Of a stretch of DNA of 64,000 nucleotides, positions 1-64,000 are shown piece by piece. The notes under the pieces were generated by a model. That model worked only from the letters and a program-made list of their open reading frames with translations, ran no database searches and was not told the origin of the DNA. Positions within the stretch are counted from its first letter, which is position 1. Each line of letters opens with the position of its first letter. The stretch is from NCBI GenBank assembly GCA_965218295.1, contig CBDCKN010000014.1, forward strand, positions 107,770 through 171,769, written 5' to 3'. The stretch comes from Longimicrobiales bacterium. GTDB taxonomy: Bacteria > Gemmatimonadota > Gemmatimonadetes > Longimicrobiales > Gaopeijiaceae. The position numbers and the translations under genes are program-made.

Positions 1-1951
1 CGGCGAACGTGGACGCGGCGCTGCGGAAGGCCCTGGAGAAGATACCGGCGGATCGGTTCACCTCGGCGCAGGACTTCGTGAGGGCGCTGGGTGATGAGCA
101 CTTCCGGTATGGGGAGGCAGTTGCGAGAGTCGATGGTGCGGTCGCGAGTCCGTGGAATCGAGTGGCGATCCTGGGTTGGAGCGCTGCTGCTGTATTTGCC
201 GTCACCCTCGGTTGGCCGCTCCTCCGTTCCGAGCCTCCCGAGCCTCCTGGGCCGATCACCCGGGTTTCCGTGCTGATGGGAGAAGATCAGTCCTTTCATT
301 CCAATTTCGGAGTACTCGACCTTTCGACCGATGGATCGCTCATGGTCTACAGAGGTCGAGGTGATGAAGGGCAACCTCAGGTGTGGGTGAGGCGGTGGGA
401 TGCCTTGGAGGCCACTCCGATCCGAAACACGGACGGGGCTTTCAGCCCGACGATTTCTCCTGACGGTCGCGAGGTGGTTTTTGGAGTGGCTGGCTCGATT
501 CGGGTCGTCCCCCTCCAGGGGGGTATCGCGGACCCTCACCGAGTCAGCCTGGTGCTGCCCAAGCTGGAGTCCGGAGGGTGATTGGGTCTATTACGTCAAC
601 GTGTCGCGAGGACTGAGCCGCGTGCCAGCGAGCGGTGGACCGCCCGAGGTTGTCACCCAGGTGGATAACACAGCCGGAGACGTTATCAATTTGTGGGTGG
701 ATGTGCTGCCGGGTGGCAGGGGCGTCTTGTACATGGCGGCGGGGGCTGGGAATACCAACCAAAGAATCCAAGCCCTGGACCTGGAAACCGGCGAGATCAA
801 GGATCTGACACCGGGCCAGACCCCACGGTACAGCCGCGCCACCGGCGATCTGCTCTTCATGGACGCGAACGAGGGCACCCTTTTGGCCGCCCCCTTCGAC
901 GCGAAGAAGCTGGAACTTACGGGCGCGGCGGTGCCAGTGGCGGAAGAAGTGCTGCAACACGCCCAGGCATGGCCGTTCTTCGACATATCCGCATCGGGCA
1001 GGCTTGTTTACCGGACAGGTAGGGGAGGGGATCTCGTCACCCCGGTATGGGTGGAGCGTGACGGAACCGTCCGAGAGGTCGATCCTGGATGGGAGTTTCC
1101 CGGCAACTTTGACCTTTCCAGTGTTGCGCTTTCCCCCGACGGCACCCGGCTCGTCACGTCGATCACGGACTCAGACGGGACCACAGACCTGTGGGTCAAG
1201 CAGCTGGACACCGGCCCTTTGTTCCGCCTCACGTTCGAGGGAACGGAGAACCTCAGGGCTCTGTGGTCGCGGGACGGACAATTCGTCACGTTCGTGTCGA
1301 ATCGTGCGGGACAACGGGATCTGTGGAGAAAGAAAGCGGACGGGAGTGGCCCGGCTGAGCTAGTGCTGGACAGGGAGCGGCCTCTCCAGGAATTCGTCTA
1401 TTCGCCCGACGGCACCTGGCTGGTCTTTGTGGAATCAGACGGCGGGACCGCCAACTCCGACATCTACGGCATACGCCCCGGGGTGGACAGCGTAGCGACT
1501 CCGTTGGTCACGGAGGGGTCAAGCGCCGATGAGATGTCACTTTCCCCCGACGGTCGCTGGCTCGCCCATACCTGGGTACAGGACGGCGATGTTCAGGTGT
1601 ACGTGCGTCCCTTCCCCGACGTTGATGCGGGCAGGTGGCAGATATCCACGACTAGGGGCGATGAGGACCGTGTGGGCACACAATGGTCGAGAGTTGTTCT
1701 ATCAGGGCACGACGAACGCTGACGAACAAATGGTTGCCGAAATCATCGGAGATCCATCGTTCGCGGTGGGGGAGCAGCGAGTCCTGTTTCCCTTGGCCAC
1801 CTACCTAATCGGGAACGGTCACGCGGGATACGACATCAGCCCGGATGACCAGCGATTGGTGATGCTGAAGGCCGTGGGGGGAGAGGACGACAGGCAATTG
1901 ATCCTTGTCGATAACTGGTTCGAGGAGTTGAAGGAGCGGGTGGGCAACTAA
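1..1951 (+). CDS. Ser/Thr protein kinase (C-terminal end) fused to a TM helix and a TolB/PD40 beta-propeller; 5'-partial, two apparent frameshifts (~520 and ~1657)
   Basis: ORFs 9-581, 400-1722 and 1529-1951 join into one protein: kinase tail KALEKIPADRFTSAQDF, TM segment, repeated SPDG/WSPEG blades, and the typical end LILVDNWFEELKERV. Both shifts lie at G runs. Confidence 0.8.
383..417 (+). repeat. 35-bp direct repeat, copy 1 (inside kinase gene)
   Basis: gtgggtgaggcggtgggatgccttggaggccactc, identical to 1960-1994. Confidence 0.9.
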
Positions 1952-1959
1952 CGGTCCCG

Positions 1960-1994
1960 GTGGGTGAGGCGGTGGGATGCCTTGGAGGCCACTC
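1960..1994 (+). repeat. 35-bp direct repeat, copy 2 (just after kinase stop)
   Basis: Identical to 383-417. Confidence 0.9.
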
Positions 1995-2062
1995 GAGAGT
2001 GCTGCGCCCAGGTGGCCTCCGTTGGGTCGCCTCATCAGAGGCCGGGAACCCATCCCGACCTG

Positions 2063-2084
2063 ACCGGGCCCGAAAGCCCGGTTT
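2063..2084. terminator. GC-rich hairpin, possible terminator between convergent genes
   Basis: accgggc-ccgaaa-gcccggt followed by a short T run. Confidence 0.4.
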
Positions 2085-2089
2085 CGGCA

Positions 2090-2275
2090 TTAGTAGCCTG
2101 CCATGAAGTGGATCAGCCTGGTCACGTCATCCAAGTCCAGGAGAAGGTGGTGGTTGCCGTCCGCGTCCACATTGTGGTCGGCGGGCACCCGCAGAATCAC
2201 GACGGGTGATCCGTCCTCCGCGAGTGGTATCTTAGTAACCGTCAAGCCAGCGATCTCTCGCTTCGTGCTACTCAC
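2090..2275 (-). CDS. small hypothetical protein (61 aa)
   Basis: GTG start with upstream GGAGG; protein-like composition. Confidence 0.45.
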   Translation of the reverse strand: MSSTKREIAGLTVTKIPLAEDGSPVVILRVPADHNVDADGNHHLLLDLDDVTRLIHFMAGY

Positions 2276-2412
2276 TCTGCGTCCCTCCGTTGGGGTTGTG
2301 GCTCGGGAGAATCTAACGCCCCCGATGCTCGGTCAGTTCCCGTACAGCGCCTCTCGACGAGTAGCGCCGCATAACGATTCTGTTAGGAGGCTCCTCCTCA
2401 GAAGGGAGTTTC

Positions 2413-2880
2413 GTGCTAGTTCAAGTCGGTGTGGATAGCCTCGGGTTGGACCGGAAGACCAAGATGCCCGTCGTCGTTCTCAAAGAGGAAGGCGGGGAGC
2501 AAGTGCTCCCCATTTGGATCGACCCCAATGAGGCCAGCGCCATTGCCAGGGGGCTCACCCAGATGAAGTTCTCCCGTCCACTGACCCACGACCTCCTAGT
2601 CTCCGTGTTGGAGAGCCTGGGCGGAGAACTCGAGAAGGTGGTCATCGGTCCGGTGGAGGGAAATCTTTTCTTCGCTGAGATGATCATGCGCCGACACGGA
2701 GAGGTCATCTCCATCGATGCGCGCCCGTCCGACTCAATAGCAGTCGCATTACGTATGGAGGCCGAGATCTTCGTGCACAGCGATCTGCTGGGCCCCGCCT
2801 CCGTCGAGTTGGCGGAAGATCAACCGTCTGCTACACATAGATTCCAATACAATCCATACGTGTCTGATAAGATTCTATAA
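2413..2880 (+). CDS. bifunctional nuclease (DUF151) family protein; last 17 aa supplied by the integrated element
   Basis: Motifs LPIWI, RPLTHDLL, IDARPSDSIAVA. Confidence 0.9.
   Translation: MLVQVGVDSLGLDRKTKMPVVVLKEEGGEQVLPIWIDPNEASAIARGLTQMKFSRPLTHDLLVSVLESLGGELEKVVIGPVEGNLFFAEMIMRRHGEVISIDARPSDSIAVALRMEAEIFVHSDLLGPASVELAEDQPSATHRFQYNPYVSDKIL
2818..2826 (+). repeat. attL core
   Basis: GATCAACCG, in frame as Asp-Gln-Pro of DUF151. Confidence 0.8.
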
Positions 2881-2988
2881 CTAGAGCTATTACAATGAGT
2901 TATGTAGGACACGCCCGGTTGCACTGTCGCTGTGTGTCCACTATGTTCCCGTACATGACATACGATACTTTATACGGGGACTCCCGAA

Positions 2989-4194
2989 TTGGATTTGCCC
3001 AAACACCGAGGCAGGCGCCCGCATAACGCACTCAGCGCGGCCTTCGTGCGCAGCGCCAAGCCCGGATACTACTGCGATGGGAACGGCCTCTATCTGCGTG
3101 TGGACCGATCGGGCGCGCGCCGATGGGAGCAGCGTCTGCGGATCCAGGGTCGAAACCGCACGCTGGGGCTCGGGGGCTACCAGCTGGTATCGCTGGCCGA
3201 GGCGCGCGAGAAGGCATTCACGAACCGCAAGATCGCGCGCTCGGGCGGTGATCCGCGTACCGAGCGGCACAAGGTCCGGGACATGCCCACGTTCGCCGAA
3301 GCGGCCGCCGGCGTTCTGGAACAGCTCCGGCCGGGCTGGCGCAGCGCCAGGCATGCGAAGGACTGGGTCTCCAGCCTGCGCGTCTACGCGTTCCCACAGC
3401 TGGGCCATCGACCGGTCGGCGAGATAACGACAGCCGACATCCTGGCGGTGCTGACACCGATCTGGCACGCCAAGCAGGTGACTGCCAGACGGGTGCGCCA
3501 GCGCATTGGGGCGGTGATGAAGTGGGCGGTGGCGATGGGGCTTCGGCCGGACAACCCCGCCAGCGATGTGCTCGGTCAAGCGCTTGGCCGACAGCGCGTC
3601 GTAGTCCGGCACATGCGCGCGTTGCCTCACTCGAAGGTCGCGGGCGCGATGGAGACGGTGCGGAAGTCGCACGCTTACCCGGCCACGAAACTCGCCTTCG
3701 AGTTCCTGGTGTTGACGGCGGCCCGCTCGGGAGAGGTTCGCTCGGCGCACTGGGATGAAATCGACCTGGAGGCTCGAGAGTGGACGGTTCCCGCCGAACG
3801 CACGAAGGCCCATCGCCCCCACAGGGTGCCGCTGTCCGGGCGCGCCGTGGAGATACTGAGCGAGGCGCGGACGCTCGGGGGCGGCAGCGGTCTCGTTTTC
3901 CCGTCGCCGGAGGGCCGCGCATCTGCCCACAGCAGACTCTCCACGCTGCTTCGAGACCTGGGTATCGCGGCCGTGCCGCACGGCTTCCGGTCGAGCTTCA
4001 GGGACTGGTGCGGCGAGTGTTCCAACGCACCGCGTGAAGTCGCCGAGGCCGCGTTGGCGCATGCGGTTCGTAACAAGGTGGAAGCTGCCTATGCGCGTTC
4101 GGACCTGTTCGAGCGCAGGCGCGTCCTGATGGACAATTGGGCTGCGTATCTGGCGGGCGAGCGTCTGGACCCGGAGGCCGAACCGGCTCGCTGA
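2989..4194 (+). CDS. P4-type tyrosine integrase with N-terminal arm-binding domain
   Basis: DGNGLYLRV...SLAEAREKA arm domain; catalytic R (ARSGE), K, HGFR, LAH, Y. Confidence 0.95.
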   Translation: MDLPKHRGRRPHNALSAAFVRSAKPGYYCDGNGLYLRVDRSGARRWEQRLRIQGRNRTLGLGGYQLVSLAEAREKAFTNRKIARSGGDPRTERHKVRDMPTFAEAAAGVLEQLRPGWRSARHAKDWVSSLRVYAFPQLGHRPVGEITTADILAVLTPIWHAKQVTARRVRQRIGAVMKWAVAMGLRPDNPASDVLGQALGRQRVVVRHMRALPHSKVAGAMETVRKSHAYPATKLAFEFLVLTAARSGEVRSAHWDEIDLEAREWTVPAERTKAHRPHRVPLSGRAVEILSEARTLGGGSGLVFPSPEGRASAHSRLSTLLRDLGIAAVPHGFRSSFRDWCGECSNAPREVAEAALAHAVRNKVEAAYARSDLFERRRVLMDNWAAYLAGERLDPEAEPAR

Positions 4195-4299
4195 TCCGCC
4201 GCGCTCGCAGTGTCGGCGGACGAGTCCGTCAGGCGCTGAAGAGCAGGGGCGCGAAGGCTGGCTCACGACCCGTATGTGGACGCCCCCCGGGTTGGCAAG

Positions 4300-4500
4300 C
4301 CTGACTTCGAACCGAGGTTGGTGGCAATCAGGTCCGGTACTGTCGTATGTCCGGCCTCTTGATGCAGCCCTCGTTGGCTGCGGGCCCGTATGGTGTTCGT
4401 GAGATCGGATCCAAATCGTTAGGTCGGGCTCGGTGGCCCTTCGGGTCATCCTGGTGTTTCCGATCCCGTCTTCCAGACCGTTTGCCCTTACTCGTTCTTG
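4300..4500 (-). ncRNA. putative bridge RNA / seekRNA of the IS1111-type element (boundaries approximate)
   Basis: Stem 4403-4409/4459-4465 encloses segments matching both halves of the insertion site; a second segment (4344-4350) matches the donor junction. Confidence 0.7.
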
Positions 4501-4564
4501 CGTCCTGCTGCCCACATCTCCCAGCAGCTTTCTCTGTTTGCGCTTCTCTCCTTTCATTGGCCGG

Positions 4565-5587
4565 TCAGGCGGCAGCGCGAACCCGATGGATCTCCTTCTT
4601 CGTGGTCAGCGCCCAGACCATCCGCGCCGTCCTGTTGGCGAGCGCCACCGCGACCAGCATCTTCGGCTTGCGTGCCAGCATCCTGGCCAGCCACGGATCC
4701 GTGATCTCGCCGCGCCGGATCGCGTTTTGGACGACCGCCATGGCTCCCGTGATCAAGAGCCGCCGGAGATCGCGCTGGCCCATCTTCGATATCCTGCCCA
4801 GCCTCGGCTTGCCGCCGGTGGTGTGCTGCCGCGGCACAAGGCCGAGCCAGGCCGAGAAGTCGCGCCCGCGCCGGAAGCTCTCCATCGGCGGTGCGAAGGC
4901 CTGCAGTGCCATCGCGGTGATCGGTCCGATTCCGGGGATTGTCATCAGCCGCGCCGTCTCTTCGCGCTCCCGTGCGCTCGCCCGGAGCTTCCTGTCGAAT
5001 CCATCGATCTTCTCATCGAGCTCGTCGATCCGCCCGAGCAGCAGCCATCCCAGCTCGACGACCGCCTCCGGCAGGCCGACGTCCCCGTCTTCCAGCACCC
5101 AGGCCAGTTGCCCGATCCGGGCCCTGCCCTGCGGAGCAACAACTCCGAACTCGGCGAGGTGACCCCGAAGGGCATTGATCGTCTGTGTGCGCTGGCGCAC
5201 CAGCAGGTCACGCGTGCGAAAGAGCATCCCCTGACCCTGCTGCGCTTCGGTCTTGACCGCCACGAAGCGCATGGTCGGACGCTGTGCGGCTTCCGAGATC
5301 GCCTCCGCGTCCGCCGCGTCGTTCTTCTGCCTCTTGACGAAGGGCTTCACGTAGATCGGGGGAACCAGCTTCACCTCGTGACCGAGGGCCACGATCTCCC
5401 GGCCCCAGTAGTGGGCGCCGGCGCATGCCTCCATCGCCACCGTGCAAGGCGGCTGCGCGGCGAGAAAACTCAGCAGCTTCCCGCGGCTCAGCTTCCTGCG
5501 GTACGCTACCGACCCGTTCGCCTTCGCCCCGTGTACCTGAAAGCTGCGCTTTGCCAGATCGATCCCGATGATGCTAACCTCCTCCAT
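4565..5587 (-). CDS. IS110-family DEDD recombinase/transposase
   Basis: GIDLAK, MEAC, KNDAADAEAI, IPGIGP, WLGLVPRQ..GGK, VALANR motifs. Confidence 0.95.
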   Translation of the reverse strand: MEEVSIIGIDLAKRSFQVHGAKANGSVAYRRKLSRGKLLSFLAAQPPCTVAMEACAGAHYWGREIVALGHEVKLVPPIYVKPFVKRQKNDAADAEAISEAAQRPTMRFVAVKTEAQQGQGMLFRTRDLLVRQRTQTINALRGHLAEFGVVAPQGRARIGQLAWVLEDGDVGLPEAVVELGWLLLGRIDELDEKIDGFDRKLRASAREREETARLMTIPGIGPITAMALQAFAPPMESFRRGRDFSAWLGLVPRQHTTGGKPRLGRISKMGQRDLRRLLITGAMAVVQNAIRRGEITDPWLARMLARKPKMLVAVALANRTARMVWALTTKKEIHRVRAAA

Positions 5588-5784
5588 TGGATGCCTCCTC
5601 CCTCAGATGGTCGATATCGCTCAGTACCATCTTGGCACATTGCGATGCCGCCGGGAGGGGGCGTCCACCCCATCGTTAGCAGTCATGAGCCAGCCTACCC
5701 CTTGGGGCCACGCTTCGCGGGTCCCCGGCAGGGGCTGGCGAGGGGCTGGGCCCCCTCTGACCCCCCCAACGGCAACAGCGCATC

Positions 5785-5892
5785 ATGAGCGCTGGACGCG
5801 CCGTGTGGGTGAAGATCCGCGCCAGCGAGGCGGAGCCTGCCGAGTGGCACGCTAAGGCGCGCTCCGCAGGCTTGACGCTGTCGGATCTGGTG
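5785..5892 (+). pseudogene. truncated MobC-like relaxosome accessory (ribbon-helix-helix) protein
   Basis: VWVKIRASEAEPAEWHAKARSAGLTLSDLV resembles a MobC N-terminus; runs into unrelated AT-richer sequence; no relaxase downstream. Confidence 0.6.
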
Positions 5893-6034
5893 CTGCGGAT
5901 TCAGCCTTTTGACACAGTACAAATAGGGCATGGAAACAATGCAATTATGCTATTGACGAGACGGTTTCAGCGAGCCCAAGATTTCCGTTGAAATCGCTGC
6001 TGGACTCCCATCTTTCGGACATTCAGGAATCCGA

Positions 6035-6373
6035 ATGAGCTGTCACCGAACCATCATCCGGCTGTCAGCGGTGCTAGCGGTTGTGGCCTTGGCCACGGGG
6101 TACGGGGACGGTGACAGCCCTGCCGCGCCTCCAACGCCAGAGCCCGCCCGTCCGACGAGTGCGGGTAGCGGACAGGGAACGGCAGACCTGGACCGTGCGG
6201 CGCTGGTCGCGCTCTACAACGCGACGAACGGGCCGAACTGGACCAACAATGACAACTGGCTGGCCGACGTGCCGCTGGAGGAGTGGTACGGGGTGGTGAC
6301 GGGCAGTGACGGGCGTGTTACACGACTCTCTCTGTGGGAGAACAATCTCACCGGCCCGATCCTCCCGAACTAA
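6035..6373 (+). pseudogene. truncated secreted leucine-rich-repeat protein
   Basis: Signal peptide, then DRAALVALYNATNGPNW...WYGV...GRVTRLSLWENNLTGPI (LRR N-cap plus first repeat), then stop. Confidence 0.75.
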
Positions 6374-6550
6374 CCACATATTATGTAACCGACATTATCA
6401 CAATATGTTAGAACATGTGGCCGCAAATGATGTATCACTCAGGATATACATTTCTGAGCGAGATTCCATGGGACCCAACCGGATGTCGGTGGATCAGATT
6501 CTGGTGATTGCCGCAGGCCAAATGCTACTGCCTGAGATCAGGATCGGCAG

Positions 6551-6860
6551 TCACCGTCCTCGGACCGGCAGCCTCCGGACCACCACGCTGGGCACATCGA
6601 ATTCACCAAGCTCAATGAACGCCGCCAGCCCGTTCGGGCCGAAGGCGTCGGGCATCTCGGTCGTCCCGGTGCGGTAGGTGCCGACGTATCCGCCCTCGGT
6701 CGTCAACACATCGATTGGGCCGTCCTCAAGAAGGCTCTCGCCTTGGCGCATCACCCAGATCCGGCCCTCCCAAGTAGTCTGCAATCTCAAGAGGACGGGT
6801 ATCTCGGGGTAGAAGGGCTGAATCTCGCCGAATTCCTCGCTCACGTTTCCGGAATCCACG
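6551..6860 (-). pseudogene. C-terminal fragment of a beta-propeller (NHL/6-bladed-like) protein
   Basis: GRIWVMR...IDVLTTEGGYVGT...ELGEFDVPSVVVRRL tail with no N-terminus. Confidence 0.55.
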
Positions 6861-7165
6861 GCTGTAGAACCGGTGACAGTCCACCGCGTCGGCTGGCTTA
6901 GACGCCCAAGGCGCGCTAGGTCGAGTCGTCCACGGGACGCCGGACACGCGTACGGTGCCCATGTTCTTGCCATACATCGGGGAGTCCGATGGCGGACAGC
7001 AGCCCATGCCGCCAAGTGTTCCAGTTCGACGCCGAGGGAGGCGCATCGCCCCAGGCAGGGGTTGGAGGCGTTGGCCATGCTTGTAGATTTCAGATGGTAT
7101 CGCAAAGGGACGCCGGGCTTTCCGCGAGGCTCCCCCAGAGGCGCAACCAGACAGGGAGAGCACCG

Positions 7166-9961
7166 ATGGTATCGACAATGAGACTCAGGGTTGCGCTGCT
7201 GGTCGTGTTCGCGATGGCAGCCACGGTGAGGGCCGCTGCGGCGCAAGGCACGCTCGAAGGAACGGTGACGGACGCGACCGACCGCCCGCTCGCGGGTGTG
7301 CGCGTCACTCTCGCAAGGCCCACGGTCTCGGATCCTGTCCAGACGAGACTCTCGACCACGGGCGACGCGGGCACCTACCGGATCGAGGGCATCCCGGCGA
7401 TCCCCCACGAGGTTCGGTTCACCCGCATCGGCTACGGTGCGCGGACGTTGGAGGCCTCGTTCGCCGACGACGAGACGACAAGGCTCGATGTGACGCTGTC
7501 CGAAGCGGTGATCGCGATGGAGAGGCTCGTCGTCATCGGCTCGCGCGCGCAGCCGCGAACCGCGACCCAGTCGATGGTGCCTCTTGACGTGGTTTCCGCG
7601 TCCGAACTCACGGGCCAGGGCACGCCCGATCTCAGCTCGCAGCTCAGGAGCGTCCTGCCCTCCTACAACGTGGCCGACGAACCGATCAGCGATGCCGCCA
7701 TGATCGCCCGCCCGGTGAGCATCCGGAACCTGGCGCCGGAGCAGACGCTCGTGATGGTCGACGGAAAGCGCCGCCACCGCTCCGCCGTCATCGTTCTCTG
7801 GAACGGGAACGGCGTCGCGGACGGGGCCCAGGGGCCCGACATCTCCACGCTGCCGAGCATCGCGATGAGCCGGGTCGAGGTCCTCCGCGACGGTGCATCC
7901 GCGCAGTACGGCTCCGACGCCATCGCGGGCGTGATCAACGTCGTGCCGAAGAACAACCGCTCGGGCGGCAGCTTCGAGGTTCGGGCCGGCCGCTACCAGG
8001 AGGGCGACGGCGACATGGTCACCGCCGCCGGCAACATCGGCCTCCCCTTGGGCGAGACCGGATTCCTCAGCCTGAGCGGCGAATTCGGCCAGTCGGACCC
8101 CACGAGCCGCAGCATTCAGCGAAATGACGCGGCCGCCCTTGGGGCCTCCGGCTTTCCCGTGCGGGACCCCGCGCAGATCTGGGGATCCCCCGACGTGGAC
8201 GACAACGTCAAGCTGTTCGCGAACACGGGCTACGCGTTCGGCGGCGGCACGGAACTCTACGGGTTCGGCAACTACCACACGAAGCGGGTCGAGGGCGGCT
8301 TCTACTTCCGGAACCCGAACACACGCGATGCCGTGTTCAGTATCGACGGCGGGGAGACTCTCCTCATCGGCGACGTTCTCGACGCCCGGGACGGCGTGCT
8401 CGACGGCTCGGCGAACTGTCCGGTCGTGCACATCGTGAACAACGTGCCCGATCGTGCAGCCATGGAGCGCGTCCGCAGCGACCCCAACTGTTTCTCCTTC
8501 CAGGAGCTGTTCCCGGGCGGCTTTACGCCGCAGTTCGGCGGGGACGCGTTGGACGCCTCCGCCGTCGGAGGGATCAAGGGAACGACCGCCGGCATCGAGT
8601 GGGACCTGAGCGCGGGCTGGGGCACGCACAGGATCGACTTCCTCATGAAGAACACGGTCAACGCGTCGCTCGGCCCGGAGACGCCGACGGAATTCCGGCC
8701 CGGGATCAACCAGCAGCGGGAGTTCAACCTCAACCTCGACGTGCACTACGAACTCGGGGAGGGGACCCTCCTCGCAGGGGGATTCGAGCGGCGCGTGGAG
8801 AGTTTCGAGATCGTGCGCGGCGACCGGGCCTCCTGGGAGCTCGGCCCCTACCTTGAGCAAGGGCTCAGCGCGGCCTCGAACGGTTTCCCGGGGTTCGGGC
8901 CGCTGTCCGAGGGGAGATGGGACCGGCGCAACGTCGCGGTCTACGGCGACGTGCACCGCGAAGGCGCGGACGACCGCTGGCAGGCGGGCCTGGCGCTCCG
9001 GCTCGAGGACTTCGAGGACTTCGGGACGACGTTCAACGGAAAGCTCTCGGGACGCCTGCGTCTCGTGGAGGGGTTCGCGCTCCGCTCCAGCGCGAGCACG
9101 GGGTTCCGGGCGCCGACCCCCGGCCAGCAGAATCTCCGGCACATCGGGACGATCTACGATCTGACGCTCATGGAGTTGGTGAACAGCGGCACGATCCCGC
9201 CCACCTCGGCGGTCGCGCGGCGCAGGGGCGGCACGCAGCTGCAACCCGAGACTTCGGTGAACGTGGCGCTGGGCGCCGCCCTCACCCGCGGACCGCTGAT
9301 CGTGACGGCGGACTACTTCCGGGTCGCGGTGTCCGACCGGATCAACCTCAGCACCGACTACACGCTCGAACCGCATGAGATCGACGAACTCGTCGCTGAG
9401 GGCGTCGAGGGCGCGCGCAACCTGGCCCGGTTCCGGTACTACAACAACGACTTCTCCACCCGCACGCAGGGAGTGGACCTGGTCGCCAGCTACTCGCCGC
9501 CGGCGCTGAGCGGGAATACGACCTTCAATCTGCTGTTCAACTACACGCACACGAGGGTCACGGAATACGCCGGAGAGGATCCGAATCGGCTGCCCTCGGC
9601 AGACGTACCGCTGCGCGTCCGGCAGCTGCGGGAGGCCCTGCCCACGACGCGGGGGAGCCTTTCGGCGACGCACCGGGCGGGACGCCTTCGCTTCTTCGGC
9701 AAGGTGGGCTACTTCTCGGGCTGGTACGACTGGCTCGACGATTACACCTACGGGGGCAAGGCTCTCGTGGACGCGGAAGTCGCCTACACGCTCGCCAACT
9801 CCGTGACCGTCACGCTCGGTGCCGAGAACCTGTTCAACACCTTCACGGACGTGAATCCGGGGGCCGCCGCGAACGTGGGGAACCTCTACAGCCAGAACTC
9901 GCCGTTCGGGTTCAACGGCGGCCTGTTCTACGTCCGGGCGAGCTACGCGTTCGACTGGTAG
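7166..9961 (+). CDS. TonB-dependent receptor with N-terminal carboxypeptidase-regulatory-like domain
   Basis: Signal peptide, LVVIGSR, VEVLRDGASAQYGSDAIAGVIN plug motif, GAENLFN, aromatic C-terminus. Confidence 0.95.
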   Translation: MVSTMRLRVALLVVFAMAATVRAAAAQGTLEGTVTDATDRPLAGVRVTLARPTVSDPVQTRLSTTGDAGTYRIEGIPAIPHEVRFTRIGYGARTLEASFADDETTRLDVTLSEAVIAMERLVVIGSRAQPRTATQSMVPLDVVSASELTGQGTPDLSSQLRSVLPSYNVADEPISDAAMIARPVSIRNLAPEQTLVMVDGKRRHRSAVIVLWNGNGVADGAQGPDISTLPSIAMSRVEVLRDGASAQYGSDAIAGVINVVPKNNRSGGSFEVRAGRYQEGDGDMVTAAGNIGLPLGETGFLSLSGEFGQSDPTSRSIQRNDAAALGASGFPVRDPAQIWGSPDVDDNVKLFANTGYAFGGGTELYGFGNYHTKRVEGGFYFRNPNTRDAVFSIDGGETLLIGDVLDARDGVLDGSANCPVVHIVNNVPDRAAMERVRSDPNCFSFQELFPGGFTPQFGGDALDASAVGGIKGTTAGIEWDLSAGWGTHRIDFLMKNTVNASLGPETPTEFRPGINQQREFNLNLDVHYELGEGTLLAGGFERRVESFEIVRGDRASWELGPYLEQGLSAASNGFPGFGPLSEGRWDRRNVAVYGDVHREGADDRWQAGLALRLEDFEDFGTTFNGKLSGRLRLVEGFALRSSASTGFRAPTPGQQNLRHIGTIYDLTLMELVNSGTIPPTSAVARRRGGTQLQPETSVNVALGAALTRGPLIVTADYFRVAVSDRINLSTDYTLEPHEIDELVAEGVEGARNLARFRYYNNDFSTRTQGVDLVASYSPPALSGNTTFNLLFNYTHTRVTEYAGEDPNRLPSADVPLRVRQLREALPTTRGSLSATHRAGRLRFFGKVGYFSGWYDWLDDYTYGGKALVDAEVAYTLANSVTVTLGAENLFNTFTDVNPGAAANVGNLYSQNSPFGFNGGLFYVRASYAFDW

Positions 9962-10771
9962 CGGGAAGGGCCTCGTCCAGGAACCTACGGTCGCAGTCCA
10001 ACACCAGTCCGCGAGTCCGCGAGTAACCGTTCGGGCAAACCGTGGGCTCGACCTCCTGCGGGTTCGCCCTTGATGGCGACAGGGCAACCGACGAAGCGTC
10101 CCTCCTCCACCTCCATGAGGACGGGGGCAGGGAGCGGGCATGCGACACATGGTGTCGGACCGATACGGTCGCTTCGCCTACCGCGTGACAGGACTTCGCG
10201 GCTCGCGATCCCATGGGGTAAGATAACCCTCAACCGCCCGAGCCATCCGTGTGTAACTATTCAAACTGACCCACTACTTCGATCGTGTAGGTGGTCCCGT
10301 CGACCGCGAACGACGTCTGGCTGAGGCTCCCGTCGTCTGGACTGAAGCCGTAGACGCCCCAACCACCCCAGCCGCCGGACGGTTCCACCTGGCCAAGCGT
10401 CAGACAGGCGGTCAGATGGCGTTAGCGCTCGGGCGCGTGGCGATCCGGGGCCGACACGTCCGTTCAGTAAGCGTTCGGCGGGGTGACTAGAGGCGCCTCG
10501 CCAGTACGTTCCCGAACGCCCTCGCCGTCGCGACGAGATTCCAACCTTCGGGATCGCCACGTCGTCATCTGCCGGGTCTTCCTCAGCCCCGCGCGACGCC
10601 CAAGGGAGCACCCGTCACGGGTTCCGCGAACGTACCGTAAGCTCCCGTGTAAGCGCCCGCCAATTATACGGGATCACATACGATAGAAACGAGTCGGACC
10701 AGAAACTACTGCATCCATAACTAACTACAGGTCATATACTTATGATGACATAGGGACAGGATAGACAGACT

Positions 10772-10837
10772 GATCAACCGGCCACGGAGAGCGATGTCGG
10801 AGCGGAGGAACCCGACACCCCAGCGTCCACAGACTAG
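10772..10837 (+). pseudogene. attR core plus displaced original 3' end of the DUF151 gene (DQPATESDVGAEEPDTPASTD*)
   Basis: From GATCAACCG, 21 codons and TAG follow in the DUF151 frame. Confidence 0.8.
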
Positions 10838-10890
10838 TGTTCCGTTTCACGGATGCACCGTGCCCTCGACTGGCCGAGACACTTTGGTAA
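10835..10890 (+). repeat. MITE-like repeat, internally deleted copy
   Basis: tagtgttccgtt...ggatgcaccgtgccctcgactggccgagacactttggtaacg, shared with 40520-40610 and 42982-43147. Confidence 0.85.
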
Positions 10891-10948
10891 CGCGGGTCGA
10901 TCCCAAGTAGCGCTCGGCGCGCAGTGAGAGCCGGCTGACCGGCCCGGC

Positions 10949-11332
10949 TCAGAACTCCTCCAGCAGCTTCCTGGCCTTCTTAGGGTTGTCGCAGACGATG
11001 GCGATCTCGATGAGGTCGTCCGTGATCCCGGTGACGTAGAGCGCCTCGAGGTTGATCCCCGCATCGCCGAGTCGGTTCGTGACGGCAGCGAGCTCGCCCG
11101 GCTTGTTCTCGAGTAGCACGGCGTGCACTTCGCTCTCCTCGAAACGGATGTTCGCTTCCTGGAATGCGCGGCGTGCTACTTCGATGTCGTCGGGTATGAT
11201 GCGCGCGATCGCGTGGCCGCCGACACTGACTACCGCCAGTGCCCTGATGTTGGCACCGCGTCGCGCGAGCGCCTGCGCCACGCGAGCGAGATCGCCTGGG
11301 TGATGCGTCAGTTGGATCGAGCAGTCCTTCAT
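10949..11332 (-). CDS. tandem ACT-domain protein
   Basis: HHPGDLARVAQALARRGANI and ENKPGELAAVTNRLGDAGINL repeats. Confidence 0.85.
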   Translation of the reverse strand: MKDCSIQLTHHPGDLARVAQALARRGANIRALAVVSVGGHAIARIIPDDIEVARRAFQEANIRFEESEVHAVLLENKPGELAAVTNRLGDAGINLEALYVTGITDDLIEIAIVCDNPKKARKLLEEF

Positions 11333-11664
11333 GGTCCTCTCCTGTGAAGACAGCGGAAGATACCAACAAGAGCCTCAGGTGCATCGCGGCATGTCGAGGT
11401 CCGGCCTGCAGTACAAGCCGCATGTGGTAACGCCCGATGTTCATTCAATGTCCACCGGATGGTCGTCATACGCCATCCGCAGTACGGCCTCGTACGTATA
11501 TTCACGACATGAACATACGTATACTCTCCAAAGAACAACTAGGCCAGCATCCCAAGAAGCGATAGCTGCTGGCGCGATGAACTCGAGACTCGCGCCTTTC
11601 TCTTGCGATCACCATACTTGGTCGCGCAGCCCGAGTGAGGCCAGCCCGGAGTCATTAGGCGGCA

Positions 11665-12895
11665 TGTACAGAGATGGTAATGACCTGACAGTTGGCCCTC
11701 GCCGGAGCTGTGTCTAGGCTGCCTTCGTCTTAGCCTCCTCCTTCCTGGCCTTTGCGGCCTTCCTGGCGTCGGTGAGACCGGCCTTGAAGACCTGATAGGG
11801 CGTGCGGCCCTCCATGGCTCGACCGCGGTGCGGCCGCTTCCGGTTGTAGGTCTCCAGATACGCCTCGAGGTCCTGCTGCATCTCCTCGACGGTCTCGTAC
11901 CAGGTGGTGCGGCCCTTCACCCTCAAGTGCTCGTCGAGGAGCGTGCGGTGGAAGCGCTCGATGAAGCCGTTGGACTGGGGCCTGCCCACCTTCGTCGTGC
12001 GGTGCTCGATGTCCTCGAGCTGAAGGAACAGCTCATATGGGTGACGGTCCGGACGGCCGCAGAACTCGCGGCCGTTGTCGCTGAGCACGGTCTTCACCCG
12101 GACCCGGTGCTCATCGAAGAACGGCAACACGTCGTTATTCATCACCTGCACCGCCGTGAGCGGGAGCTTGCTCGTGTAGAGCCGGCCCCAGGCGTAGCGG
12201 CTGAAGCAATCGAGCACGGTCTGCAGGTACACCTTGCCGACCCCCTTCAGCGTTCCGACGAAGAACGTGTCCACGGCGACGAGGTCGCCCGGGTAATGGA
12301 CTTCGATGTGGCGCTCCCGGAACTCGGGACTGAAGCGCTCCAGCAGCTCGATCTGCTCGTCGGTCAGCTTCAGCTTCCGTTCCCTGGCCGTCTCTTCGAG
12401 CCTGAGCAGCCGTTCGTGCTTCGTGGTGAGGCCATGCCGGCTCCACACGCCCCGTACGCCTCCTGAGCTCACCTGGATCCCTCCGAGCAGCAACTCGTCC
12501 GCGACCCGCTGAGCTCCGTGCGTCGGAGCCTCCAAGGCGTGGGCCAAGACCGCCTGCTCAATCTCTTCACTCACCCGGTTCGGGTGCGGTCCCTTCGGCC
12601 CCGGAAGCTGGTCGATCAGCCCCTCGGCCCCGTAAAGCTGGAAGTTCCTCCTGATCTCGTAGAACTGCTGCCGGCTGTAGCCCACGATCTTGCACGCCTT
12701 GCTCACGTTGCCGAGCTCCTGGGCCAACTGTAGCAGGCTCAGCTTGCGGCGCGCTATCTTCTCCCCCTGGACGGTGGTCATCTTCTCTCCCGTGCTAAGT
12801 GAGTGACTTCGACATCTCTCAATTAGCTCCGGCGAGGGCGGCTGGCCACCGTCCTCTCTCGTGGTCAACTGTCAGGTGAATACCGTCTCAGCACA
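11665..12895 (-). mobile_element. IS481 family element, copy 1 (1231 bp)
   Basis: TGT...ACA ends with ~33-bp imperfect TIR; flanks ggcggca/cacggca match only partly; same sequence as 59186-60416. Confidence 0.93.
11714..12781 (-). CDS. IS481 family transposase
   Basis: HTH N-terminus, rve core (VDTF, SDNGREF, PQSNGFIERFHRT); likely start MTTVQG. Confidence 0.93.
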   Translation of the reverse strand: MTTVQGEKIARRKLSLLQLAQELGNVSKACKIVGYSRQQFYEIRRNFQLYGAEGLIDQLPGPKGPHPNRVSEEIEQAVLAHALEAPTHGAQRVADELLLGGIQVSSGGVRGVWSRHGLTTKHERLLRLEETARERKLKLTDEQIELLERFSPEFRERHIEVHYPGDLVAVDTFFVGTLKGVGKVYLQTVLDCFSRYAWGRLYTSKLPLTAVQVMNNDVLPFFDEHRVRVKTVLSDNGREFCGRPDRHPYELFLQLEDIEHRTTKVGRPQSNGFIERFHRTLLDEHLRVKGRTTWYETVEEMQQDLEAYLETYNRKRPHRGRAMEGRTPYQVFKAGLTDARKAAKARKEEAKTKAA

Positions 12896-12943
12896 CACGG
12901 CACGATCCTCGGCCGAGCCAGAAAGGTGAGGGGGAGGGTATCG

Positions 12944-13510
12944 ATGCCCAAGTGGACATTCGAGCCAGGTCATACGGCAGCGGAGTTCCGCGCGCGGCAC
13001 ATGATGGTCAGCAACGTTCGCGGCGCCTTCAAGAACGTGCGCGGCACGCTCGACTTCGATCCGGCCAACCCAAAACTGTCATCCGTAGAGGCAATCATCG
13101 ATACGGCAGAGCTCTGGTCAGGCGAGCCCGAGCGTGACGCTCACCTGCGAAGTCCGGCCTTCCTCGACGTCGAGCGTTATCCGCAGATCACGTTCAAGGG
13201 GGATCAGGTAGAGGTGATCGGCGATCATGACTACGTGGTCAGCGGCGACCTCACGATCCGAGGAATAACTCGCGCGGTCCCTCTCAGAATCAAATACCTC
13301 GGTACATGGCCAACGCCCTGGTGGGAAGAGGAGGAGGGAGAATGGGTGAACAAGGGGCCGAAGTCACGGGCAGGCTTCCTGGCCGAGACCGAGATCAATC
13401 GTCACGACTTCGAAGTGAGTTGGAACGATACGATCGACAGAGGCGGCATCGTTGTCGGGGACACGGTACACATCACTATCGATGTTGAAGCGGTTCTCGA
13501 CGACGAATGA
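12944..13510 (+). CDS. YceI family protein
   Basis: WTFEPGHT..FRARHMMVSNVRG, RDAHLRS..FLDV, GDLTIRGIT. Confidence 0.92.
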   Translation: MPKWTFEPGHTAAEFRARHMMVSNVRGAFKNVRGTLDFDPANPKLSSVEAIIDTAELWSGEPERDAHLRSPAFLDVERYPQITFKGDQVEVIGDHDYVVSGDLTIRGITRAVPLRIKYLGTWPTPWWEEEEGEWVNKGPKSRAGFLAETEINRHDFEVSWNDTIDRGGIVVGDTVHITIDVEAVLDDE

Positions 13511-13653
13511 GCTGACCGTGCAGAGAGGTGATGAGGAGACTTTCACGGTGATCTCGGCTCATGGACGCGGTAATCTATCGCTTCGACGGGTTGACGAGGG
13601 TAGACTTCGGGCAGCAGTGACCTCATGCTCAGACGATCACAAGGAGGGTATCC

Positions 13654-14079
13654 ATGTGGGTAGGGCGACTCGTGGACCTCATCGAGGACCATGCGGATGA
13701 GTTGACCGATCGGCTCGTACGTAGGATGCGTGAAGATCCGCGGGCGACCGGTTACCACCGATTCGATGATGAAGAGCTGGGAGAGCGGGCCCGCGAAGTC
13801 TACTCCCACCTCGGGCGATGGCTCGGAGAGACCTCCGAGAGTGCCGTCGAGAGCGAGTACTTTCGTCTCGGCAAGATTAGGCGTGCGGAGGGGATACCGC
13901 TCTCCGAGGTGGTCATGGCGCTCCTCTTAGTCCGTCGCAATCTGTGGCATTTCGTCGAAGCTCAGGGCGCCGACACCAGCCTGGAGCTCCGACAGGAGCT
14001 CGACCTCGAGCTACTCGTGGTCCGTTTCTTCGACCGGGCCATTTTCCACACGGTACGGGGGTATGAGTCCGGGGGCTGA
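13654..14079 (+). CDS. RsbRD-N-like helical protein
   Basis: LGKIRRAEGIPLSEVV...FFDRAIFHTVRGYE pattern; good RBS. Confidence 0.6.
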   Translation: MWVGRLVDLIEDHADELTDRLVRRMREDPRATGYHRFDDEELGERAREVYSHLGRWLGETSESAVESEYFRLGKIRRAEGIPLSEVVMALLLVRRNLWHFVEAQGADTSLELRQELDLELLVVRFFDRAIFHTVRGYESGG

Positions 14080-14173
14080 CGGCGCCGTCTAACGGTTGGA
14101 ACCTTCCAAAACTTATGAGGCGATGATCTCGTAGTGTGGATGGGTTGACGATACACTGGACCGTGAGAGGCTC

Positions 14174-14485
14174 ATGTCACCGCGGAAGACTATTCTCAGG
14201 GAGCTGGACCAGCTTCACGACGGCGAAGGTGCCGGACGCTACACGCGACCGAGCGCAATGCCCGGATACGGCGGCAAGGCTGCCAAGTATCAGGAAGCCG
14301 TCAACGGACTGCTGAAAGACCGCCTCATCGACGGGAAGAAGGATGAGGAGGGTCGCATGGCTGTCGCTCTGAATCCCCATCGAATCGCTGAAGTGCGCAA
14401 GGAGCTTCGGCCCTGGTTCACCCGGCCGATGACCTGGTTGGTAGCGGTGGCGGCAGCGGGCCTGGTCGCCCCCTTCCTGATCTAG
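14174..14485 (+). CDS. hypothetical protein with C-terminal TM anchor
   Basis: ATG with GAGG RBS; hydrophobic C-terminus. Confidence 0.65.
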   Translation: MSPRKTILRELDQLHDGEGAGRYTRPSAMPGYGGKAAKYQEAVNGLLKDRLIDGKKDEEGRMAVALNPHRIAEVRKELRPWFTRPMTWLVAVAAAGLVAPFLI

Positions 14486-14518
14486 TGTCCCGTCCCAGAA
14501 GTTCGGAGACGGACACTG
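14483..14518. repeat. minimal MITE-like copy (ends only, hairpin)
   Basis: tagtgtcccgtcccagaagttcggagacggacactg, starting at the TAG of the upstream gene. Confidence 0.65.
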
Positions 14519-14557
14519 AAGGGCCCCGCCACGAGGCCTCTCGGCCCGTTGGCCGGC

Positions 14558-15681
14558 TCAGCAATTCACGAACTCGTGCCCCTTCGGCATCAGCCGGAAG
14601 GGGATCTCGTCCCACATTCCTGTCAGTTTCGGTCGTAGCGTATCCAGGACTTCGCGGTCCGGAGCGAACACCAGCACGCTGCCCCCGCCTCCAGCCCCCA
14701 TCGGGAATGCCTCGGCGCCGAGTGCGGCGGCGTGCTCGCCCAGCGCCTCGGCCCCGGCCATGTAGGGTGGCACGAGATCGACCCGCACCTGCCTGAATCC
14801 GCGAATGCTCTCGAGCACGCGCTCCCAATCACCTAGGCGCAGCCCCTCACGGTACTCGTAGGCGTATCCCGGGAGCTCCGTCAGTCGTGGGAAGGACTCC
14901 TCGTCGCGGAGCATGCCGCGCCAGGTCTGGTTGACGGTGGAGCTGAACCGCGTCTTCCCGGTATGGAAGACCGCCATGCGTTCCTCCAAAGCTTGGTATT
15001 CGTCAGGCGGGACGAGCTCGTAACGCACGGACGTACCGAGGCCCTGGCGAGGCTGCCCCGGGATCCCCCACGGCAACCAGACGTAGTCCACGACGCCACC
15101 CCAGACCACGTTGGACTGTTCCTGGGTGCCGGTGAGACTGGTGCCCAGATCCTGCTCGAGACGTGAGGCCAGAGCCACGATCTGGGGTCCATCCATGGGG
15201 TCGCCGGCCAGGCGATTGGCCAGGAGGCACACCCGGTCATGGCCGTTGCCGAGCCCCCGAGGTCCGCCGACAAGAGCCCCGGGCGCAGGCTATGGAGATG
15301 AAAGGCCACGCCGCTCACGCCGAAGGCATCGGCCGCTTTAACGAGCCAGTTTTCCTGCGTTGCCGCGACTTGCCCGGCCCGCGCTACCACCTCCGTGCCA
15401 TACTCGGACGAGCGGACTGCGATCATGTCGGTTTCGTAGGGGTGGACTTCGACCCGCGATCCCGTGTCGATGGTCAGGCAGATGGTGCGGGGAAGCGCTG
15501 CGCTCCACGCTGCGGTGGGGTCGGAGTGCGGATCGTCGGGCCAGATCGGAGGTCGCCACAGCCCCTGCTGGAACTCACGCATGTCCAGGGTGGAGCCCGG
15601 TCCGTCGATGCGGTGGCGGGCGATGATCGTGGGGAGCTCACCCTTCTCCTGGGCGGCCTGAAGCCGGGCACGCAGGTCCAA
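14558..15681 (-). CDS. GHMP-kinase-like protein; apparent frameshift near 15232
   Basis: SADLGGSA loop, GTQEQ, C-terminal MGAGGGG; ORFs 14881-15681 and 14558-15232 join at a G run. Confidence 0.7.
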
Positions 15682-15693
15682 GGGGCGAAGGGC

Positions 15694-17079
15694 CTAAGGA
15701 AAGTAGGTGGGCTCGCTGGCCATCCAGCCCGTATTGCCACCGGGGGACTGCACGTACAGGAATCCCTCGAAAATCCCCAGCACCGACACGCCCGTGCCGG
15801 CCTCCACAGCCTCCATCATCGGCGCGCTGTCACTGGGACCGCTCACCAACGCGGAGGTCTGTGCCACGACCTGGCTCCGAAGAGGCTCACTCACGGCCTC
15901 GGTGAGGCGAGCGGCCACAAACCCGGCCTGTCCGTCCGGGAGGCGTACCCGATACCAGGGCCCGGCAGCTGCCAGGACTCGCACGGGGGTGTGCTCCTCG
16001 AGCTCGACCACAACCGTGGCTCGACGGCTGGGCCCCCCTCTCAACCGGATCCCTTCGTTGACCGTTCGGGTCCATGCGCCCAGATGGTCCAAGGGAGCGG
16101 AGGTCGCCACCAGGTCCTGGGAGGGCTTGTAGAGGAAGTAATACGGGTCCACCGGTCCCTCTCTCCGCCGGTACACCCCGAAGTGGAGGTGCGGCGCGGT
16201 GGTTCGGGCGTTGCCGGTGTTGCCCACGAACCCGAGGAGGGTGCCCTTGGTGACGCGCTCCCCCGATCGTACGACCTGGCTGTCGAGGTGAGCGTAGTAG
16301 ATCGAGTTGGGCTCCTCGGAGTCGCGGACCCAGACGACCTTGCCGCCGATGTCGGTGTCCCGGACGCGAGTGACGCGGCCCTCCGTGGCGGAGTGGACGG
16401 GCGTGCCCTTGGGTGCGAAGATGTCCACGCCGTGATGGCTGCGCCGTCCGGCCTCCCGGTCGGCACCGAAGACGCTCAGAATGGCCCGGTTGTTGCGGCC
16501 CTCTACAGGGAAGGCCATGGATGCTTCGGCCCTCAGGACTATGCGGTAATGGCCCCCTCGGAGGAGCTCGGGTTGCAGGCGGACCACGTAGCTGGCGCCA
16601 CGGCTCGCCACGTACTCCACCATCCCCCGAACCGAGTCAGAGGAGAGTACCGGCAGTGGAGCCCGCTCTGGGGTGCTCTGCATTCGGTAGACGTCCACGA
16701 ACAGCCTGGTAGGCTCACCGCCGTTCAGCTCCACGTCGATGGAGAGACGCTGACCCCGCCTGAGCTCCACCAGATAGCTTCTGGCGTCCGGTGACTCGGG
16801 AAAGAGGAAGCCCTCCTCTTCGAAGGGAAGCCCGACCGTAGGGGCTTCGTCGAGGGCGCGGGCCGCCGCCTCCGACCACGCCGTGCCCAGGGCGGTCTCG
16901 GCCAGACCTACGGCGCGAAGAGACTCGAAATACGCTTCATGAGGCGTCAGATCGCGGAACTCGTTCCGGATCTGATCGACCTGCTCGCAGGCGGAAATGA
17001 AGAGTAGGACGCCAAGGATCCCGCCGCCACGACACGACCACACCCCGCCCCATCCCCTTCGATAGCGCTCAGTCCTCAT
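15694..17079 (-). CDS. M23 peptidase lipoprotein with C-terminal SH3-like domains
   Basis: LFISAC lipobox, HHGVDIF, YYAHLD, TGNARTTAPHLHFG. Confidence 0.9.
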   Translation of the reverse strand: MRTERYRRGWGGVWSCRGGGILGVLLFISACEQVDQIRNEFRDLTPHEAYFESLRAVGLAETALGTAWSEAAARALDEAPTVGLPFEEEGFLFPESPDARSYLVELRRGQRLSIDVELNGGEPTRLFVDVYRMQSTPERAPLPVLSSDSVRGMVEYVASRGASYVVRLQPELLRGGHYRIVLRAEASMAFPVEGRNNRAILSVFGADREAGRRSHHGVDIFAPKGTPVHSATEGRVTRVRDTDIGGKVVWVRDSEEPNSIYYAHLDSQVVRSGERVTKGTLLGFVGNTGNARTTAPHLHFGVYRRREGPVDPYYFLYKPSQDLVATSAPLDHLGAWTRTVNEGIRLRGGPSRRATVVVELEEHTPVRVLAAAGPWYRVRLPDGQAGFVAARLTEAVSEPLRSQVVAQTSALVSGPSDSAPMMEAVEAGTGVSVLGIFEGFLYVQSPGGNTGWMASEPTYFP

Positions 17080-17238
17080 GCGCCCAATCCATGCGTTTTT
17101 CCCATTCGGCTTCCTTTCCTGCTCAACGATGTCCACCGCCTTCCAACGTGCGATGTCTACCGCCCTGTACCATAATTGGACGGAATTGTTGAGATTTCTA
17201 TGATTCTCGACATCCTTCCTGACCAGAGGGCCCCTTGC

Positions 17239-18525
17239 ATGGTACGAATCGCCGAGATCGAAGCCGGCAGCATTGCGGACGAACTCCACCTCGAGATCGG
17301 GACGCGCATCGTCCGGATCAACGGGCAGCGAGTCCGCGACGGCATCGATCTGACCTTCCTCCTGGCGGAGAGCGCCCTCGAGCTCGAGACCGTGAACCCG
17401 CACGGGGATGCGGTCTGCTACGAGATCGAGCGCGAGCCGGGGGAGCCCGTCGGCATCATCCCGGCACCCGACACGATTCGTGAATGTGCGAACAAGTGCG
17501 TGTTCTGCTTCATCGATGGGAATCCCAAGGATGTGCGTGACACACTCTGGCTCAGGGACGACGATTTCCGGCTCTCGTTTACGTACGGGAGCTACGTGAC
17601 GCTCACGAACCTGGGTCCCAGGGGGATGGAGCGCCTGGTTGAGCAACGGATCAGCCCGCTCTACGTGAGCGTGCACGCTACGGAGCCCGAGGTACGTGAG
17701 CGTTTGCTGGTCAACGAACGGGCCGGCCTCATCATGGAGCAGCTCCGGTTTCTGCTCAAGGGCGGACTCGAGGTCCATACCCAGGTCGTGCTCTGTCCCG
17801 AGTGGAACGACCGTGAGCACCTGGACCGCACCATCGACGACCTCTACGCGCTGGGGGAGGGCGCTCGGTCATTGTCGGTCGTGCCAGTGGGGCTCACGAA
17901 GTACAATCTGGGCCGCCCGGTCCGGCTCCTGACACGGGAAGAGGCCTTGGCGGCCATCGGACAGGTGGATCGCATTCGGCAACGGGCCCTTGAGGAGCGG
18001 GGCCGAGGTTGGTGCTACGCTGCCGACGAGATGTACTTGATCGCCGGCGGCGATTTTCCCCCGGACGAATACTACGACGAGGCCTCCCTCACGGAGAACG
18101 GGGTGGGTGCTATGAATCGCTTCGTGCGCGAGTTCGAGAAGGGACTGCCCCACGCGCCGGCCCTTCCGGGGCGTACGCTTCGCATCGTCACCGGACTGTC
18201 GATGGAGGGGCTGTTCCGGGAGAGGGCGCCGCGCCTGGCTGAGGCCACCGGAGCCCAGGTGGACGTGATCGGCGTGGTGAACGATTTCTACGGTGACAGC
18301 GTGACGATAGCCGGACTCCTCGGCGGTCGGGACATCGTACAGGCCGTGGGCGACACACGGGAAGACGAGCTAATGCTCCTGCCGGCCGAGGCGCTCAACG
18401 CCGATGACCTGTTCGTCGACAGCCTGCCGCTGGGAGAGGTTCGAGCCGCCCTGGCACCGGCGGACGTCGTGACCGGGTACGACCTCCTCGAGTGCCTCGG
18501 AAGCCTCTCGCAAGCGCACGCATGA
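17239..18525 (+). CDS. DUF512 family radical-SAM-like protein with PDZ domain
   Basis: CANKCVFC, DDDFRLSF, SVHAT, ENGVG; upstream of der. Confidence 0.9.
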   Translation: MVRIAEIEAGSIADELHLEIGTRIVRINGQRVRDGIDLTFLLAESALELETVNPHGDAVCYEIEREPGEPVGIIPAPDTIRECANKCVFCFIDGNPKDVRDTLWLRDDDFRLSFTYGSYVTLTNLGPRGMERLVEQRISPLYVSVHATEPEVRERLLVNERAGLIMEQLRFLLKGGLEVHTQVVLCPEWNDREHLDRTIDDLYALGEGARSLSVVPVGLTKYNLGRPVRLLTREEALAAIGQVDRIRQRALEERGRGWCYAADEMYLIAGGDFPPDEYYDEASLTENGVGAMNRFVREFEKGLPHAPALPGRTLRIVTGLSMEGLFRERAPRLAEATGAQVDVIGVVNDFYGDSVTIAGLLGGRDIVQAVGDTREDELMLLPAEALNADDLFVDSLPLGEVRAALAPADVVTGYDLLECLGSLSQAHA

Positions 18526-19838
18526 GTAGGACCTTGCCGGTGGTAGCCGTGGTGGGCAGGCCCAACGTGGGAAAGTCCACCTTTTTCAATCGCGTGATCG
18601 GCGGGCGCGTCGCCATCGTTGACGAGCGGCCCGGTGTCACGCGGGATCGGAATTTCAGCAAGGCCGACTGGGCCGGTCATCACTTCTACGTGGTCGATAC
18701 CGGAGGCGTGATCGAGGGCAGTGACGAGCCCTTGGATCGGGCGATTCGAGAGCAGGCATACGCTGCCGTGGCCGAGGCCCACGTCATACTCTTCCTCGTG
18801 GACGGCAAGGCCGGCGTCCATCCTCTGGACGAGCGCCTTGCGGAGATCCTCAGGAAGAGCGGCCCCCCCGTGCTGCTCGTCGTGAACAAGATGGACAACC
18901 TTCCCCGGGACCAGAGTCATCTGGACCTCTGGAGCCTGGGCATGGGCGAGCCAATTCCCGTGAGTGCCCTTTCAGGAAAAGGCTCGGGCGACCTCCTGGA
19001 TGCCGTGGTGGCCAGTCTTCCAGGGCAGGAGGACGTGGATGAGGAGGAGGGCGTGATCCGGGTAGCCGTGGTTGGAAAGCCGAACGTCGGGAAGTCGAGT
19101 TTCGTGAACCGGCTCTTCGGGGAAGATCGGGTGGTGGTGAGTGAGGTGCCCGGCACGACCCGGGATCCGGTGGATTCACTTCTCCAGTATCACGGCAAGA
19201 ACCTCGTTTTCGTGGACACGGCGGGGCTCCGCCGACAATCCAAGATCAAGGACTCGCTGGAGTACTATTCGGCCCTGCGGACGGCCAAGGTCGTGCGCGA
19301 AGCCGACGTGTGTCTCGTTCTCGTGGACGCCACCGAGCCCATTCACGTGCAGGACCTCAAGGTGGTCGAGCAGGCCTGGGAGGCGGGCGCGGGAGTGATC
19401 CTCGTAGCCAACAAGTGGGATCTGGTCGAGAAGGATCACCAAACCGCCCCGCAGTTCGAGAAGGATCTGAAAGAGCGGGCACCTTTCCTTCGATGGATTC
19501 CGGCGGTCTTCACCTCCGCTCTATCCGGTCAACGGGTCAGGAAGTGCCTCGACGTGATCCTCGAGGTCCAGGAGGAGCGGCACCGAAGGATCGCCACCGC
19601 CGACGTCAACGAGGCCCTGGCGGGACTGCTGCGCCACCAGCCACCTCCACACAGCCGGGGCCGTCGGGTGAAGATCCGATACGGGACGCAGGTCTCGGTC
19701 GCGCCTCCCACCTTCATCTTCTTCGCCAATCTCCCAAAGGCCCTTCCCGAGCACTACATTCGCTACGTCCACAACAACCTAAGAGATCGTTGGGGGTTCG
19801 TGGGGAGTCCCATCCGAGTCCGCTTCAGGGAGAACTGA
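18522..19838 (+). CDS. der: ribosome biogenesis GTPase Der
   Basis: Two GTPase domains (GRPNVGKS / GKPNVGKS, DTGG/DTAG, NKxD) and KH-like tail. Confidence 0.97.
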   Translation: MSRTLPVVAVVGRPNVGKSTFFNRVIGGRVAIVDERPGVTRDRNFSKADWAGHHFYVVDTGGVIEGSDEPLDRAIREQAYAAVAEAHVILFLVDGKAGVHPLDERLAEILRKSGPPVLLVVNKMDNLPRDQSHLDLWSLGMGEPIPVSALSGKGSGDLLDAVVASLPGQEDVDEEEGVIRVAVVGKPNVGKSSFVNRLFGEDRVVVSEVPGTTRDPVDSLLQYHGKNLVFVDTAGLRRQSKIKDSLEYYSALRTAKVVREADVCLVLVDATEPIHVQDLKVVEQAWEAGAGVILVANKWDLVEKDHQTAPQFEKDLKERAPFLRWIPAVFTSALSGQRVRKCLDVILEVQEERHRRIATADVNEALAGLLRHQPPPHSRGRRVKIRYGTQVSVAPPTFIFFANLPKALPEHYIRYVHNNLRDRWGFVGSPIRVRFREN

Positions 19839-19843
19839 CCTCC

Positions 19844-20461
19844 GTGAGTCCGTACGTCCTTCTCGCGCTGGCGTACGTCACCGGTGCGACCCCTACGAGC
19901 TACCTCGTCGGGAAGGGCGTGTACGGGACCGACCTGCGGACCGAGGGAAGCGGGAACCTGGGAGGCACGAACGCATTCCGGGTGCTCGGCTGGAAGGCGG
20001 CGCTTCCGGTCATCGTGATGGACATCTTGAAGGGCTGGTTCCCCGTGTGGTACTTCCCACAGATCCATGGTGACGCGCCCTGGACGTGGGCTCTGGCATA
20101 TGGCGGCGCGGCCATCGTCGGCCACGTGTGCTCCTTTTGGGTGGGCTTCAAGGGAGGGAAGGGGATCGCTACCAGCGGCGGCGTATTCATTGCGGTGGCG
20201 CCCATGGCGCTTCTCGCAGGTCTAGCGACCTGGCTGATGGTGGTGATCGGGACGCGCATCGCTTCCGTGGGCTCGCTGAGCGCAGCCTTGGTCGTGCCCG
20301 TGGTCGTCTACTTCACTCCGCACCAGGGTGGAGACATCACCTTTTGGTTCACAATAGGCCTGGCCCTGTTCGTGATCTGGTCCCACCGCTCGAATATCGG
20401 GCGGCTCCTCAGGGGTGAGGAGCAAGCGTTGCGGACACGGGAATCGGGAGGCTCGGCTTGA
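19844..20461 (+). CDS. plsY: glycerol-3-phosphate acyltransferase PlsY
   Basis: GSGNLGGTN, FKGGKGIAT, HRSNIGRL motifs. Confidence 0.95.
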   Translation: MSPYVLLALAYVTGATPTSYLVGKGVYGTDLRTEGSGNLGGTNAFRVLGWKAALPVIVMDILKGWFPVWYFPQIHGDAPWTWALAYGGAAIVGHVCSFWVGFKGGKGIATSGGVFIAVAPMALLAGLATWLMVVIGTRIASVGSLSAALVVPVVVYFTPHQGGDITFWFTIGLALFVIWSHRSNIGRLLRGEEQALRTRESGGSA

Positions 20462-21465
20462 CGCAGGTCGCCGTCGTGGGCGCCGGAAGCTGGGGCACGG
20501 CCTTGGCTGCACTTCTGGCCAAGAAAGGACACGAGGTGCGGCTGTGGGCGTACGAGCCGGAGGTCGCTGAGGAGATTAAAGGGCTGGGCGAGAACCGAAC
20601 TTACTTACCCGGCGTCAAGCTGCCCTTGAACCTAGAGTGCACGACGGACATGGAGACGGCACTGGGTGACGCCGGCGTCGTGCTTTCGGTGAGCCCGTCC
20701 CAGTTCGTAGGCACCGTCATGGTTGAGGCGGCCGCCTATATGCGGGACGACGCCCTCGTGGTGAGCGCGTCGAAGGGGATCGAGACGTCCACGCTCCGAC
20801 GAATGGACGAGGTCCTGTCGAGCGTCCTGGGTCGTGCCCAGATGGAGGGCTTCAGCGCTCTTTCCGGGCCGAGCTTCGCCGTCGAGGTGGCTCAAGAGGC
20901 GCCGACCGCCGTGGTGGTGGCCAGTAGCTCGGAGGAGGCGGCCCTCCAGGTACAGGACCTCTTCCAGACCGGGCACTTCCGTGTGTACACCGGGACCGAC
21001 GTGGTTGGCGTGGAGCTGGGTGGAGCGCTCAAGAATGTCATCGCACTAGGGGCCGGGGTGACGGCGGGATTGGGCTTTGGACACAACACCCTGGCGGCCC
21101 TCATGACCCGAGGGTTGGCGGAGATTCGCAGGCTGGGAGTCGCCATGGGCGCTCAGGCGTCCACCTTCTCGGGCCTGGCCGGCATGGGAGACCTGGTCCT
21201 CACGTGCACGGGATCTTTGAGCAGGAACCGCACAGTCGGGTATCGCCTCGGTCAGGGCGAGGCCCTCGAGTCGATCCTCGGCGACATGACGGCGGTGGCC
21301 GAGGGGGTCAGGACGGCCCAGGCCGTGCATGATCTCGCCGAGCGTTACGGGGTAGAGATGCCCATCGCGGAAGAGGTCTACGGGATGCTGGTGTTAGGGA
21401 CCGAGCCGAGACAGGCGCTGCAGAACCTCATGGAGCGAGACCCGAAGCCCGAAGAGTGGTACTAG
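20458..21465 (+). CDS. gpsA: NAD(P)H-dependent glycerol-3-phosphate dehydrogenase
   Basis: GAGSWGTA, SGPSFA, GALKNV, GDLVLTC..SRN. Confidence 0.97.
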   Translation: MTQVAVVGAGSWGTALAALLAKKGHEVRLWAYEPEVAEEIKGLGENRTYLPGVKLPLNLECTTDMETALGDAGVVLSVSPSQFVGTVMVEAAAYMRDDALVVSASKGIETSTLRRMDEVLSSVLGRAQMEGFSALSGPSFAVEVAQEAPTAVVVASSSEEAALQVQDLFQTGHFRVYTGTDVVGVELGGALKNVIALGAGVTAGLGFGHNTLAALMTRGLAEIRRLGVAMGAQASTFSGLAGMGDLVLTCTGSLSRNRTVGYRLGQGEALESILGDMTAVAEGVRTAQAVHDLAERYGVEMPIAEEVYGMLVLGTEPRQALQNLMERDPKPEEWY

Positions 21466-21650
21466 CGTTCTTGGTTCAGCATCGCGGGCACCGCGCCCGA
21501 AGGCCGTGGTCCGAGGAGGAGGAACGCGAGGGCGGATGCATCGGTGCTCGAGCCGAGAGACCTTCATGCTCGTCGTGAGCGCCGAGTTGAACGCGAGACG
21601 ATCGAGCGCAGCGAGATCAATGGCCGAGACACTTCTGGGACACCACACTA
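21463..21650. repeat. MITE-like repeat, long-interior variant (partial), related in inverted orientation to 41865-42168
   Basis: Near-identical reverse-complement match to much of 41865-42060; ends ggccgagacacttctgggacaccacacta; begins at the gpsA TAG. Confidence 0.85.
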
Positions 21651-21665
21651 GCGACAGGGGGAGTG

Positions 21666-22040
21666 ATGATGGATGAGCCCATCGCCAAGAAGGAGTACTA
21701 CTCCATCGGTGAGGTTTGTGAGCTCACCGGCCTCAAGCCTCACGTCCTCCGGTACTGGGAGACGCAGTTCGAGCTCCTGCACCCCACCAAGAACCGGGCC
21801 GGTAACCGGGTATTCCGTCCCAAGGAGATCGAGCTGGTGCTCCTGGTGAAGCACCTGCTCTACGAGAAGAAGTTCACGATCGACGGGGCCCGGCAGAAGC
21901 TGCTCGACATGCGGCAGCGGGGCGAGATTACGGAGAGCAAGAAGGACGTGGTGGACCAGGAATTCCTGGGCGGAATGAAGCAGGACCTGAATCACCTCAA
22001 GGAGGTTCTCACCGCCCCGCCGAGTCGGCTTCCGTCCTGA
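21666..22040 (+). CDS. MerR family transcriptional regulator
   Basis: YYSIGEV..LKPHVLRYWETQF, FTIDGAR. Confidence 0.92.
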   Translation: MMDEPIAKKEYYSIGEVCELTGLKPHVLRYWETQFELLHPTKNRAGNRVFRPKEIELVLLVKHLLYEKKFTIDGARQKLLDMRQRGEITESKKDVVDQEFLGGMKQDLNHLKEVLTAPPSRLPS

Positions 22041-22789
22041 TGCGGATCCTCTGCACCAACGACGATGGATATTTGGCGTTGGGCATCCGCGTCTTGGCCT
22101 CGGCCGCCCGGAACTTCGGCGAGGTCACCATCGTGGCCCCCGATCGCGAGCAGAGTGCCACGAGTCACTCGCTGACGCTTCATCACCCGCTCAGGGCCCG
22201 ACGCTCCGCGGACGGCGCCCTGGTCGTAGACGGGACGCCCACCGATTGCGTCATCCTAGCGGTGAACGAGCTTCTGGAGGCTCGGCCGGACATATGCCTC
22301 TCGGGTGTCAACCACGGCCCGAACATGGGCGAGGACGTGCTCTACTCGGGAACGGTGGCTGCCGCCATGGAGGCCACGGTCATCGGGATACCGGCCATTG
22401 CCATCTCGTATGCCGGTGACTTTTTCGAGGATCTCGAGGCGTGGGAGCCGATTCTCGTGGAGCTTCTGAGAGGCATCGTCGACCAGGATGAGCTTCCAAA
22501 GGACACGTTGTTCAACGTGAACCTTCCTGGGGTGGATCCCGGCAACGTAAAAGGCATCCGCGTGACGTCCCTGGGGAAGCGGCGATACAGTGACAGCCTC
22601 ACCCGAGCCCTCGATCCGTCGGGCAAGGAGTATTACTGGATCGGCGGTGGCGAGATCAGCTGGAGTGGAGACGTGGACTCGGACTTCGGGGTGGTCCACG
22701 AGGGGTATGTGTCCGTGACGCCGCTCCACCTCGACCTGACCAACTACCGGCTCCTCGAGGAGATTCGTGGGTGGCAGCTGACTCTCTAG
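22040..22789 (+). CDS. surE: 5'/3'-nucleotidase SurE
   Basis: TNDDG, GTPTDCV, SGVNHGPN, YSGTVAAA. Confidence 0.97.
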   Translation: MRILCTNDDGYLALGIRVLASAARNFGEVTIVAPDREQSATSHSLTLHHPLRARRSADGALVVDGTPTDCVILAVNELLEARPDICLSGVNHGPNMGEDVLYSGTVAAAMEATVIGIPAIAISYAGDFFEDLEAWEPILVELLRGIVDQDELPKDTLFNVNLPGVDPGNVKGIRVTSLGKRRYSDSLTRALDPSGKEYYWIGGGEISWSGDVDSDFGVVHEGYVSVTPLHLDLTNYRLLEEIRGWQLTL

Positions 22790-23457
22790 ACGATCGAAGC
22801 TTCGCCGGCTACCGGCGCAAGCTCATCGAGGAGATCCGGGAGCACGGCATCGACGACCTGGAGATCCTCCACCTCTTCGACCAGGTGCCCCGCCACCTGT
22901 TCGTGCCCCAGGGCGTTTGGTCCAGAGCGTACGAGGACGCCCCGATCCCCATCGGGTACTCGCAGACGGCTTCCCAGCCGTCGCTTCAGGCCCTTTACCT
23001 CTCGATCCTGAAACCCACCACCGACGAGACCGTGCTCGAGATCGGTACCGGAAGCGGGTATCTGACGGCCTTGTTGGCTCTGACGGCGAACCGCGTGTAC
23101 TCGGTGGAGCGGGTACGGGAGCTCTCGGCGCGTGCGCGGGTGGCTCTGGACGAGCTACGTCTGAAGAACGTGGCCCTCATGGTGGGAGATGGGACGATCG
23201 GATGGAGGAAGTATGCTCCCTTCGACGTCATCGTGGTGTCCGCCGCGTCCCCATCGATTCCCAAGGCCTTCCTGGATCAACTGGGCGAGGGAGGCCGCAT
23301 GCTCATCCCTGTGGGATCGAGAGAACACCAGGAGCTCATCCTCGTTCGCCGAGAGGATGGAGAGATCCAGCAGGAGGTGATCCAGGGCGGGTGCACCTTC
23401 GTGCCGCTTCTCGGCCGGTTCGCGTGGGCTTCGGAGCATCCGGAGGCCGGCGCTTGA
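22771..23457 (+). CDS. pcm: protein-L-isoaspartate O-methyltransferase
   Basis: VPRHLFVP, LEIGTGSGY, APFDVI, FVPLLG; follows surE. Confidence 0.95.
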   Translation: MAADSLDDRSFAGYRRKLIEEIREHGIDDLEILHLFDQVPRHLFVPQGVWSRAYEDAPIPIGYSQTASQPSLQALYLSILKPTTDETVLEIGTGSGYLTALLALTANRVYSVERVRELSARARVALDELRLKNVALMVGDGTIGWRKYAPFDVIVVSAASPSIPKAFLDQLGEGGRMLIPVGSREHQELILVRREDGEIQQEVIQGGCTFVPLLGRFAWASEHPEAGA

Positions 23458-24074
23458 CCTCTCTTGTGGCCGAGAGGCGCAAGGGGCCCATCCGCAGACT
23501 CTACGACTGGGTGCTCCACTGGGCCGATACTCCCTACGGGCTACCCGCACTGGGTGCGCTTGCCCTGGCGGAGTCATCGGTCTTTCCCATCCCGCCCGAT
23601 CCGCTGCTCATGGCGCTCTGCCTGGGTGCTGCGTCACGATCGCTCAGGTTCGCCGGGGTCGCCACGGCAGCTTCCGTCATCGGAGGCATGATCGGGTACG
23701 GGATCGGCTCGCTGGTCTGGCTCGGAGTGTCGGACTTCTTCTTCACGTACGTTCCGGGTGTCACGCCCGACGCGTTCGGCAGCGTCCAGAGCCTATACGA
23801 GCGGTGGGACTTCTGGGCCGTGTTCATGGCCGGACTCACGCCGATCCCCTACAAGGTCTTCACCATTTCGGCCGGTGTGTTCGCCATCAACTTCCCGGTC
23901 TTCGTGCTGGCCAGCGTCCTGAGCCGTGGACTCAGGTTCTTCCTCGTTGCCGGCCTGATCTACCGGTTTGGATCGTCCATAAGCTCCTTTATCGACCGCT
24001 ACTTCAGCCCCCTCACCTGGGCTTTCGGCTTTCTGGTGGTCTTGGGCTTCGTGCTCGTCGAGTTCGTTCTCTGA
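23454..24074 (+). CDS. YqaA/DedA family membrane protein
   Basis: AESSVFPIPPDPLL, TPIPYKVF, SRGLRFF. Confidence 0.9.
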   Translation: MTSLVAERRKGPIRRLYDWVLHWADTPYGLPALGALALAESSVFPIPPDPLLMALCLGAASRSLRFAGVATAASVIGGMIGYGIGSLVWLGVSDFFFTYVPGVTPDAFGSVQSLYERWDFWAVFMAGLTPIPYKVFTISAGVFAINFPVFVLASVLSRGLRFFLVAGLIYRFGSSISSFIDRYFSPLTWAFGFLVVLGFVLVEFVL

Positions 24075-24167
24075 GAAATACGTTTGTTAGCAGGGTCGTG
24101 GGAGGCCTATATTGACTGTGTGGAGCAGCCCCCAGCTGCAAGGTCCCCAGTCGGTCGGAGAACTTCT

Positions 24168-24575
24168 ATGAGCGACGAGGCAGGATCCGAGCGGGAGATG
24201 ATCGAGGCGGAGTCGACCAATGAGGACGGTCGCTTGACCGACGACGTCGAGATCCCGGAGGAAGCGTTCATCTCTCCGGACGAGCCCCTCGTTCGGGATA
24301 AGTTTCGAGATGCACTGATCTCTCCGGACGAGCCCATCGAACGAGGCGACGACGACGGTGGCGTCGTGGTGGGCATGGACGGAACGAGCGAGCACGAGTC
24401 GGTCCGCTTCTCCGGTGTGCATCTGGAGCCGGAGCAAATGGCCGCGGTCTTGGAGGACGTGGCGGCGGGGCTGAGGGAGCACGGGATCAACGGTCTTCGG
24501 CCGACGCCCGGCACGCCCCACTTCGAGAGCGTGCTCAAGGCCTATATCGCCGGATACTATTCGACTGACTACTGA
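24168..24575 (+). CDS. acidic hypothetical protein
   Basis: ATG with GGAGA RBS; internal ISPDEP duplication. Confidence 0.65.
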   Translation: MSDEAGSEREMIEAESTNEDGRLTDDVEIPEEAFISPDEPLVRDKFRDALISPDEPIERGDDDGGVVVGMDGTSEHESVRFSGVHLEPEQMAAVLEDVAAGLREHGINGLRPTPGTPHFESVLKAYIAGYYSTDY

Positions 24576-24695
24576 CCGACTGGCTGGTGATCGACTGATT
24601 ACTGATCGCCGGGGGCGTTGTCATGCCCCAGACGGAATCGACCCTCGCGGCCTGGTGGCCCCGGGGGTCGACGCGTTGGTGCCGTCGCGGGCCTT

Positions 24696-25469
24696 ATGGA
24701 GCAAATGAGACCGATGATCGCGGTGGCGGCGCTGCTCGTGCTGGGGTTAGCGAGCCTTTTGAGCGCTCCTGCGGTCGGGCGCGCGCAGGAGGTGGTGCCG
24801 GACTGGCTGCTGAGCGTCCGTCTTCCGAACGCGGGCGCCAAGTCCGTCATGACTCCCACCGGATGGGGTGCGGCCTACGGCTCTATCTTCGCCGGCGCAG
24901 GGGTGTCCGAGCGGAATCCCTATCTGCCCAGTTCGGATGGCGTGATGGCGCTGGGCGTCGGGGTCGGGGATCCTGTGCTCAATGCCGGCCTCCAGCTTGG
25001 AGTTACGGTCTCCGACCTCAGCGAGTTTGACAACTATGCATACTCGTTCAAGCTGCATCGCTACTTAGGGCGGGGAACCGCCATCGCAGTGGGTGGCGAG
25101 AGCCTGCTGACCGGTGGTCCCCTCGTCGATGACTTAGGCGAGACGTTCTATCTGGTGGTGAGCCACGTCGTACAAGGGGTGGCATCGCCCCGCCCCGGTG
25201 TCGGCCGTCTCCACTTGAGCGCCGGCGTGGGGTCTGGGCGCTTTGCCAATAGGAGCCCCCGGGACACGTCGGAGGGGAAGGGTGAGAACGGGACCTGGGT
25301 GTTCGGCAACGCGGCCGTGGAAGTGGCGAAGGACCTGAACGTCCTCGTGGAGTGGAGCGGGATCAACCTCCATGCGGGCGTGAGCAAGGCGTTTCAGGTC
25401 GGCGACGTGGCGATCTCGCTTTCGTTGGCCGCTGCGGACTCGAGACGGCTCCCTGGAGGCGGATTTTGA
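24696..25469 (+). CDS. secreted/outer-membrane beta-rich hypothetical protein, probably 3'-truncated
   Basis: Signal peptide, TPTGWGA, GVGSGRF, VEWSG strands; tail after ~25438 looks unrelated. Confidence 0.6.
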   Translation: MEQMRPMIAVAALLVLGLASLLSAPAVGRAQEVVPDWLLSVRLPNAGAKSVMTPTGWGAAYGSIFAGAGVSERNPYLPSSDGVMALGVGVGDPVLNAGLQLGVTVSDLSEFDNYAYSFKLHRYLGRGTAIAVGGESLLTGGPLVDDLGETFYLVVSHVVQGVASPRPGVGRLHLSAGVGSGRFANRSPRDTSEGKGENGTWVFGNAAVEVAKDLNVLVEWSGINLHAGVSKAFQVGDVAISLSLAAADSRRLPGGGF

Positions 25470-25569
25470 ACGCGGATCGGCGAGGGTCGGTGCTGATCGG
25501 CGAGTGCACATCAGACAACGGGGTGCATGTGCACCGAAACGCCATTTCCATGTGCGCGCCAGCGCTCCC

Positions 25570-26139
25570 TTATGTGGCTGGCTGTCTTACAGTTTCGTCT
25601 GAAGCGGGATCACCGACGATGAGCGGGGTGTCCCCGATCTCGCTTCGCAGGTAGTCGACCTGGTCGCGCTTCTCGCAGATCAGCACGACCTGTCTCCGGA
25701 CCGACAGGAGCTCTCTGGTGGTGTAGGCAGCCGTATCTCCTGCCCCGCACACGATCAAGTGCCCCGACATGCTTGCGATGGTCTTCTCCAACTTCCGTCT
25801 CCTGAAGACGTGCCCGATCTGTCCCTCGACAATGAAGGCCGTTGCGGTCGTGACAAGATAGAGCACGCCGCCCATCCCCACGAGAATGAGTAAGACCGTG
25901 AAGATCCGCCCGCCGGGACGGGCCGTCATGTCCACGATTTCACCAAACCCCACCGTGGTGAGGGTGATGGCCGTCATGTAGAAGGCATCCACCCAGCCGA
26001 CGCCTGGGTCGATGACGCGATATCCGACGATCCCCACGAGCATGACGGCGAGGATGAACAGTGCGGCGGAGCCCAGGCGGAGCCTCAGCTGTCGCAGATC
26101 CTCATCCAGTTCGGTGGGCGAGACGTCGTATACGTTCAA
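25570..26139 (-). pseudogene. two-TM potassium channel with truncated TrkA-N (RCK) domain
   Basis: TTVGFG selectivity filter, HLIVCGAG; stops just after IVGDPASDE. Confidence 0.75.
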
Positions 26140-26299
26140 GATCTCGTGGGAGCAGAGGGACGGGCGGGGCGATCCTGGTCAGTGCCGCGTAAATCTGCCC
26201 CCCGGATCCGCCGAAAAGCAAGGAAGTCCGCCGTGTGTAGGTCCTGCGCTGGCGTATCATTGCCCCACCCCGACGACCAGGGCATGTTTCCGCACCTCG

Positions 26300-26336
26300 A
26301 GTGTTCCGATGCCGAGACTTTGGTAACGGAACACCA
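26300..26336. repeat. minimal MITE-like copy
   Basis: agtgttccgatgccgagactttggtaacggaacacca resembles the two family ends joined. Confidence 0.65.
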
Positions 26337-26384
26337 GATCACAAGCAGACGCTCCAGAGCAAGGCACCGAGCATTGGCTCGTTC

Positions 26385-26460
26385 TCGATATCTGTCAGGT
26401 GGCCTGCTACTACAATTACGTCAACCGCCTGACCGACGGACTGGGCCTCGAACTGGAGGC
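26385..26460 (+). pseudogene. C-terminal remnant of an AhpD/peroxidase-related enzyme
   Basis: DICQVACYYNYVNRLTDGLGLELE motif without N-terminus. Confidence 0.5.
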
Positions 26461-26609
26461 CAATTGGAGGGGAAGAGGACTACACCCTCACCAAGGCCGA
26501 ATTCGAAGAGCAGCGAAGGACAGCGAATGATCCGGAGGCGGGGACCCGCCCCTCCGGCGATGCGCCGGGGGGGGATGGTCCCTGGGACCGCGAGCGAGCG
26601 AGGAGTGCG

Positions 26610-26928
26610 ATGATCGAGCTCACGGGCCGCCATGCTCGACGGAAGCGACGCGGTTGCCGACTGGCCCATTCTGAACGCTCTCCTGAATACGGCGTCGGGA
26701 GCGAGCTGGGTGTCGTTCCATCACGGCGGTGGCGTCGGCATCGGCAACTCGCTCCATGCCGGCCAGGTCCTGGTGGCCGACGGCTCGGCCGAAATGTCTG
26801 AGCGGATCCGTCGGGTACTCACCGACGATCCCGGTATCGGCGTCGTACGACACGCCGATGCGGGCTACCAGAAGGCGGTGGAGACCGCCGCGCGAGAGGG
26901 GCTTCTTATTCCAATGCAGGAGAGCTGA
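26610..26928 (+). pseudogene. hutU: deletion scar: first ~6 codons of a probable hutH joined to the last ~100 codons of urocanate hydratase
   Basis: GAGGAG-ATG MIELTG start, then out of frame [18 protein letters not shown]...HHGGGVGIG...[10 protein letters not shown]. Confidence 0.85.
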
Positions 26929-26934
26929 CAACTC

Positions 26935-28782
26935 ATGTCTCAACCGATCGTCGAGTGTGTCCCCAACTTCTCCGAAGGAAGGAACCCCGCCGTCCTGAAG
27001 GAGATCACCAACGCCATCGAGGCCGTCGCCGGCGTCCACCTTCTCGACGTGGATCCGGGGACCAATACCAACAGAACCGTGGTCACTTTCGTCGGTGCCC
27101 CCGATGCGGTCGAAAACGCCGCCTTCCAGTGCGTGGCCAGGGCTGCCCAGCTCATCGACATGCGGGAGCACCAGGGGGAGCATCCCAGGATGGGGGCCAC
27201 CGACGTCGTGCCCTTCGTGCCGGTGTCCGGTGTGACCATGGAAGAGTGCGTCGCCATGGCTCAACGTGTTGGAAAGCGCATCGGCGAGGAGCTTGACATT
27301 CCGGTCTTCCTCTACGAGCAGGCGGCTACCCGTCCGGAGCGGCAAAACCTCGCACAGGTGCGGTCCGGTGAGTACGAGGGCATGGCCGAGAAGCTCAAGG
27401 ATCCGGACTGGCATCCGGACTTCGGGCCACAGGTACTCAATCCGGGCGCTGGAGCCACCTGTGTGGGCGCCCGGGAATTCCTGATCGCGTACAACATCAA
27501 CCTGAACTCCACCGACCGGCGCTGCGCCAACGACATTGCCTACGCGCTCCGGGAACGGGGGCGGTGGAAGCGGGGGGGCAACACCGATCCGTTCTACTAC
27601 AAGGGCGAGGTCGTGCGCTTCCCCGAGGATGGTACCTACCCCTGCGGTCCCTGCGACTTCGTGGGCGGGAGCTTCGGGGAGCTGGAGACCCACTACCGGG
27701 ACGTTCACGGGGGGGATCTTCGGGCGCGCTACCAGGCCCTGGACATCGATCCCGAGGCCCCGTCCGGCCCCGTCTTCGACGACGGCCTGTTTACGGATGT
27801 AAAGGCCATCGGCTGGGTGATCGAAGAGTACAACAAGGCTCAGATCAGCATCAACTTCACGAACTTCAAGGTGAGCCCTCCTCATGAGGTGCTGGAGGCG
27901 GCTCGGGAAGAAGCGCTCAAGAGGGGTGTGGTCATCACTGGCTCCGAACTTGTTGGCCTCATCCCCTTCGAAGCCCTGCGGCAGGCCGGAGTCTTCTATC
28001 GCAGACGGGCCATGAAGTCCACGGGCGTTCCGGTAGCTGATCTTCTGGAGACGGCCATCCAGTCCATGGGGTTGAGAGACGTCGCGCCCTTTGACGTTCG
28101 GGAGAAGGTCTTGGCGGCGCCCACCGTGGAGGGGCCCTTGGTCCTGCGTGCCACGTACGACTTCATCGACGAGGTTTCGCGGGAGACACCTGCCCCGGGC
28201 GGGGGATCGGTAGCCGCCCTGGCCGGTGCTCTCGGTGGGGCGTTCGTCTCGATGGTGGTGAACCTGTCGGTGGGGAAAGGCGAGTTCGACGATCGTTACG
28301 AGCAGCTGTGTTCCATCGCGGAGAGGGCTCAAGCCGTAAAGGACCTTCTCGTCAGAATGGTGGACGAGGACACACAGGCCTTCGACTCCGTCCTCACGAG
28401 CATGCGCATGCCACAGGACACCGAAGAAGAGCGGGCTCTTCGTTCCGCCGCCATCCAGGAGGGCTACAAGACGGCCACGCTCGTTCCGCTTGGGACGGCC
28501 GAGGGATGCCTGGACGCCATGAAGCTCTGTGAGGAGATGGCGGCCATGGCCACGCCCGAGATGATCAGCGACGTGGGATCGGGCGCGCTCATGGCCCATG
28601 CGGGCATCAAGGCCGCGATCTACAACGTGCGCACCAACCTCCCCAACATCTCGGACGAAGCGTTCGACAAGGACGTTCGAGGCAAGTTGGATGGCCTTCT
28701 GCAGGAAGCCGACGAAGCTGCGCGGGCGGTGGAGAAGTGCGTGGAGGCGGCGCTGGGGCTGCCAGGAATCACCAACGGATAG
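26935..28782 (+). CDS. ftcD: bifunctional glutamate formimidoyltransferase / formiminotetrahydrofolate cyclodeaminase
   Basis: ECVPNFSEGR, HPRMGATDVVPF, APGGGSVAAL, SDVGSG. Confidence 0.95.
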   Translation: MSQPIVECVPNFSEGRNPAVLKEITNAIEAVAGVHLLDVDPGTNTNRTVVTFVGAPDAVENAAFQCVARAAQLIDMREHQGEHPRMGATDVVPFVPVSGVTMEECVAMAQRVGKRIGEELDIPVFLYEQAATRPERQNLAQVRSGEYEGMAEKLKDPDWHPDFGPQVLNPGAGATCVGAREFLIAYNINLNSTDRRCANDIAYALRERGRWKRGGNTDPFYYKGEVVRFPEDGTYPCGPCDFVGGSFGELETHYRDVHGGDLRARYQALDIDPEAPSGPVFDDGLFTDVKAIGWVIEEYNKAQISINFTNFKVSPPHEVLEAAREEALKRGVVITGSELVGLIPFEALRQAGVFYRRRAMKSTGVPVADLLETAIQSMGLRDVAPFDVREKVLAAPTVEGPLVLRATYDFIDEVSRETPAPGGGSVAALAGALGGAFVSMVVNLSVGKGEFDDRYEQLCSIAERAQAVKDLLVRMVDEDTQAFDSVLTSMRMPQDTEEERALRSAAIQEGYKTATLVPLGTAEGCLDAMKLCEEMAAMATPEMISDVGSGALMAHAGIKAAIYNVRTNLPNISDEAFDKDVRGKLDGLLQEADEAARAVEKCVEAALGLPGITNG

Positions 28783-28790
28783 GACTCTCT

Positions 28791-28982
28791 TTGGCATTCG
28801 ACAGCGTTTGGCTGAATGGCCAGGTCGCCACAATGCGGAGCGGCGGCGGCGCCTACGGAGAGGTACCTGACGGTGCCGTGGCCGTGACCGGCGGTAAGAT
28901 CGAGTGGGTGGGGCGGAGGACTTGGATAGGCGCGAACCCGTGCCGGTCCATGATCAAAGAGGGAGTCGTGGTCGGGCCGTAG
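28791..28982 (+). pseudogene. hutI: imidazolonepropionase with large in-frame internal deletion
   Basis: HutI-like N-terminus (FDSVWLNGQVATM...YGEVPDGAVAVTGGKIEWVG) fused to a HutI-like C-terminus (WIGANPCRSMIKEG); 63 aa versus roughly 400 expected. Confidence 0.75.
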
Positions 28983-28983
28983 C

Positions 28984-29074
28984 TAGTGTCCCGTTACCAA
29001 AGTGTCTCGGCCAGTCGAGGGCACGGTGCATCCGACCCTCTTGGTGGCTCGCGAACTTTGGAAACGGAACATTA
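28984..29074 (-). repeat. MITE-like repeat, 91-bp form
   Basis: 20-bp imperfect TIR; near-identical reverse complement of 40520-40610; overlaps the TAA of the convergent gene. Confidence 0.9.
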
Positions 29075-30383
29075 CCCGCCCCTGGGACGTCGCACCACGC
29101 TTCGGGACCGGCCCGAGGAGCTCCCCCTCGCGGGAGCGCTACGGGCGGACGACGATCGAGAGGGCGCCGCACGGCGGGCAGAGCTCCTGCTCGGCGCCGC
29201 CGACCGGGTCGCCGGACGGCGACTGGGTGCTACGCTCCGACTCGGTGTCGGACGGGACGGCGCTCGCCGGGCCGAGCTCGGGGGTGCGCTCCTTACACGG
29301 CTCGGAGCGGTCCGAAGAGCCGACTGAGCCCGGCTCGGCGCGCGGCGAGGAGCGGGCAGGCGGGGCCGTGCGCGCCGACGGTCCCGAGCGCTGCAGGTTC
29401 GAGCGCGTGGTCGGCGACGGACGGCTGGCATCCGAGCGCCGCCTAGAGGGTGCGGTACGGGCCGAAGGGGTCGTGGCTCGGGAAGGTGCCGAACGAGCCG
29501 TGGGCCTCCGCGTCCGCGTATCCATGGAGGCCGAGCCCGCACGGCTTGGCGCACGAGCGCGCGACGCTGCGCTCGTGCGTGCGTTGGTCCGCCCTTACAG
29601 GGCGTCCGAAGGACGAGCCCTGGGCGTCATCCTCTGAGCCCCAGCAGTCCGGGTCGCGGAGGCACGAGTCCTGGGTGCCTGCACCCGACCGGCCGTCGCC
29701 CTCCGCTGGGGCGGCGTGCGTGCGGCGGTCCTCGCGCTGGACGCTGTGGTCACCGCCCGATTGTCGGCCACCCGTCTAGCCGGAGTAGCCCGTGGCGACT
29801 CCTTGTAGCCCAGCCCCGAGCCATGGAGGGCCGACCCGCCCCGTGCGTACCGTCCGGGCACTACCCTTGGCCGAACACCCGCGTAGGTCGGCAGGACGCG
29901 ACCTCTGTAGTAGGGGCCGTAGTAGCTGCTCCCATACCCATAGTCGAACCAGTTGTACGGGTAGAGACTTCCGAAGCTCAGGTGGATGCCCCCACGCCAG
30001 TGGCCGTACCCCCAGCCGTATCCCCAATAGGCGGGGTAGTAGTAATGCCAGGGAAGGTATCCGTAGGACAGGCGCACGGATCGGCGACTGTGATAGTATC
30101 CGTAATAACCCCAATCGTCGTAATAGCCAGGATCGTAGTAGCTGTGGCGGCAGGGGTAGGCGTACCAGTCGTAGTAGGTGTAGTCCCAGCACGGATCGTG
30201 GTACTCGATATCGTACCAGGAACCCACGCTCGAATAGGACAGCCCCACTCCCAAGCCCACACCGTGGGTGCCGACGCCTAGCGAGAAGGAGAAATTGCTC
30301 CAGGAATACTGTCCAGCCGCCGCGTCGGGACGGCAAACGAGGGCGAAGCCGAGTATCAGAGCCGTTGCGACCAGCTTGCGCAC
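29072..30383 (-). CDS. secreted Tyr/Gly/Trp-rich protein with long Arg/Ser/Ala/Pro low-complexity tail; apparent frameshift(s) in the tail
   Basis: Signal peptide, YYDDWGYYGYY-type region (ORF 29595-30434); (T)APSR repeats in ORFs 29139-29525 and 29072-29554. Confidence 0.6.
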
Positions 30384-31173
30384 GTGTGCCTCCTTGGAAG
30401 ATCTCGCTTCCATACCGTGCATGGGCCGTGCCACGGACGAGATCCCCTGAAATCCCTATACATAAGCTAGGTCCGGCCGGAAGCGCCGCAAAGGCCGGCG
30501 CCGGATGTCCCCGGCAGAGGACAAGTGGAAACCCGGTGTAGGACAGGCTGAGCGACCTTGGTCAGCTCAGTGCCGGGCGTCGAGGGCCGCGAAGAGGGAC
30601 TCTATCTCCGCCGCCGACGTGATGGTGTTGGGGGAGATTCGCAGGGCGTTGAGGCCCTGGGTCCGAAACGGACGAAGGACGATCGCCCGGACCGAGCATG
30701 TGCCGGTCCCTGAGGGCCTCCCAGGTCACGGAAGAACGAGGCCGGTGAGCGACGGTATCGAGCTCGGCCCCGAAGGCCTCTTCGAGGCGTTGGAACGGCG
30801 CGACGGCAGGCCCGGCAAGAGCCAGCGCCGCTAACGATTTGCGGAAATCACGACGTTCGCGACGAACCGACAACATGACTCAGCCTCCGCGAATGTCACC
30901 GCGTCCCTTGCCATGGAGCAGGAAACGAGGAAGATTAGAACCCACCCATTCGGGTGCCTGGAACGCAGATTTCCGATTCTTCAGGCCGAACTCGAGTCGT
31001 TCCAATCTCGGACATACCGTCCCCGGTGGTTTAGACCGCCGGAATCGCCTGTGCGCCTTCGTAGCGAACACGGGCTGGCAAGTTTGGACGGGGCGCCCCG
31101 GCACCGCCAGGGCGCCGAACCCTTTCGAGCCTGAATACGATTGCGTGGGCCCATATCAAGGAAAACCAGAACA

Positions 31174-32485
31174 GTGGACGGTAACACACCCATCGATCGG
31201 CTCGACTCCGAGGCTCAGCAAGATCAGCTGGAGACCCAGGAACAGGATCGCCCTGCGCAGCAAGATCGCCCTGGGCAGCCGGATCGTCCTGAGGGACAGG
31301 ATCGAGAAGAGCATCAGGGTCAACGCGATCAGCATGAGCGGGGTGAGCCGAGTGAGCCCCTCGGTGTCTTGGATGTCCTGGGCAGCGGCTCCGGGTTCAT
31401 CCGTCGCCGTGACGCCGGTTATACGGCCAGCAAGGAAGACATCTACGTCGGCGCAAAGGTGATTCACAAATTCGGCCTGCGCACGGGAGACGAGCTCAAC
31501 GGCTCCGTGGGGCGGCGTCCCAAGAACGGAAAGAGTCCACCGCTCACCCATCTGGCCCTGGTCAATGGTGGCCCTCCCGAGGACGCCAAGCGGCGCCCCG
31601 ACTTCAACCGGCTGAGCGCTGTGCACCCCAACGAGCAGCTCGTCCTGTCCTGTGACCGGATGGTGGGTGGAGAGCCCGACTACACGAACCGGGTCATCGA
31701 CCTGTTCTGCCCCTTCGGCAAAGGGCAGCGAGCCATGATCGTGTCCCCGTCCAAGGCCGGTAAGACCACGGTCCTGCAGGCGGTGGCCGAAGGGATCGTG
31801 ACGAACAATCCAGAGTGCCGCCTCATGATCCTCCTGGCCGACGAGCGGCCCGAGGAGATCACCGACATGGAGATGTGCGGCTTCGGCGAGGTGATCGCGT
31901 CCAGCTTCGACCGGCCGGCCGAGCGCCACTGCCAGGTCGCCGAGATGACCCTCGAGCGGGCCCGCCGCATGGTGGAGGGAGGACAGGACGTGGTGATCAT
32001 CCTGGACTCCATCACGCGACTCGCGCGGGCCTACAACACGGTCGAAGAAGGAAGCGGCCGCACCCTCTCGGGCGGTCTCGACGCCAATTCGCTGGAGAAG
32101 CCGAAGCGGTTCATCGGCAGTGCAAGGAAGATCGACCCGGGGCAGGGGGGAGGATCGCTCACCATCGTGGCCACCGCCCTGGTCGATACTGGATCCCGGA
32201 TGGATCAGGTCATCTTCGAGGAGTTCAAGGGCACGGGGGAACAGCGAGCTGCTGCTGAGCCGTGAGCTGGCCGACAAGAGGATCTATCCGGCCATCGATC
32301 TGATCGGGTCGGCGACCCGGAAAGAGGAGCTGCTCCTCGATCCGGATAGCCTGTCCGTCTCTCGAGCCATGCGTCGACAGCTGTCCGACGTGTCACCGGC
32401 GGACGCCATGACCGAGTTATTGGGGGTCATGCGGAGAACCCGCACGAACGAAGGGCTTGTGGCCCTGGCCAGCCAAAAAATCTAG
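31174..32485 (+). CDS. rho: transcription termination factor Rho; apparent frameshift near 32238
   Basis: GVLDVL..GFIR, PFGKGQRAMIVSPSKAGKT, DERPEE, LDSITRLARAYN, FEEFKGTG/NSEL, YPAIDL...ATRKEELL. Confidence 0.9.
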
Positions 32486-33000
32486 GGAATAGCGACCGCT
32501 TCCTTCAACCTGCCCAGACTCTCGGAGAGCTGCCTTCCCTGGGAGTCGGACATGCTCCTCGCCACGTAACCCATCAGCGGGTTGCGTCCGAAATCACCCT
32601 GTTCACGCCAAGTGACGAGGCTTCCACCCGTCGATGCCTCAAGCTCCAGCTCTCCGATGACCTCGACTCCCTCACCGATCCTGACTCGATAGCGAACCAG
32701 CTCGGCCGGGCGACTCACCGTGATGGTCACGGAGCCGGATCCGTACTGGTCGTCGTCCCAGCTGCGCACCGCCCCGGGCCCGAAGGACGGATCGCTGAGC
32801 GTGGACTCCACGTCGCCCCATTGGGTCCACTCGTCCCAGCAGCCCAGGTCGACAAGGAGGGGAAAGACCGCTTCCGGGGCGGCCGGGACCTCGATAGACA
32901 CTTCCGCCGACCAGGTGCCCGGCAGCAAGAAGCCCACGGCCATGAAGGCAAGCAGGAGCCCTGCGATGAGGCCGAAGATCTTGGCGAGGCGCCCCATCAT
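32482..33000 (-). CDS. SRPBCC family protein
   Basis: N-terminal TM, APEAVFPLL..WDEW, GRNPLMGY, SLGRLK. Confidence 0.8.
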   Translation of the reverse strand: MMGRLAKIFGLIAGLLLAFMAVGFLLPGTWSAEVSIEVPAAPEAVFPLLVDLGCWDEWTQWGDVESTLSDPSFGPGAVRSWDDDQYGSGSVTITVSRPAELVRYRVRIGEGVEVIGELELEASTGGSLVTWREQGDFGRNPLMGYVARSMSDSQGRQLSESLGRLKEAVAIP

Positions 33001-33737
33001 GGTTGATCCGCCCCGCTCGTCGCGACCTCTCGAAGCACCGGCTCCAAGAAGCCCCAGACCGTCTCGGACACCCGGCGGTGTCCCTCGACCGTCGGGTGGA
33101 TGCCATCCACCTGGTTGAGCTCGGGCTCACCCGCCACGCCGTCCAGGAGGAAGGGGATCAACACGGCGTCGTTCTCCCGGGCCAGCTCGATGAACACGGA
33201 CCGGAACTCCGACCCGTACCGCGGCCCCAGGTTGGGGGGAGCCTCCATCCCGGCCACCACGAACCGAACATCGCGATAGCGCGTCCGCGCGCTGTCCATG
33301 ACCGCCTGGAGATTCCCGCGCATGGCCTCGATGGATAGCCCGCGAATCCCGTCGTTGGCTCCGAGCTCGATCACGAGCACGCTTACAGGGGCCCATAGGA
33401 ACCAGTTGATCCGCCGGAGCCCACCGGCGCTGGTGTCACCACTGACGCCGGCGTTCAGGATCTCGAATGGGAGACCCGCGGAGTCGATCTTTGCCCGGAT
33501 CCGGTCCGTGAAGCGGGCCGTTTGATCACCGAGCCCATACCCGGCGGTCAGGCTCGTTCCCAGGAAGACGACCCGTCCCGGAGCGCCGGTGTCGGCCGGC
33601 GCGACGGCCGCCGCTGGGGCGCCCGAGCCTGCCAACGTTGAACCTTCCTGCCGCCCGGAGCGTACCACGTCCGAGTCGGCACCTGGGCCGCACCCGGCCG
33701 AGGGGAGCCACAGGGCCATAAGAGCGACGGCAGCCAT
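32997..33737 (-). CDS. arylesterase / TesA-like SGNH hydrolase lipoprotein
   Basis: GTSLTAGYG, NAGVSGDTSAGG, ELGANDG, DGIHP. Confidence 0.92.
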   Translation of the reverse strand: MAAVALMALWLPSAGCGPGADSDVVRSGRQEGSTLAGSGAPAAAVAPADTGAPGRVVFLGTSLTAGYGLGDQTARFTDRIRAKIDSAGLPFEILNAGVSGDTSAGGLRRINWFLWAPVSVLVIELGANDGIRGLSIEAMRGNLQAVMDSARTRYRDVRFVVAGMEAPPNLGPRYGSEFRSVFIELARENDAVLIPFLLDGVAGEPELNQVDGIHPTVEGHRRVSETVWGFLEPVLREVATSGADQP

Positions 33738-34434
33738 GATCCGAGCTGTGGGTCTGTCGAAAGAATACATGAGCGGAGGGCGACCCCTTCGCGTGTTGGA
33801 CCGTGTCGATCTCGATGTGGAGCCGGAGAGCTTCGTGGCCATCACTGGACCTTCCGGAAGTGGGAAGACCACGCTCCTCGGGCTCCTGGCCGGGCTCGAT
33901 CAGCCCACCGAAGGTAAGGTAACCGTTGCCGGTGAAGATCTCTTCAGTCTTACCGAAGACGGTCGTGCCAGGTTTCGCGCCGAGAACGTGGGTTTCGTAT
34001 TCCAGATGTTCCACCTGCTCCCTGCGCTCACGGCCATGGAAAACGTGATGGTGCCTCTCGAGCTCCTGGGGCGCGACCGGAGCCGCAATGGGCGGTCCAT
34101 CCGGGAGCGGAGTCGCGAGCTGTTGACTCGCGTAGGGCTCGGCGACCGGACAGACCACTATCCGGCCCAGCTTTCGGGGGGCGAGCAGCAGCGGGTCGCT
34201 CTGGCCCGGGCCTTCGCCAACGAGCCGCGCATCCTGTTCGCCGACGAGCCCACCGGCAATCTCGACCGCAAGACCGGCCTTCACGTGGTCGAGCTCCTCG
34301 AGGAGCTGAACCACGAGTCCCAGACCACGCTGATCCTGGTCACCCACGACCTGGACCTCGCGTCACGGGCCCATCGCACCGTCTCGCTCGCCGACGGCCG
34401 TATCGTGTCCGACGCGAGCGGCTCGTCCGGATGA
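33736..34434 (+). CDS. ABC transporter ATP-binding protein (YbbA-like)
   Basis: [25 protein letters not shown]; divergent from and overlapping the tesA-like start. Confidence 0.95.
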
Positions 34435-36971
34435 TCCGGTCGTTCGCGGTTCGTCTGGCCTGGCGAGAGGGCAGAGCCAGCTACCGTCGCCTCTCCGTCT
34501 TCATGGGCTCCATCGCCCTGGGGGTGGCGGCGCTCGTGGCGATCCACTCGTTCCGAGCCGACGTGGAGCGCTCCCTCGATGATCAGGCCCGTGTGCTCCT
34601 GGGAGCCGACGTGCGCGTCTCGTCGAGCCGGGCCTTTCCCGAGGAGTTCGAGGCGGTTCTGGACTCTATGGTGGGGGAGGGGAGACAGATCGCTCGGACG
34701 ACGACACTGGCCTCCATGGTGCTCGATACCCGGAGCGAGGGCGTGCGGCTCTTCCAGATCCGCGCCGTGGATGCGGGCTTCCCGTTCTACGGTGACGTGG
34801 CATCCGAGCCGTCCAGAGCCTGGGCGCAGATCCATGACGGGCCATGGGCGGTGGCCGATCCGGCCGTCCTGGTCCAGTTGGATGCCCGGCCCGGTGATAC
34901 GCTGGCCATCGGACGGGCCCGGTTCGTCCTCCGGGGAACCGTCAGCGGGCTTCCCACGGACGTGGGCTTTCAGACGGCCATCGGACCCAGGGTCTACATC
35001 GCCCGGGACCGCCTGGAGGAGACCGGGCTGCTGACCTTCGGCTCCATCGCCCGCTATCACGCGAACTTCCTCATGCCGGAGCGGGAGGACCGGGAACAGC
35101 TCTGGAACAGCCAACGGGAGCTGTTCCGGCGGCATCAGCTCCGGCACACGCCGGCCGCCTATCGCGCACAAGAGATGAGCTCGGCCCTGGACGATCTGGC
35201 GCGCTACCTGGGGCTCATCGGCCTGGCGGCCCTCTTCCTCGGCGGCATCGGAGTGGCCAGCGCCATCTACGTCTACGTCCGTGAGAAGGTGGTGACGGTG
35301 GCGGTTCTCCGCTGTCTGGGGGCTCGCCAGGAGAGCCTCTTCGCCGCATACCTGCTCCAGGCGGCGGTGCTCGCCTTCATGGGCTCCCTGGTGGGTGTCG
35401 TGCTGGGGATCGGCATCCAGCGGGTGCTGCCTATGGCTCTCTCGGGGGTTCTGCCGGTGGGAGTGACAACGGACGTCTCGTGGGTGGCGGCCCTCGCGGG
35501 AATCTTCCTGGGAGTCTGGGTCGCCCTCATGTTCGCTTTGGCACCGCTTCTCGAGGTAAGGGGTGTCCCGCCGCTCCTCGCTATCAGGCACGACTTCGAG
35601 CCGCCAGGGCGGACCGATCTCTGGAAGGTGGGAGCGTTGGCCCTTCTGGTGGCCACGATTCTGGGGCTTACGGTGGTGGAGGCTCCTTCCCGCGCACAGG
35701 GACTGGCGTTCTCCGCCGGCCTCGGAGTCGTGGCCCTCGTCCTCTGGGGTTCGGCCCGGGTCCTCATCGCCGCAACCAAGCGGTTCTTCCCGCAGGGGAT
35801 GTCGTACCCGATCCGCCAGGGTGTGAGCAACCTGTTCCGGCCGCAAAACCAGACTGTCTCGGTGACACTGGCCCTCGGCTTCGGCGCGTTCGTCATCGGC
35901 ACCATCGGCCTGGTGGAGGGCAGCCTGACCCAGGAGTTCACCCTGGAGGTAGGAGAAGGACGACCGAACCTCCTCCTCTTCGACGTGCAGTCGGATCAGC
36001 GTCCCGACGTCGAGGCCTTCGTGGCGTCACGCGCCACCGGCTCGCCGGACGTGACTCCCCTGGTACCCTCGAGGCTCATCGGGATCAACGGGCGGACCCG
36101 GGAGGAGCTCCTCGATGCCTCCGGGGAAGACGGTCCAGAGGGGTGGGCCCTTCGGCGGGAGTTCCGGCACACCTATCGGGCGGAGCTCACGGGCCCGGAG
36201 GAGCTCGTGGAGGGGGACTGGTGGGACGCACCTCCCGCCGAAGACGGTCTGCCCCGCGTCTCGCTGGAGGCCGACCTGGCCGAGAGCCTGCGGGTCTCCA
36301 TCGGGGACCGGATCACGTGGGACTTCGCGGGTGTGCCACTTGAGACGCGTGTGGTGAGCCTCCGCACCGTCGACTGGACCCGATTCGAGACGAACTTCTT
36401 CGTGGTCTTCGAGCCCGGCGTGCTAGAGGAGGCTCCGCAGACCGTCGTTATCATGGCCCGCGTCGAAGGAGAGCGGGAGCGAGCCGAGTTCCAACGGGAC
36501 CTGATGGGTGTACACGCCAACGTATCGGTGTTGGACCTTTCGCGGCTCCAGCAGGCCATCGACACCATCCTGGCCCGGGCAAACCAGGCGGTCCGCTTCC
36601 TCGGCATCTTCAGCACCATTGCCGGCGTCCTCGTCCTCATGGGGTCATTGGCCACTTCGCGCTATCAGCGCATGCGGGAAAGCGCTGTCCTCAAGACCCT
36701 GGGCGCGCAGAAGGGGGTCATCCTGCGGATTCTCACGGTGGAGTACGTCGCCATCGGGTCTCTGGCCACGCTGGCGGGGCTTCTGTTGGCTGTGGTCGCT
36801 GGGTGGTTGGTCGTGGTCCAGGTCTTCACCGTGCCGTTCGTCTTCGACCCCTTGCGGATCGGATACGTGTGGCTCGTGATCACCGCCGTTACGCTGGGGG
36901 TCGGCCTCGCCGGGAGCCGGGGAGTCCTTCTCAGACCTCCTCTGGCGGTTCTCCGGGACGTGGCGTGTTGA
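34431..36971 (+). CDS. ABC transporter permease (YbbP-like, duplicated FtsX domains)
   Basis: SIALGVAAL, LRCLGA, LKTLGA, NFFVVF motifs. Confidence 0.92.
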   Translation: MIRSFAVRLAWREGRASYRRLSVFMGSIALGVAALVAIHSFRADVERSLDDQARVLLGADVRVSSSRAFPEEFEAVLDSMVGEGRQIARTTTLASMVLDTRSEGVRLFQIRAVDAGFPFYGDVASEPSRAWAQIHDGPWAVADPAVLVQLDARPGDTLAIGRARFVLRGTVSGLPTDVGFQTAIGPRVYIARDRLEETGLLTFGSIARYHANFLMPEREDREQLWNSQRELFRRHQLRHTPAAYRAQEMSSALDDLARYLGLIGLAALFLGGIGVASAIYVYVREKVVTVAVLRCLGARQESLFAAYLLQAAVLAFMGSLVGVVLGIGIQRVLPMALSGVLPVGVTTDVSWVAALAGIFLGVWVALMFALAPLLEVRGVPPLLAIRHDFEPPGRTDLWKVGALALLVATILGLTVVEAPSRAQGLAFSAGLGVVALVLWGSARVLIAATKRFFPQGMSYPIRQGVSNLFRPQNQTVSVTLALGFGAFVIGTIGLVEGSLTQEFTLEVGEGRPNLLLFDVQSDQRPDVEAFVASRATGSPDVTPLVPSRLIGINGRTREELLDASGEDGPEGWALRREFRHTYRAELTGPEELVEGDWWDAPPAEDGLPRVSLEADLAESLRVSIGDRITWDFAGVPLETRVVSLRTVDWTRFETNFFVVFEPGVLEEAPQTVVIMARVEGERERAEFQRDLMGVHANVSVLDLSRLQQAIDTILARANQAVRFLGIFSTIAGVLVLMGSLATSRYQRMRESAVLKTLGAQKGVILRILTVEYVAIGSLATLAGLLLAVVAGWLVVVQVFTVPFVFDPLRIGYVWLVITAVTLGVGLAGSRGVLLRPPLAVLRDVAC

Positions 36972-37183
36972 CGCCGGGCTGGGCCGCCGGATCCACCTCC
37001 AACGCCAGCTTTGTTCCTGCACGTTGCCGTCGACGCTCAAAGGGTGAGTATTTGGACGCAGGAATATATGTTGGTCGCTGATCCCTCCCCAACTCACTCG
37101 GCGTCTCCTTCGGCGCGGATGTGCGCAGGCATGGAGGGGCTGACAAGGGCGTTCGAAGAGGATCGGGAGACCGAATCCGGACA

Positions 37184-39266
37184 GTGACAGACAGCTCAGA
37201 TACCAGCTCAGAGACCAGTTCAGAGACCAGCTCAGACATCGACCAGCCGGTCATGGCTGGGGAGCTCACCGAGTTTCTGGTTTCAGCTGTCCATCACCGT
37301 TCACCGATTCAATATGTACCCTCCGGGGCATCCGTCGCTGGAGCCGTCCGCCGAGGAGGTCGTGGAGCGCCTGCAGAGACTCGTTGGCGACCGCGAGTCT
37401 TTGGCCATCGGGGTCGCGTCCGGCCAGCTCGTCATCGAGGGCATCGGTACCGACGCCAACCACCCGGTCCTCAGCGATCTGGCGAGGCGGCTCCACGGTC
37501 ATCAGCTCGGGGCCCTCTCCTTGGACAGGGAAGCCACGGTCTCCGAAGTCGAAGATGCCTGCCGTACCCTGGCCACCGACGCGGAGCACGAGGCGGATCC
37601 CATCGGACTGCTGCCCAGGGACGAGATTCCCGATTGGGACCACATTCATCTCTATCCCCTCGGGTACGACCGGCTCGAGATCAAAGACTCCGGCGAGGGT
37701 ATGCAGGGCGTCTCGGTGGACCGGGCCACGGAGCTCTGGTTCGGCCTCGCTCGCTCCGCCATGGCCGGCGACGACGTAGACTACGCTGACGAGCCGCCCA
37801 CGCCCCAGGCCATTGCCGCTTCCATCCAGCGGCACCGAACGGAGGAGGCATACGATCAGGTGATCGTGGGACACCTGCTCCAGCTGGCGGAAGAGCTCAA
37901 GGGCGGAGGCGAGGCTGGACAGATTCGCGAGCACGTCTCGGACCTCATCCAGGATCTCGATGACTCGACCCTCGAGCGGTTCATCGAAATGGGCGGTGAC
38001 TTCAGCCAGAGAAGACGCTTCGTGCTCGATGCCAGTCAGGGCCTGGCCGCCGACGCCGTGATGAAGGTCCTGCAGGCGGCCGCTGTCAGCTCCCAGCAGA
38101 GCATCTCCCACTCCATGACGAGGCTCCTGACGAAGTTGGCCGTACACTCCGAGGGAGGCGATGGCTCCGTCAAGGCGGGTGCCGACGACGCGCTCCAGGA
38201 GAACCTCGAAGAGCTCATGGCCGAGTGGCAGCTCACCGATCCGAACCCCGACGACTACACCCTCGTTCTTGACGAGATGTCCAGGGCCGCTCCGGTCCTG
38301 GCCGGTGACGTCGAGGACGAGAGTGACGAAGGTGTCGTCACTGGAGCGGAGAGGATCGTGGAGATGGCCCTCGAGGTGGAGGCCTTCGGTCCCATCGTTC
38401 AGAAGGCCATTGCCGACCTCCTGGAGGACGCACGGGCGCGGTTCCTCATCGATGCGATAAACGAAGCCTCGGACAGTCAGACGGCAGGGCGAATCAAAGA
38501 GCATCTGGCCAATCCGGATCAGCTCCGCCGGCTTCTCTCCGCCGCCGAGATCGACGTCGCGTCGCTGAGCGCCATTGTCACGTGGATGGGGCCGACGGCG
38601 ATTGATCCCCTCTTGAACACTTTGGCCGAGTCGGAGTCACCGGATCGCCGGGAGATCGCCCTGGATGCCCTGCAAGACTTCGGATCGCACGTCTGGGATG
38701 GCGTACTACGGTATCTGGAGGACCCCGAGTGGGAGGTGATCCGAAACATGCTCCTGCTCATTCAAAGGTTGGACGACGTTCACGAGGACTTCGACGTCAT
38801 GGAGTTCCTCAGCCACCCCGACCCCAAGGTGAGGCGCGAGGCGTTCCCGCTGGCGATCCGCGGTGGACTCCGCCAGAAGACCCTTGCCAATGCCCATGCG
38901 GACGACGACGAGTTCGTCGTCCGCATGGCGCTGCTCGAGCTCGGGGAGTCCGTGCCGGAGACGGTCGTGCCCATCCTCGTCAACCGCGTCGTTCTGGGGG
39001 AGCGCAGCCCCGAGATCAGGGCCTTCGGGATCCGCACGGCCGGCCTGTCCAGGTCGCCGCTCGTGCTGGAGACGCTTCTGATCATGACGAAAGTCGGAAA
39101 GACGATCTTCGGCCGACCGATACTGGCGCCCAAGTCCATGGAGGTTCTGGCCGCCCTGGGGACACTGGCCCGCTTCTGGCCCGACGAGGCCCGAGCCGCG
39201 AAGATCGTCAAGGCGGCGAGACGTTCGAAGGATCCCGATATCAAAGCGGCCGGAGACACATCTTGA
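37184..39266 (+). CDS. HEAT-repeat protein; apparent frameshift near 37282
   Basis: N-terminus VTDSSDTSSETSSETSS...ELTEFLV continues in the MYPPGHP frame; C-terminal HEAT motifs (WEVIRNML, HPDPKVRREA). Confidence 0.75.
37191..37236 (+). repeat. 12-bp tandem repeat (~4 units, accagctcagag-like) coding TSSE
   Basis: cagctcagat accagctcagag accagttcagag accagctcagac. Confidence 0.8.
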
Positions 39267-40522
39267 GCTCGAGCGCCACCGAGTTCCTCACGAATCTGGC
39301 CCAGACCGTGTCGACGATGATCCTCTACGAGGAGGGCCATCCAGCTCGCGAGCGGGCCATCGACGGCACTCTGGATGCCATCCTCCGACTGCAGGAGGAG
39401 ATTCCCACTCCCGACTTCACTTTCGTGGGCAACGAGATCGTATTCCAGGGCCGGCCCCTTCATGCGCTCAAGCGGTGGGAATGGGGCTCGCGATTGGGTG
39501 CCGTCGGGATCCAGAGGCTGGAGTTCACCGGTCCGGTGACCCGGGAAGATCTGGAGGTCTTCCTCGACGACGTCCATGCTCGCCTCACCAGCGAAACTCC
39601 CAGTTCGGCCGAAGCCCGCCATTCACGGCCTACGGTAATCCAGTACGGGATCGTGGGGATCAAGGGACAGGGACGGCAAGCGGAAGGCGGAGAGGGGCGT
39701 TCGGCCGGGGGGGAGTTGACCTACACGCTTCAGGAAGAGGTGGAAGCGGTGGATTGGCTCCATAGCGAGCTCAAGGAGGACGGTGGCCTGCACTTACTCG
39801 AGGCCGAGGCCATCGTCCGCTCACTCACCGTCGCCATGCACGGCGATCAGCAGTTCCTCATGCCGCTGCTCAAGCTGAAGCGATTCGATCAGTACACCAC
39901 CACCCACGCCATGAACGTTTCTGTGCTGGCCATGGCGTTGGCCGAATTCATCGGGTTGGAGCCGAAGGAGGTCAGGGCGTTCGGCATCAGCGGCCTCATG
40001 CACGATCTCGGCAAGGTCACCATACCCGAGGACATCCTCAACAAGCCCGGGAAGCTCACCGACGAAGAGCGCGCCGTGATGAACAACCATACCATCGCCG
40101 GCGCGCGGATCATCATCGAGACCCAAGAGCAGCTCGATCTGGCGGCCGTCGTGGCGTACGAGCACCACATCAAGATCGACGGGGGCGGATATCCCTCGCT
40201 GCACTTCCCCCGGGCCTGTCATCACGCCAGCAACCTGGTGCACGTCTGCGACGTCTTCGACGCATTGCGGACGGATCGCCCGTATCGGGGTGCGTGGGAA
40301 ACGGAGCGGGTGCTAGGCCTTCTGGACGAGGGGTCTGGAACCGAGTTCGACCACGACCTGGCCCAGTCCTTCGTTCGCATGATGCGCCAGTGGGAGGGTC
40401 AGATCGCCGTGGTGCACCAGGAGGATGAGGCTCTCCCCATCGGGGCGCCCGTCGAGCCCACCAACGAAGGTGGGCCGGGCCAGCCAGCCGCCGGTGGTCC
40501 GGAGGGCACTACCGACTCGTAG
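39263..40522 (+). CDS. HD-GYP domain phosphodiesterase
   Basis: YTTTHAMNV, HDLGK, EHH...GGGYP, DVFDALRTDRPYR. Confidence 0.92.
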   Translation: MSSSATEFLTNLAQTVSTMILYEEGHPARERAIDGTLDAILRLQEEIPTPDFTFVGNEIVFQGRPLHALKRWEWGSRLGAVGIQRLEFTGPVTREDLEVFLDDVHARLTSETPSSAEARHSRPTVIQYGIVGIKGQGRQAEGGEGRSAGGELTYTLQEEVEAVDWLHSELKEDGGLHLLEAEAIVRSLTVAMHGDQQFLMPLLKLKRFDQYTTTHAMNVSVLAMALAEFIGLEPKEVRAFGISGLMHDLGKVTIPEDILNKPGKLTDEERAVMNNHTIAGARIIIETQEQLDLAAVVAYEHHIKIDGGGYPSLHFPRACHHASNLVHVCDVFDALRTDRPYRGAWETERVLGLLDEGSGTEFDHDLAQSFVRMMRQWEGQIAVVHQEDEALPIGAPVEPTNEGGPGQPAAGGPEGTTDS

Positions 40523-40610
40523 TGTTCCGTTGCCGAAGTTCGCTAGCCACCAAGAGGGTCGGATGCACCGTGCCCTCGACTGGCCGAGACACTTTGGTAA
40601 CGGGACACTG
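40520..40610 (+). repeat. MITE-like repeat, 91-bp form
   Basis: tagtgttccgttgccgaagt...actttggtaacgggacactg; begins at the HD-GYP TAG. Confidence 0.9.
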
Positions 40611-40677
40611 GCCGGGCCAGGAGGATCGAGCCGGAGGGAAGGGTCCGGCCGGAGGGGCGAGCCGGCCTTGGAAGCCC

Positions 40678-41850
40678 TCAGCCCCCGCTCCGGGCGAAGG
40701 CCCGCAGCCGCTCGCCTGCTACTTCCAGGGTTTCCGCTCTCTTGCAGAAGGCGAAGCGGACCAGAGAGCGACCCAGCTCGGGGTCCGAGTAGAAGCTCGA
40801 GCCCGGGACCGGCGCCACGCCTGCGTCTCTCGTCAGCCGTCGCGAGAAGACGTCGTCGGGCTCGTCGCTGAGAGCCGAGAAGTCCGCCAGCATGTAGTAC
40901 GCACCCTGGGGCTTCTCGCACCTGAAGCCCGCCTCGGCCAGGCCCCGGTACAAGGCCTCGCGTCTTACCCGATAGTCATCGATCATCGTCTCGTAATATG
41001 TCCCTCCCAGCTCCTCCATGCCCACGGCGCAGGCCTCCTGTAAGGGAGCCGGCGCGCCCACGGTAAGGAAGTCGTGGACCTTCCGGATGGCGTCGGTGAG
41101 GTCCGGTGGCGCGATGATGGTACCGATGCGCCAGCCCGTGATGCTGAAGGTCTTGGAGAGGCCGCTCACCGTGATAGTCCGGTCGCGCATCCCGTCGAGG
41201 GTGGCCATGGGGATGTGCTCGCCCTCGTAGTAGATGTGCTCGTAGATCTCGTCGGTGATGGCCAGCAGATCGTGCTTGCGGCAGATGTCGGCGAGCGCTT
41301 CGACCTCGCCTCGATCGAGGACCCGGCCTGTCGGATTGTTGGGCGTGTTGATCACGATGGCCCGGGTGCGATCCGTCACCAGGGATGCCAGGCGATCATG
41401 ATCCAGCCGGAAGTCGGGGGGCTCCAGCGGAAGAAAGACCGGCCTTGCCTCCGAAAGGATGGCATCGGGGCCGTAGTTCTCGTAGAAGGGCTCCAGCACG
41501 ATCACCTCGTCCCCTGGGTCGATGACCGCGAGCATGATGCTGGCCATAGCCTCCGTGGCGCCGCACGTGACGGTGATCTCCCGCTCGCCGTCTACGGCCA
41601 TCCCGTACCAGCGCTCGTACTTGGCCACGAGGGCGTCGCGCATGCGAGGCGATCCCCACGTGATGGCGTATTGGTTTACGTCGGCCTGGATTGCCTCGCA
41701 CGCAGCGTCCTTTACCCTTTGGGGGGCCGGGAAGTCAGGAAAGCCCTGCGCGAGATTGATGGCGTCGTGCTCATGCGCCACACGAGTCATCTCCCGGATG
41801 ACTGACTCCGTGAAGCCGTGGGTTCTCCGTGCCGTCCGCAGTAGGGTCAT
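40678..41850 (-). CDS. PLP-dependent class I/II aminotransferase
   Basis: INLAQGFPD, NTPNNPTG, DEIYE, SKTFSITGWRIG, RFAFCK. Confidence 0.95.
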   Translation of the reverse strand: MTLLRTARRTHGFTESVIREMTRVAHEHDAINLAQGFPDFPAPQRVKDAACEAIQADVNQYAITWGSPRMRDALVAKYERWYGMAVDGEREITVTCGATEAMASIMLAVIDPGDEVIVLEPFYENYGPDAILSEARPVFLPLEPPDFRLDHDRLASLVTDRTRAIVINTPNNPTGRVLDRGEVEALADICRKHDLLAITDEIYEHIYYEGEHIPMATLDGMRDRTITVSGLSKTFSITGWRIGTIIAPPDLTDAIRKVHDFLTVGAPAPLQEACAVGMEELGGTYYETMIDDYRVRREALYRGLAEAGFRCEKPQGAYYMLADFSALSDEPDDVFSRRLTRDAGVAPVPGSSFYSDPELGRSLVRFAFCKRAETLEVAGERLRAFARSGG

Positions 41851-41864
41851 ATGGGCTCGCGATC

Positions 41865-42168
41865 TAGTGTGGTGTTACAGAAGTGTCTCGGCCATTGATC
41901 TCGCTGCGCTCGATCGTCTCGCGGTCAACTCGGCGCTCACGACGAGCATGTAGGTCGCTCGGCTCGAGCACCGATGCATCCGGCCCCGACCCACACGCAT
42001 ACAGCGCGCGGGTACCCCGTTCCTCCTCCTCGGACCACGGCCTTCGGCCGCGGTGCCCGCGTTGCTATTCCTCGTCGTCGCGCCTGACCCACGCCTAACG
42101 GCGCGGGTACCCCGGATCCGGCGCCTCGGCACTCTCGGTGGCTCGCGAACTTCTGCAACACCACACTG
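41865..42168 (-). repeat. MITE-like repeat, longest (304-bp) form
   Basis: TIR tagtgtggtgttacagaagt / acttctgcaacaccacactg; shares subterminal aagtgtctcggcca and ggtggctcgcgaactt with the shorter copies. Confidence 0.88.
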
Positions 42169-42339
42169 GGTCCGTTGTGAGGAAGCCCAAGGGTATGTCG
42201 GCGACCGGTCGGGGGGCAACAGATGGACGCGTCCGACACTCGAGACGGCGATATGCGCGGCGAGCCGGGAGGCGTGGCGGCTGGCGGAGCGACCGCCTAG
42301 TGTTCGAGGGTGGATCACTTCCAAACAAGCCATCATTCA

Positions 42340-42984
42340 ATGAGCGAACGAAAGACGAGTTCAACTCGAACGCGTGGCCCACTTCTGTTCGCGTGGGGGG
42401 TTCTCTCGGTAGCGGGGGGTCTTGCTCCCGCGGCGTCGGAGGCCCAGCTCTCCGTGGTGCAGATGGAGGTGAACGGAGGGGCCTCGATCCCCGTGGCGGA
42501 ATTCGCCGGTGTCGAGGGTTGGGAGGCTGAGGCTTCCACAGACGCCAGCTTCGGTGTCCACTTCGCGTTGACCCGCGGCCATCTCGCCTACCTGGTGGGC
42601 TTCAGTGAGCATCGCTTCAAGTGTCCGGAGGCGGGATGCAGTGCCGAGACGGACCTGGTCTCGACGTCGTGGGACATCGGCCTGCGCATCAACCTGCGAA
42701 CGTCCGGCGTGGTGCCATGGCTCCGCCTGGGAGCCGTCGCTGCGCTGCTGGAGGCCGATCTGGGAACGGCCGGATCGACGGGGGCGACGGCTGCAACGGT
42801 GCGCGAGGAATCGGATCGCGGTTGGGGATTCGAGGCCGGAGCCGGCATCCTGATTCCGGTGGCCGACCGGTTCGGACTGAGTCCGGGAGTCCGTTACGGA
42901 AGGGTCGACCTGGACCTGACCTCCCGGGGAGTGCTACGGGAGCGCTACCTGGTCGTCGATCTCGGGTTCGTGTTGGGCTTCTAG
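42340..42984 (+). CDS. outer-membrane beta-barrel protein
   Basis: Signal peptide, amphipathic strands, C-terminal Phe. Confidence 0.75.
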   Translation: MSERKTSSTRTRGPLLFAWGVLSVAGGLAPAASEAQLSVVQMEVNGGASIPVAEFAGVEGWEAEASTDASFGVHFALTRGHLAYLVGFSEHRFKCPEAGCSAETDLVSTSWDIGLRINLRTSGVVPWLRLGAVAALLEADLGTAGSTGATAATVREESDRGWGFEAGAGILIPVADRFGLSPGVRYGRVDLDLTSRGVLRERYLVVDLGFVLGF

Positions 42985-43147
42985 TGTTCCGTTGCCGAAG
43001 TTCGCGAGCCACCAAGAGGGTCGGGGCGCCGTGGGATCAAGGCGGGACGACGCGGCGTAGCGCAAGCTACGGTAAGGAGTTCCAACGCCGAGCCCACGGA
43101 TGCACCGTGCCCTCGACTGGCCGAGACACTTCGGCAACGGAACACTA
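42982..43147 (+). repeat. MITE-like repeat, 166-bp form with perfect 20-bp TIR
   Basis: tagtgttccgttgccgaagt / acttcggcaacggaacacta; each end overlaps the TAG stop of one of two convergent genes. Confidence 0.92.
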
Positions 43148-44731
43148 AGCGTCGTCCGCCGACTCGGAGCGCGCCTTCACCTTCCGCAGTCCTGGGAGCG
43201 CGTCCTCGAAGACATCCTTCAGACCAGGGTCGTAGCGAGTGCCGAAGGACGCCCGGACCTCCTCCACGGCGGCGTCGAAGGAAAAGGCATCCCTGAAGGC
43301 CCGAGGACTGGTCATGGCGGCGAGGGCGTCGGCGATGGCAATGATTCGCGCGGCGAGTGGAATCGCGTCGCCGGCGAGCCCGTCGGGATAGCCGCCGCCA
43401 TCCCATCTCTCGTGATGCCAGGTCACGGCCGCGTCTACGGTGGCGTCCCGTAGGAGAGGAGCCAGAAGCTGCCGCCCCACGGTCGGGTGGGTGCGCATGT
43501 CTGCCCACTCATCCTCGTCGAGTGGGCCCTCCTTGTTCAGGAGTGCCTCGGACAAGGAGATCTTTCCGATGTCGTGCACCAGACCGCCCAGCCGAACCGC
43601 CTGCGGGTCCAGCATCGCACCCTCCGGGTCCAAGGTCTTGGCGAGCTCGATGGCCATGGCGCCGACCGTCTCTCCATGGCCGACCGTCGAAGGATCTTTC
43701 GCCTCCGCGGCCCGGACCAGAGCCAGCGCCCCCTCCTCGACATGGCTCCGGACGTCGTCTTTCCCATCTCCAGCCGTCGCAGACCGCTGCTCGGCACGGT
43801 CCGCCACGAACCGATCTGGCTCCACTCCTTCCGCTTCGAGCATCGGGGCCTCACCGGAAACCGGATCGAGGAGGGTCGTGCCGAAGAGGCGCACGGTGTT
43901 GCGCCCTTCCCGCTTGGCTCGATAGAGCGCATGATCGGCGGCCGCCAACAGCTCGTCGGGTGTGCCCATGCTGGGATGGTGCAGCGCCACGCCAGCGCAC
44001 ACGGTGAGAGGGCCATTGCCCAGCTTTTGGGCTGTGAGCGTAGCCCGGACACGCTCGGCGAACGCCACGGCTCCGTCCAGGCCGGACCCCGCCAGGATCG
44101 AGAGAAACTCCTCCTCCCCGAAGCGGGCCGAGAGGTTCATGCGACGGGTGGTCTTGGCGAGGATATCGGCGAAGGCCTTCAGCGCCTCATCCCCCGCGGG
44201 GTGGCCATAGCTGTCGTTGTACTCCTTGAAGTTGTCCAGGTCGAACAGAACCACGCACAAGAGGCGTCCACGCTGAGCGGCGGCGAACTCGTTCTCCAGG
44301 AACACGCGGGCGTGGCGTCGGTTCGGGAGGTGGGTCAAGCCGTCTTCGAAGGCCATCCCCTCCATCCGCTTCTGGTCGCGTAAGAGAACCTCCGCCAACC
44401 AACCGATGCAGAGGGTGATGACGATGTACGCCACCACCACCCCGAAGAGGCCGTCGGGAATGGTCAGCCCCATGAGTAGGGCGATGACCTGGGTGATGGA
44501 CAGCGTCGCCATCCCGGCCGCGAGCGCCAGGGCCGCACCCCGCCAGCCCTTGTAGTAGGCCAGGAGGAAGGCCGGGGTCAGGGCCAAGAGCCAGATGAGG
44601 ACGCCCTGCTCCCCCAGAATGTCGGGTACCAGAAGCGCGGCTCCGGCCGGCACCACGAGGGCGCCGAGCGAGATGTAAAGGGCTTGCGCGGGTACGCCCT
44701 TCCGGACCCCGTCATCGGGTGCCGTCATCAT
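43145..44731 (-). CDS. membrane GGDEF + HD-GYP protein
   Basis: N-terminal TM helices, DGLTHLPNRR, DLDNFKEYND, RFGEEEF, HDIGK, HHERWDGGGYP. Confidence 0.92.
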   Translation of the reverse strand: MMTAPDDGVRKGVPAQALYISLGALVVPAGAALLVPDILGEQGVLIWLLALTPAFLLAYYKGWRGAALALAAGMATLSITQVIALLMGLTIPDGLFGVVVAYIVITLCIGWLAEVLLRDQKRMEGMAFEDGLTHLPNRRHARVFLENEFAAAQRGRLLCVVLFDLDNFKEYNDSYGHPAGDEALKAFADILAKTTRRMNLSARFGEEEFLSILAGSGLDGAVAFAERVRATLTAQKLGNGPLTVCAGVALHHPSMGTPDELLAAADHALYRAKREGRNTVRLFGTTLLDPVSGEAPMLEAEGVEPDRFVADRAEQRSATAGDGKDDVRSHVEEGALALVRAAEAKDPSTVGHGETVGAMAIELAKTLDPEGAMLDPQAVRLGGLVHDIGKISLSEALLNKEGPLDEDEWADMRTHPTVGRQLLAPLLRDATVDAAVTWHHERWDGGGYPDGLAGDAIPLAARIIAIADALAAMTSPRAFRDAFSFDAAVEEVRASFGTRYDPGLKDVFEDALPGLRKVKARSESADDA

Positions 44732-44973
44732 TACCGATCGCTTCCAGGGCTAGGGTATCGGGGGCTCAGCAGGTCTGGGCTCTAATATGTGCATATCTCC
44801 AGGTCCTCGGCACCGTTCGGTTCCGGACGACGCCGACTGTCGATTCAAGAACCATTCCGGTCCGGGTTGCGAGTCGGTGCCCCGGTGAGGTGGGGCGTAA
44901 GGTATCGCGCTTGAGCGAGGGATGGCAGATTCTTCCGGTCCGTGTCCCGCTGACCCACTTGGGAAGCTGCTGC

Positions 44974-47900
44974 ATGACGGGAAGATTCTTGGCCGGACTG
45001 CACCTGCTCCTCCCCTTGCTCCTGGGCGTGACGTCGCTTCAGGGCCAGGTGAGGGAGCACCAGCTGGCCGCCATGCAGGCCCGAAGCATCGGTCCTGCGG
45101 GCATGAGTGGTCGCATCGCCGCAATCGATGCCCTGGCAACCGATCCCGACGTCGTCTACGTGGGAGCGGCCACAGGCGGTGTCTGGAAGTCGACGAACGG
45201 AGGCCAGACATGGAAGGCCGTCTTCGACGACCAGCGTGTCCTGGGTATCGGTGCCGTAGTCGTCGACCAGTCCAACCCCGACGTCGTCTGGGTCGGAACC
45301 GGAGAGGGCAACCCTCGCAACAGCGCAGGCGTGGGGGGCGGTGTCTACAAGTCCATCGACGGCGGCGATACCTGGACGCTCTTGGGCCTCGAGAGGTCGG
45401 AGCGGATCCACCGGATCCTGTTACACCCCACCGACGCCGACATCGCCTACGTGGGAGCCATGGGGCCCGCGTGGAGCGACGGAGAGGAGCGGGGAGTCTT
45501 CAAGACGCTGGACGGCGGGCGGAGCTGGGAGCGGATCCTCTATGTCGACGAGCGGACCGGCGTCTCCGACATGGTCATGGATCCCACGAACCCCGACAAG
45601 CTCATCGTGGGCATGTGGTCCTTCCGGCGCTCCCCTTGGTTCTTCGAGTCGGGAGGCCCGGGTAGCGGACTTTACGTCACTGTCGACGGAGGGGCGAGCT
45701 GGCGGCGGGCAGACGAGGCGGACGGTCTTCCCGGGGGAGCCCTGGGCCGGATCGGTCTGGCGGTGTACCCCACCGATCCGCGCATCGTATACGCCCTCGT
45801 GGAAGCACGTGAAAGCGCGCTGCTCCGCTCGCCGGACGGCGGGCGGAGCTGGAGGACCGTGAGGAGCGGCACAGGGGTCAGTCCGCGGCCGTTCTACTAC
45901 AGCGACCTCTTCGTCGACCCGGAAAACGAGCTCCGGCTCTACCAGCTCCACTCCCGTCTCGAGAGGAGTGATGACGGCGGCCGGACCTTCGAGAACATTG
46001 GGCAGGGGGTCCACCCCGACTTCCACGCCCTGTGGATCGACCCTCGGGATCCGCAGCACCTCTACGCCGGCACCGACGGAGGCGTCTACGTGTCGCGGGA
46101 CCGCGGCGCGAGCTGGCGGATGATCGACAACCTGCCGGTAGGTCAGCTCTACCACGTCTCTGTGGACATGGATGTGCCGTACAACGTGTACGGAGGCATG
46201 CAGGACAACGGATCCTGGGAGGGGCCTTCGGATGTGTGGGAGAGCGGCGGGATCCGGAACTACCACTGGAAGGAAGTGGCGTTTGGCGACGGCTTCGGCA
46301 CCCTGGTGGATACCCAGGATCCGAGCTATGGCTATGCCATGTCCCAGGGCGGCGACCTGATACGCTTCGACGTCCGCACGGGCGAGCGCAAGCGCATCCG
46401 TCCCTGGGCGCCCGACTCCACCCGGCTGCGCTTCAACTGGAACGCGGCCATCGCGGCCGATCCGTACATCCCCGGGGGCATCTATTACGGGAGCCAATTC
46501 GTCCACAAGAGCGTAGACCGGGGTGGCACCTGGCAGATCATCAGCGCCGACCTCACCACGAACGACCCGGACAAGCAGAAGCAGGAGGAGAGCGGGGGGC
46601 TGACGAAGGACACCACCGGTGCGGAGAACCACACGACCATCCTGACCATCGCCCCCAGCGCCCTGTCGCAGGATGTGGTCTGGGTGGGCACGGACGACGG
46701 GAAGGTGCAGGTCACGTCTTCCGCTGGGGGCCAGTGGGACGACGTCACCGAGGGGATCGGCGGGGTCCCGGACAATACCTGGGTGGCCCACATCGAGGCG
46801 TCCAAATTCAGGGCGGGGGGCGCTTTCGCCGTCTTCGACGATCACCGCCGGGGTGACTGGGAGCCCTACATCTACCGGACGGACGACTACGGAGACGACT
46901 GGGATCGCATCGCCGACGAAGACGACATCGATGGCTACGTCCATACGCTGGAGCAGGATCCACGGGCCGAAGAGCTTCTCTTCGCCGGCTCCGAGTTCGG
47001 GCTGTACGTGACCCTGAACGGGGGAGACGACTGGTTCAAGTGGACCCACGGGCTGCCGTCGGTTCCCGTGCGATCTCTGGTGATCCACCCCAGGGATCAC
47101 GATCTGGTCATCGGAACGCACGGAAGGGCCATCTACGTCCTCGACGACATCCGGCCGCTGAGGGAGCTCGCGACCAACCCCGGCGCTGCCGACGTGGCCC
47201 TCTTCTTCTTCGAGCCGCCCGTGGCCTACGTGCATACCACGGCAGAAGCGGATGGCTACCACTTCGTGGCCGATGCCATGTACCAGGGTCGCGCGCGCGC
47301 GCCGGGAGCCCTTTTTTCCTATTGGTTGGGCGAGGACAACGACGACGGGCCCGTGACGATCGAGGTTCTCGACTTCGAGGATCACTTGGTCCGGACCCTG
47401 CAGGGCACCCGAAGCCCGGGCCTCAACCGGGTTTCCTGGGATCTCCGGGAGGACCTCCCCGAGGTGCTCCTCGACTTCCAGCCCGCGGGGGGCGGGGGTG
47501 TGGGCTCCGGGGGAGCGCCCCAGGCACCTCAGGTGTTGCCTGGTACGTACACGGTGCGGATCAACAGGGGGCGTGCCGAAAGTCGGCAGACCCTCGACGT
47601 TCTCCCCGATCCCAGGGTCGAAATCGAGATGACCGACCGGATCACAAAATACCAGGCCCTGAAGAGAGCGCAGGAGCTCAACGTCCGCATGGCCGAGCTG
47701 CAGCGGGCCACGAACAGCGTCAGGGAGGGCGTCGACCGGGTTCTCGGGCTCCTGGAGTCCGACGCCCGGTTCGTTGGTGCGGAGCTGGTGACCTCCGGGC
47801 AACGCCTTCGGCGACGCCTCGAGGAGGTTGCCGACTTCCAGGGCGTCGACCAGTATCGCTCAGGTGTGTCCGGCCTGTCGTCCTCGTACGATGCGCCGAC

Positions 47901-48057
47901 CGAAGGCCAGCGCATCGACCTGATCCGGATGGAGGAGGCGCTGGACATCCTGACGGAGCGGATCAACGATTTCCTGTTGCTGGACGTGACCCGCTTCCGT
48001 AACCAGGTCGGGGCTGCCGATCTGGACGTTTTCCCGTCAGTGGGGCCGATCGGATAG
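44974..48057 (+). CDS. secreted VPS10/sortilin-like BNR-repeat (glycosyl hydrolase-like) protein 1
   Basis: RSIGPAGMSGRI, many S.DGG..W Asp-box repeats, GGMQDNGSW, RFNWN, ISADLTTND, GTHGR. Confidence 0.9.
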   Translation: MTGRFLAGLHLLLPLLLGVTSLQGQVREHQLAAMQARSIGPAGMSGRIAAIDALATDPDVVYVGAATGGVWKSTNGGQTWKAVFDDQRVLGIGAVVVDQSNPDVVWVGTGEGNPRNSAGVGGGVYKSIDGGDTWTLLGLERSERIHRILLHPTDADIAYVGAMGPAWSDGEERGVFKTLDGGRSWERILYVDERTGVSDMVMDPTNPDKLIVGMWSFRRSPWFFESGGPGSGLYVTVDGGASWRRADEADGLPGGALGRIGLAVYPTDPRIVYALVEARESALLRSPDGGRSWRTVRSGTGVSPRPFYYSDLFVDPENELRLYQLHSRLERSDDGGRTFENIGQGVHPDFHALWIDPRDPQHLYAGTDGGVYVSRDRGASWRMIDNLPVGQLYHVSVDMDVPYNVYGGMQDNGSWEGPSDVWESGGIRNYHWKEVAFGDGFGTLVDTQDPSYGYAMSQGGDLIRFDVRTGERKRIRPWAPDSTRLRFNWNAAIAADPYIPGGIYYGSQFVHKSVDRGGTWQIISADLTTNDPDKQKQEESGGLTKDTTGAENHTTILTIAPSALSQDVVWVGTDDGKVQVTSSAGGQWDDVTEGIGGVPDNTWVAHIEASKFRAGGAFAVFDDHRRGDWEPYIYRTDDYGDDWDRIADEDDIDGYVHTLEQDPRAEELLFAGSEFGLYVTLNGGDDWFKWTHGLPSVPVRSLVIHPRDHDLVIGTHGRAIYVLDDIRPLRELATNPGAADVALFFFEPPVAYVHTTAEADGYHFVADAMYQGRARAPGALFSYWLGEDNDDGPVTIEVLDFEDHLVRTLQGTRSPGLNRVSWDLREDLPEVLLDFQPAGGGGVGSGGAPQAPQVLPGTYTVRINRGRAESRQTLDVLPDPRVEIEMTDRITKYQALKRAQELNVRMAELQRATNSVREGVDRVLGLLESDARFVGAELVTSGQRLRRRLEEVADFQGVDQYRSGVSGLSSSYDAPTEGQRIDLIRMEEALDILTERINDFLLLDVTRFRNQVGAADLDVFPSVGPIG

Positions 48058-48089
48058 CATGTGATGCTTCAACAAGCGACGGAGTAGGA

Positions 48090-51000
48090 ATGAATCGAAT
48101 GACGCGATGGACCCATAACCTACTGGGAACGGTCCTTACGGCCTGGGGGTTGTTTCTCGGAGCCTCGCCGTTGGCGGCCCAGTACACCACGGAGCACTTC
48201 GCTCAGATCCGAGGTCGCTCCATCGGGCCGGCAGGTATGAGCGGGCGTGTGTCGGACGTAGACGTCGTGACCTCCGACCCCAACATCATCTACGTGGGGT
48301 CTGCAACCGGGGGGGTGTGGCGCTCCGTGGATGGCGGCATCGAGTGGGTGCCTATCTTCGACGACCAGCCTGTTCTGGGAATCGGAGCCGTGGCGGTCTC
48401 GCAAGCGACGCCCGACGTCGTCTGGGCGGGCACGGGGGAGGGGAATCCACGTAACTCCGCCGGAGTCGGGAACGGTGTGTTCCGCAGTCTCGACGGCGGC
48501 GACACGTGGACCAACGTCGGCCTCGAGGGCTCTGAGCGGATCCACCGGATCATCACTCACCCCACCGATCCCGCAGTGGCGTACGTTGCGGCCATGGGTC
48601 CGGCCTGGAGCGATGGAGAAGTCCGGGGGATCTTCCGCACAAGGGACGGTGGGCGGACATGGGACCGGGTCCTGTACGTGAACGAGCGCACGGGTGCCGC
48701 GGACCTGATCATGGATCCCAGCAACCCCAACAAGCTCTTTGCGGCGATGTGGGAATTCAGGCGCTGGCCGTGGTTCTTCGAGTCGGGAGGGCCCGGCAGC
48801 GGCCTATACGTTACGTATGACGGAGGCGACTCCTGGGTCCGCTACACTGAAGACGACGGGCTACCGCCGGGCAACCTGGGCCGCATCGGACTCGCCGTCG
48901 CGCCCTCCAATCCCGACGTCGTCTACGCCCTTGTGGAGGCCGAGAAGAGCGAGCTGATCCGCTCCGAGGACGGAGGCCGGAGCTGGGAGACCATCAACGA
49001 TCACGCCGGCGTCGTTCCCCGGCCCTTCTATTACGCCGATCTCCGGGTGGATCCCCAGAACGAGAATCGCATCTACTCCCTACACGGGAGCATCCAGGTC
49101 AGTGAGGACCAGGGCCGCAACTTCGAAACCGTGGTGCCGAGCTCCACGATCCACGGCGACGTACACGAGCTCTGGATCGACCCCGACAACGGTCGCCGCA
49201 TGATCATCGGGAACGACGGTGGGATTGCCTTCACCTATGATCGCGGGGAGCGCTGGCGCTTCGTGGAGAACCTCACGCTGGCTCAGTTCTACCACATCAG
49301 CCTCGATAACGAAGCGCCCTTCAACGTGTACGGGGGGCTGCAGGACAATGGGAGCTGGTACGGCCCGAGCACCGTGTGGGAGAACCGCGGCATCATGAAT
49401 GCCCACTGGCGCCCCGTGGGCAGCGGAGACGGCTTCGCCGTGTTCAACGATCCGACGGACTCGCGCTACGGCTATTCCATGTCGCAACGGGGAAATCTGA
49501 TGCGTTTCGACAAGGAAACCGGTCGGCGCGTGGAGATCCAGCCCGTCCATCCCCAAGGCGATTACCTGCGCTTCAACTGGAATGCGGGGCTCAACGTCGA
49601 TCCTCATGACCCCAGCGTCCTGTACCTCGGCAGCCAGTTCGTCCATCGGACCAGGGACCACGGCAACAGCTGGGAAATCATCTCTCCGGACCTGACCACG
49701 AACGACGCCGAGAAGCAACGGCAGGGCCAGAGCGGCGGGCTCACCCTCGATGCCACCGGAGCGGAAAACCACACCACGATCCTGTCGATCTCGCCGAGTC
49801 CGCTTCAGCCGGGGCTCATCTGGGTGTCCACCGACGACGGCAACGTGCAGGTCACCGAAGACGACGGGGCGACGTGGAGGAACACGGGTGTCCGCATCCG
49901 CGGCGTTCCGAGAGGAACATGGGTCCCTCACGTCGAGCCCTCACACCATGATCCACAGACGGCGTACGTAGTTCTGGAGGATCACCGCCGGGGGAACTGG
50001 GAACCGTATGTCTACAAGACTGAAGACCTTGGACAGATCTGGAATGCGTTGAACACCAATGAAATAGACGGCTTTATTCATGTGATACGTGAGGATCCGG
50101 AAGAGCCCAATCTGCTGTTCTTGGGCACCGAGTTCGGGCTTCGCGTGAGCCTCGACGGGGGCGATTCCTGGATCCATTGGAATCATGGCGTCCCGCCGGC
50201 TCCGGTGCGCGATCTGCGCATCCATCCCCGGGATCACGATCTGGTTGTAGGGACGCACGGCCGGGGAGCCTACGTCATCGACGACATCCGGCCGCTTCGC
50301 GAAGCCGCCCGGGACCTGGGCCTGGCCGGTGACGTGCTGAGGGTGCTCCCCATGGCGCCCGCCCAGAAGCACGCCACGGCGGAAACCATCGGCTATCGCT
50401 CGGTTGGGCACGCCATGATGTTCGGCGCGATGCGCCCCTATGGGGCCCTCATCAACTACTGGGTGGGAGTGGAAGGCGGCAAGGAAGCCATCATCGACAT
50501 TCTCGACGTAGACGGAAGCTCGATACGGACGCTAGGCGGATCCGCCGAGTTGGGGGTCAATCGAGTCGTCTGGAACCTGCGCCGCAGCGGTGAGAGCGAG
50601 CCTGAGGAGGAGGGTTCGGAGGTTCTGGGGGGGATGTATACGGTACGTGTCACGTTGGGTGGTTCGGTGTCGACGGGAGAAGTCACCGTGCTGGAGGATG
50701 GCCGTGAGGACATCTCCCTGACGCGGCGGATCGCCAAGCTCCAGGCCGTGGAGCGCGCCCAGACCATGACCACCGCCCTCAGCGACGCTCAGCAACGCCT
50801 GGAGCGTGCGATCCGGGCCGCCGAGACCGTGCAGGAGTCTCTTCGCGGGCGAGATGGGGGAGAGGATCTCCGGGAGGAGGGTGCGGAGGTCCAGGAATCC
50901 CTCGAGGAGATGCGAGAGCGCCTCTTCACGGGCCCGTCGTGCCAGGGCATATGCGGGCGAAGCAGGCTGACGTCCAACGCGGTGCGGCGACCCCTCCACG

Positions 51001-51203
51001 TTCTGGCGAGCTCGCCCGATGCACCGACGGCCAACGAGCGCCTCATGCTCGCACAGGCGGAAGAGGCGCTAAAGGACATCATCGACGAGGTGAACGCCAT
51101 CTTCGACGGCGCGGTTTCGGCCTATAGCCGGCGTCTTCAAGAGGCCGGATACTCACCCTTCCCCGAGGCCGATCCCCTCAGGATCCGCATGGAGCAGCGC
51201 TGA
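48090..51203 (+). CDS. secreted VPS10/sortilin-like BNR-repeat protein 2 (paralog)
   Basis: Same motif series as the upstream gene. Confidence 0.9.
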   Translation: MNRMTRWTHNLLGTVLTAWGLFLGASPLAAQYTTEHFAQIRGRSIGPAGMSGRVSDVDVVTSDPNIIYVGSATGGVWRSVDGGIEWVPIFDDQPVLGIGAVAVSQATPDVVWAGTGEGNPRNSAGVGNGVFRSLDGGDTWTNVGLEGSERIHRIITHPTDPAVAYVAAMGPAWSDGEVRGIFRTRDGGRTWDRVLYVNERTGAADLIMDPSNPNKLFAAMWEFRRWPWFFESGGPGSGLYVTYDGGDSWVRYTEDDGLPPGNLGRIGLAVAPSNPDVVYALVEAEKSELIRSEDGGRSWETINDHAGVVPRPFYYADLRVDPQNENRIYSLHGSIQVSEDQGRNFETVVPSSTIHGDVHELWIDPDNGRRMIIGNDGGIAFTYDRGERWRFVENLTLAQFYHISLDNEAPFNVYGGLQDNGSWYGPSTVWENRGIMNAHWRPVGSGDGFAVFNDPTDSRYGYSMSQRGNLMRFDKETGRRVEIQPVHPQGDYLRFNWNAGLNVDPHDPSVLYLGSQFVHRTRDHGNSWEIISPDLTTNDAEKQRQGQSGGLTLDATGAENHTTILSISPSPLQPGLIWVSTDDGNVQVTEDDGATWRNTGVRIRGVPRGTWVPHVEPSHHDPQTAYVVLEDHRRGNWEPYVYKTEDLGQIWNALNTNEIDGFIHVIREDPEEPNLLFLGTEFGLRVSLDGGDSWIHWNHGVPPAPVRDLRIHPRDHDLVVGTHGRGAYVIDDIRPLREAARDLGLAGDVLRVLPMAPAQKHATAETIGYRSVGHAMMFGAMRPYGALINYWVGVEGGKEAIIDILDVDGSSIRTLGGSAELGVNRVVWNLRRSGESEPEEEGSEVLGGMYTVRVTLGGSVSTGEVTVLEDGREDISLTRRIAKLQAVERAQTMTTALSDAQQRLERAIRAAETVQESLRGRDGGEDLREEGAEVQESLEEMRERLFTGPSCQGICGRSRLTSNAVRRPLHVLASSPDAPTANERLMLAQAEEALKDIIDEVNAIFDGAVSAYSRRLQEAGYSPFPEADPLRIRMEQR

Positions 51204-51224
51204 CCATATGGAGCAACGCTGACC

Positions 51225-52148
51225 GTGCTACGCGGACTGCTGCTCTGGGGCTCCGAGAACCGGTTCCTGGCCGAGCGTCTCCCCCGGTTCCGCTTCGTAC
51301 AGCGTGCGGTTCGACGATTCATGCCGGGGGAGACTCCGGAGGCCGCGATGACGGAGGCCCTCCGCCTCCAGAAGTCGCGCATGAGCACGGTGTTCACGCT
51401 CCTGGGTGAGAACATCGCCGAGCCTCGGGAGGCGCTGGAGGTGGTGGAGCACTACCAGGATGTGCTCAAGGAGCTCGACCGCCGTGACTTGAACGGGGAG
51501 ATCTCGGTGAAGCTCACCCAGCTCGGCGTCGACCTGGGTCGCGATCCTGCGGCCGCCAACCTGGAGGCCATCCTTTCGCTGGCCGAAGAGTTGAACCGCT
51601 TCGTGTGGATCGACATCGAGGCGAGCCGTTATGTGGACGTCACTCTGGGCATCTACAAGGGCGCCCGGGCCCGCTACGAGAACACGGGCCTCTGCCTCCA
51701 GGCCTATCTCTACCGCACCGCCGAGGACCTGGAAGAGCTCCTGCCTCTCCAGCCGGCCATCCGTCTGGTGAAGGGCGCCTACGCCGAGCCGGCCGACGTC
51801 GCATTCCCCAGGAAGAGGGACGTGGACAAGAATTACCTCGAGCTTTCGCGCCGTCTCCTCGACGTGGTGGCGAACGGTGGCGTTCGTGCGGCCTTCGCCA
51901 CTCACGACGGGACTCTCGTCGAGAAGATCCAGCAGGAAGCGGCGGCCCGGGGGATTCCCCGGGGTGAGGTGGAGTTCCAGATGCTCTACGGAATCAACAC
52001 TTCGGAGCAGCAGCGGCTGGCCGGCGAAGGCTACAAGGTGGAGGCGCTCATCAGCTACGGATCCGCCTGGTTCCCTTGGTACATGAGGCGCCTGGCCGAG
52101 CGGCCGGCAAATCTCTGGTTCGTGGTCCGAAGGGTGGTGTGGCGCTGA
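51225..52148 (+). CDS. monofunctional proline dehydrogenase
   Basis: SVKLTQLG, QAYLYRT, RLVKGAY, ATHD, EFQMLYG, YMRRLAERP. Confidence 0.95.
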   Translation: MLRGLLLWGSENRFLAERLPRFRFVQRAVRRFMPGETPEAAMTEALRLQKSRMSTVFTLLGENIAEPREALEVVEHYQDVLKELDRRDLNGEISVKLTQLGVDLGRDPAAANLEAILSLAEELNRFVWIDIEASRYVDVTLGIYKGARARYENTGLCLQAYLYRTAEDLEELLPLQPAIRLVKGAYAEPADVAFPRKRDVDKNYLELSRRLLDVVANGGVRAAFATHDGTLVEKIQQEAAARGIPRGEVEFQMLYGINTSEQQRLAGEGYKVEALISYGSAWFPWYMRRLAERPANLWFVVRRVVWR

Positions 52149-53335
52149 CGGGCGATACCGATGGGCGCCGCTGGGGCATGCTGGCGCTGGTCTCGGTGGC
52201 TGTGCTCCTGGGGATGTCCGCCTGGTTCACGGCCAGTGCCGTTTCCCCAGTGCTGCAGGAGCGCTGGGGACTGAGCTCCACCCAGGTCGGTTGGCTCACC
52301 ACGCTCGTGCAGCTCGGGTTCGTTGCCGGAACGGCGGTGGCCGCCGTGTTGAACCTGGCGGATGTCGTCCCATCCCGCTGGTACTTCGCCTTGTCGGCTC
52401 TCCTGGCCGCCCTGGCCAACGCCGCGTTGGTGGTCGCGCCCGGCTATGCGATCGCCCTGGTCTTCCGGTTCTTCACTGGCTTCTTCCTGGCAGGCGTCTA
52501 TCCACCGGCCATGAAGATGATCGCCACCTGGTTCCAGAGCGCCCGGGGCATGGCCATCGGGACGGTGGTGGGTGCCCTCACGGTGGGGAAGGCCACGCCG
52601 TATCTGCTGAAGCTCATGGGGAGCGCACCGCTCTCCGTGGTGGTCTTAGGTGCGTCGGCAGGAGGGGCGGTGGGAGGCCTGCTGGTGGCTGCGGCGTACC
52701 GGGAGGGACCCTACCCGTTCCGACGCGCTCCCTTCTCTTGGTCCCTCGTAGCCAAGGTGTTTCGGGACCGGCCGACGCGACTCGCGACCGGCGGATACCT
52801 CGGTCACATGTGGGAGTTGTACGCTGCGTGGAGTACGATCGGAATCTTCTTCTTGCAATTCTTCGGTGCGGAGGGGGGGCACTCTCTAGCCGCGGATTTG
52901 GCGGCCTTCGGGATGATCGCCGTGGGCGGATTGGGGGCCGTCATGGCTGGGGCCTGGGCAGACTCCATAGGCCGTGAGCGTACCACGATCTGGATGATGG
53001 CGATCTCGGGATGCTGCGCCCTGACGATGGGCTGGCTGATGGATGCGAGCGCCTGGATCGTCGTCCCCGTAGCGCTGATCTGGGGCTTCACGATCGTCGC
53101 AGATTCCGCGCAGTTTAGCGCCGTTGTGACTGAGGTGGCGCCCCCTGAGTCGGTGGGGACGGCGCTCATGCTGCAGACGTCGGTCGGCTTCGCGCTGACG
53201 GGCGTATCGATCCAGATGACGATCTGGCTGGCGGAAGTGGCCGAGTGGCAGACGGCCTACGGAGTGCTCGCGCTCGGGCCAGCTCTGGGGATCATCTCGA
53301 TGGCTAGACTGAGAGCGATCCGGGCGGCCTCGTGA
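52139..53335 (+). CDS. MFS transporter
   Basis: Multi-TM profile, LAGVYPPAMK, GYLGHMWELYA, ADSAQFSA. Confidence 0.9.
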   Translation: MALTGDTDGRRWGMLALVSVAVLLGMSAWFTASAVSPVLQERWGLSSTQVGWLTTLVQLGFVAGTAVAAVLNLADVVPSRWYFALSALLAALANAALVVAPGYAIALVFRFFTGFFLAGVYPPAMKMIATWFQSARGMAIGTVVGALTVGKATPYLLKLMGSAPLSVVVLGASAGGAVGGLLVAAAYREGPYPFRRAPFSWSLVAKVFRDRPTRLATGGYLGHMWELYAAWSTIGIFFLQFFGAEGGHSLAADLAAFGMIAVGGLGAVMAGAWADSIGRERTTIWMMAISGCCALTMGWLMDASAWIVVPVALIWGFTIVADSAQFSAVVTEVAPPESVGTALMLQTSVGFALTGVSIQMTIWLAEVAEWQTAYGVLALGPALGIISMARLRAIRAAS

Positions 53336-53518
53336 CGAGTGGGCCCGGCGCGGTGATTCCGGTCGACGGCGGGCGACCTCTCGGGGGCTGAGCCTCGAGG
53401 CGATAGGCTCGCGGTGAGCGGGATTCCGCCGTAAGATGCCTCCCGCCCCCCCGCGACCCCTCGATGCGGTGCACCGAGATTGGCCGCGTCGTCGAACTTC
53501 TCCCACAATGGAGTTGCC

Positions 53519-55078
53519 GTGCGAAAGCTGCGAATCGGGATCCTCGATCTGGTCACGAAGGCGCCGACGCGGACCCTGTGGGCCCGCGTCGTGCATCCCA
53601 GTTTCGCGAGCATCATGCCGCAGGCGATCGCCGCGTGGTGCGAGAAGGCCGGACACGACGTGACCTTCGTGTGCTACACGGGCTTCGAGAACCTACTCGA
53701 CGAGCTCCCGGACGATCTCGACGTGCTCTTCGTGGGGGCGTTCTCCCAGGCGGGCCAGCTCTCGTACGCGCTCAGCAACATGTTCCGGCAACGTGGCTGC
53801 GTGACGGTCCTGGGCGGCCCCCACGCGCGCTGCTATCCGGACGACGCCCGCAAGTACTTCGACTACGTCCTGGGCTTCACCGACCAGGAGATCGTCGCTC
53901 GGGTTCTCGAGGAGTGCTGCGCCCAGCGGCCATACGGCGAGTACCTGGCTGCCAGCCGACAGCCCCAGCACCTACCGGGGGTCCGCGAGCGCTGGAAGTA
54001 CATCAAGCCGACCATCATGAAGTCGGCGACGCGGATCAAGGCCGTCCCGATGATCGGGAGCCTCGGCTGCCCTTACACGTGCAGCTTCTGCATCGACGCC
54101 ACGGTGCCCTACCAGCCGATGGATTACGACGAGATCCGCGACGATCTTCGCTTCTTGGTCAACGAGATGCCCGAGGCATGGATCGCATGGCACGATCCCA
54201 ACTTCGGGGTCCGCTTCGACGACTATATGGGGGTGATCGAGGACGCCGTGCCCCCCGGGACGCTCACGTTCGCGGCCGAGAGCAGCCTGTCGCTGCTGTC
54301 CGAGGACCCGGTCAGGCGGCTGGGCGCCGCTAATTTCAAGCTGATGCTCCCGGGAATCGAATCCTGGTACAGCTTCGGCAACAAGGCCAAGACGGGCCGG
54401 AAGACCGGGATCGACAAGATGGAGCAGGTCTCCGATCACGTGAACATGATCTTGGAGCACATCCCCTACGTGCAGACAAACTTCGTGATCGGTCTCGACG
54501 ACGACGAGGGCGCCGAGCCGTTCGAGCTGACCAAGAAGTTCCTCTACCGGACGCCCGGGGCTTTTCCGGGGTACTCGCTCCTGTCCTGCTTCGGCGAGGC
54601 GGCGCCGCTAAACATCGACGTGCAGCGCTCCGGTCGCGTGCGCCCGTTCCCGTTCCACTTCCTGAACAACAACCAGGCGATGAACGTGCAGCCCAAGAAC
54701 TACGAGTGGGCCACGTTCTACGACCACCTCATCGACCTGTGCGAGTACTCGTTCTCGCTGCGCACCATGGCTCGGCGCTTCCGGGCCACCCCCCCGCTCT
54801 TCGCGAAGGGGCTCAACCTCGTCAGGGCGATCTCGTCGGAGGGTTACGGCCGCATCAAGTATCACAAGACGATCCGCCGCCTGCTGGGGGAGGATCGCCA
54901 CGTGAGGGACTTCTTCGAGGGCGAGACCGACGAGGTCCCCCCTTTCTACGTGGACCGCATCCGCCGCGAGCTCGGACCGTTCTGGCAGGATCTGCCCGAG
55001 GGGGCGCTGCACCACGACCAGAACGCGTACGTGAAGAAGATCGACCGGGCCCGCGTCGAGGAGTCGGCACCGATCTGA
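53519..55078 (+). CDS. cobalamin-binding radical SAM protein
   Basis: TVLGGPHA, GCPYTCSFC (CxxxCxxC), DPNF, GIES. Confidence 0.88.
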   Translation: MRKLRIGILDLVTKAPTRTLWARVVHPSFASIMPQAIAAWCEKAGHDVTFVCYTGFENLLDELPDDLDVLFVGAFSQAGQLSYALSNMFRQRGCVTVLGGPHARCYPDDARKYFDYVLGFTDQEIVARVLEECCAQRPYGEYLAASRQPQHLPGVRERWKYIKPTIMKSATRIKAVPMIGSLGCPYTCSFCIDATVPYQPMDYDEIRDDLRFLVNEMPEAWIAWHDPNFGVRFDDYMGVIEDAVPPGTLTFAAESSLSLLSEDPVRRLGAANFKLMLPGIESWYSFGNKAKTGRKTGIDKMEQVSDHVNMILEHIPYVQTNFVIGLDDDEGAEPFELTKKFLYRTPGAFPGYSLLSCFGEAAPLNIDVQRSGRVRPFPFHFLNNNQAMNVQPKNYEWATFYDHLIDLCEYSFSLRTMARRFRATPPLFAKGLNLVRAISSEGYGRIKYHKTIRRLLGEDRHVRDFFEGETDEVPPFYVDRIRRELGPFWQDLPEGALHHDQNAYVKKIDRARVEESAPI

Positions 55079-55446
55079 GGCGTTGGTGCATGGCTTGGAG
55101 CTGAGGACAGGTCCCCCGTCCCCCGAGAGGGGGATCACCCCAGTCGATCCCCACCCACTACGACCCCGACACCATCGAATGTCCGATCCGAGCGCCCGAC
55201 CGCTTGTGCCACGCGCGTCGGCTCGCCTCCTTGGGCTGTCCATGGCGTTCCGTCGTCGATTCCAGCTTGGGCGGCGCCGTTGGATCTCCTATGCCTTGCC
55301 CCAGCCAGAGGCGATCGGGTTCTTGCTGAAATGGAAAAAAATGGGAACCAACGAGGATGGGGCCGGTACCGTCGTTCACCGTGCGAAGCGGAATCGTCAC
55401 GGGCGATTCTCATCGTCCAGGCGATGGACGCCCAGGAGGTAGATGC

Positions 55447-55791
55447 TTGATCAGCAAGGACGTGAGACTGGGAGAAGGTGTAGTTGTCCATCATCCGAAT
55501 CTGGTGAACCTCTACGGCTGTGAGATTGGGGCGGGCTCGACAATCGGCACGTTTGTCGAAATCCAGAAAGGCGCACTCATAGGGACGAACTGCAAGATCT
55601 CGTCGCATTCGTTCATATGCGAAGGGGTGACCATTGAAGACGGCGTATTCGTTGGTCATGGAGTCATGTTCACCAATGATATGAGTCCACGTGCGGTTAC
55701 CGAGAGCGGCGATCTGCAAACCGAAGAAGATTGGCATCTCGAGAGGACCTTGGTGCGCACTCGAGCGTCCATCGGAACCAATGCTACGATC
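55447..55791 (+). pseudogene. hexapeptide-repeat sugar N-acetyltransferase, 5' part, interrupted by the IS66-like element
   Basis: VNLYGCEIG, FVEIQKGA, KISSHSFICEGV, GVMFTND, SIGTNATI. Confidence 0.88.
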
Positions 55792-55909
55792 GTAACTGTT
55801 CGGCCAAGCCGTGGGGAGCGTCGTGTTGTCGGATCGTGTGGTGGGGTCTGGTAACGTGATCCGGAATGTAGTATCGTCGAGGGCATGGCGATGCGGGACG
55901 GCAACGGAC

Positions 55910-58156
55910 ATGCGAACGTGGCGCTGGCCGAGGGGCTGGAGGAGCTTTGGCCGGTGCCCGGTTTCCGTGGAGTCGGAGCTTGGGGACTGGCGGTCGCTGT
56001 ACGAGCGGGAGCGCGAGCGAGCGGAGGCGGCGGTGGCCCGCGCGGAGGAGTTGCGGTGGGCGGAGGTGCGGGCGCGCTGCGAAGCGGGATCGTGGAAGTG
56101 GCGGTGGGAGGCGTCGCGCCGGAAGCTGAGGGCGGTGATCGCGGAGACGCGGGAGGCCCGCCGCGCGGCGTGGGACGCCCTGGCGTTGCAGCGCGAGGTG
56201 GGGCGTCTGCACGGGCTGCTGCGGGAGGCCGGGGTGGACGCGGGGAAGCGCGGCACGGAGATGGCGCTTCGGATGGAGGTGGCACGGCTTCGCGAGGAGG
56301 GTTGGGCGCTGGAGAAGGCGCTCGATGCCCGCGCGGCCGAGGTGCAGAACCTTCACAAGGCCCGCATCGAAGCGGACGCGGACATCCTGGCGCTGCGGCG
56401 GCAGTTGCGCGAGATGCTCGAGATCCACGGCGAACTGTCGAAGCTGGGGGACCAGCGGGACCGGGTCGAGTCGCTGTCGGAGGAGGTCGGGGCGCTTCGC
56501 TGGGCGCTGAAGGTCTCGGAGGCGTCGAAGGGCCGCCTGACGGCGCGGCTGCGGCGTGCGGTCGAGGCGGGGCGGGCGCGGTCGCCGTCGGCCGCCGACG
56601 CGGAGTTGCGCAAGGCCTTGCGCAGATCGCGGCGCCAGAGGGCGACGATCGGCTCGCTGACGCGGGAGAAGACCCGGCTCGGCAGGAGGATGCGGGCGTC
56701 GCGGCGGCGGATCGAGCGCCTCGAGGGCCAACTGGCGAAGCTTCGCGCGTCGCGCACGGTGCTGCCGAAGGGGCAGTCCGGCGGCGCGTGCGAGAGGCAG
56801 GAGCGACCGCGTTCGGGGCGGCGGCGGGGCCAGCAGCCCGGCACGCCGGTCCACGGCCGCACCCCGCGCCCGGGGCTTGAGGAACGCACCGAGGAGCACA
56901 ACCCGCCCGCCGATGCGCGGGTGTGCCGGGGTTGCGGGAGCCCGTACGCGGCCAACGGCGCCGAGGAGTCGGCCCTCGTCGAGATCGAGGTCCGGGCGCA
57001 CCGGCGGGTGATCCGCCGCCCGCGCTGGCGGCGGACGTGCGGGTGCGCGTCGTCGCCCGCCGAAGTGACGGCGCCCCCCGTGCCTCGGCTGTTCGCCCGC
57101 ACGCCGTACGGGACGAGCGTCTGGTCGCGCTTCCTGTTCGAGCGCTACGCGTGCCTGCGCCCGCTGCACCGGGTCTGCGGGTGGCTGTCCGACCAGGGTC
57201 TGCCGGTCTCGCCGGGCACGCTGGCGGACAGCGTGCACCGCTTGGCGCCGTTGTTCGAGCCGGTGGGCGCGGCGATCCTCGCGCACCAGAACGGCTCGGC
57301 GCTGCGCCATGCCGACGAGACCAGCTGGCGGGTGCGGGCGCTGCGCGACAGCGACGGATCGGGGTACGCGTGGCTGTGGATCTCGGTCGGCCGCGGCGCG
57401 GCCTACTTCCATGTGGATCCGTCACGCAGCGCCGAGGCGGCCCGGAAGCTGTTCGACGGGGCGCTGTGCCCGACGGTCCTCGTCTGCGACCGCTACAGCG
57501 GCTACAAGAAGCTGGCGCGTCTCCTCGGGGGCAGGGTCACGCTGTCGTTCTGCTGGGCGCACATGCGCAGGGACTTCATCCGGTGCGCGGCCGGGCACGT
57601 CCATCTGACCGGCTGGTGCCGGGAGTGGCTCGGGCGGATCGCCACGGTCTACCGCCTGCACAAGGCGCGGCTGGAGCTCCACGACCCCGGCCTCGAGCGC
57701 CAGAGCCCGGCGTTCGACGCGGCGCACGACGCGCTGAGCGAGGCGCTCGGCGGCATGTTCGCGGCCTCCGAACGCCAACTCGCCCGCCTGTCGCCAAAGG
57801 CGAGGGAGGGAGGGCCGCTGCGCTCGCTCCTCAACCACCGCGAGGGGCTGAGCGTCTTCCTCGACCGGCCCCGCGTGCCGCTCGACAACAACCTCGCCGA
57901 GCGGCTGCTGCGCGGCCCGGCCATCGGGCGGCGCCTGTCGTTCGGCTCCGACAGCGAGTCCGGCGCCCGGTTCACCGCGCTCATGTACTCGGTGACCGGC
58001 ACCCTGAGGCTGAACGGCCTCGACGTGCCGCGCTGGCTCGCCGACTGGTTGGCGGCGTGCGCGCGCGGCGGCGGTCGCCCGCCGGGCGACCTGTCGCCCT
58101 GGCTGCCGTGGTCGATGGACGCCGGACGCAGGCGCGAAATGACGGCGTCCGCATGA
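55910..58156 (+). CDS. IS66 family transposase with very long N-terminal coiled coil (start uncertain)
   Basis: GQQPG...HGR, CRGCG..CGC, HADETSW, CDRYSGY, CWAHMRRDF, DNNLAERLLR. Confidence 0.9.
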   Translation: MRTWRWPRGWRSFGRCPVSVESELGDWRSLYERERERAEAAVARAEELRWAEVRARCEAGSWKWRWEASRRKLRAVIAETREARRAAWDALALQREVGRLHGLLREAGVDAGKRGTEMALRMEVARLREEGWALEKALDARAAEVQNLHKARIEADADILALRRQLREMLEIHGELSKLGDQRDRVESLSEEVGALRWALKVSEASKGRLTARLRRAVEAGRARSPSAADAELRKALRRSRRQRATIGSLTREKTRLGRRMRASRRRIERLEGQLAKLRASRTVLPKGQSGGACERQERPRSGRRRGQQPGTPVHGRTPRPGLEERTEEHNPPADARVCRGCGSPYAANGAEESALVEIEVRAHRRVIRRPRWRRTCGCASSPAEVTAPPVPRLFARTPYGTSVWSRFLFERYACLRPLHRVCGWLSDQGLPVSPGTLADSVHRLAPLFEPVGAAILAHQNGSALRHADETSWRVRALRDSDGSGYAWLWISVGRGAAYFHVDPSRSAEAARKLFDGALCPTVLVCDRYSGYKKLARLLGGRVTLSFCWAHMRRDFIRCAAGHVHLTGWCREWLGRIATVYRLHKARLELHDPGLERQSPAFDAAHDALSEALGGMFAASERQLARLSPKAREGGPLRSLLNHREGLSVFLDRPRVPLDNNLAERLLRGPAIGRRLSFGSDSESGARFTALMYSVTGTLRLNGLDVPRWLADWLAACARGGGRPPGDLSPWLPWSMDAGRRREMTASA

Positions 58157-59034
58157 GCGAGCGCATCGAATGCCGCTACCACGGCGCGACTTCACCGCCG
58201 CGGAAATGGCGCTGCTGCGCCGACTGATCGCCGGACCGCCCGCGCTCAACCGCCACGCCCTGTCGAAGGAGTTCTGCCGGCGCATCGGCTGGTTCAAGCC
58301 CGACGGCGGGCTCAAGGACATGATGGCGCGCGTCACCATGCTCGCCATGCACAGCGACGGCCTCATCGTCCTGCCGCCCCCGAAGTGGAGGCAGAAACGA
58401 CCCGGCCCCATCGTCTTCGGACAGGACACCGAACCGCCCCTCTTCCCCCCGCCCACGATCCTCGACGAGGTCCGCCCCCTCGAACTCCGCACCGTCGTCG
58501 GCGGCACCCGACAGGGCAGGCTGTGGAACGAGTTCGTCGCGCGCCACCACTATCTCGGCTACAAGACCCTCGTCGGCGCCCAGATGCGCTACGCCGTCCA
58601 CGACCGCAACGGCTGGCCGCTCGCCATACTCGGCTTCAGCACCGCCGCCTGGTCCCTCGCTCCACGCGACCGCTTCATCGGATGGACCCCGACCCTGCGA
58701 AAGAAGAACCTGCCGCTCGTCATCGACAACCCCAGGTTCCTCATCCTGCCCTGGATCCGCATCCCCAACCTCGGATCCCACATCCTCGCCCTCGTCCGCC
58801 GCCGCCTGCCCCGCGACTGGACCCGCCGCTACAACACCACCCCCGTCCTCATCGAGACCTTCGTCGAGGTCCCCCGCTTCACCGGCGGCGTCTACAGGGC
58901 CTCCGGGTTGGATCCGCGTCGGTACCACACGGGGACGAGGGCGCTACGACACCGCCAAGCAGTACGGCAAGCCCACCAAGGATGTCTGGCTCCGCCCGCT
59001 CGCCAAGCACTGGAAGCGCATCCTCAACCGCTGA
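58153..59034 (+). CDS. DUF4338 (DruA-family) protein; apparent 1-bp frameshifts near 58186 and 58908
   Basis: ATGA overlap with transposase stop; HHYLGY...GAQMRY, RDRFIGW, RFLILPWI.IPNLGSHIL, ETFVE, YRASGW..VG.T.GRGR. Confidence 0.8.
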
Positions 59035-59102
59035 GCACCCCCACACACACGATCCGACAACACGACGCTCCCCACGGCTTGGCCGAACAGTTACCTACGA
59101 TC

Positions 59103-59185
59103 ATGGGCGGGATAACCGTCGGTAAGGGTGTGCTGGGGGAGTATGTGTGGCGGGCCTTGGACGAGGCGAAGCAGAGACCCCGGTT
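59103..59185 (+). pseudogene. short acetyltransferase continuation (MGGITVGKG) fused to a GT2 glycosyltransferase C-terminal remnant
   Basis: LGEYVWRALDEAKQRPR continues as FIIEDE after the IS481 is removed. Confidence 0.65.
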
Positions 59186-60416
59186 TGTACAGAGATGGTA
59201 ATGACCTGACAGTTGGCCCTCGCCGGAGCTGTGTCTAGGCTGCCTTCGTCTTAGCCTCCTCCTTCCTGGCCTTTGCGGCCTTCCTGGCGTCGGTGAGACC
59301 GGCCTTGAAGACCTGATAGGGCGTGCGGCCCTCCATGGCTCGACCGCGGTGCGGCCGCTTCCGGTTGTAGGTCTCCAGATACGCCTCGAGGTCCTGCTGC
59401 ATCTCCTCGACGGTCTCGTACCAGGTGGTGCGGCCCTTCACCCTCAAGTGCTCGTCGAGGAGCGTGCGGTGGAAGCGCTCGATGAAGCCGTTGGACTGGG
59501 GCCTGCCCACCTTCGTCGTGCGGTGCTCGATGTCCTCGAGCTGAAGGAACAGCTCATATGGGTGACGGTCCGGACGGCCGCAGAACTCGCGGCCGTTGTC
59601 GCTGAGCACGGTCTTCACCCGGACCCGGTGCTCATCGAAGAACGGCAACACGTCGTTATTCATCACCTGCACCGCCGTGAGCGGGAGCTTGCTCGTGTAG
59701 AGCCGGCCCCAGGCGTAGCGGCTGAAGCAATCGAGCACGGTCTGCAGGTACACCTTGCCGACCCCCTTCAGCGTTCCGACGAAGAACGTGTCCACGGCGA
59801 CGAGGTCGCCCGGGTAATGGACTTCGATGTGGCGCTCCCGGAACTCGGGACTGAAGCGCTCCAGCAGCTCGATCTGCTCGTCGGTCAGCTTCAGCTTCCG
59901 TTCCCTGGCCGTCTCTTCGAGCCTGAGCAGCCGTTCGTGCTTCGTGGTGAGGCCATGCCGGCTCCACACGCCCCGTACGCCTCCTGAGCTCACCTGGATC
60001 CCTCCGAGCAGCAACTCGTCCGCGACCCGCTGAGCTCCGTGCGTCGGAGCCTCCAAGGCGTGGGCCAAGACCGCCTGCTCAATCTCTTCACTCACCCGGT
60101 TCGGGTGCGGTCCCTTCGGCCCCGGAAGCTGGTCGATCAGCCCCTCGGCCCCGTAAAGCTGGAAGTTCCTCCTGATCTCGTAGAACTGCTGCCGGCTGTA
60201 GCCCACGATCTTGCACGCCTTGCTCACGTTGCCGAGCTCCTGGGCCAACTGTAGCAGGCTCAGCTTGCGGCGCGCTATCTTCTCCCCCTGGACGGTGGTC
60301 ATCTTCTCTCCCGTGCTAAGTGAGTGACTTCGACATCTCTCAATTAGCTCCGGCGAGGGCGGCTGGCCACCGTCCTCTCTCGTGGTCAACTGTCAGGTGA
60401 ATACCGTCTCAGCACA
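59186..60416 (-). mobile_element. IS481 family element, copy 2
   Basis: Same ends and identical translation as copy 1; flanked by direct repeat cccggtt (59179-59185, 60417-60423). Confidence 0.95.
59235..60302 (-). CDS. IS481 family transposase
   Basis: Identical translation to the copy at 11714. Confidence 0.93.
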   Translation of the reverse strand: MTTVQGEKIARRKLSLLQLAQELGNVSKACKIVGYSRQQFYEIRRNFQLYGAEGLIDQLPGPKGPHPNRVSEEIEQAVLAHALEAPTHGAQRVADELLLGGIQVSSGGVRGVWSRHGLTTKHERLLRLEETARERKLKLTDEQIELLERFSPEFRERHIEVHYPGDLVAVDTFFVGTLKGVGKVYLQTVLDCFSRYAWGRLYTSKLPLTAVQVMNNDVLPFFDEHRVRVKTVLSDNGREFCGRPDRHPYELFLQLEDIEHRTTKVGRPQSNGFIERFHRTLLDEHLRVKGRTTWYETVEEMQQDLEAYLETYNRKRPHRGRAMEGRTPYQVFKAGLTDARKAAKARKEEAKTKAA

Positions 60417-60477
60417 CCCGGTTCATTATCGAGGATGAGGTGGGAGTCGATCCCAAAGTAGGTTGAAACTCGCGGGC

Positions 60478-62094
60478 ATGGATCGCCTTTTGCACGTTCT
60501 GGAAGAGCGTCCGGGCGCACAATTTTTGGTCGCGCTGGCGCTCATCCTCGGCGTGAAGTGGTACACCCTTCTACAGCCGCCCGTATGGGACACGGCGATG
60601 GGACTTTTCCCGGCGGCGCTTACCTTATCCGCAAACGGCTTCGACCTGCTCGAACTGCTCGCCATGCCGGGTTACGTGGAGGGGGGACCCAACACGCACA
60701 GCCTGTCGCCCGTCACCCTGGTCACAGCCCTCGTGTTGAGGGTCACCGGAGGCGGAGGTACCACGAGCTTCGTAGTGCTCCATCTGCTCCATTTCTCGGC
60801 TGCCGCCTACGCACTTGCGGCGCTCTACAGGTTCTCGCGGCCGGTCTTTGGCCCGATGTCGACTCCGCTCTTCTGCTTTGCCGTCCTGCTGTTTCCCCTC
60901 TTTTCGACGCAGGTCGGATACTTGTACCTGGAGATGCCGCTCTTCTTGTGCGCCGTCTTGGCGCTCCACGCGTGGACGAATCAGCGCTTCTGGCCCGCGG
61001 TCCTGTGGGCCACCGCTGCGCTCGCGATAAAAGAGACAGGCATTATCGTTCCCGTGACGCTCGGCATGGCGACCCTGCTCGAGGATCGTGAAGTGCGCCT
61101 CAAGGTGGAGCGGATTGTGCTGATCATGGCGCCTCCGGCCGTCTTGGTCGCGGCCACCTCGCTGCTCACCCGCATGGCGTTGGCGGGACCGGGCGACGCC
61201 CCACTGGCCCCCTCATTCGGGAACATCTTCCTGGGCCTCACGCACTACCTGGACCGCTTCCTCTTCAACGTGCCCGACCTCTTGGCCTTCATCGTCGTGT
61301 TCCTCGTGGCGGCGCTCGTGTTCGGCACTCGAGTGTTCCGAACGCTGCGAAGCGAACCGACGGCCCCGGCCGACCGAGATGCCGAGCGCCGGGCCCAGCT
61401 CGTACTCGGCTACAGCGGGATGTTGATCGTCCTGTTTATCCTGCTGTTCCTGGTCGCGCTCCCAGTGTTGGTCGATTTCACCATCGTGTTACCACGCTAC
61501 TATGTGGTGATTGCGCCCTTCCTCCTGCTCTGGTTCGGGTATGCCTTCACACGCCTTTTGTCGACGCGTCTTCCGTCGGCGAGGGCGGCAGCGATGTGCT
61601 TCGTGCTGCTGTCGGTATTCTTCGCCGTGAACTCGTACGGCGTGCTCTATCCATTGGACATCGATACCGAGGGGCCGGGCAACGATCCCGCGCTCACCGA
61701 GCGCTCCAATGCGTACCGACGCCTGCTCGCGCTGCAGGTTCAGGCCGTTCAAGCCCTGCAGGCACTTCCCGAGGGAACGCCTGTCTACTACGGGCACTAC
61801 GAGCACTACCTGTTCAACTACGCGGGGCTCGGTTTCGCGGATGCACCACTCTCCAACGGCCACAACTTTTGGGTGGAATCTCTCGCGAAGTTGATCCGAG
61901 GAGAGCCGATGCCCCCCTGTATCTACGCTCTCTACAACTACCCCTGGCTCGGGGGTGAGAAAATCCGCGGGCTGATTGGGTACACCGACGTCGACGAAGA
62001 GCTCTCCAGCGAGATCGTCCAGGAGTTCCGGGACGGGCGTTATACGCTTATTCTGGCCCGGATTCGGAAGGATGGTGCAGTTTGCCCAGAGTAG
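60478..62094 (+). CDS. polytopic membrane protein, probable GT-C (ArnT/PMT-like) glycosyltransferase
   Basis: Many TM helices, PPVWD, YLEMP, AIKETG, PRYY, soluble C-terminal domain. Confidence 0.65.
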   Translation: MDRLLHVLEERPGAQFLVALALILGVKWYTLLQPPVWDTAMGLFPAALTLSANGFDLLELLAMPGYVEGGPNTHSLSPVTLVTALVLRVTGGGGTTSFVVLHLLHFSAAAYALAALYRFSRPVFGPMSTPLFCFAVLLFPLFSTQVGYLYLEMPLFLCAVLALHAWTNQRFWPAVLWATAALAIKETGIIVPVTLGMATLLEDREVRLKVERIVLIMAPPAVLVAATSLLTRMALAGPGDAPLAPSFGNIFLGLTHYLDRFLFNVPDLLAFIVVFLVAALVFGTRVFRTLRSEPTAPADRDAERRAQLVLGYSGMLIVLFILLFLVALPVLVDFTIVLPRYYVVIAPFLLLWFGYAFTRLLSTRLPSARAAAMCFVLLSVFFAVNSYGVLYPLDIDTEGPGNDPALTERSNAYRRLLALQVQAVQALQALPEGTPVYYGHYEHYLFNYAGLGFADAPLSNGHNFWVESLAKLIRGEPMPPCIYALYNYPWLGGEKIRGLIGYTDVDEELSSEIVQEFRDGRYTLILARIRKDGAVCPE

Positions 62095-62106
62095 GAGGCA
62101 CGTAAC

Positions 62107-62733
62107 TTGGACGCGAGGTCCATCCTCTCTTTTCCCTCCGTCTACCGGCTTCTAGGGACGCTGATCGGGGCTCATCGGGCCCGCAGCGAGTGCGTGGAGC
62201 GTTACATCCGCCCCAAAGCCTCGGATCGCGTCCTGGACTGTGGCTGCGGCCCGGGCGATCTCCTCGACTTCCTCCCGTCGGTCGACTACGTGGGAATCGA
62301 CATCGACGAAGAGTACATCGCCGCAGCCCGCAGCCGCTATGGCGACCGAGCCACCTTCCGACTCGGCTCGGTGGGGCAAGAGACCATGCACGAAGAGGAC
62401 CACTATGACCTGGTTTTGGCCTGGGGCCTGCTTCACCACCTCGACGACAACCAGGCGAGCGACTTCCTGCGATTAACCCGCCGGAGCCTGAAGCCCACCG
62501 GTCGGCTGGTCACGATGGACGGCTGTTACACTGACGATCAGTCCAGAGCGGCCCGCTACCTGCTCGACTCGGACCGGGGCTCCCACGTGCGCTCGCTCGA
62601 GGGCTGGCTCGAGCTGGTCCGGCCCGTCTTCCCTGCGGTGGAGGCTCACCTGCGACACGATCTGCTACGCATCCCCTGGACGCACCTTATCATGGAATGT
62701 CCAGCCAGCTCGGGCGATACCAAGATTCTGTAA
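62107..62733 (+). CDS. class I SAM-dependent methyltransferase
   Basis: VLDCGCGPG, GLLHHLDD, LKPTGRL. Confidence 0.9.
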   Translation: MDARSILSFPSVYRLLGTLIGAHRARSECVERYIRPKASDRVLDCGCGPGDLLDFLPSVDYVGIDIDEEYIAAARSRYGDRATFRLGSVGQETMHEEDHYDLVLAWGLLHHLDDNQASDFLRLTRRSLKPTGRLVTMDGCYTDDQSRAARYLLDSDRGSHVRSLEGWLELVRPVFPAVEAHLRHDLLRIPWTHLIMECPASSGDTKIL

Positions 62734-62801
62734 ACCGACGAGGCGGAGTGAAGGCCGCGGGGCTCCACTCGATCCGGAAACCAGGTGCTCGAGCCGGTGG
62801 T

Positions 62802-64000
62802 CTAGGGCACGGCGGAGGGTGGCACCGGTCCCCACAGGATCGCCATGGCCTCGGCGTAGGAGACGAGCTCGGGAGCAGCCTCCGGAGCCTTGGGCACGAA
62901 GACGAAGGCGGCCCGATCCGGATACAAGGCGAAGATCCGCCGGTTCTTCTCAGGACCGAGATCCCGCACGAACAGGGGTAGACCTCTTTCGATTCCCGGG
63001 AGGTCTCCTTGCCCAGACCAGAGGGGCGAGGGCCACGGCCCCGAAGCGATCGGCGTGGAGTTGTTGGATGCAGGAGTCCGGGAAGACTTCGTTCGGACGG
63101 ATCCGCAGGGTAGCTCCGGTGGGAGCGGGGGGTCGTTGGATGTCCGGGGGCGTGCCGGGGATCTGGTCCAAGTCCACTTCGGGCAACGTCACATCTCGAG
63201 ATCCTCGAGCGATCGCCGCGCGGCCCAGGGCGTAGAGGTGCAGTTGGCAGTTCGTGTTTCTCCTCAGCGCCGTGATGACGGTGTCCTGACGCACACCTCC
63301 GACGCCCTGGAGGGTGGCACTCAGGCGCTCGTTCCACGACGTGTGAACGAAGACGATGGCAGCCGACTCGGTGGGGGGCTCGGGCGGCGTGATGCGCTCC
63401 AGGGTCTCCTGGCTCCATCCGTAGCTTCCCCATCGGCTTGGAACGCCCCAGACCACGGCCCCGAGGACCCCCAGGACAATGGCCCACGTGGCCATGTCCC
63501 GGGCCCACCGGTTCGCCGTGATGCGGCTGTCAGGAGCCGGCTCCTGTGCCGGCTCGGCGTGATCGTCCCCCTCGGAGCGGTACGCGGTGCTCGGAACGTC
63601 CGCATCTTGGCCCGCATCCTGCCCCGGGCCGCCGCCAGAGCGAGGGCCGCCAGCACGCTTATGGCGATCCAGGCCGGAGCAGCCTCGAACAGCATGCGCA
63701 CGTCATGAAACCAGTAGTAGCCGTTGGCGAGACCGGCAGTATGGCCCAGGCCAGGAGGACCCCCATCCCTCGGGGAAGGCTCGTGGCTGTCAGGAGGTAG
63801 AGGCCGATGAACGCGGTGACGGGGAAGGGAGTCTCCAGAAGTTGAATGCCCATGCTCAGCACGTCCGACGACGTGAAGCCCAGGGCCTCCTCCAGGGTGT
63901 ACGGGTAGCCCCACGGGTCCATGTGGAAGCCCAGGCGGTGATGGTCCCCTAACCCTGCAGGTACCCGAGCGTAAGGGGATTCCCGAAGAGACGGCCGTTG
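62802..64000 (-). CDS. polytopic membrane protein (possibly GT-C-like), 5'-partial, several apparent frameshifts
   Basis: Hydrophobic pieces in ORFs 63659-63922, 63321-63914 and 62950-63495 join; tail LFVRDLGPEKNRRIF...AILWGP ends at TAG 62802-62804. Confidence 0.55.

Follow-up and report, generated by a model that had tools for sequence, protein, structure and literature searches.

The window, meaning the whole 64,000-nucleotide stretch of Longimicrobiales DNA analysed here, contains an integrative element of 7,954 bp that encodes an intact P4-type integrase and carries GATCAACCG at both ends (2818-2826 and 10772-10780, + strand). The element interrupts a gene for a DUF151/BFN-domain protein (PF02577; 2413-2880, + strand), the second such paralogue in the genome, which encodes 155 amino acids when integrated. 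The displaced 3′ end of this gene, comprising 18 codons and a stop, lies beyond the element at 10781-10837 on the same strand. The window was found to contain no tRNA or tmRNA genes. An earlier note on this DNA had described a P4-type element with precise ends at a non-tRNA site, and the integrase domains, the paired terminal blocks, and the protein-coding target all agree with that description.

The stop codon of the displaced tail forms the first bases of a dispersed MITE-like repeat (10835-10893), for which BLAST gives 59 matches in the genome. Copies elsewhere end in inverted termini, and the copy at 10835-10893 has lost its right end. The host flank continues with an ACT-domain gene (PF01842; 10949-11332, − strand) and an IS481-family transposase at 11714-12868, of which a same-length ORF at 59235-60389 is likely a second copy. 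At the start of the window, a beta-propeller (PD40) gene at 1-1951 is spread over three frames (9-581, 400-1722, and 1529-1951) through frameshifts or assembly errors.

Gene content of the element

The integrase is a P4/IntA-type tyrosine recombinase of 401 amino acids with an open frame at 2989-4194 (+ strand). Its Arm-DNA-bind_3 (PF13356), Phage_int_M (PF22022), and Phage_integrase (PF00589) domains all score above cut-off, and the PRK09692 model scores below its own cut-off. Residues R246, K273, H331, R334, H358, and Y368 were located and are presumably the catalytic R-K-H-R-H-Y set.

An IS110-family insertion sequence occupies approximately 4271-5673 (− strand), with a transposase at 4565-5587 that scores above the NF033542 cut-off. 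Contigs of all four sequencing runs compared join 4270 to 5674, which is the IS110-empty form. The IS110 element has sub-terminal inverted repeats (4240-4300 and 5650-5710) and sits in a hairpin directly downstream of the integrase, and this hairpin region recurs at many loci. Further cargo consists of a TonB-dependent receptor (PF00593, PF07715, and PF13620; 6989-9961, + strand) whose true start is likely near 7167. Between them, a 112-aa ORF (6035-6373, + strand) gave no match in Pfam or NCBIfam and is likely a fragment. The element contains neither alpA nor a recognised relaxase gene, and apart from its integrase it does not match the backbone of the conjugative element described below. Cargo pieces were detected at low depth in runs X1 and X2, with no linkage to the DUF151 site. 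Inside another P4-type integrase gene (G000:C13:196895-199824), a sister element matches the window element over 2.9 kb at 93.5% identity and has IS110 at the same place.

Element ends and core register

The 9-mer GATCAACCG is by itself at chance level, with two copies reached in 20 of 100 shuffles and 60 copies in the host genome. The element boundaries were accepted because of its position together with the empty allele of the locus. General repeat finding across 1500-12500 returned chance families only.

Candidate arm-type sites, to which the integrase is predicted to bind, lie near both ends: CCCGTACA, ACATACGATA, and TATACGGG at 2948-2978, and CCCGTGTAA, TATACGGG, and ACATACGATA at 10644-10685. 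The 10-mer ACATACGATA occurs at 2958 and 10676, a pairing reached in 0/100 shuffles, and the 3.57-Mb genome holds three copies, each at an element end. TATACGGG occurs at 2971 and 10665, and the arm-like motifs reported earlier near both ends are these two. The region at 10211-10768 forms a conserved right end, with 96.5% identity to a virB4-inserted element from another genus.

Four relatives at the virB4 site carry AGCAGA or AGTAGA, then 7 bp, then TCTGCT. Scored against the register AGCAGA-7 bp-TCTGCT, their arms match at 6/6, 6/6, 5/6, and 5/6, and the window element, with a variant left arm, matches at 3/6. Because relatives show this register, the overlap exchanged by the window element is likely the 7-bp TCAACCG, at 2820-2826 in attL and 10774-10780 in attR. 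The inverted repeat that had been predicted around the circle junction is present in the sequence, but its 9-bp spacer is likely off register; a core built on that spacer was rejected, as the arms of relatives flank 7 bp. No circle (attP) junction appeared among the contig joints listed for the four runs, which are represented by contigs only. In nine elements the identity block at the ends spans only 7-11 bp, and attP contains no replacement sequence.

At the left end of the element (2827-2880, + strand) the likely core arm TCTGCT comes first, and chance read-through of this DNA gives DUF151 a 17-residue new tail. The same DNA also follows virB4, in a different reading frame, in 10 other left ends.

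The DUF151 target gene

Like other DUF151/BFN proteins (PF02577; TM0160), the host protein has the full domain. PF02577 covers residues 21-132 (E 5e-36) and the TM0160 structure (PDB 1vjl and 1sj5) aligns with residues 6-136, with the crossover at residue 138. The tail reads ...DQPSATHRFQYNPYVSDKIL in the integrated state and ...DQPATESDVGAEEPDTPASTD in the empty state, the latter joined in silico, and both read as first described. The other DUF151 copy of the genome is located on C1, is 71% identical to the window paralogue, and is canonical. This copy carries the conserved motif ...L.PED.GRF.. at its end, as does every one of the 29 best-hit DUF151 genes from relatives, whereas the window paralogue lacks the motif in either state. 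Two congeners show the C1-type gene only. In another genus, a second DUF151 gene (L034; G011:C1 near 499622) has a short tail without the conserved motif and carries no island.

The empty allele is represented by one 178-nt contig in each of runs X3 and X6, which come from two studies. These contigs span 2706-2826 with 0 and 1 mismatch and run 57 letters past 2826; the 30 of these letters that are shown agree with the sequence from 10781 on, apart from 1 and 2 differences, placing the displaced tail directly after 2826. X3 and X6 contain the empty form only. Contigs of run X4 end at 2826 with no continuation among those listed, and run X2 does not cover the junction. In a genome of another genus (G128), the DUF151 orthologue is 85% identical, has an empty site, and ends ELAEDQPATEL*, four residues past the site. 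G128 was considered as a control in which the element and an empty DUF151 gene would occur together, and was found to have no element ends. The empty allele in the X3 and X6 contigs together with the empty G128 orthologue indicates that the insertion is real and likely strain-level. The earlier expectation for relatives without the island held in one respect, since DUF151 does run into 10781 onward in X3 and X6, and lacked support in another, since the ACT gene is not downstream in G128. The empty-allele contigs themselves end at 10837, short of the ACT gene.

That the two junctions are an assembly chimera, joining the DUF151 locus to an element located elsewhere, is extremely improbable. Element ends are multi-copy in the genome, and among the contigs listed for the four runs none bridges 2826/2827 from DUF151 into the element, as a chimera would allow. 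However, the junctions form a reciprocal pair at a single 9-bp block that is in register with the family overlap, and they lie within a 172-kb contig, so a chimera would require two coordinated errors.

Because the fold ends before the crossover, the conserved motif is absent either way, and the displaced tail is not conserved, the tail swap likely has no function and likely does nothing to the host protein. The earlier note had described a change of the host protein's tail and offered a new target specificity as one option. Read this way, DUF151 would be a dedicated target and the element a switch between two C-terminal tails, and the clean reciprocal insertion, the near-full-length protein in both states, and the conservation of the site in the empty orthologue of another genus accord with it. 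This account is nonetheless very unlikely. Of the 15 left ends of this type and of the 139 integrase loci, one each lies at DUF151; the new tail is an ordinary left end whose frame differs from the virB4 frame; and the displaced tail, which ends at a dispersed repeat, shows no conservation. Furthermore, the gene is a second paralogue beside a canonical copy kept on C1, the crossover falls past the folded domain, and the exclusively empty X3 and X6 contigs and the unbridged left junction also count against a switch.

Preferred insertion in virB4 of a conjugative element

A search of 314 genomes, with two candidates scored per genome, located the element left end and integrase start as DNA of 95-97% identity in six genomes from five other genera. 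Ends were then gathered from the host genome and ten chosen relatives; some were present in nine genomes, which had been chosen for holding the element end. Across these nine, 10 of 15 left ends of the TCAACCG type, in six genomes, come after one and the same codon (~205) of virB4/trbE, and 10 of 13 right ends are followed by the remainder of virB4. The flanks outside virB4 all differ from one another, several have overlap mismatches, and DUF151 appears among them once.

At TCAACCG, virB4 is split by four complete elements that are 4.3-13.5 kb long. Once they are removed in silico, three of the loci yield a full-length virB4 match and one a partial match; a fifth pair of ends at the virB4 site is 54 kb apart. 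The target gene is similar to TrbE/VirB4 (E 1e-64), with a score under the curated cut-offs. The virB4 stretch with the target site was found in 59/314 genomes, and the overlap is kept in 27/30 intact copies examined. In one genome (G001), a single virB4 gene is struck at both codon ~205 and codon ~681.

Seven integrases, of which four are at virB4, share 96.5-97.6% identity with the window integrase, which groups with the virB4-site integrases (87/93 support) in a close tree that is weakly resolved overall (4/17 branches starred). Because near-identical relatives mostly cut one fixed virB4 spot, the DUF151 landing is likely stray, and the off-target option that the earlier note had left beside a new specificity gains support. 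With high probability, therefore, this P4-type island entered the tail of the second DUF151 gene by an off-target crossover, its near-identical relatives residing mostly at one virB4/trbE site.

In the host genome, the C13 virB4 site holds a right end and C15 carries one intact virB4. As the latter has the 7-bp overlap, a primary-type site was seemingly passed over. The C15 gene has CA in place of GA next to the overlap, an "escape mutation" that may have favoured the stray landing; this is only a hint because half of the intact virB4 copies (15/30) also lack GA.

Since 5/15 left ends lie outside virB4, several with overlap mismatches, the element is less strict in its choice of site than a single target plus occasional errors would imply. 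Many element ends are orphans or mispaired. In G128, virB4 is split at TCAACCG across two contigs (L497, G128:C2 near 26321; L498, G128:C3 near 1949687) with each half beside foreign DNA. The two foreign flanks jointly form a 1,067-codon open frame, and element ends were not found in that genome. This arrangement looks like a reciprocal rearrangement via a secondary att site. Elsewhere, no relative above 50% identity was found in the plasmid collection, and a metagenome scan gave nothing above 70%.

These observations invite a different account, in which the island is a loosely specific, transposon-like tyrosine-integrase element without any satellite-helper relationship. Under this account virB4 would be just the commonest of many acceptable sites, since the island arrives with conjugative elements and these exist in multiple copies. 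The unrelated flanks of 5/15 left ends and 3/13 right ends, some with at least one overlap mismatch, the many orphan or mispaired ends, and the reciprocal crossing at TCAACCG of virB4 and the 1,067-codon frame in G128 all fit loose specificity. It is nevertheless unlikely: the exact 9-mer occurs 60 times in the host genome, yet 10/15 left ends fall at one virB4 codon in six genomes. In the wider screen described below, ten sites recur in at least two genomes and site labels track the integrase tree (16 changes versus 33-40, with kin not independent).

Sister integrases and the wider range of targets

Sister integrases of 83-88% identity share the same element ends and use other 7-bp overlaps. 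The TCGCTCA overlap is found in virB11, with three complete elements, and a full-length match is restored in two (in the third the other strand was picked). The CGCCACG overlap lies at virB4 codon ~681, and the TGATCCG overlap lies inside other P4-type integrase genes. This series suggests that the overlap alone may set the target.

The range of targets was screened at 139 integrase loci in 12 genomes of the host's family by looking 100-200 bp upstream for a broken-off reference protein, with helper proteins and DUF151 as the only references. A broken helper-backbone or P4-integrase gene was present at 54 loci and DUF151 at 1, and the 84 loci without a match include apparent integrases of the helper itself. 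The 54 loci fall at 16 sites, ten of which are used in at least two genomes. Helper-backbone and P4-integrase genes make up 1.7% of the host genome; because mobile elements cluster, recurrence at one codon is better evidence than this share.

A tree of 135 loci, which omits three loci below 40% identity and one short locus, contains 51 labelled rows whose 16 states need 16 changes, compared with 33-40 in 200 shuffles. Because kin are not independent, the tree goes no further than showing that sites are shared among related integrases. Right-end mapping covered the close clade. In a screen of 107 integrase loci that included loci of the host genome, most of the distant ones (Vicinamibacterales and others) have no upstream helper gene, and a few sat in ardC or other integrase genes. 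The evidence for the tropism is therefore confined to the host's family.

Several individual loci add detail. Two different integrase elements interrupt a helper virD4-like gene (G000:C15:497990-529917), one near codon 83 and one near codon 271. A virB11-type right end (L045; G002:C4 near 483317) lies in what we take from its peptide to be an ABC-F ATPase gene, another off-target landing. At L160 (G001:C1 near 2722850), the element left end is interrupted after ~107 bp by what is presumably a group II intron reverse-transcriptase region.

The probable conjugative helper and its candidate transfer origin

The helper gene order is integrase, alpA, trbC, virB3, virB4, trbI, an unassigned ORF, trbL, virB8, a 323-aa ORF, virD4-like, virB11-like, and ardC. 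With an integrase, VirB2/3/4/6/8/10/11-like genes, and a coupling protein, it fits an ICE (integrative and conjugative element) of the MPF-T type, although the VirB4 and VirD4 models score below curated cut-offs.

The 323-aa ORF between virB8 and virD4 (L318:12442-13410) has at least 2,686 homologues and gave no match at E 0.001 in Pfam, Atlas, PDB profile, or Foldseek searches. Its structural model (pLDDT 88.8) has weak winged-helix matches only, confined to the N-terminal part. The protein is a candidate for a new relaxase or replication protein. Searches for a recognised relaxase in the helper, using Pfam, PDB, and Foldseek on the candidate ORF, found none.

Between the 323-aa ORF and virD4 lies a hairpin-rich, non-coding segment, and stretches of it measuring 117-488 bp or more are present in six of the eight complete relatives. 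The segment has 13 matches in the host genome and is absent from the window element. It is a candidate transfer origin. A solitary 141-bp piece of it lies elsewhere in the window, at ~25457-25597.

Proposed mechanism

The integrase would bind arm sites at both ends and, likely, core arms around the 7-bp overlap, and it would exchange strands with any site that offers the overlap and a passable core arm. The DUF151 and virB4 sites would then have GATCAACCG in common by chance. Insertion at virB4 brings no replacement sequence and cuts the gene ahead of the P-loop (residue ~455). Given this position of the break and an identity block of only 7-11 bp, VirB4 function would be lost, and because virB4 is cut without replacement sequence, helper transfer would need prior excision. 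Release may occur upon helper induction, perhaps through the helper AlpA-domain protein. The window copy has neither the candidate origin segment nor alpA and is thus likely stranded unless helped in trans.

The island family likely hitches rides on conjugative elements. A more ambitious proposal is that these islands are ICE-embedded satellites, forming an undescribed radiation of P4-type integrases specialised on one family of conjugative elements with at least 16 sites in virB4, virB11, virD4, virB8, ardC, an unassigned backbone gene, and the helper integrase. Such islands would change target by exchanging the 7-bp overlap, keep the helper silent for as long as they are integrated, bring along a copy of its transfer origin, and depart once helper AlpA triggers excision. 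This proposal is tentative, with a probability somewhat under one half.

Relation to known systems

P4/CP4-57 (IntA)-type islands use tRNA, tmRNA, or gene ends as integration sites. The window element resembles these islands, for which the available part of PMC12884075 also served as a comparison, in its integrase domain make-up, an integrase adjoining attL, a short att core, and variable cargo. In contrast, its integration site lies within a protein gene that insertion does not restore, and the window contains no tRNA.

The island works in the manner of a helper-embedded satellite without being an HE-PICI. A parallel is found in the helper-embedded PICIs (HE-PICIs), as described in sections of PMC10111431, which use 14 sites in nine helper genes with site groups that follow the integrase tree. 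These sections report 28 off-target chromosomal copies beside 491 on-target copies, attP without replacement sequence, a 7-bp strand-exchange segment that must match in tyrosine integrases, AlpA as the HE-PICI excisionase, and demonstrated excision. Going by these sections, both families consist of one tyrosine-integrase clade with many sites in helper genes, off-target copies, and no replacement sequence. They differ in that the helper here is a conjugative element rather than a lambdoid prophage, primase, capsid, and cos parts are absent, and off-target ends are more frequent (5/15 compared with 28 beside 491). Excision is demonstrated for HE-PICIs (PMC10111431, in part), whereas the island described here is known from sequence alone.

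Streptococcal and clostridial integrative and mobilizable elements (IMEs) reside inside traG (virD4), maff2, and snf2 of Tn5252-type ICEs, with more than one site per gene. According to the portions of PMC5357655 and PMC5704250 available, the gene-disrupting IMEs encode serine integrases and their own relaxase, excision on ICE induction has been proposed, and IME_oriT elements use tyrosine integrases to target the oriT nic site. The islands of this family, like the traG-type IMEs in these portions, are small integrative elements that break conserved genes of a conjugative element. Unlike them, they use P4-type tyrosine integrases and a Gram-negative-type conjugation system, the window element has no recognised relaxase, and the targets are virB4, virB11, virD4, virB8, ardC, and integrase genes. 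In literature comprising few subscription papers and no supplements, no report was found either of virB4 as a target of P4-type integrases or of an att site in DUF151, and TIGER/Islander may hold such islands. The accessible part of PMC12084326 contains nothing on such targeting.

Biological significance

The DUF151 insertion by itself matters little, as the element likely strayed there, into a dispensable tail. More weight falls on the island family, which would carry the concept of helper-embedded satellites over from phages to Gram-negative-type conjugative elements and which moves cargo across genera (95-97% identity at the DNA level). Because a natural series of integrases that are 83-97% identical uses four 7-bp overlaps, how tyrosine integrases change target is directly testable. 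Finally, secondary-site use may drive chromosome rearrangements in these bacteria.

Follow-up and report, generated by a model that had tools for sequence, protein, structure and literature searches.

The window analysed here, a stretch of 64,000 nucleotides from a Longimicrobiales bacterium, contains an IS1111-family insertion sequence within a larger integrative element. The insertion occupies the loop of an inverted repeat of 15 bp, between a tyrosine integrase gene (2989-4194) and a mobC stub (5785-5895) of the host element. The features of this locus are as follows:

2989 to 4194, plus strand: 401-aa tyrosine integrase encoded by the host integrative element, with domains PF13356, PF22022, and PF00589
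4255 to 4269, no strand: left arm of the target hairpin in the host element (inverted repeat I8, 14 of 15 bases complementary)
4271 to 4272, plus strand: core dinucleotide CG at the right-end junction, the target-derived copy
4273 to 5675, minus strand: complete IS1111-family element of 1,403 bp, the core copy at its left end (5675-5674) included
4276 to 4287, no strand: subterminal inverted repeat of the right end, 12 bp, followed outward by a 3-bp terminal extension (4273-4275)
4293 to 4298, minus strand: predicted -35 hexamer of the circle-junction promoter, whose -10, TACGAT, arises only across joined ends
4565 to 5587, minus strand: recombinase (transposase) gene, 340 aa, with residues D10, E53, D90, and D93 and the catalytic loop GLVPRQHTTGG
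5657 to 5668, no strand: subterminal inverted repeat of the left end, 12 bp, followed outward by a 7-bp terminal extension (5669-5675)
5674 to 5675, plus strand: core dinucleotide CG at the left-end junction, the donor-derived copy
5682 to 5696, no strand: right arm of the target hairpin in the host element (inverted repeat I8)
5688 to 5700, minus strand: likely MOBP5 (ColE1-type) nick motif, identical to that of pAsa3 and a near match to ColE1
5785 to 5895, plus strand: truncated mobC (NikA-like) remnant of about 37 codons (PF21983, E 2e-4, below the cut-off)

As far as can be judged from its sequence, the insertion sequence is an intact IS1111 member, with all the features of the family that are open to such testing. 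The subterminal repeats are perfect over 12 bp (11-13 bp in IS1111), the terminal extensions measure 7 bp on the left and 3 bp on the right as expected for IS1111, and the recombinase gene is followed by a long non-coding region of about 290 bp and preceded by 88 bp, again the IS1111 arrangement. The features of IS110 proper (IS621 type), namely an RNA upstream of the gene, repeats that are absent or only 2-3 bp long, and a serine nucleophile, are not those of this element. No relevant Rfam family was detected at E<=5 in 2500-6500, and no tRNA or tmRNA in the window.

The element had previously been delimited in a sequence-only reading, whose observation on 4273-5675 is confirmed. The empty site that it proposed, cacgacc-CG-ttagcag, exists without interruption in a paralogous element on contig C3 of the same genome (G000:C3 ~555,599), and two contigs of the outside run X1 skip exactly 1,403 bases (4270 to 5674); the junctions of the element were set by these two observations. 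Since target and donor have CGT in common, it is the covariation among homologues described below, and not this locus alone, that fixes the core at two nucleotides. On the gene strand, the core of 78 representative relatives is TG in 48, CG in 25, AG in 4, and CA in 1. When the two junctions were compared in 97 elements (L134 left out), a non-donor core at the right end together with the donor core at the left was found in nine, three of which are copies of one element and one of which may be an end duplication; the reverse was found in none, and both in one. This asymmetry (9 vs 0) is what cleavage of the top strand on the 3' side of the core would be expected to produce (PMC11208158). The earlier description of an intact programmable recombinase with a CG core is supported with respect to protein family, ends, and RNA fold, but not as a strict demand for CG in targets, given that 9 of the 97 elements sit at another dinucleotide.

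The recombinase contains both domains of IS110/IS1111 recombinases (PF01548, E 1.9e-16; PF02371, E 2e-23) in a 340-aa frame without stop or frameshift, and all four acidic residues (D10, E53, D90, D93) are kept. Its size and the loop GLVPRQHTTGG fit the IS1111 pattern of 330-350 aa and a GL-P----S/T-G motif. The predicted model (pLDDT 86) has its best fold matches in 8wt6, 8wt9, and 9t56 (IS621 and ISCro4; TM ~0.63, 18-20% identity), and searches of the PDB returned no solved structure nearer to an IS1111-type recombinase than these. In an alignment to IS621 and ISCro4, Thr257 of the loop, which reads HTTGG, corresponds to Ser241 of IS621; of 176 loci, 136 have Thr at position 257, 38 have Ser, and 2 have Ala, and Thr at position 256, as in the window element, is present in 26. 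A literature search on the threonine nucleophile of IS1111 recombinases found nothing relevant. The residue was considered as a possible novelty and rejected as such, because SG or TG at the catalytic position has already been described for IS1111 (PMC11187229).

The non-coding region downstream of the recombinase gene is predicted to encode a bridge or seek RNA, in which a closing stem encloses a target-binding arm and a multiloop donor-binding part:

4331 to 4480, minus strand: predicted bridge/seek RNA core, with closing stem 4480-4473 / 4337-4331 and approximate ends
4344 to 4350, minus strand: right donor guide ACATACG, 7 of 7 to the right end plus core
4390 to 4396, minus strand: left donor guide ACACCAT, which matches the left end at 6 of 7 bases, with the core not read in register
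4401 to 4467, minus strand: target-binding arm, with outer stem 4467-4459 / 4409-4401, an inner stem from 4454, and an internal hairpin from 4439
4415 to 4422, minus strand: right target guide CTAACG plus the predicted handshake bases AT, which are the first two bases of the left end of the element
4442 to 4449, minus strand: left target guide ATGACCCG, which fits the left target and core with seven matched bases and a single G-U wobble

Three of these guides and part of the arm had been noticed before, and each was recovered here: the stem arms 4403-4409 and 4459-4465 are exact complements, ATGACCCG is present on the minus strand at 4449-4442 with one wobble to the target, CTAACG at 4422-4417 is the reverse complement of the right side of the target, and ACATACG at 4350-4344 is complementary to the donor junction. 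The left donor guide, the handshake bases, the multiloop stem, the catalytic threonine, and the identity of the target near a likely transfer origin are additions of the present analysis. The single-sequence fold of the RNA region is modest (z -1.94); the consensus fold of the relatives has 24 pairs, 18 of which show compensatory changes. Four pairs of the closing stem are kept in 71-77 of 78 representatives and a fifth in only 30, and the guides are displayed in loops of this conserved secondary structure, as in bridge RNAs.

It might be argued that such matches arise by chance, or as a by-product of sequence copied from the flanks, while the protein itself drives targeting. Each match is indeed short, and when the 275-nt non-coding end was shuffled 20,000 times with its dinucleotides preserved, the guide motifs appeared individually in 2.9%, 3.5%, and 1.2% of the shuffles; all three together, by contrast, occurred in none of the 20,000, and their positions are fixed in a covarying structure. 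In addition, 14 of 45 mismatches between guides and sites are wobble-type differences. With the guide-flank and donor covariation presented next, this explanation appears largely refuted and we consider it extremely improbable.

In all, 190 loci were compared, of which 176 encode a relative of the recombinase, 99 include both ends with at least 12 flanking bases, and 98 are usable, giving 78 distinct guide pairs; 78 of the 176 loci were dropped for want of both ends with flanks or of a usable alignment. Guides were compared with flanks in 2,000 permutations in which the best register was allowed for both guides and relatedness was ignored. Over the 78 guide pairs, and with kinship thus disregarded, the right target guide agrees with the flank of its own element at 4.68 of 6 non-core bases (1.69 after permutation, maximum 2.13) and the left target guide at 5.17 of 6 bases (permuted 2.87, maximum 3.21). 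The RNA bases that read the core are the same as the left-end core in 78 of 78 representatives for the target arm and in 76 for the donor part. Even the closest relatives, with 86-92% amino acid identity, each have different target guides that fit different flanks. The sequence-only reading had named homologues with different targets and the same loops as evidence against itself and had proposed covariation of target and donor across homologues as a check; guide loops were found to change with the flanks, even at 86-92% protein identity, and both target guides as well as the right donor guide covary. Its interpretation of the locus as a guide-carrying IS1111 element is thus supported by comparison of homologous sequences.

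The donor side is less uniform. In 76 of the 78 representatives (24.5 on permutation), the right donor guide is identical to the terminal five bases of the right end, following seven different right-end/core sequences. For the left donor guide, the variable position covaries in 44 of 78 (21.1 when shuffled) and is the mismatched position in the window copy, and position -6 shows no covariation among the 78 representatives (50 vs 50.3 permuted). In 68 of 78 representatives, the dinucleotide after the right target guide is the one with which the left end begins (AT/AT), and in 1 of 78 it is that of the target; the handshake bases of the donor loop covary weakly with the target (26 of 78 vs 15.0), with no match in the window copy. 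A variant of the mechanism may be considered here, in which only a target arm trimmed to about 70-90 nt out of a longer RNA is needed, the protein recognises the ends chiefly by their subterminal repeats, and the role of the donor-matching bases is small or of another kind. For transposition of ISEc11, an RNA of 82 nt was enough (PMC11187229), and the left donor guide of the window element is short, imperfect, and without the core. Nevertheless, a right donor guide that tracks right ends in 76 of 78 cases and a left one that covaries at its variable position need selection on pairing, and such a target-arm-only arrangement seems unlikely.

On the basis of these observations, it is very probable that the locus holds an intact IS1111 element with guides to its own target and its own ends, which is likely to insert as a circle, guided by RNA, into a hairpin beside a likely transfer origin, in the manner of IS621 and ISEc11. 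Read-through transcription would first supply a little recombinase and RNA, and the ends would be joined into a circle. When the ends are joined in silico, TTGCCA (4298-4293, minus strand) comes to lie 18 bp before TACGAT, as previously noted, and this junction may serve as a promoter that drives both gene and RNA. Its geometry is conserved in 75 of the 78 representatives, with a spacing of 17 bp in 73 and 18 bp in 2 (no -35 match in 3), so that the 18-bp spacer of the window element is unusual for its family. The target arm would then read both strands of the site through ATGACCCG and CTAACG, the guides that covary with the flanks, and the donor multiloop would read the joined ends through ACACCAT and ACATACG. 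By analogy with IS621, composite RuvC/Tnp sites would cut the top strands just 3' of the 2-bp core, here with a threonine as the presumed nucleophile, after which the strands would be exchanged and re-joined. The AT handshake bases would pair only after this exchange and would thereby favour insertion. The promoter scan revealed no sigma-70-like promoter in the linear region and one terminator-like match at chance level, and no circle joint was present among the joints listed for the contigs of four runs, which drop rare forms. Three RNA runs gave only unstranded contigs of relatives, mostly less than 95% alike; as these contigs provide neither strand nor ends nor level, they are uninformative on expression either way.

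An identical second copy of the element is present at G000:C13:198351-199754. The two copies have 185 bp of left and 70 bp of right flank in common without a difference (window 4087-4272 and 5676-5745; G000:C13 ~198166-199824), in surroundings that are otherwise 76-96% identical, and the integrases of the two occupied host elements are only 87.5% identical. Identical flanks within diverged host elements suggest co-conversion, and the two copies are probably one insertion that has been spread by recombination. Two independent insertions in this genome were considered and rejected as unlikely, given those flanks. An orphan 53-bp left end, 92% alike, was observed at G000:C13:493728-493780, and a decayed fragment of this IS family, comprising gene end and non-coding sequence, at G000 C3:549056-549197.

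It could also be that the window copy is complete but silent or weak, having been inserted once; paralogous host elements would then have passed it to the second site through homologous recombination or gene conversion, without the action of its own enzyme. The identical flanks past both ends would fit such a history, as would the matching target site on C3, a perfect site that stays empty, the 18-bp spacer, and the lack of a circle among the joints listed. Against it, the frame has no stop or frameshift, the four acidic residues and perfect repeats are retained, and a sister with 92% identity has three identical copies at three unrelated sites in another genome (G002). Although this account is compatible with the guided mechanism preferred above, a silent copy is somewhat unlikely in our view.

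The host element belongs to a multi-copy family of chromosomal elements that encode a tyrosine integrase and a mob operon of ColE1 type (window 2818-5895; G000 contigs C3, C6, C9, C12, C13, and C15), which are mostly decayed and mosaic and have varied cargo, such as a type I methyltransferase. The integrase at 2989-4194 has 20 tblastn matches in the genome, and an intact mobC paralogue with a relaxase is found on contig C9. Paralogues of the host element carry mobC, a relaxase gene (30-32% identity to MbeA, E 1e-23 to 1e-26), and within the latter mobB (match to MbeB, E ~1e-7; the match to MbeD is weak, E 0.28). A nick motif upstream of mobC and an MbeA-type relaxase, the marks of MOBP5, thus occur together in these paralogues. 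Both occupied host elements are without an intact mob operon, and the window copy retains only the nick motif and the mobC stub. At the left edge of the host element, a gene with a bifunctional nuclease domain (2413-2880, plus strand) overlaps it with its 3' end, and an insertion sequence with an rve integrase lies further along the window (11714-12868, minus strand).

All 13 bases of the motif at 5688-5700 recur ahead of mobC in the MOBP plasmid pAsa3, and ColE1 1464-1474 nearly matches them. The genome has 17 occurrences of the motif, and in a search of 101 genomes, 17 of which had any match and some by chance, a 14-letter form was counted 16, 13, 11, and 5 times in four related genomes in which this IS clade is also present. 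By analogy with the nick position of ColE1, the nick is predicted on the minus strand between 5690 and 5689, 14 bp from the insertion sequence. With that position, the insertion sequence would lead in transfer. The ColE1 nick position was not found as text in two articles (PMC9282650, PMC5935869). Free sites that fit the guide pair number only two in 3.57 Mb, both of them copies of this hairpin, with wobble and a variable second core base allowed; nothing in this genome outside the hairpins of the integrase-mobC-relaxase element family fits the pair. The hairpin could therefore offer a multi-copy, non-coding landing site in which insertion would leave the nick motif intact, and the target likely adjoins the transfer origin of this repeated element, judging from the motif and its gene neighbours.

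Alternatively, the hairpin may be a terminator or regulatory repeat after the integrase gene that is chosen as a repeated stem-loop, like REP or attC, with the closeness of the nick motif being incidental. The integrase stop lies about 60 bp before the hairpin, some copies of the nick motif are without the left arm (such as C3:271129 and C12:216742), and a target stem-loop improves insertion of ISPpu10 (bioRxiv 10.64898/2026.03.19.712850). However, the right arm overlaps the motif common to the pAsa3 and ColE1 origins, and a lineage with 61-63% amino acid identity has a guide that reads the nick motif itself. We regard this explanation as a real possibility, albeit one that we lean against, and retain a target beside the transfer origin as the likely one.

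The closest named homologues come from Gemmatimonadota/Longimicrobiales assemblies, and holders of the clade include sponge metagenomes. Two related lineages insert into the same host-element family as the window element. In the 61-63% identity lineage (loci L228, L232, L241/L244, and L248), whose RNA scaffold is near-identical to that of the window element, the left guide reads the nick motif, and insertions at the motif are found in G001, G002, G037, and G058. Empty sites of this lineage's subtype, with core CC rather than CG, were seen at G000 C3:292503 and C13:194526. As for the 92% sister, one of its three copies lies in the first codons of a small frame after mobB, at the position of mobD, although similarity to MbeD is weak; at L082/L233 (G002:C4:580782-582186), in the same host-element family, its left guide is shifted by one base. 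Some other relatives target the end of a repeat, and some what is presumably the end of an IS21-type transposase gene. An 87% lineage (L002, L003, L084, L103, L234, L236, L239, L242) is always found at the terminus of one long GC-rich repeat with different outer flanks. In acidobacterial relatives (L008, L015-L021, L023), the left end and RNA are kept, and a repeat-rich stretch stands in place of the right subterminal repeat, which is absent at its usual distance.

A sister with 86% amino acid identity occurs twice inside the donor-binding loop of other IS1111 bridge-RNA genes (L235, G058:C2:525776-529795; L237, G058:C2:534646-538665). Its guides match the invaded loop at 9 of 10 and at 7 bases; its own loop differs at three of the positions that the guides read, and the window element has a matching site at 4360-4343. 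From these cases a broader proposal may be drawn, which we offer tentatively and with more doubt than conviction: bridge-RNA elements of sponge-associated Gemmatimonadota may have been programmed repeatedly onto the transfer region of one mobilisable element family (the window element 14 bp beyond the nick, in the part that a recipient would receive first, the 62% lineage on the nick motif, and the 92% sister on the mobD start). The oriT would then represent a novel class of target, selected by RNA, through which an element gains horizontal transfer, and the sister that reads bridge-RNA donor loops would be an RNA-guided parasite of RNA-guided elements. This hitch-hiking story is weakened by the lack of an intact operon in both occupied host elements and by the probable origin of their two copies in one insertion.

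RNA-guided recombination by IS110/IS1111 elements has already been published under the names of bridge and seek RNA (PMC11208160, PMC11187229). ISEc11, ISKpn4, ISPst6, and ISPa11 resemble the window element in the downstream non-coding region, 11-13 bp subterminal repeats with 7 and 3 bp extensions, an enzyme of 330-350 aa with GL-P----S/T-G, a junction promoter (predicted here), the guide order with the transposase-strand complement first, and a hairpin-type target as for attC and REP (PMC11187229). The window element differs from them in its guides and target and in donor-matching bases found by covariation. With IS621 and ISCro4, it has in common the fold (TM ~0.63), the DEDD residues, four guides, a 2-bp core, and an AT handshake matching the donor (PMC11208160, PMC11208158, PMC13626964), the handshake pattern being known from IS621 (PMC13626964, PMC11208158). 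Its recombinase, on the other hand, is only 18-20% identical to theirs, its RNA follows the gene whereas theirs precedes it, the donor part is a multiloop, as noted for IS1111 by Durrant et al. (PMC11208160), the core is CG instead of CT, Thr replaces Ser, and the left donor guide is without the core. Single-strand, copy-type excision and half-match events have been reported for IS621 (bioRxiv 2026.08.31.748434) and may apply to the window element too.

Since the mechanism is established, the window element is in itself one more orthologue. Its value lies in a clean natural data set: the clade offers cores of CA, CG, and CT, guides with registers of 8-11 nt, mismatches tolerated in the core, and threonine as the nucleophile, and it is useful for choosing and designing IS1111-type recombinases. 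Targeting of mobile elements and of hairpins by this family is known. Among the matches listed, no literature title or abstract start mentions oriT as an IS110/IS1111 target. Compared with the ColE1/pAsa3 MOBP5 region, which likewise has a nick-type motif upstream of mobC, followed by a relaxase gene with mobB inside, the host mob region is located on chromosomal tyrosine-integrase elements, and both copies that bear the insertion sequence have lost the operon. IS4321/IS5075 (Tn21 terminal repeats) and the IS1111-attC group (PMC11208160), as well as ISEc21 on IS3 transposase genes (PMC11187229), are similarly specialised on conserved sites of mobile elements; unlike in these, the target of the window element adjoins a likely relaxase nick motif, and such an oriT-side target, together with a sister that targets bridge RNAs, raises testable questions on the spread of these elements and the competition between them.
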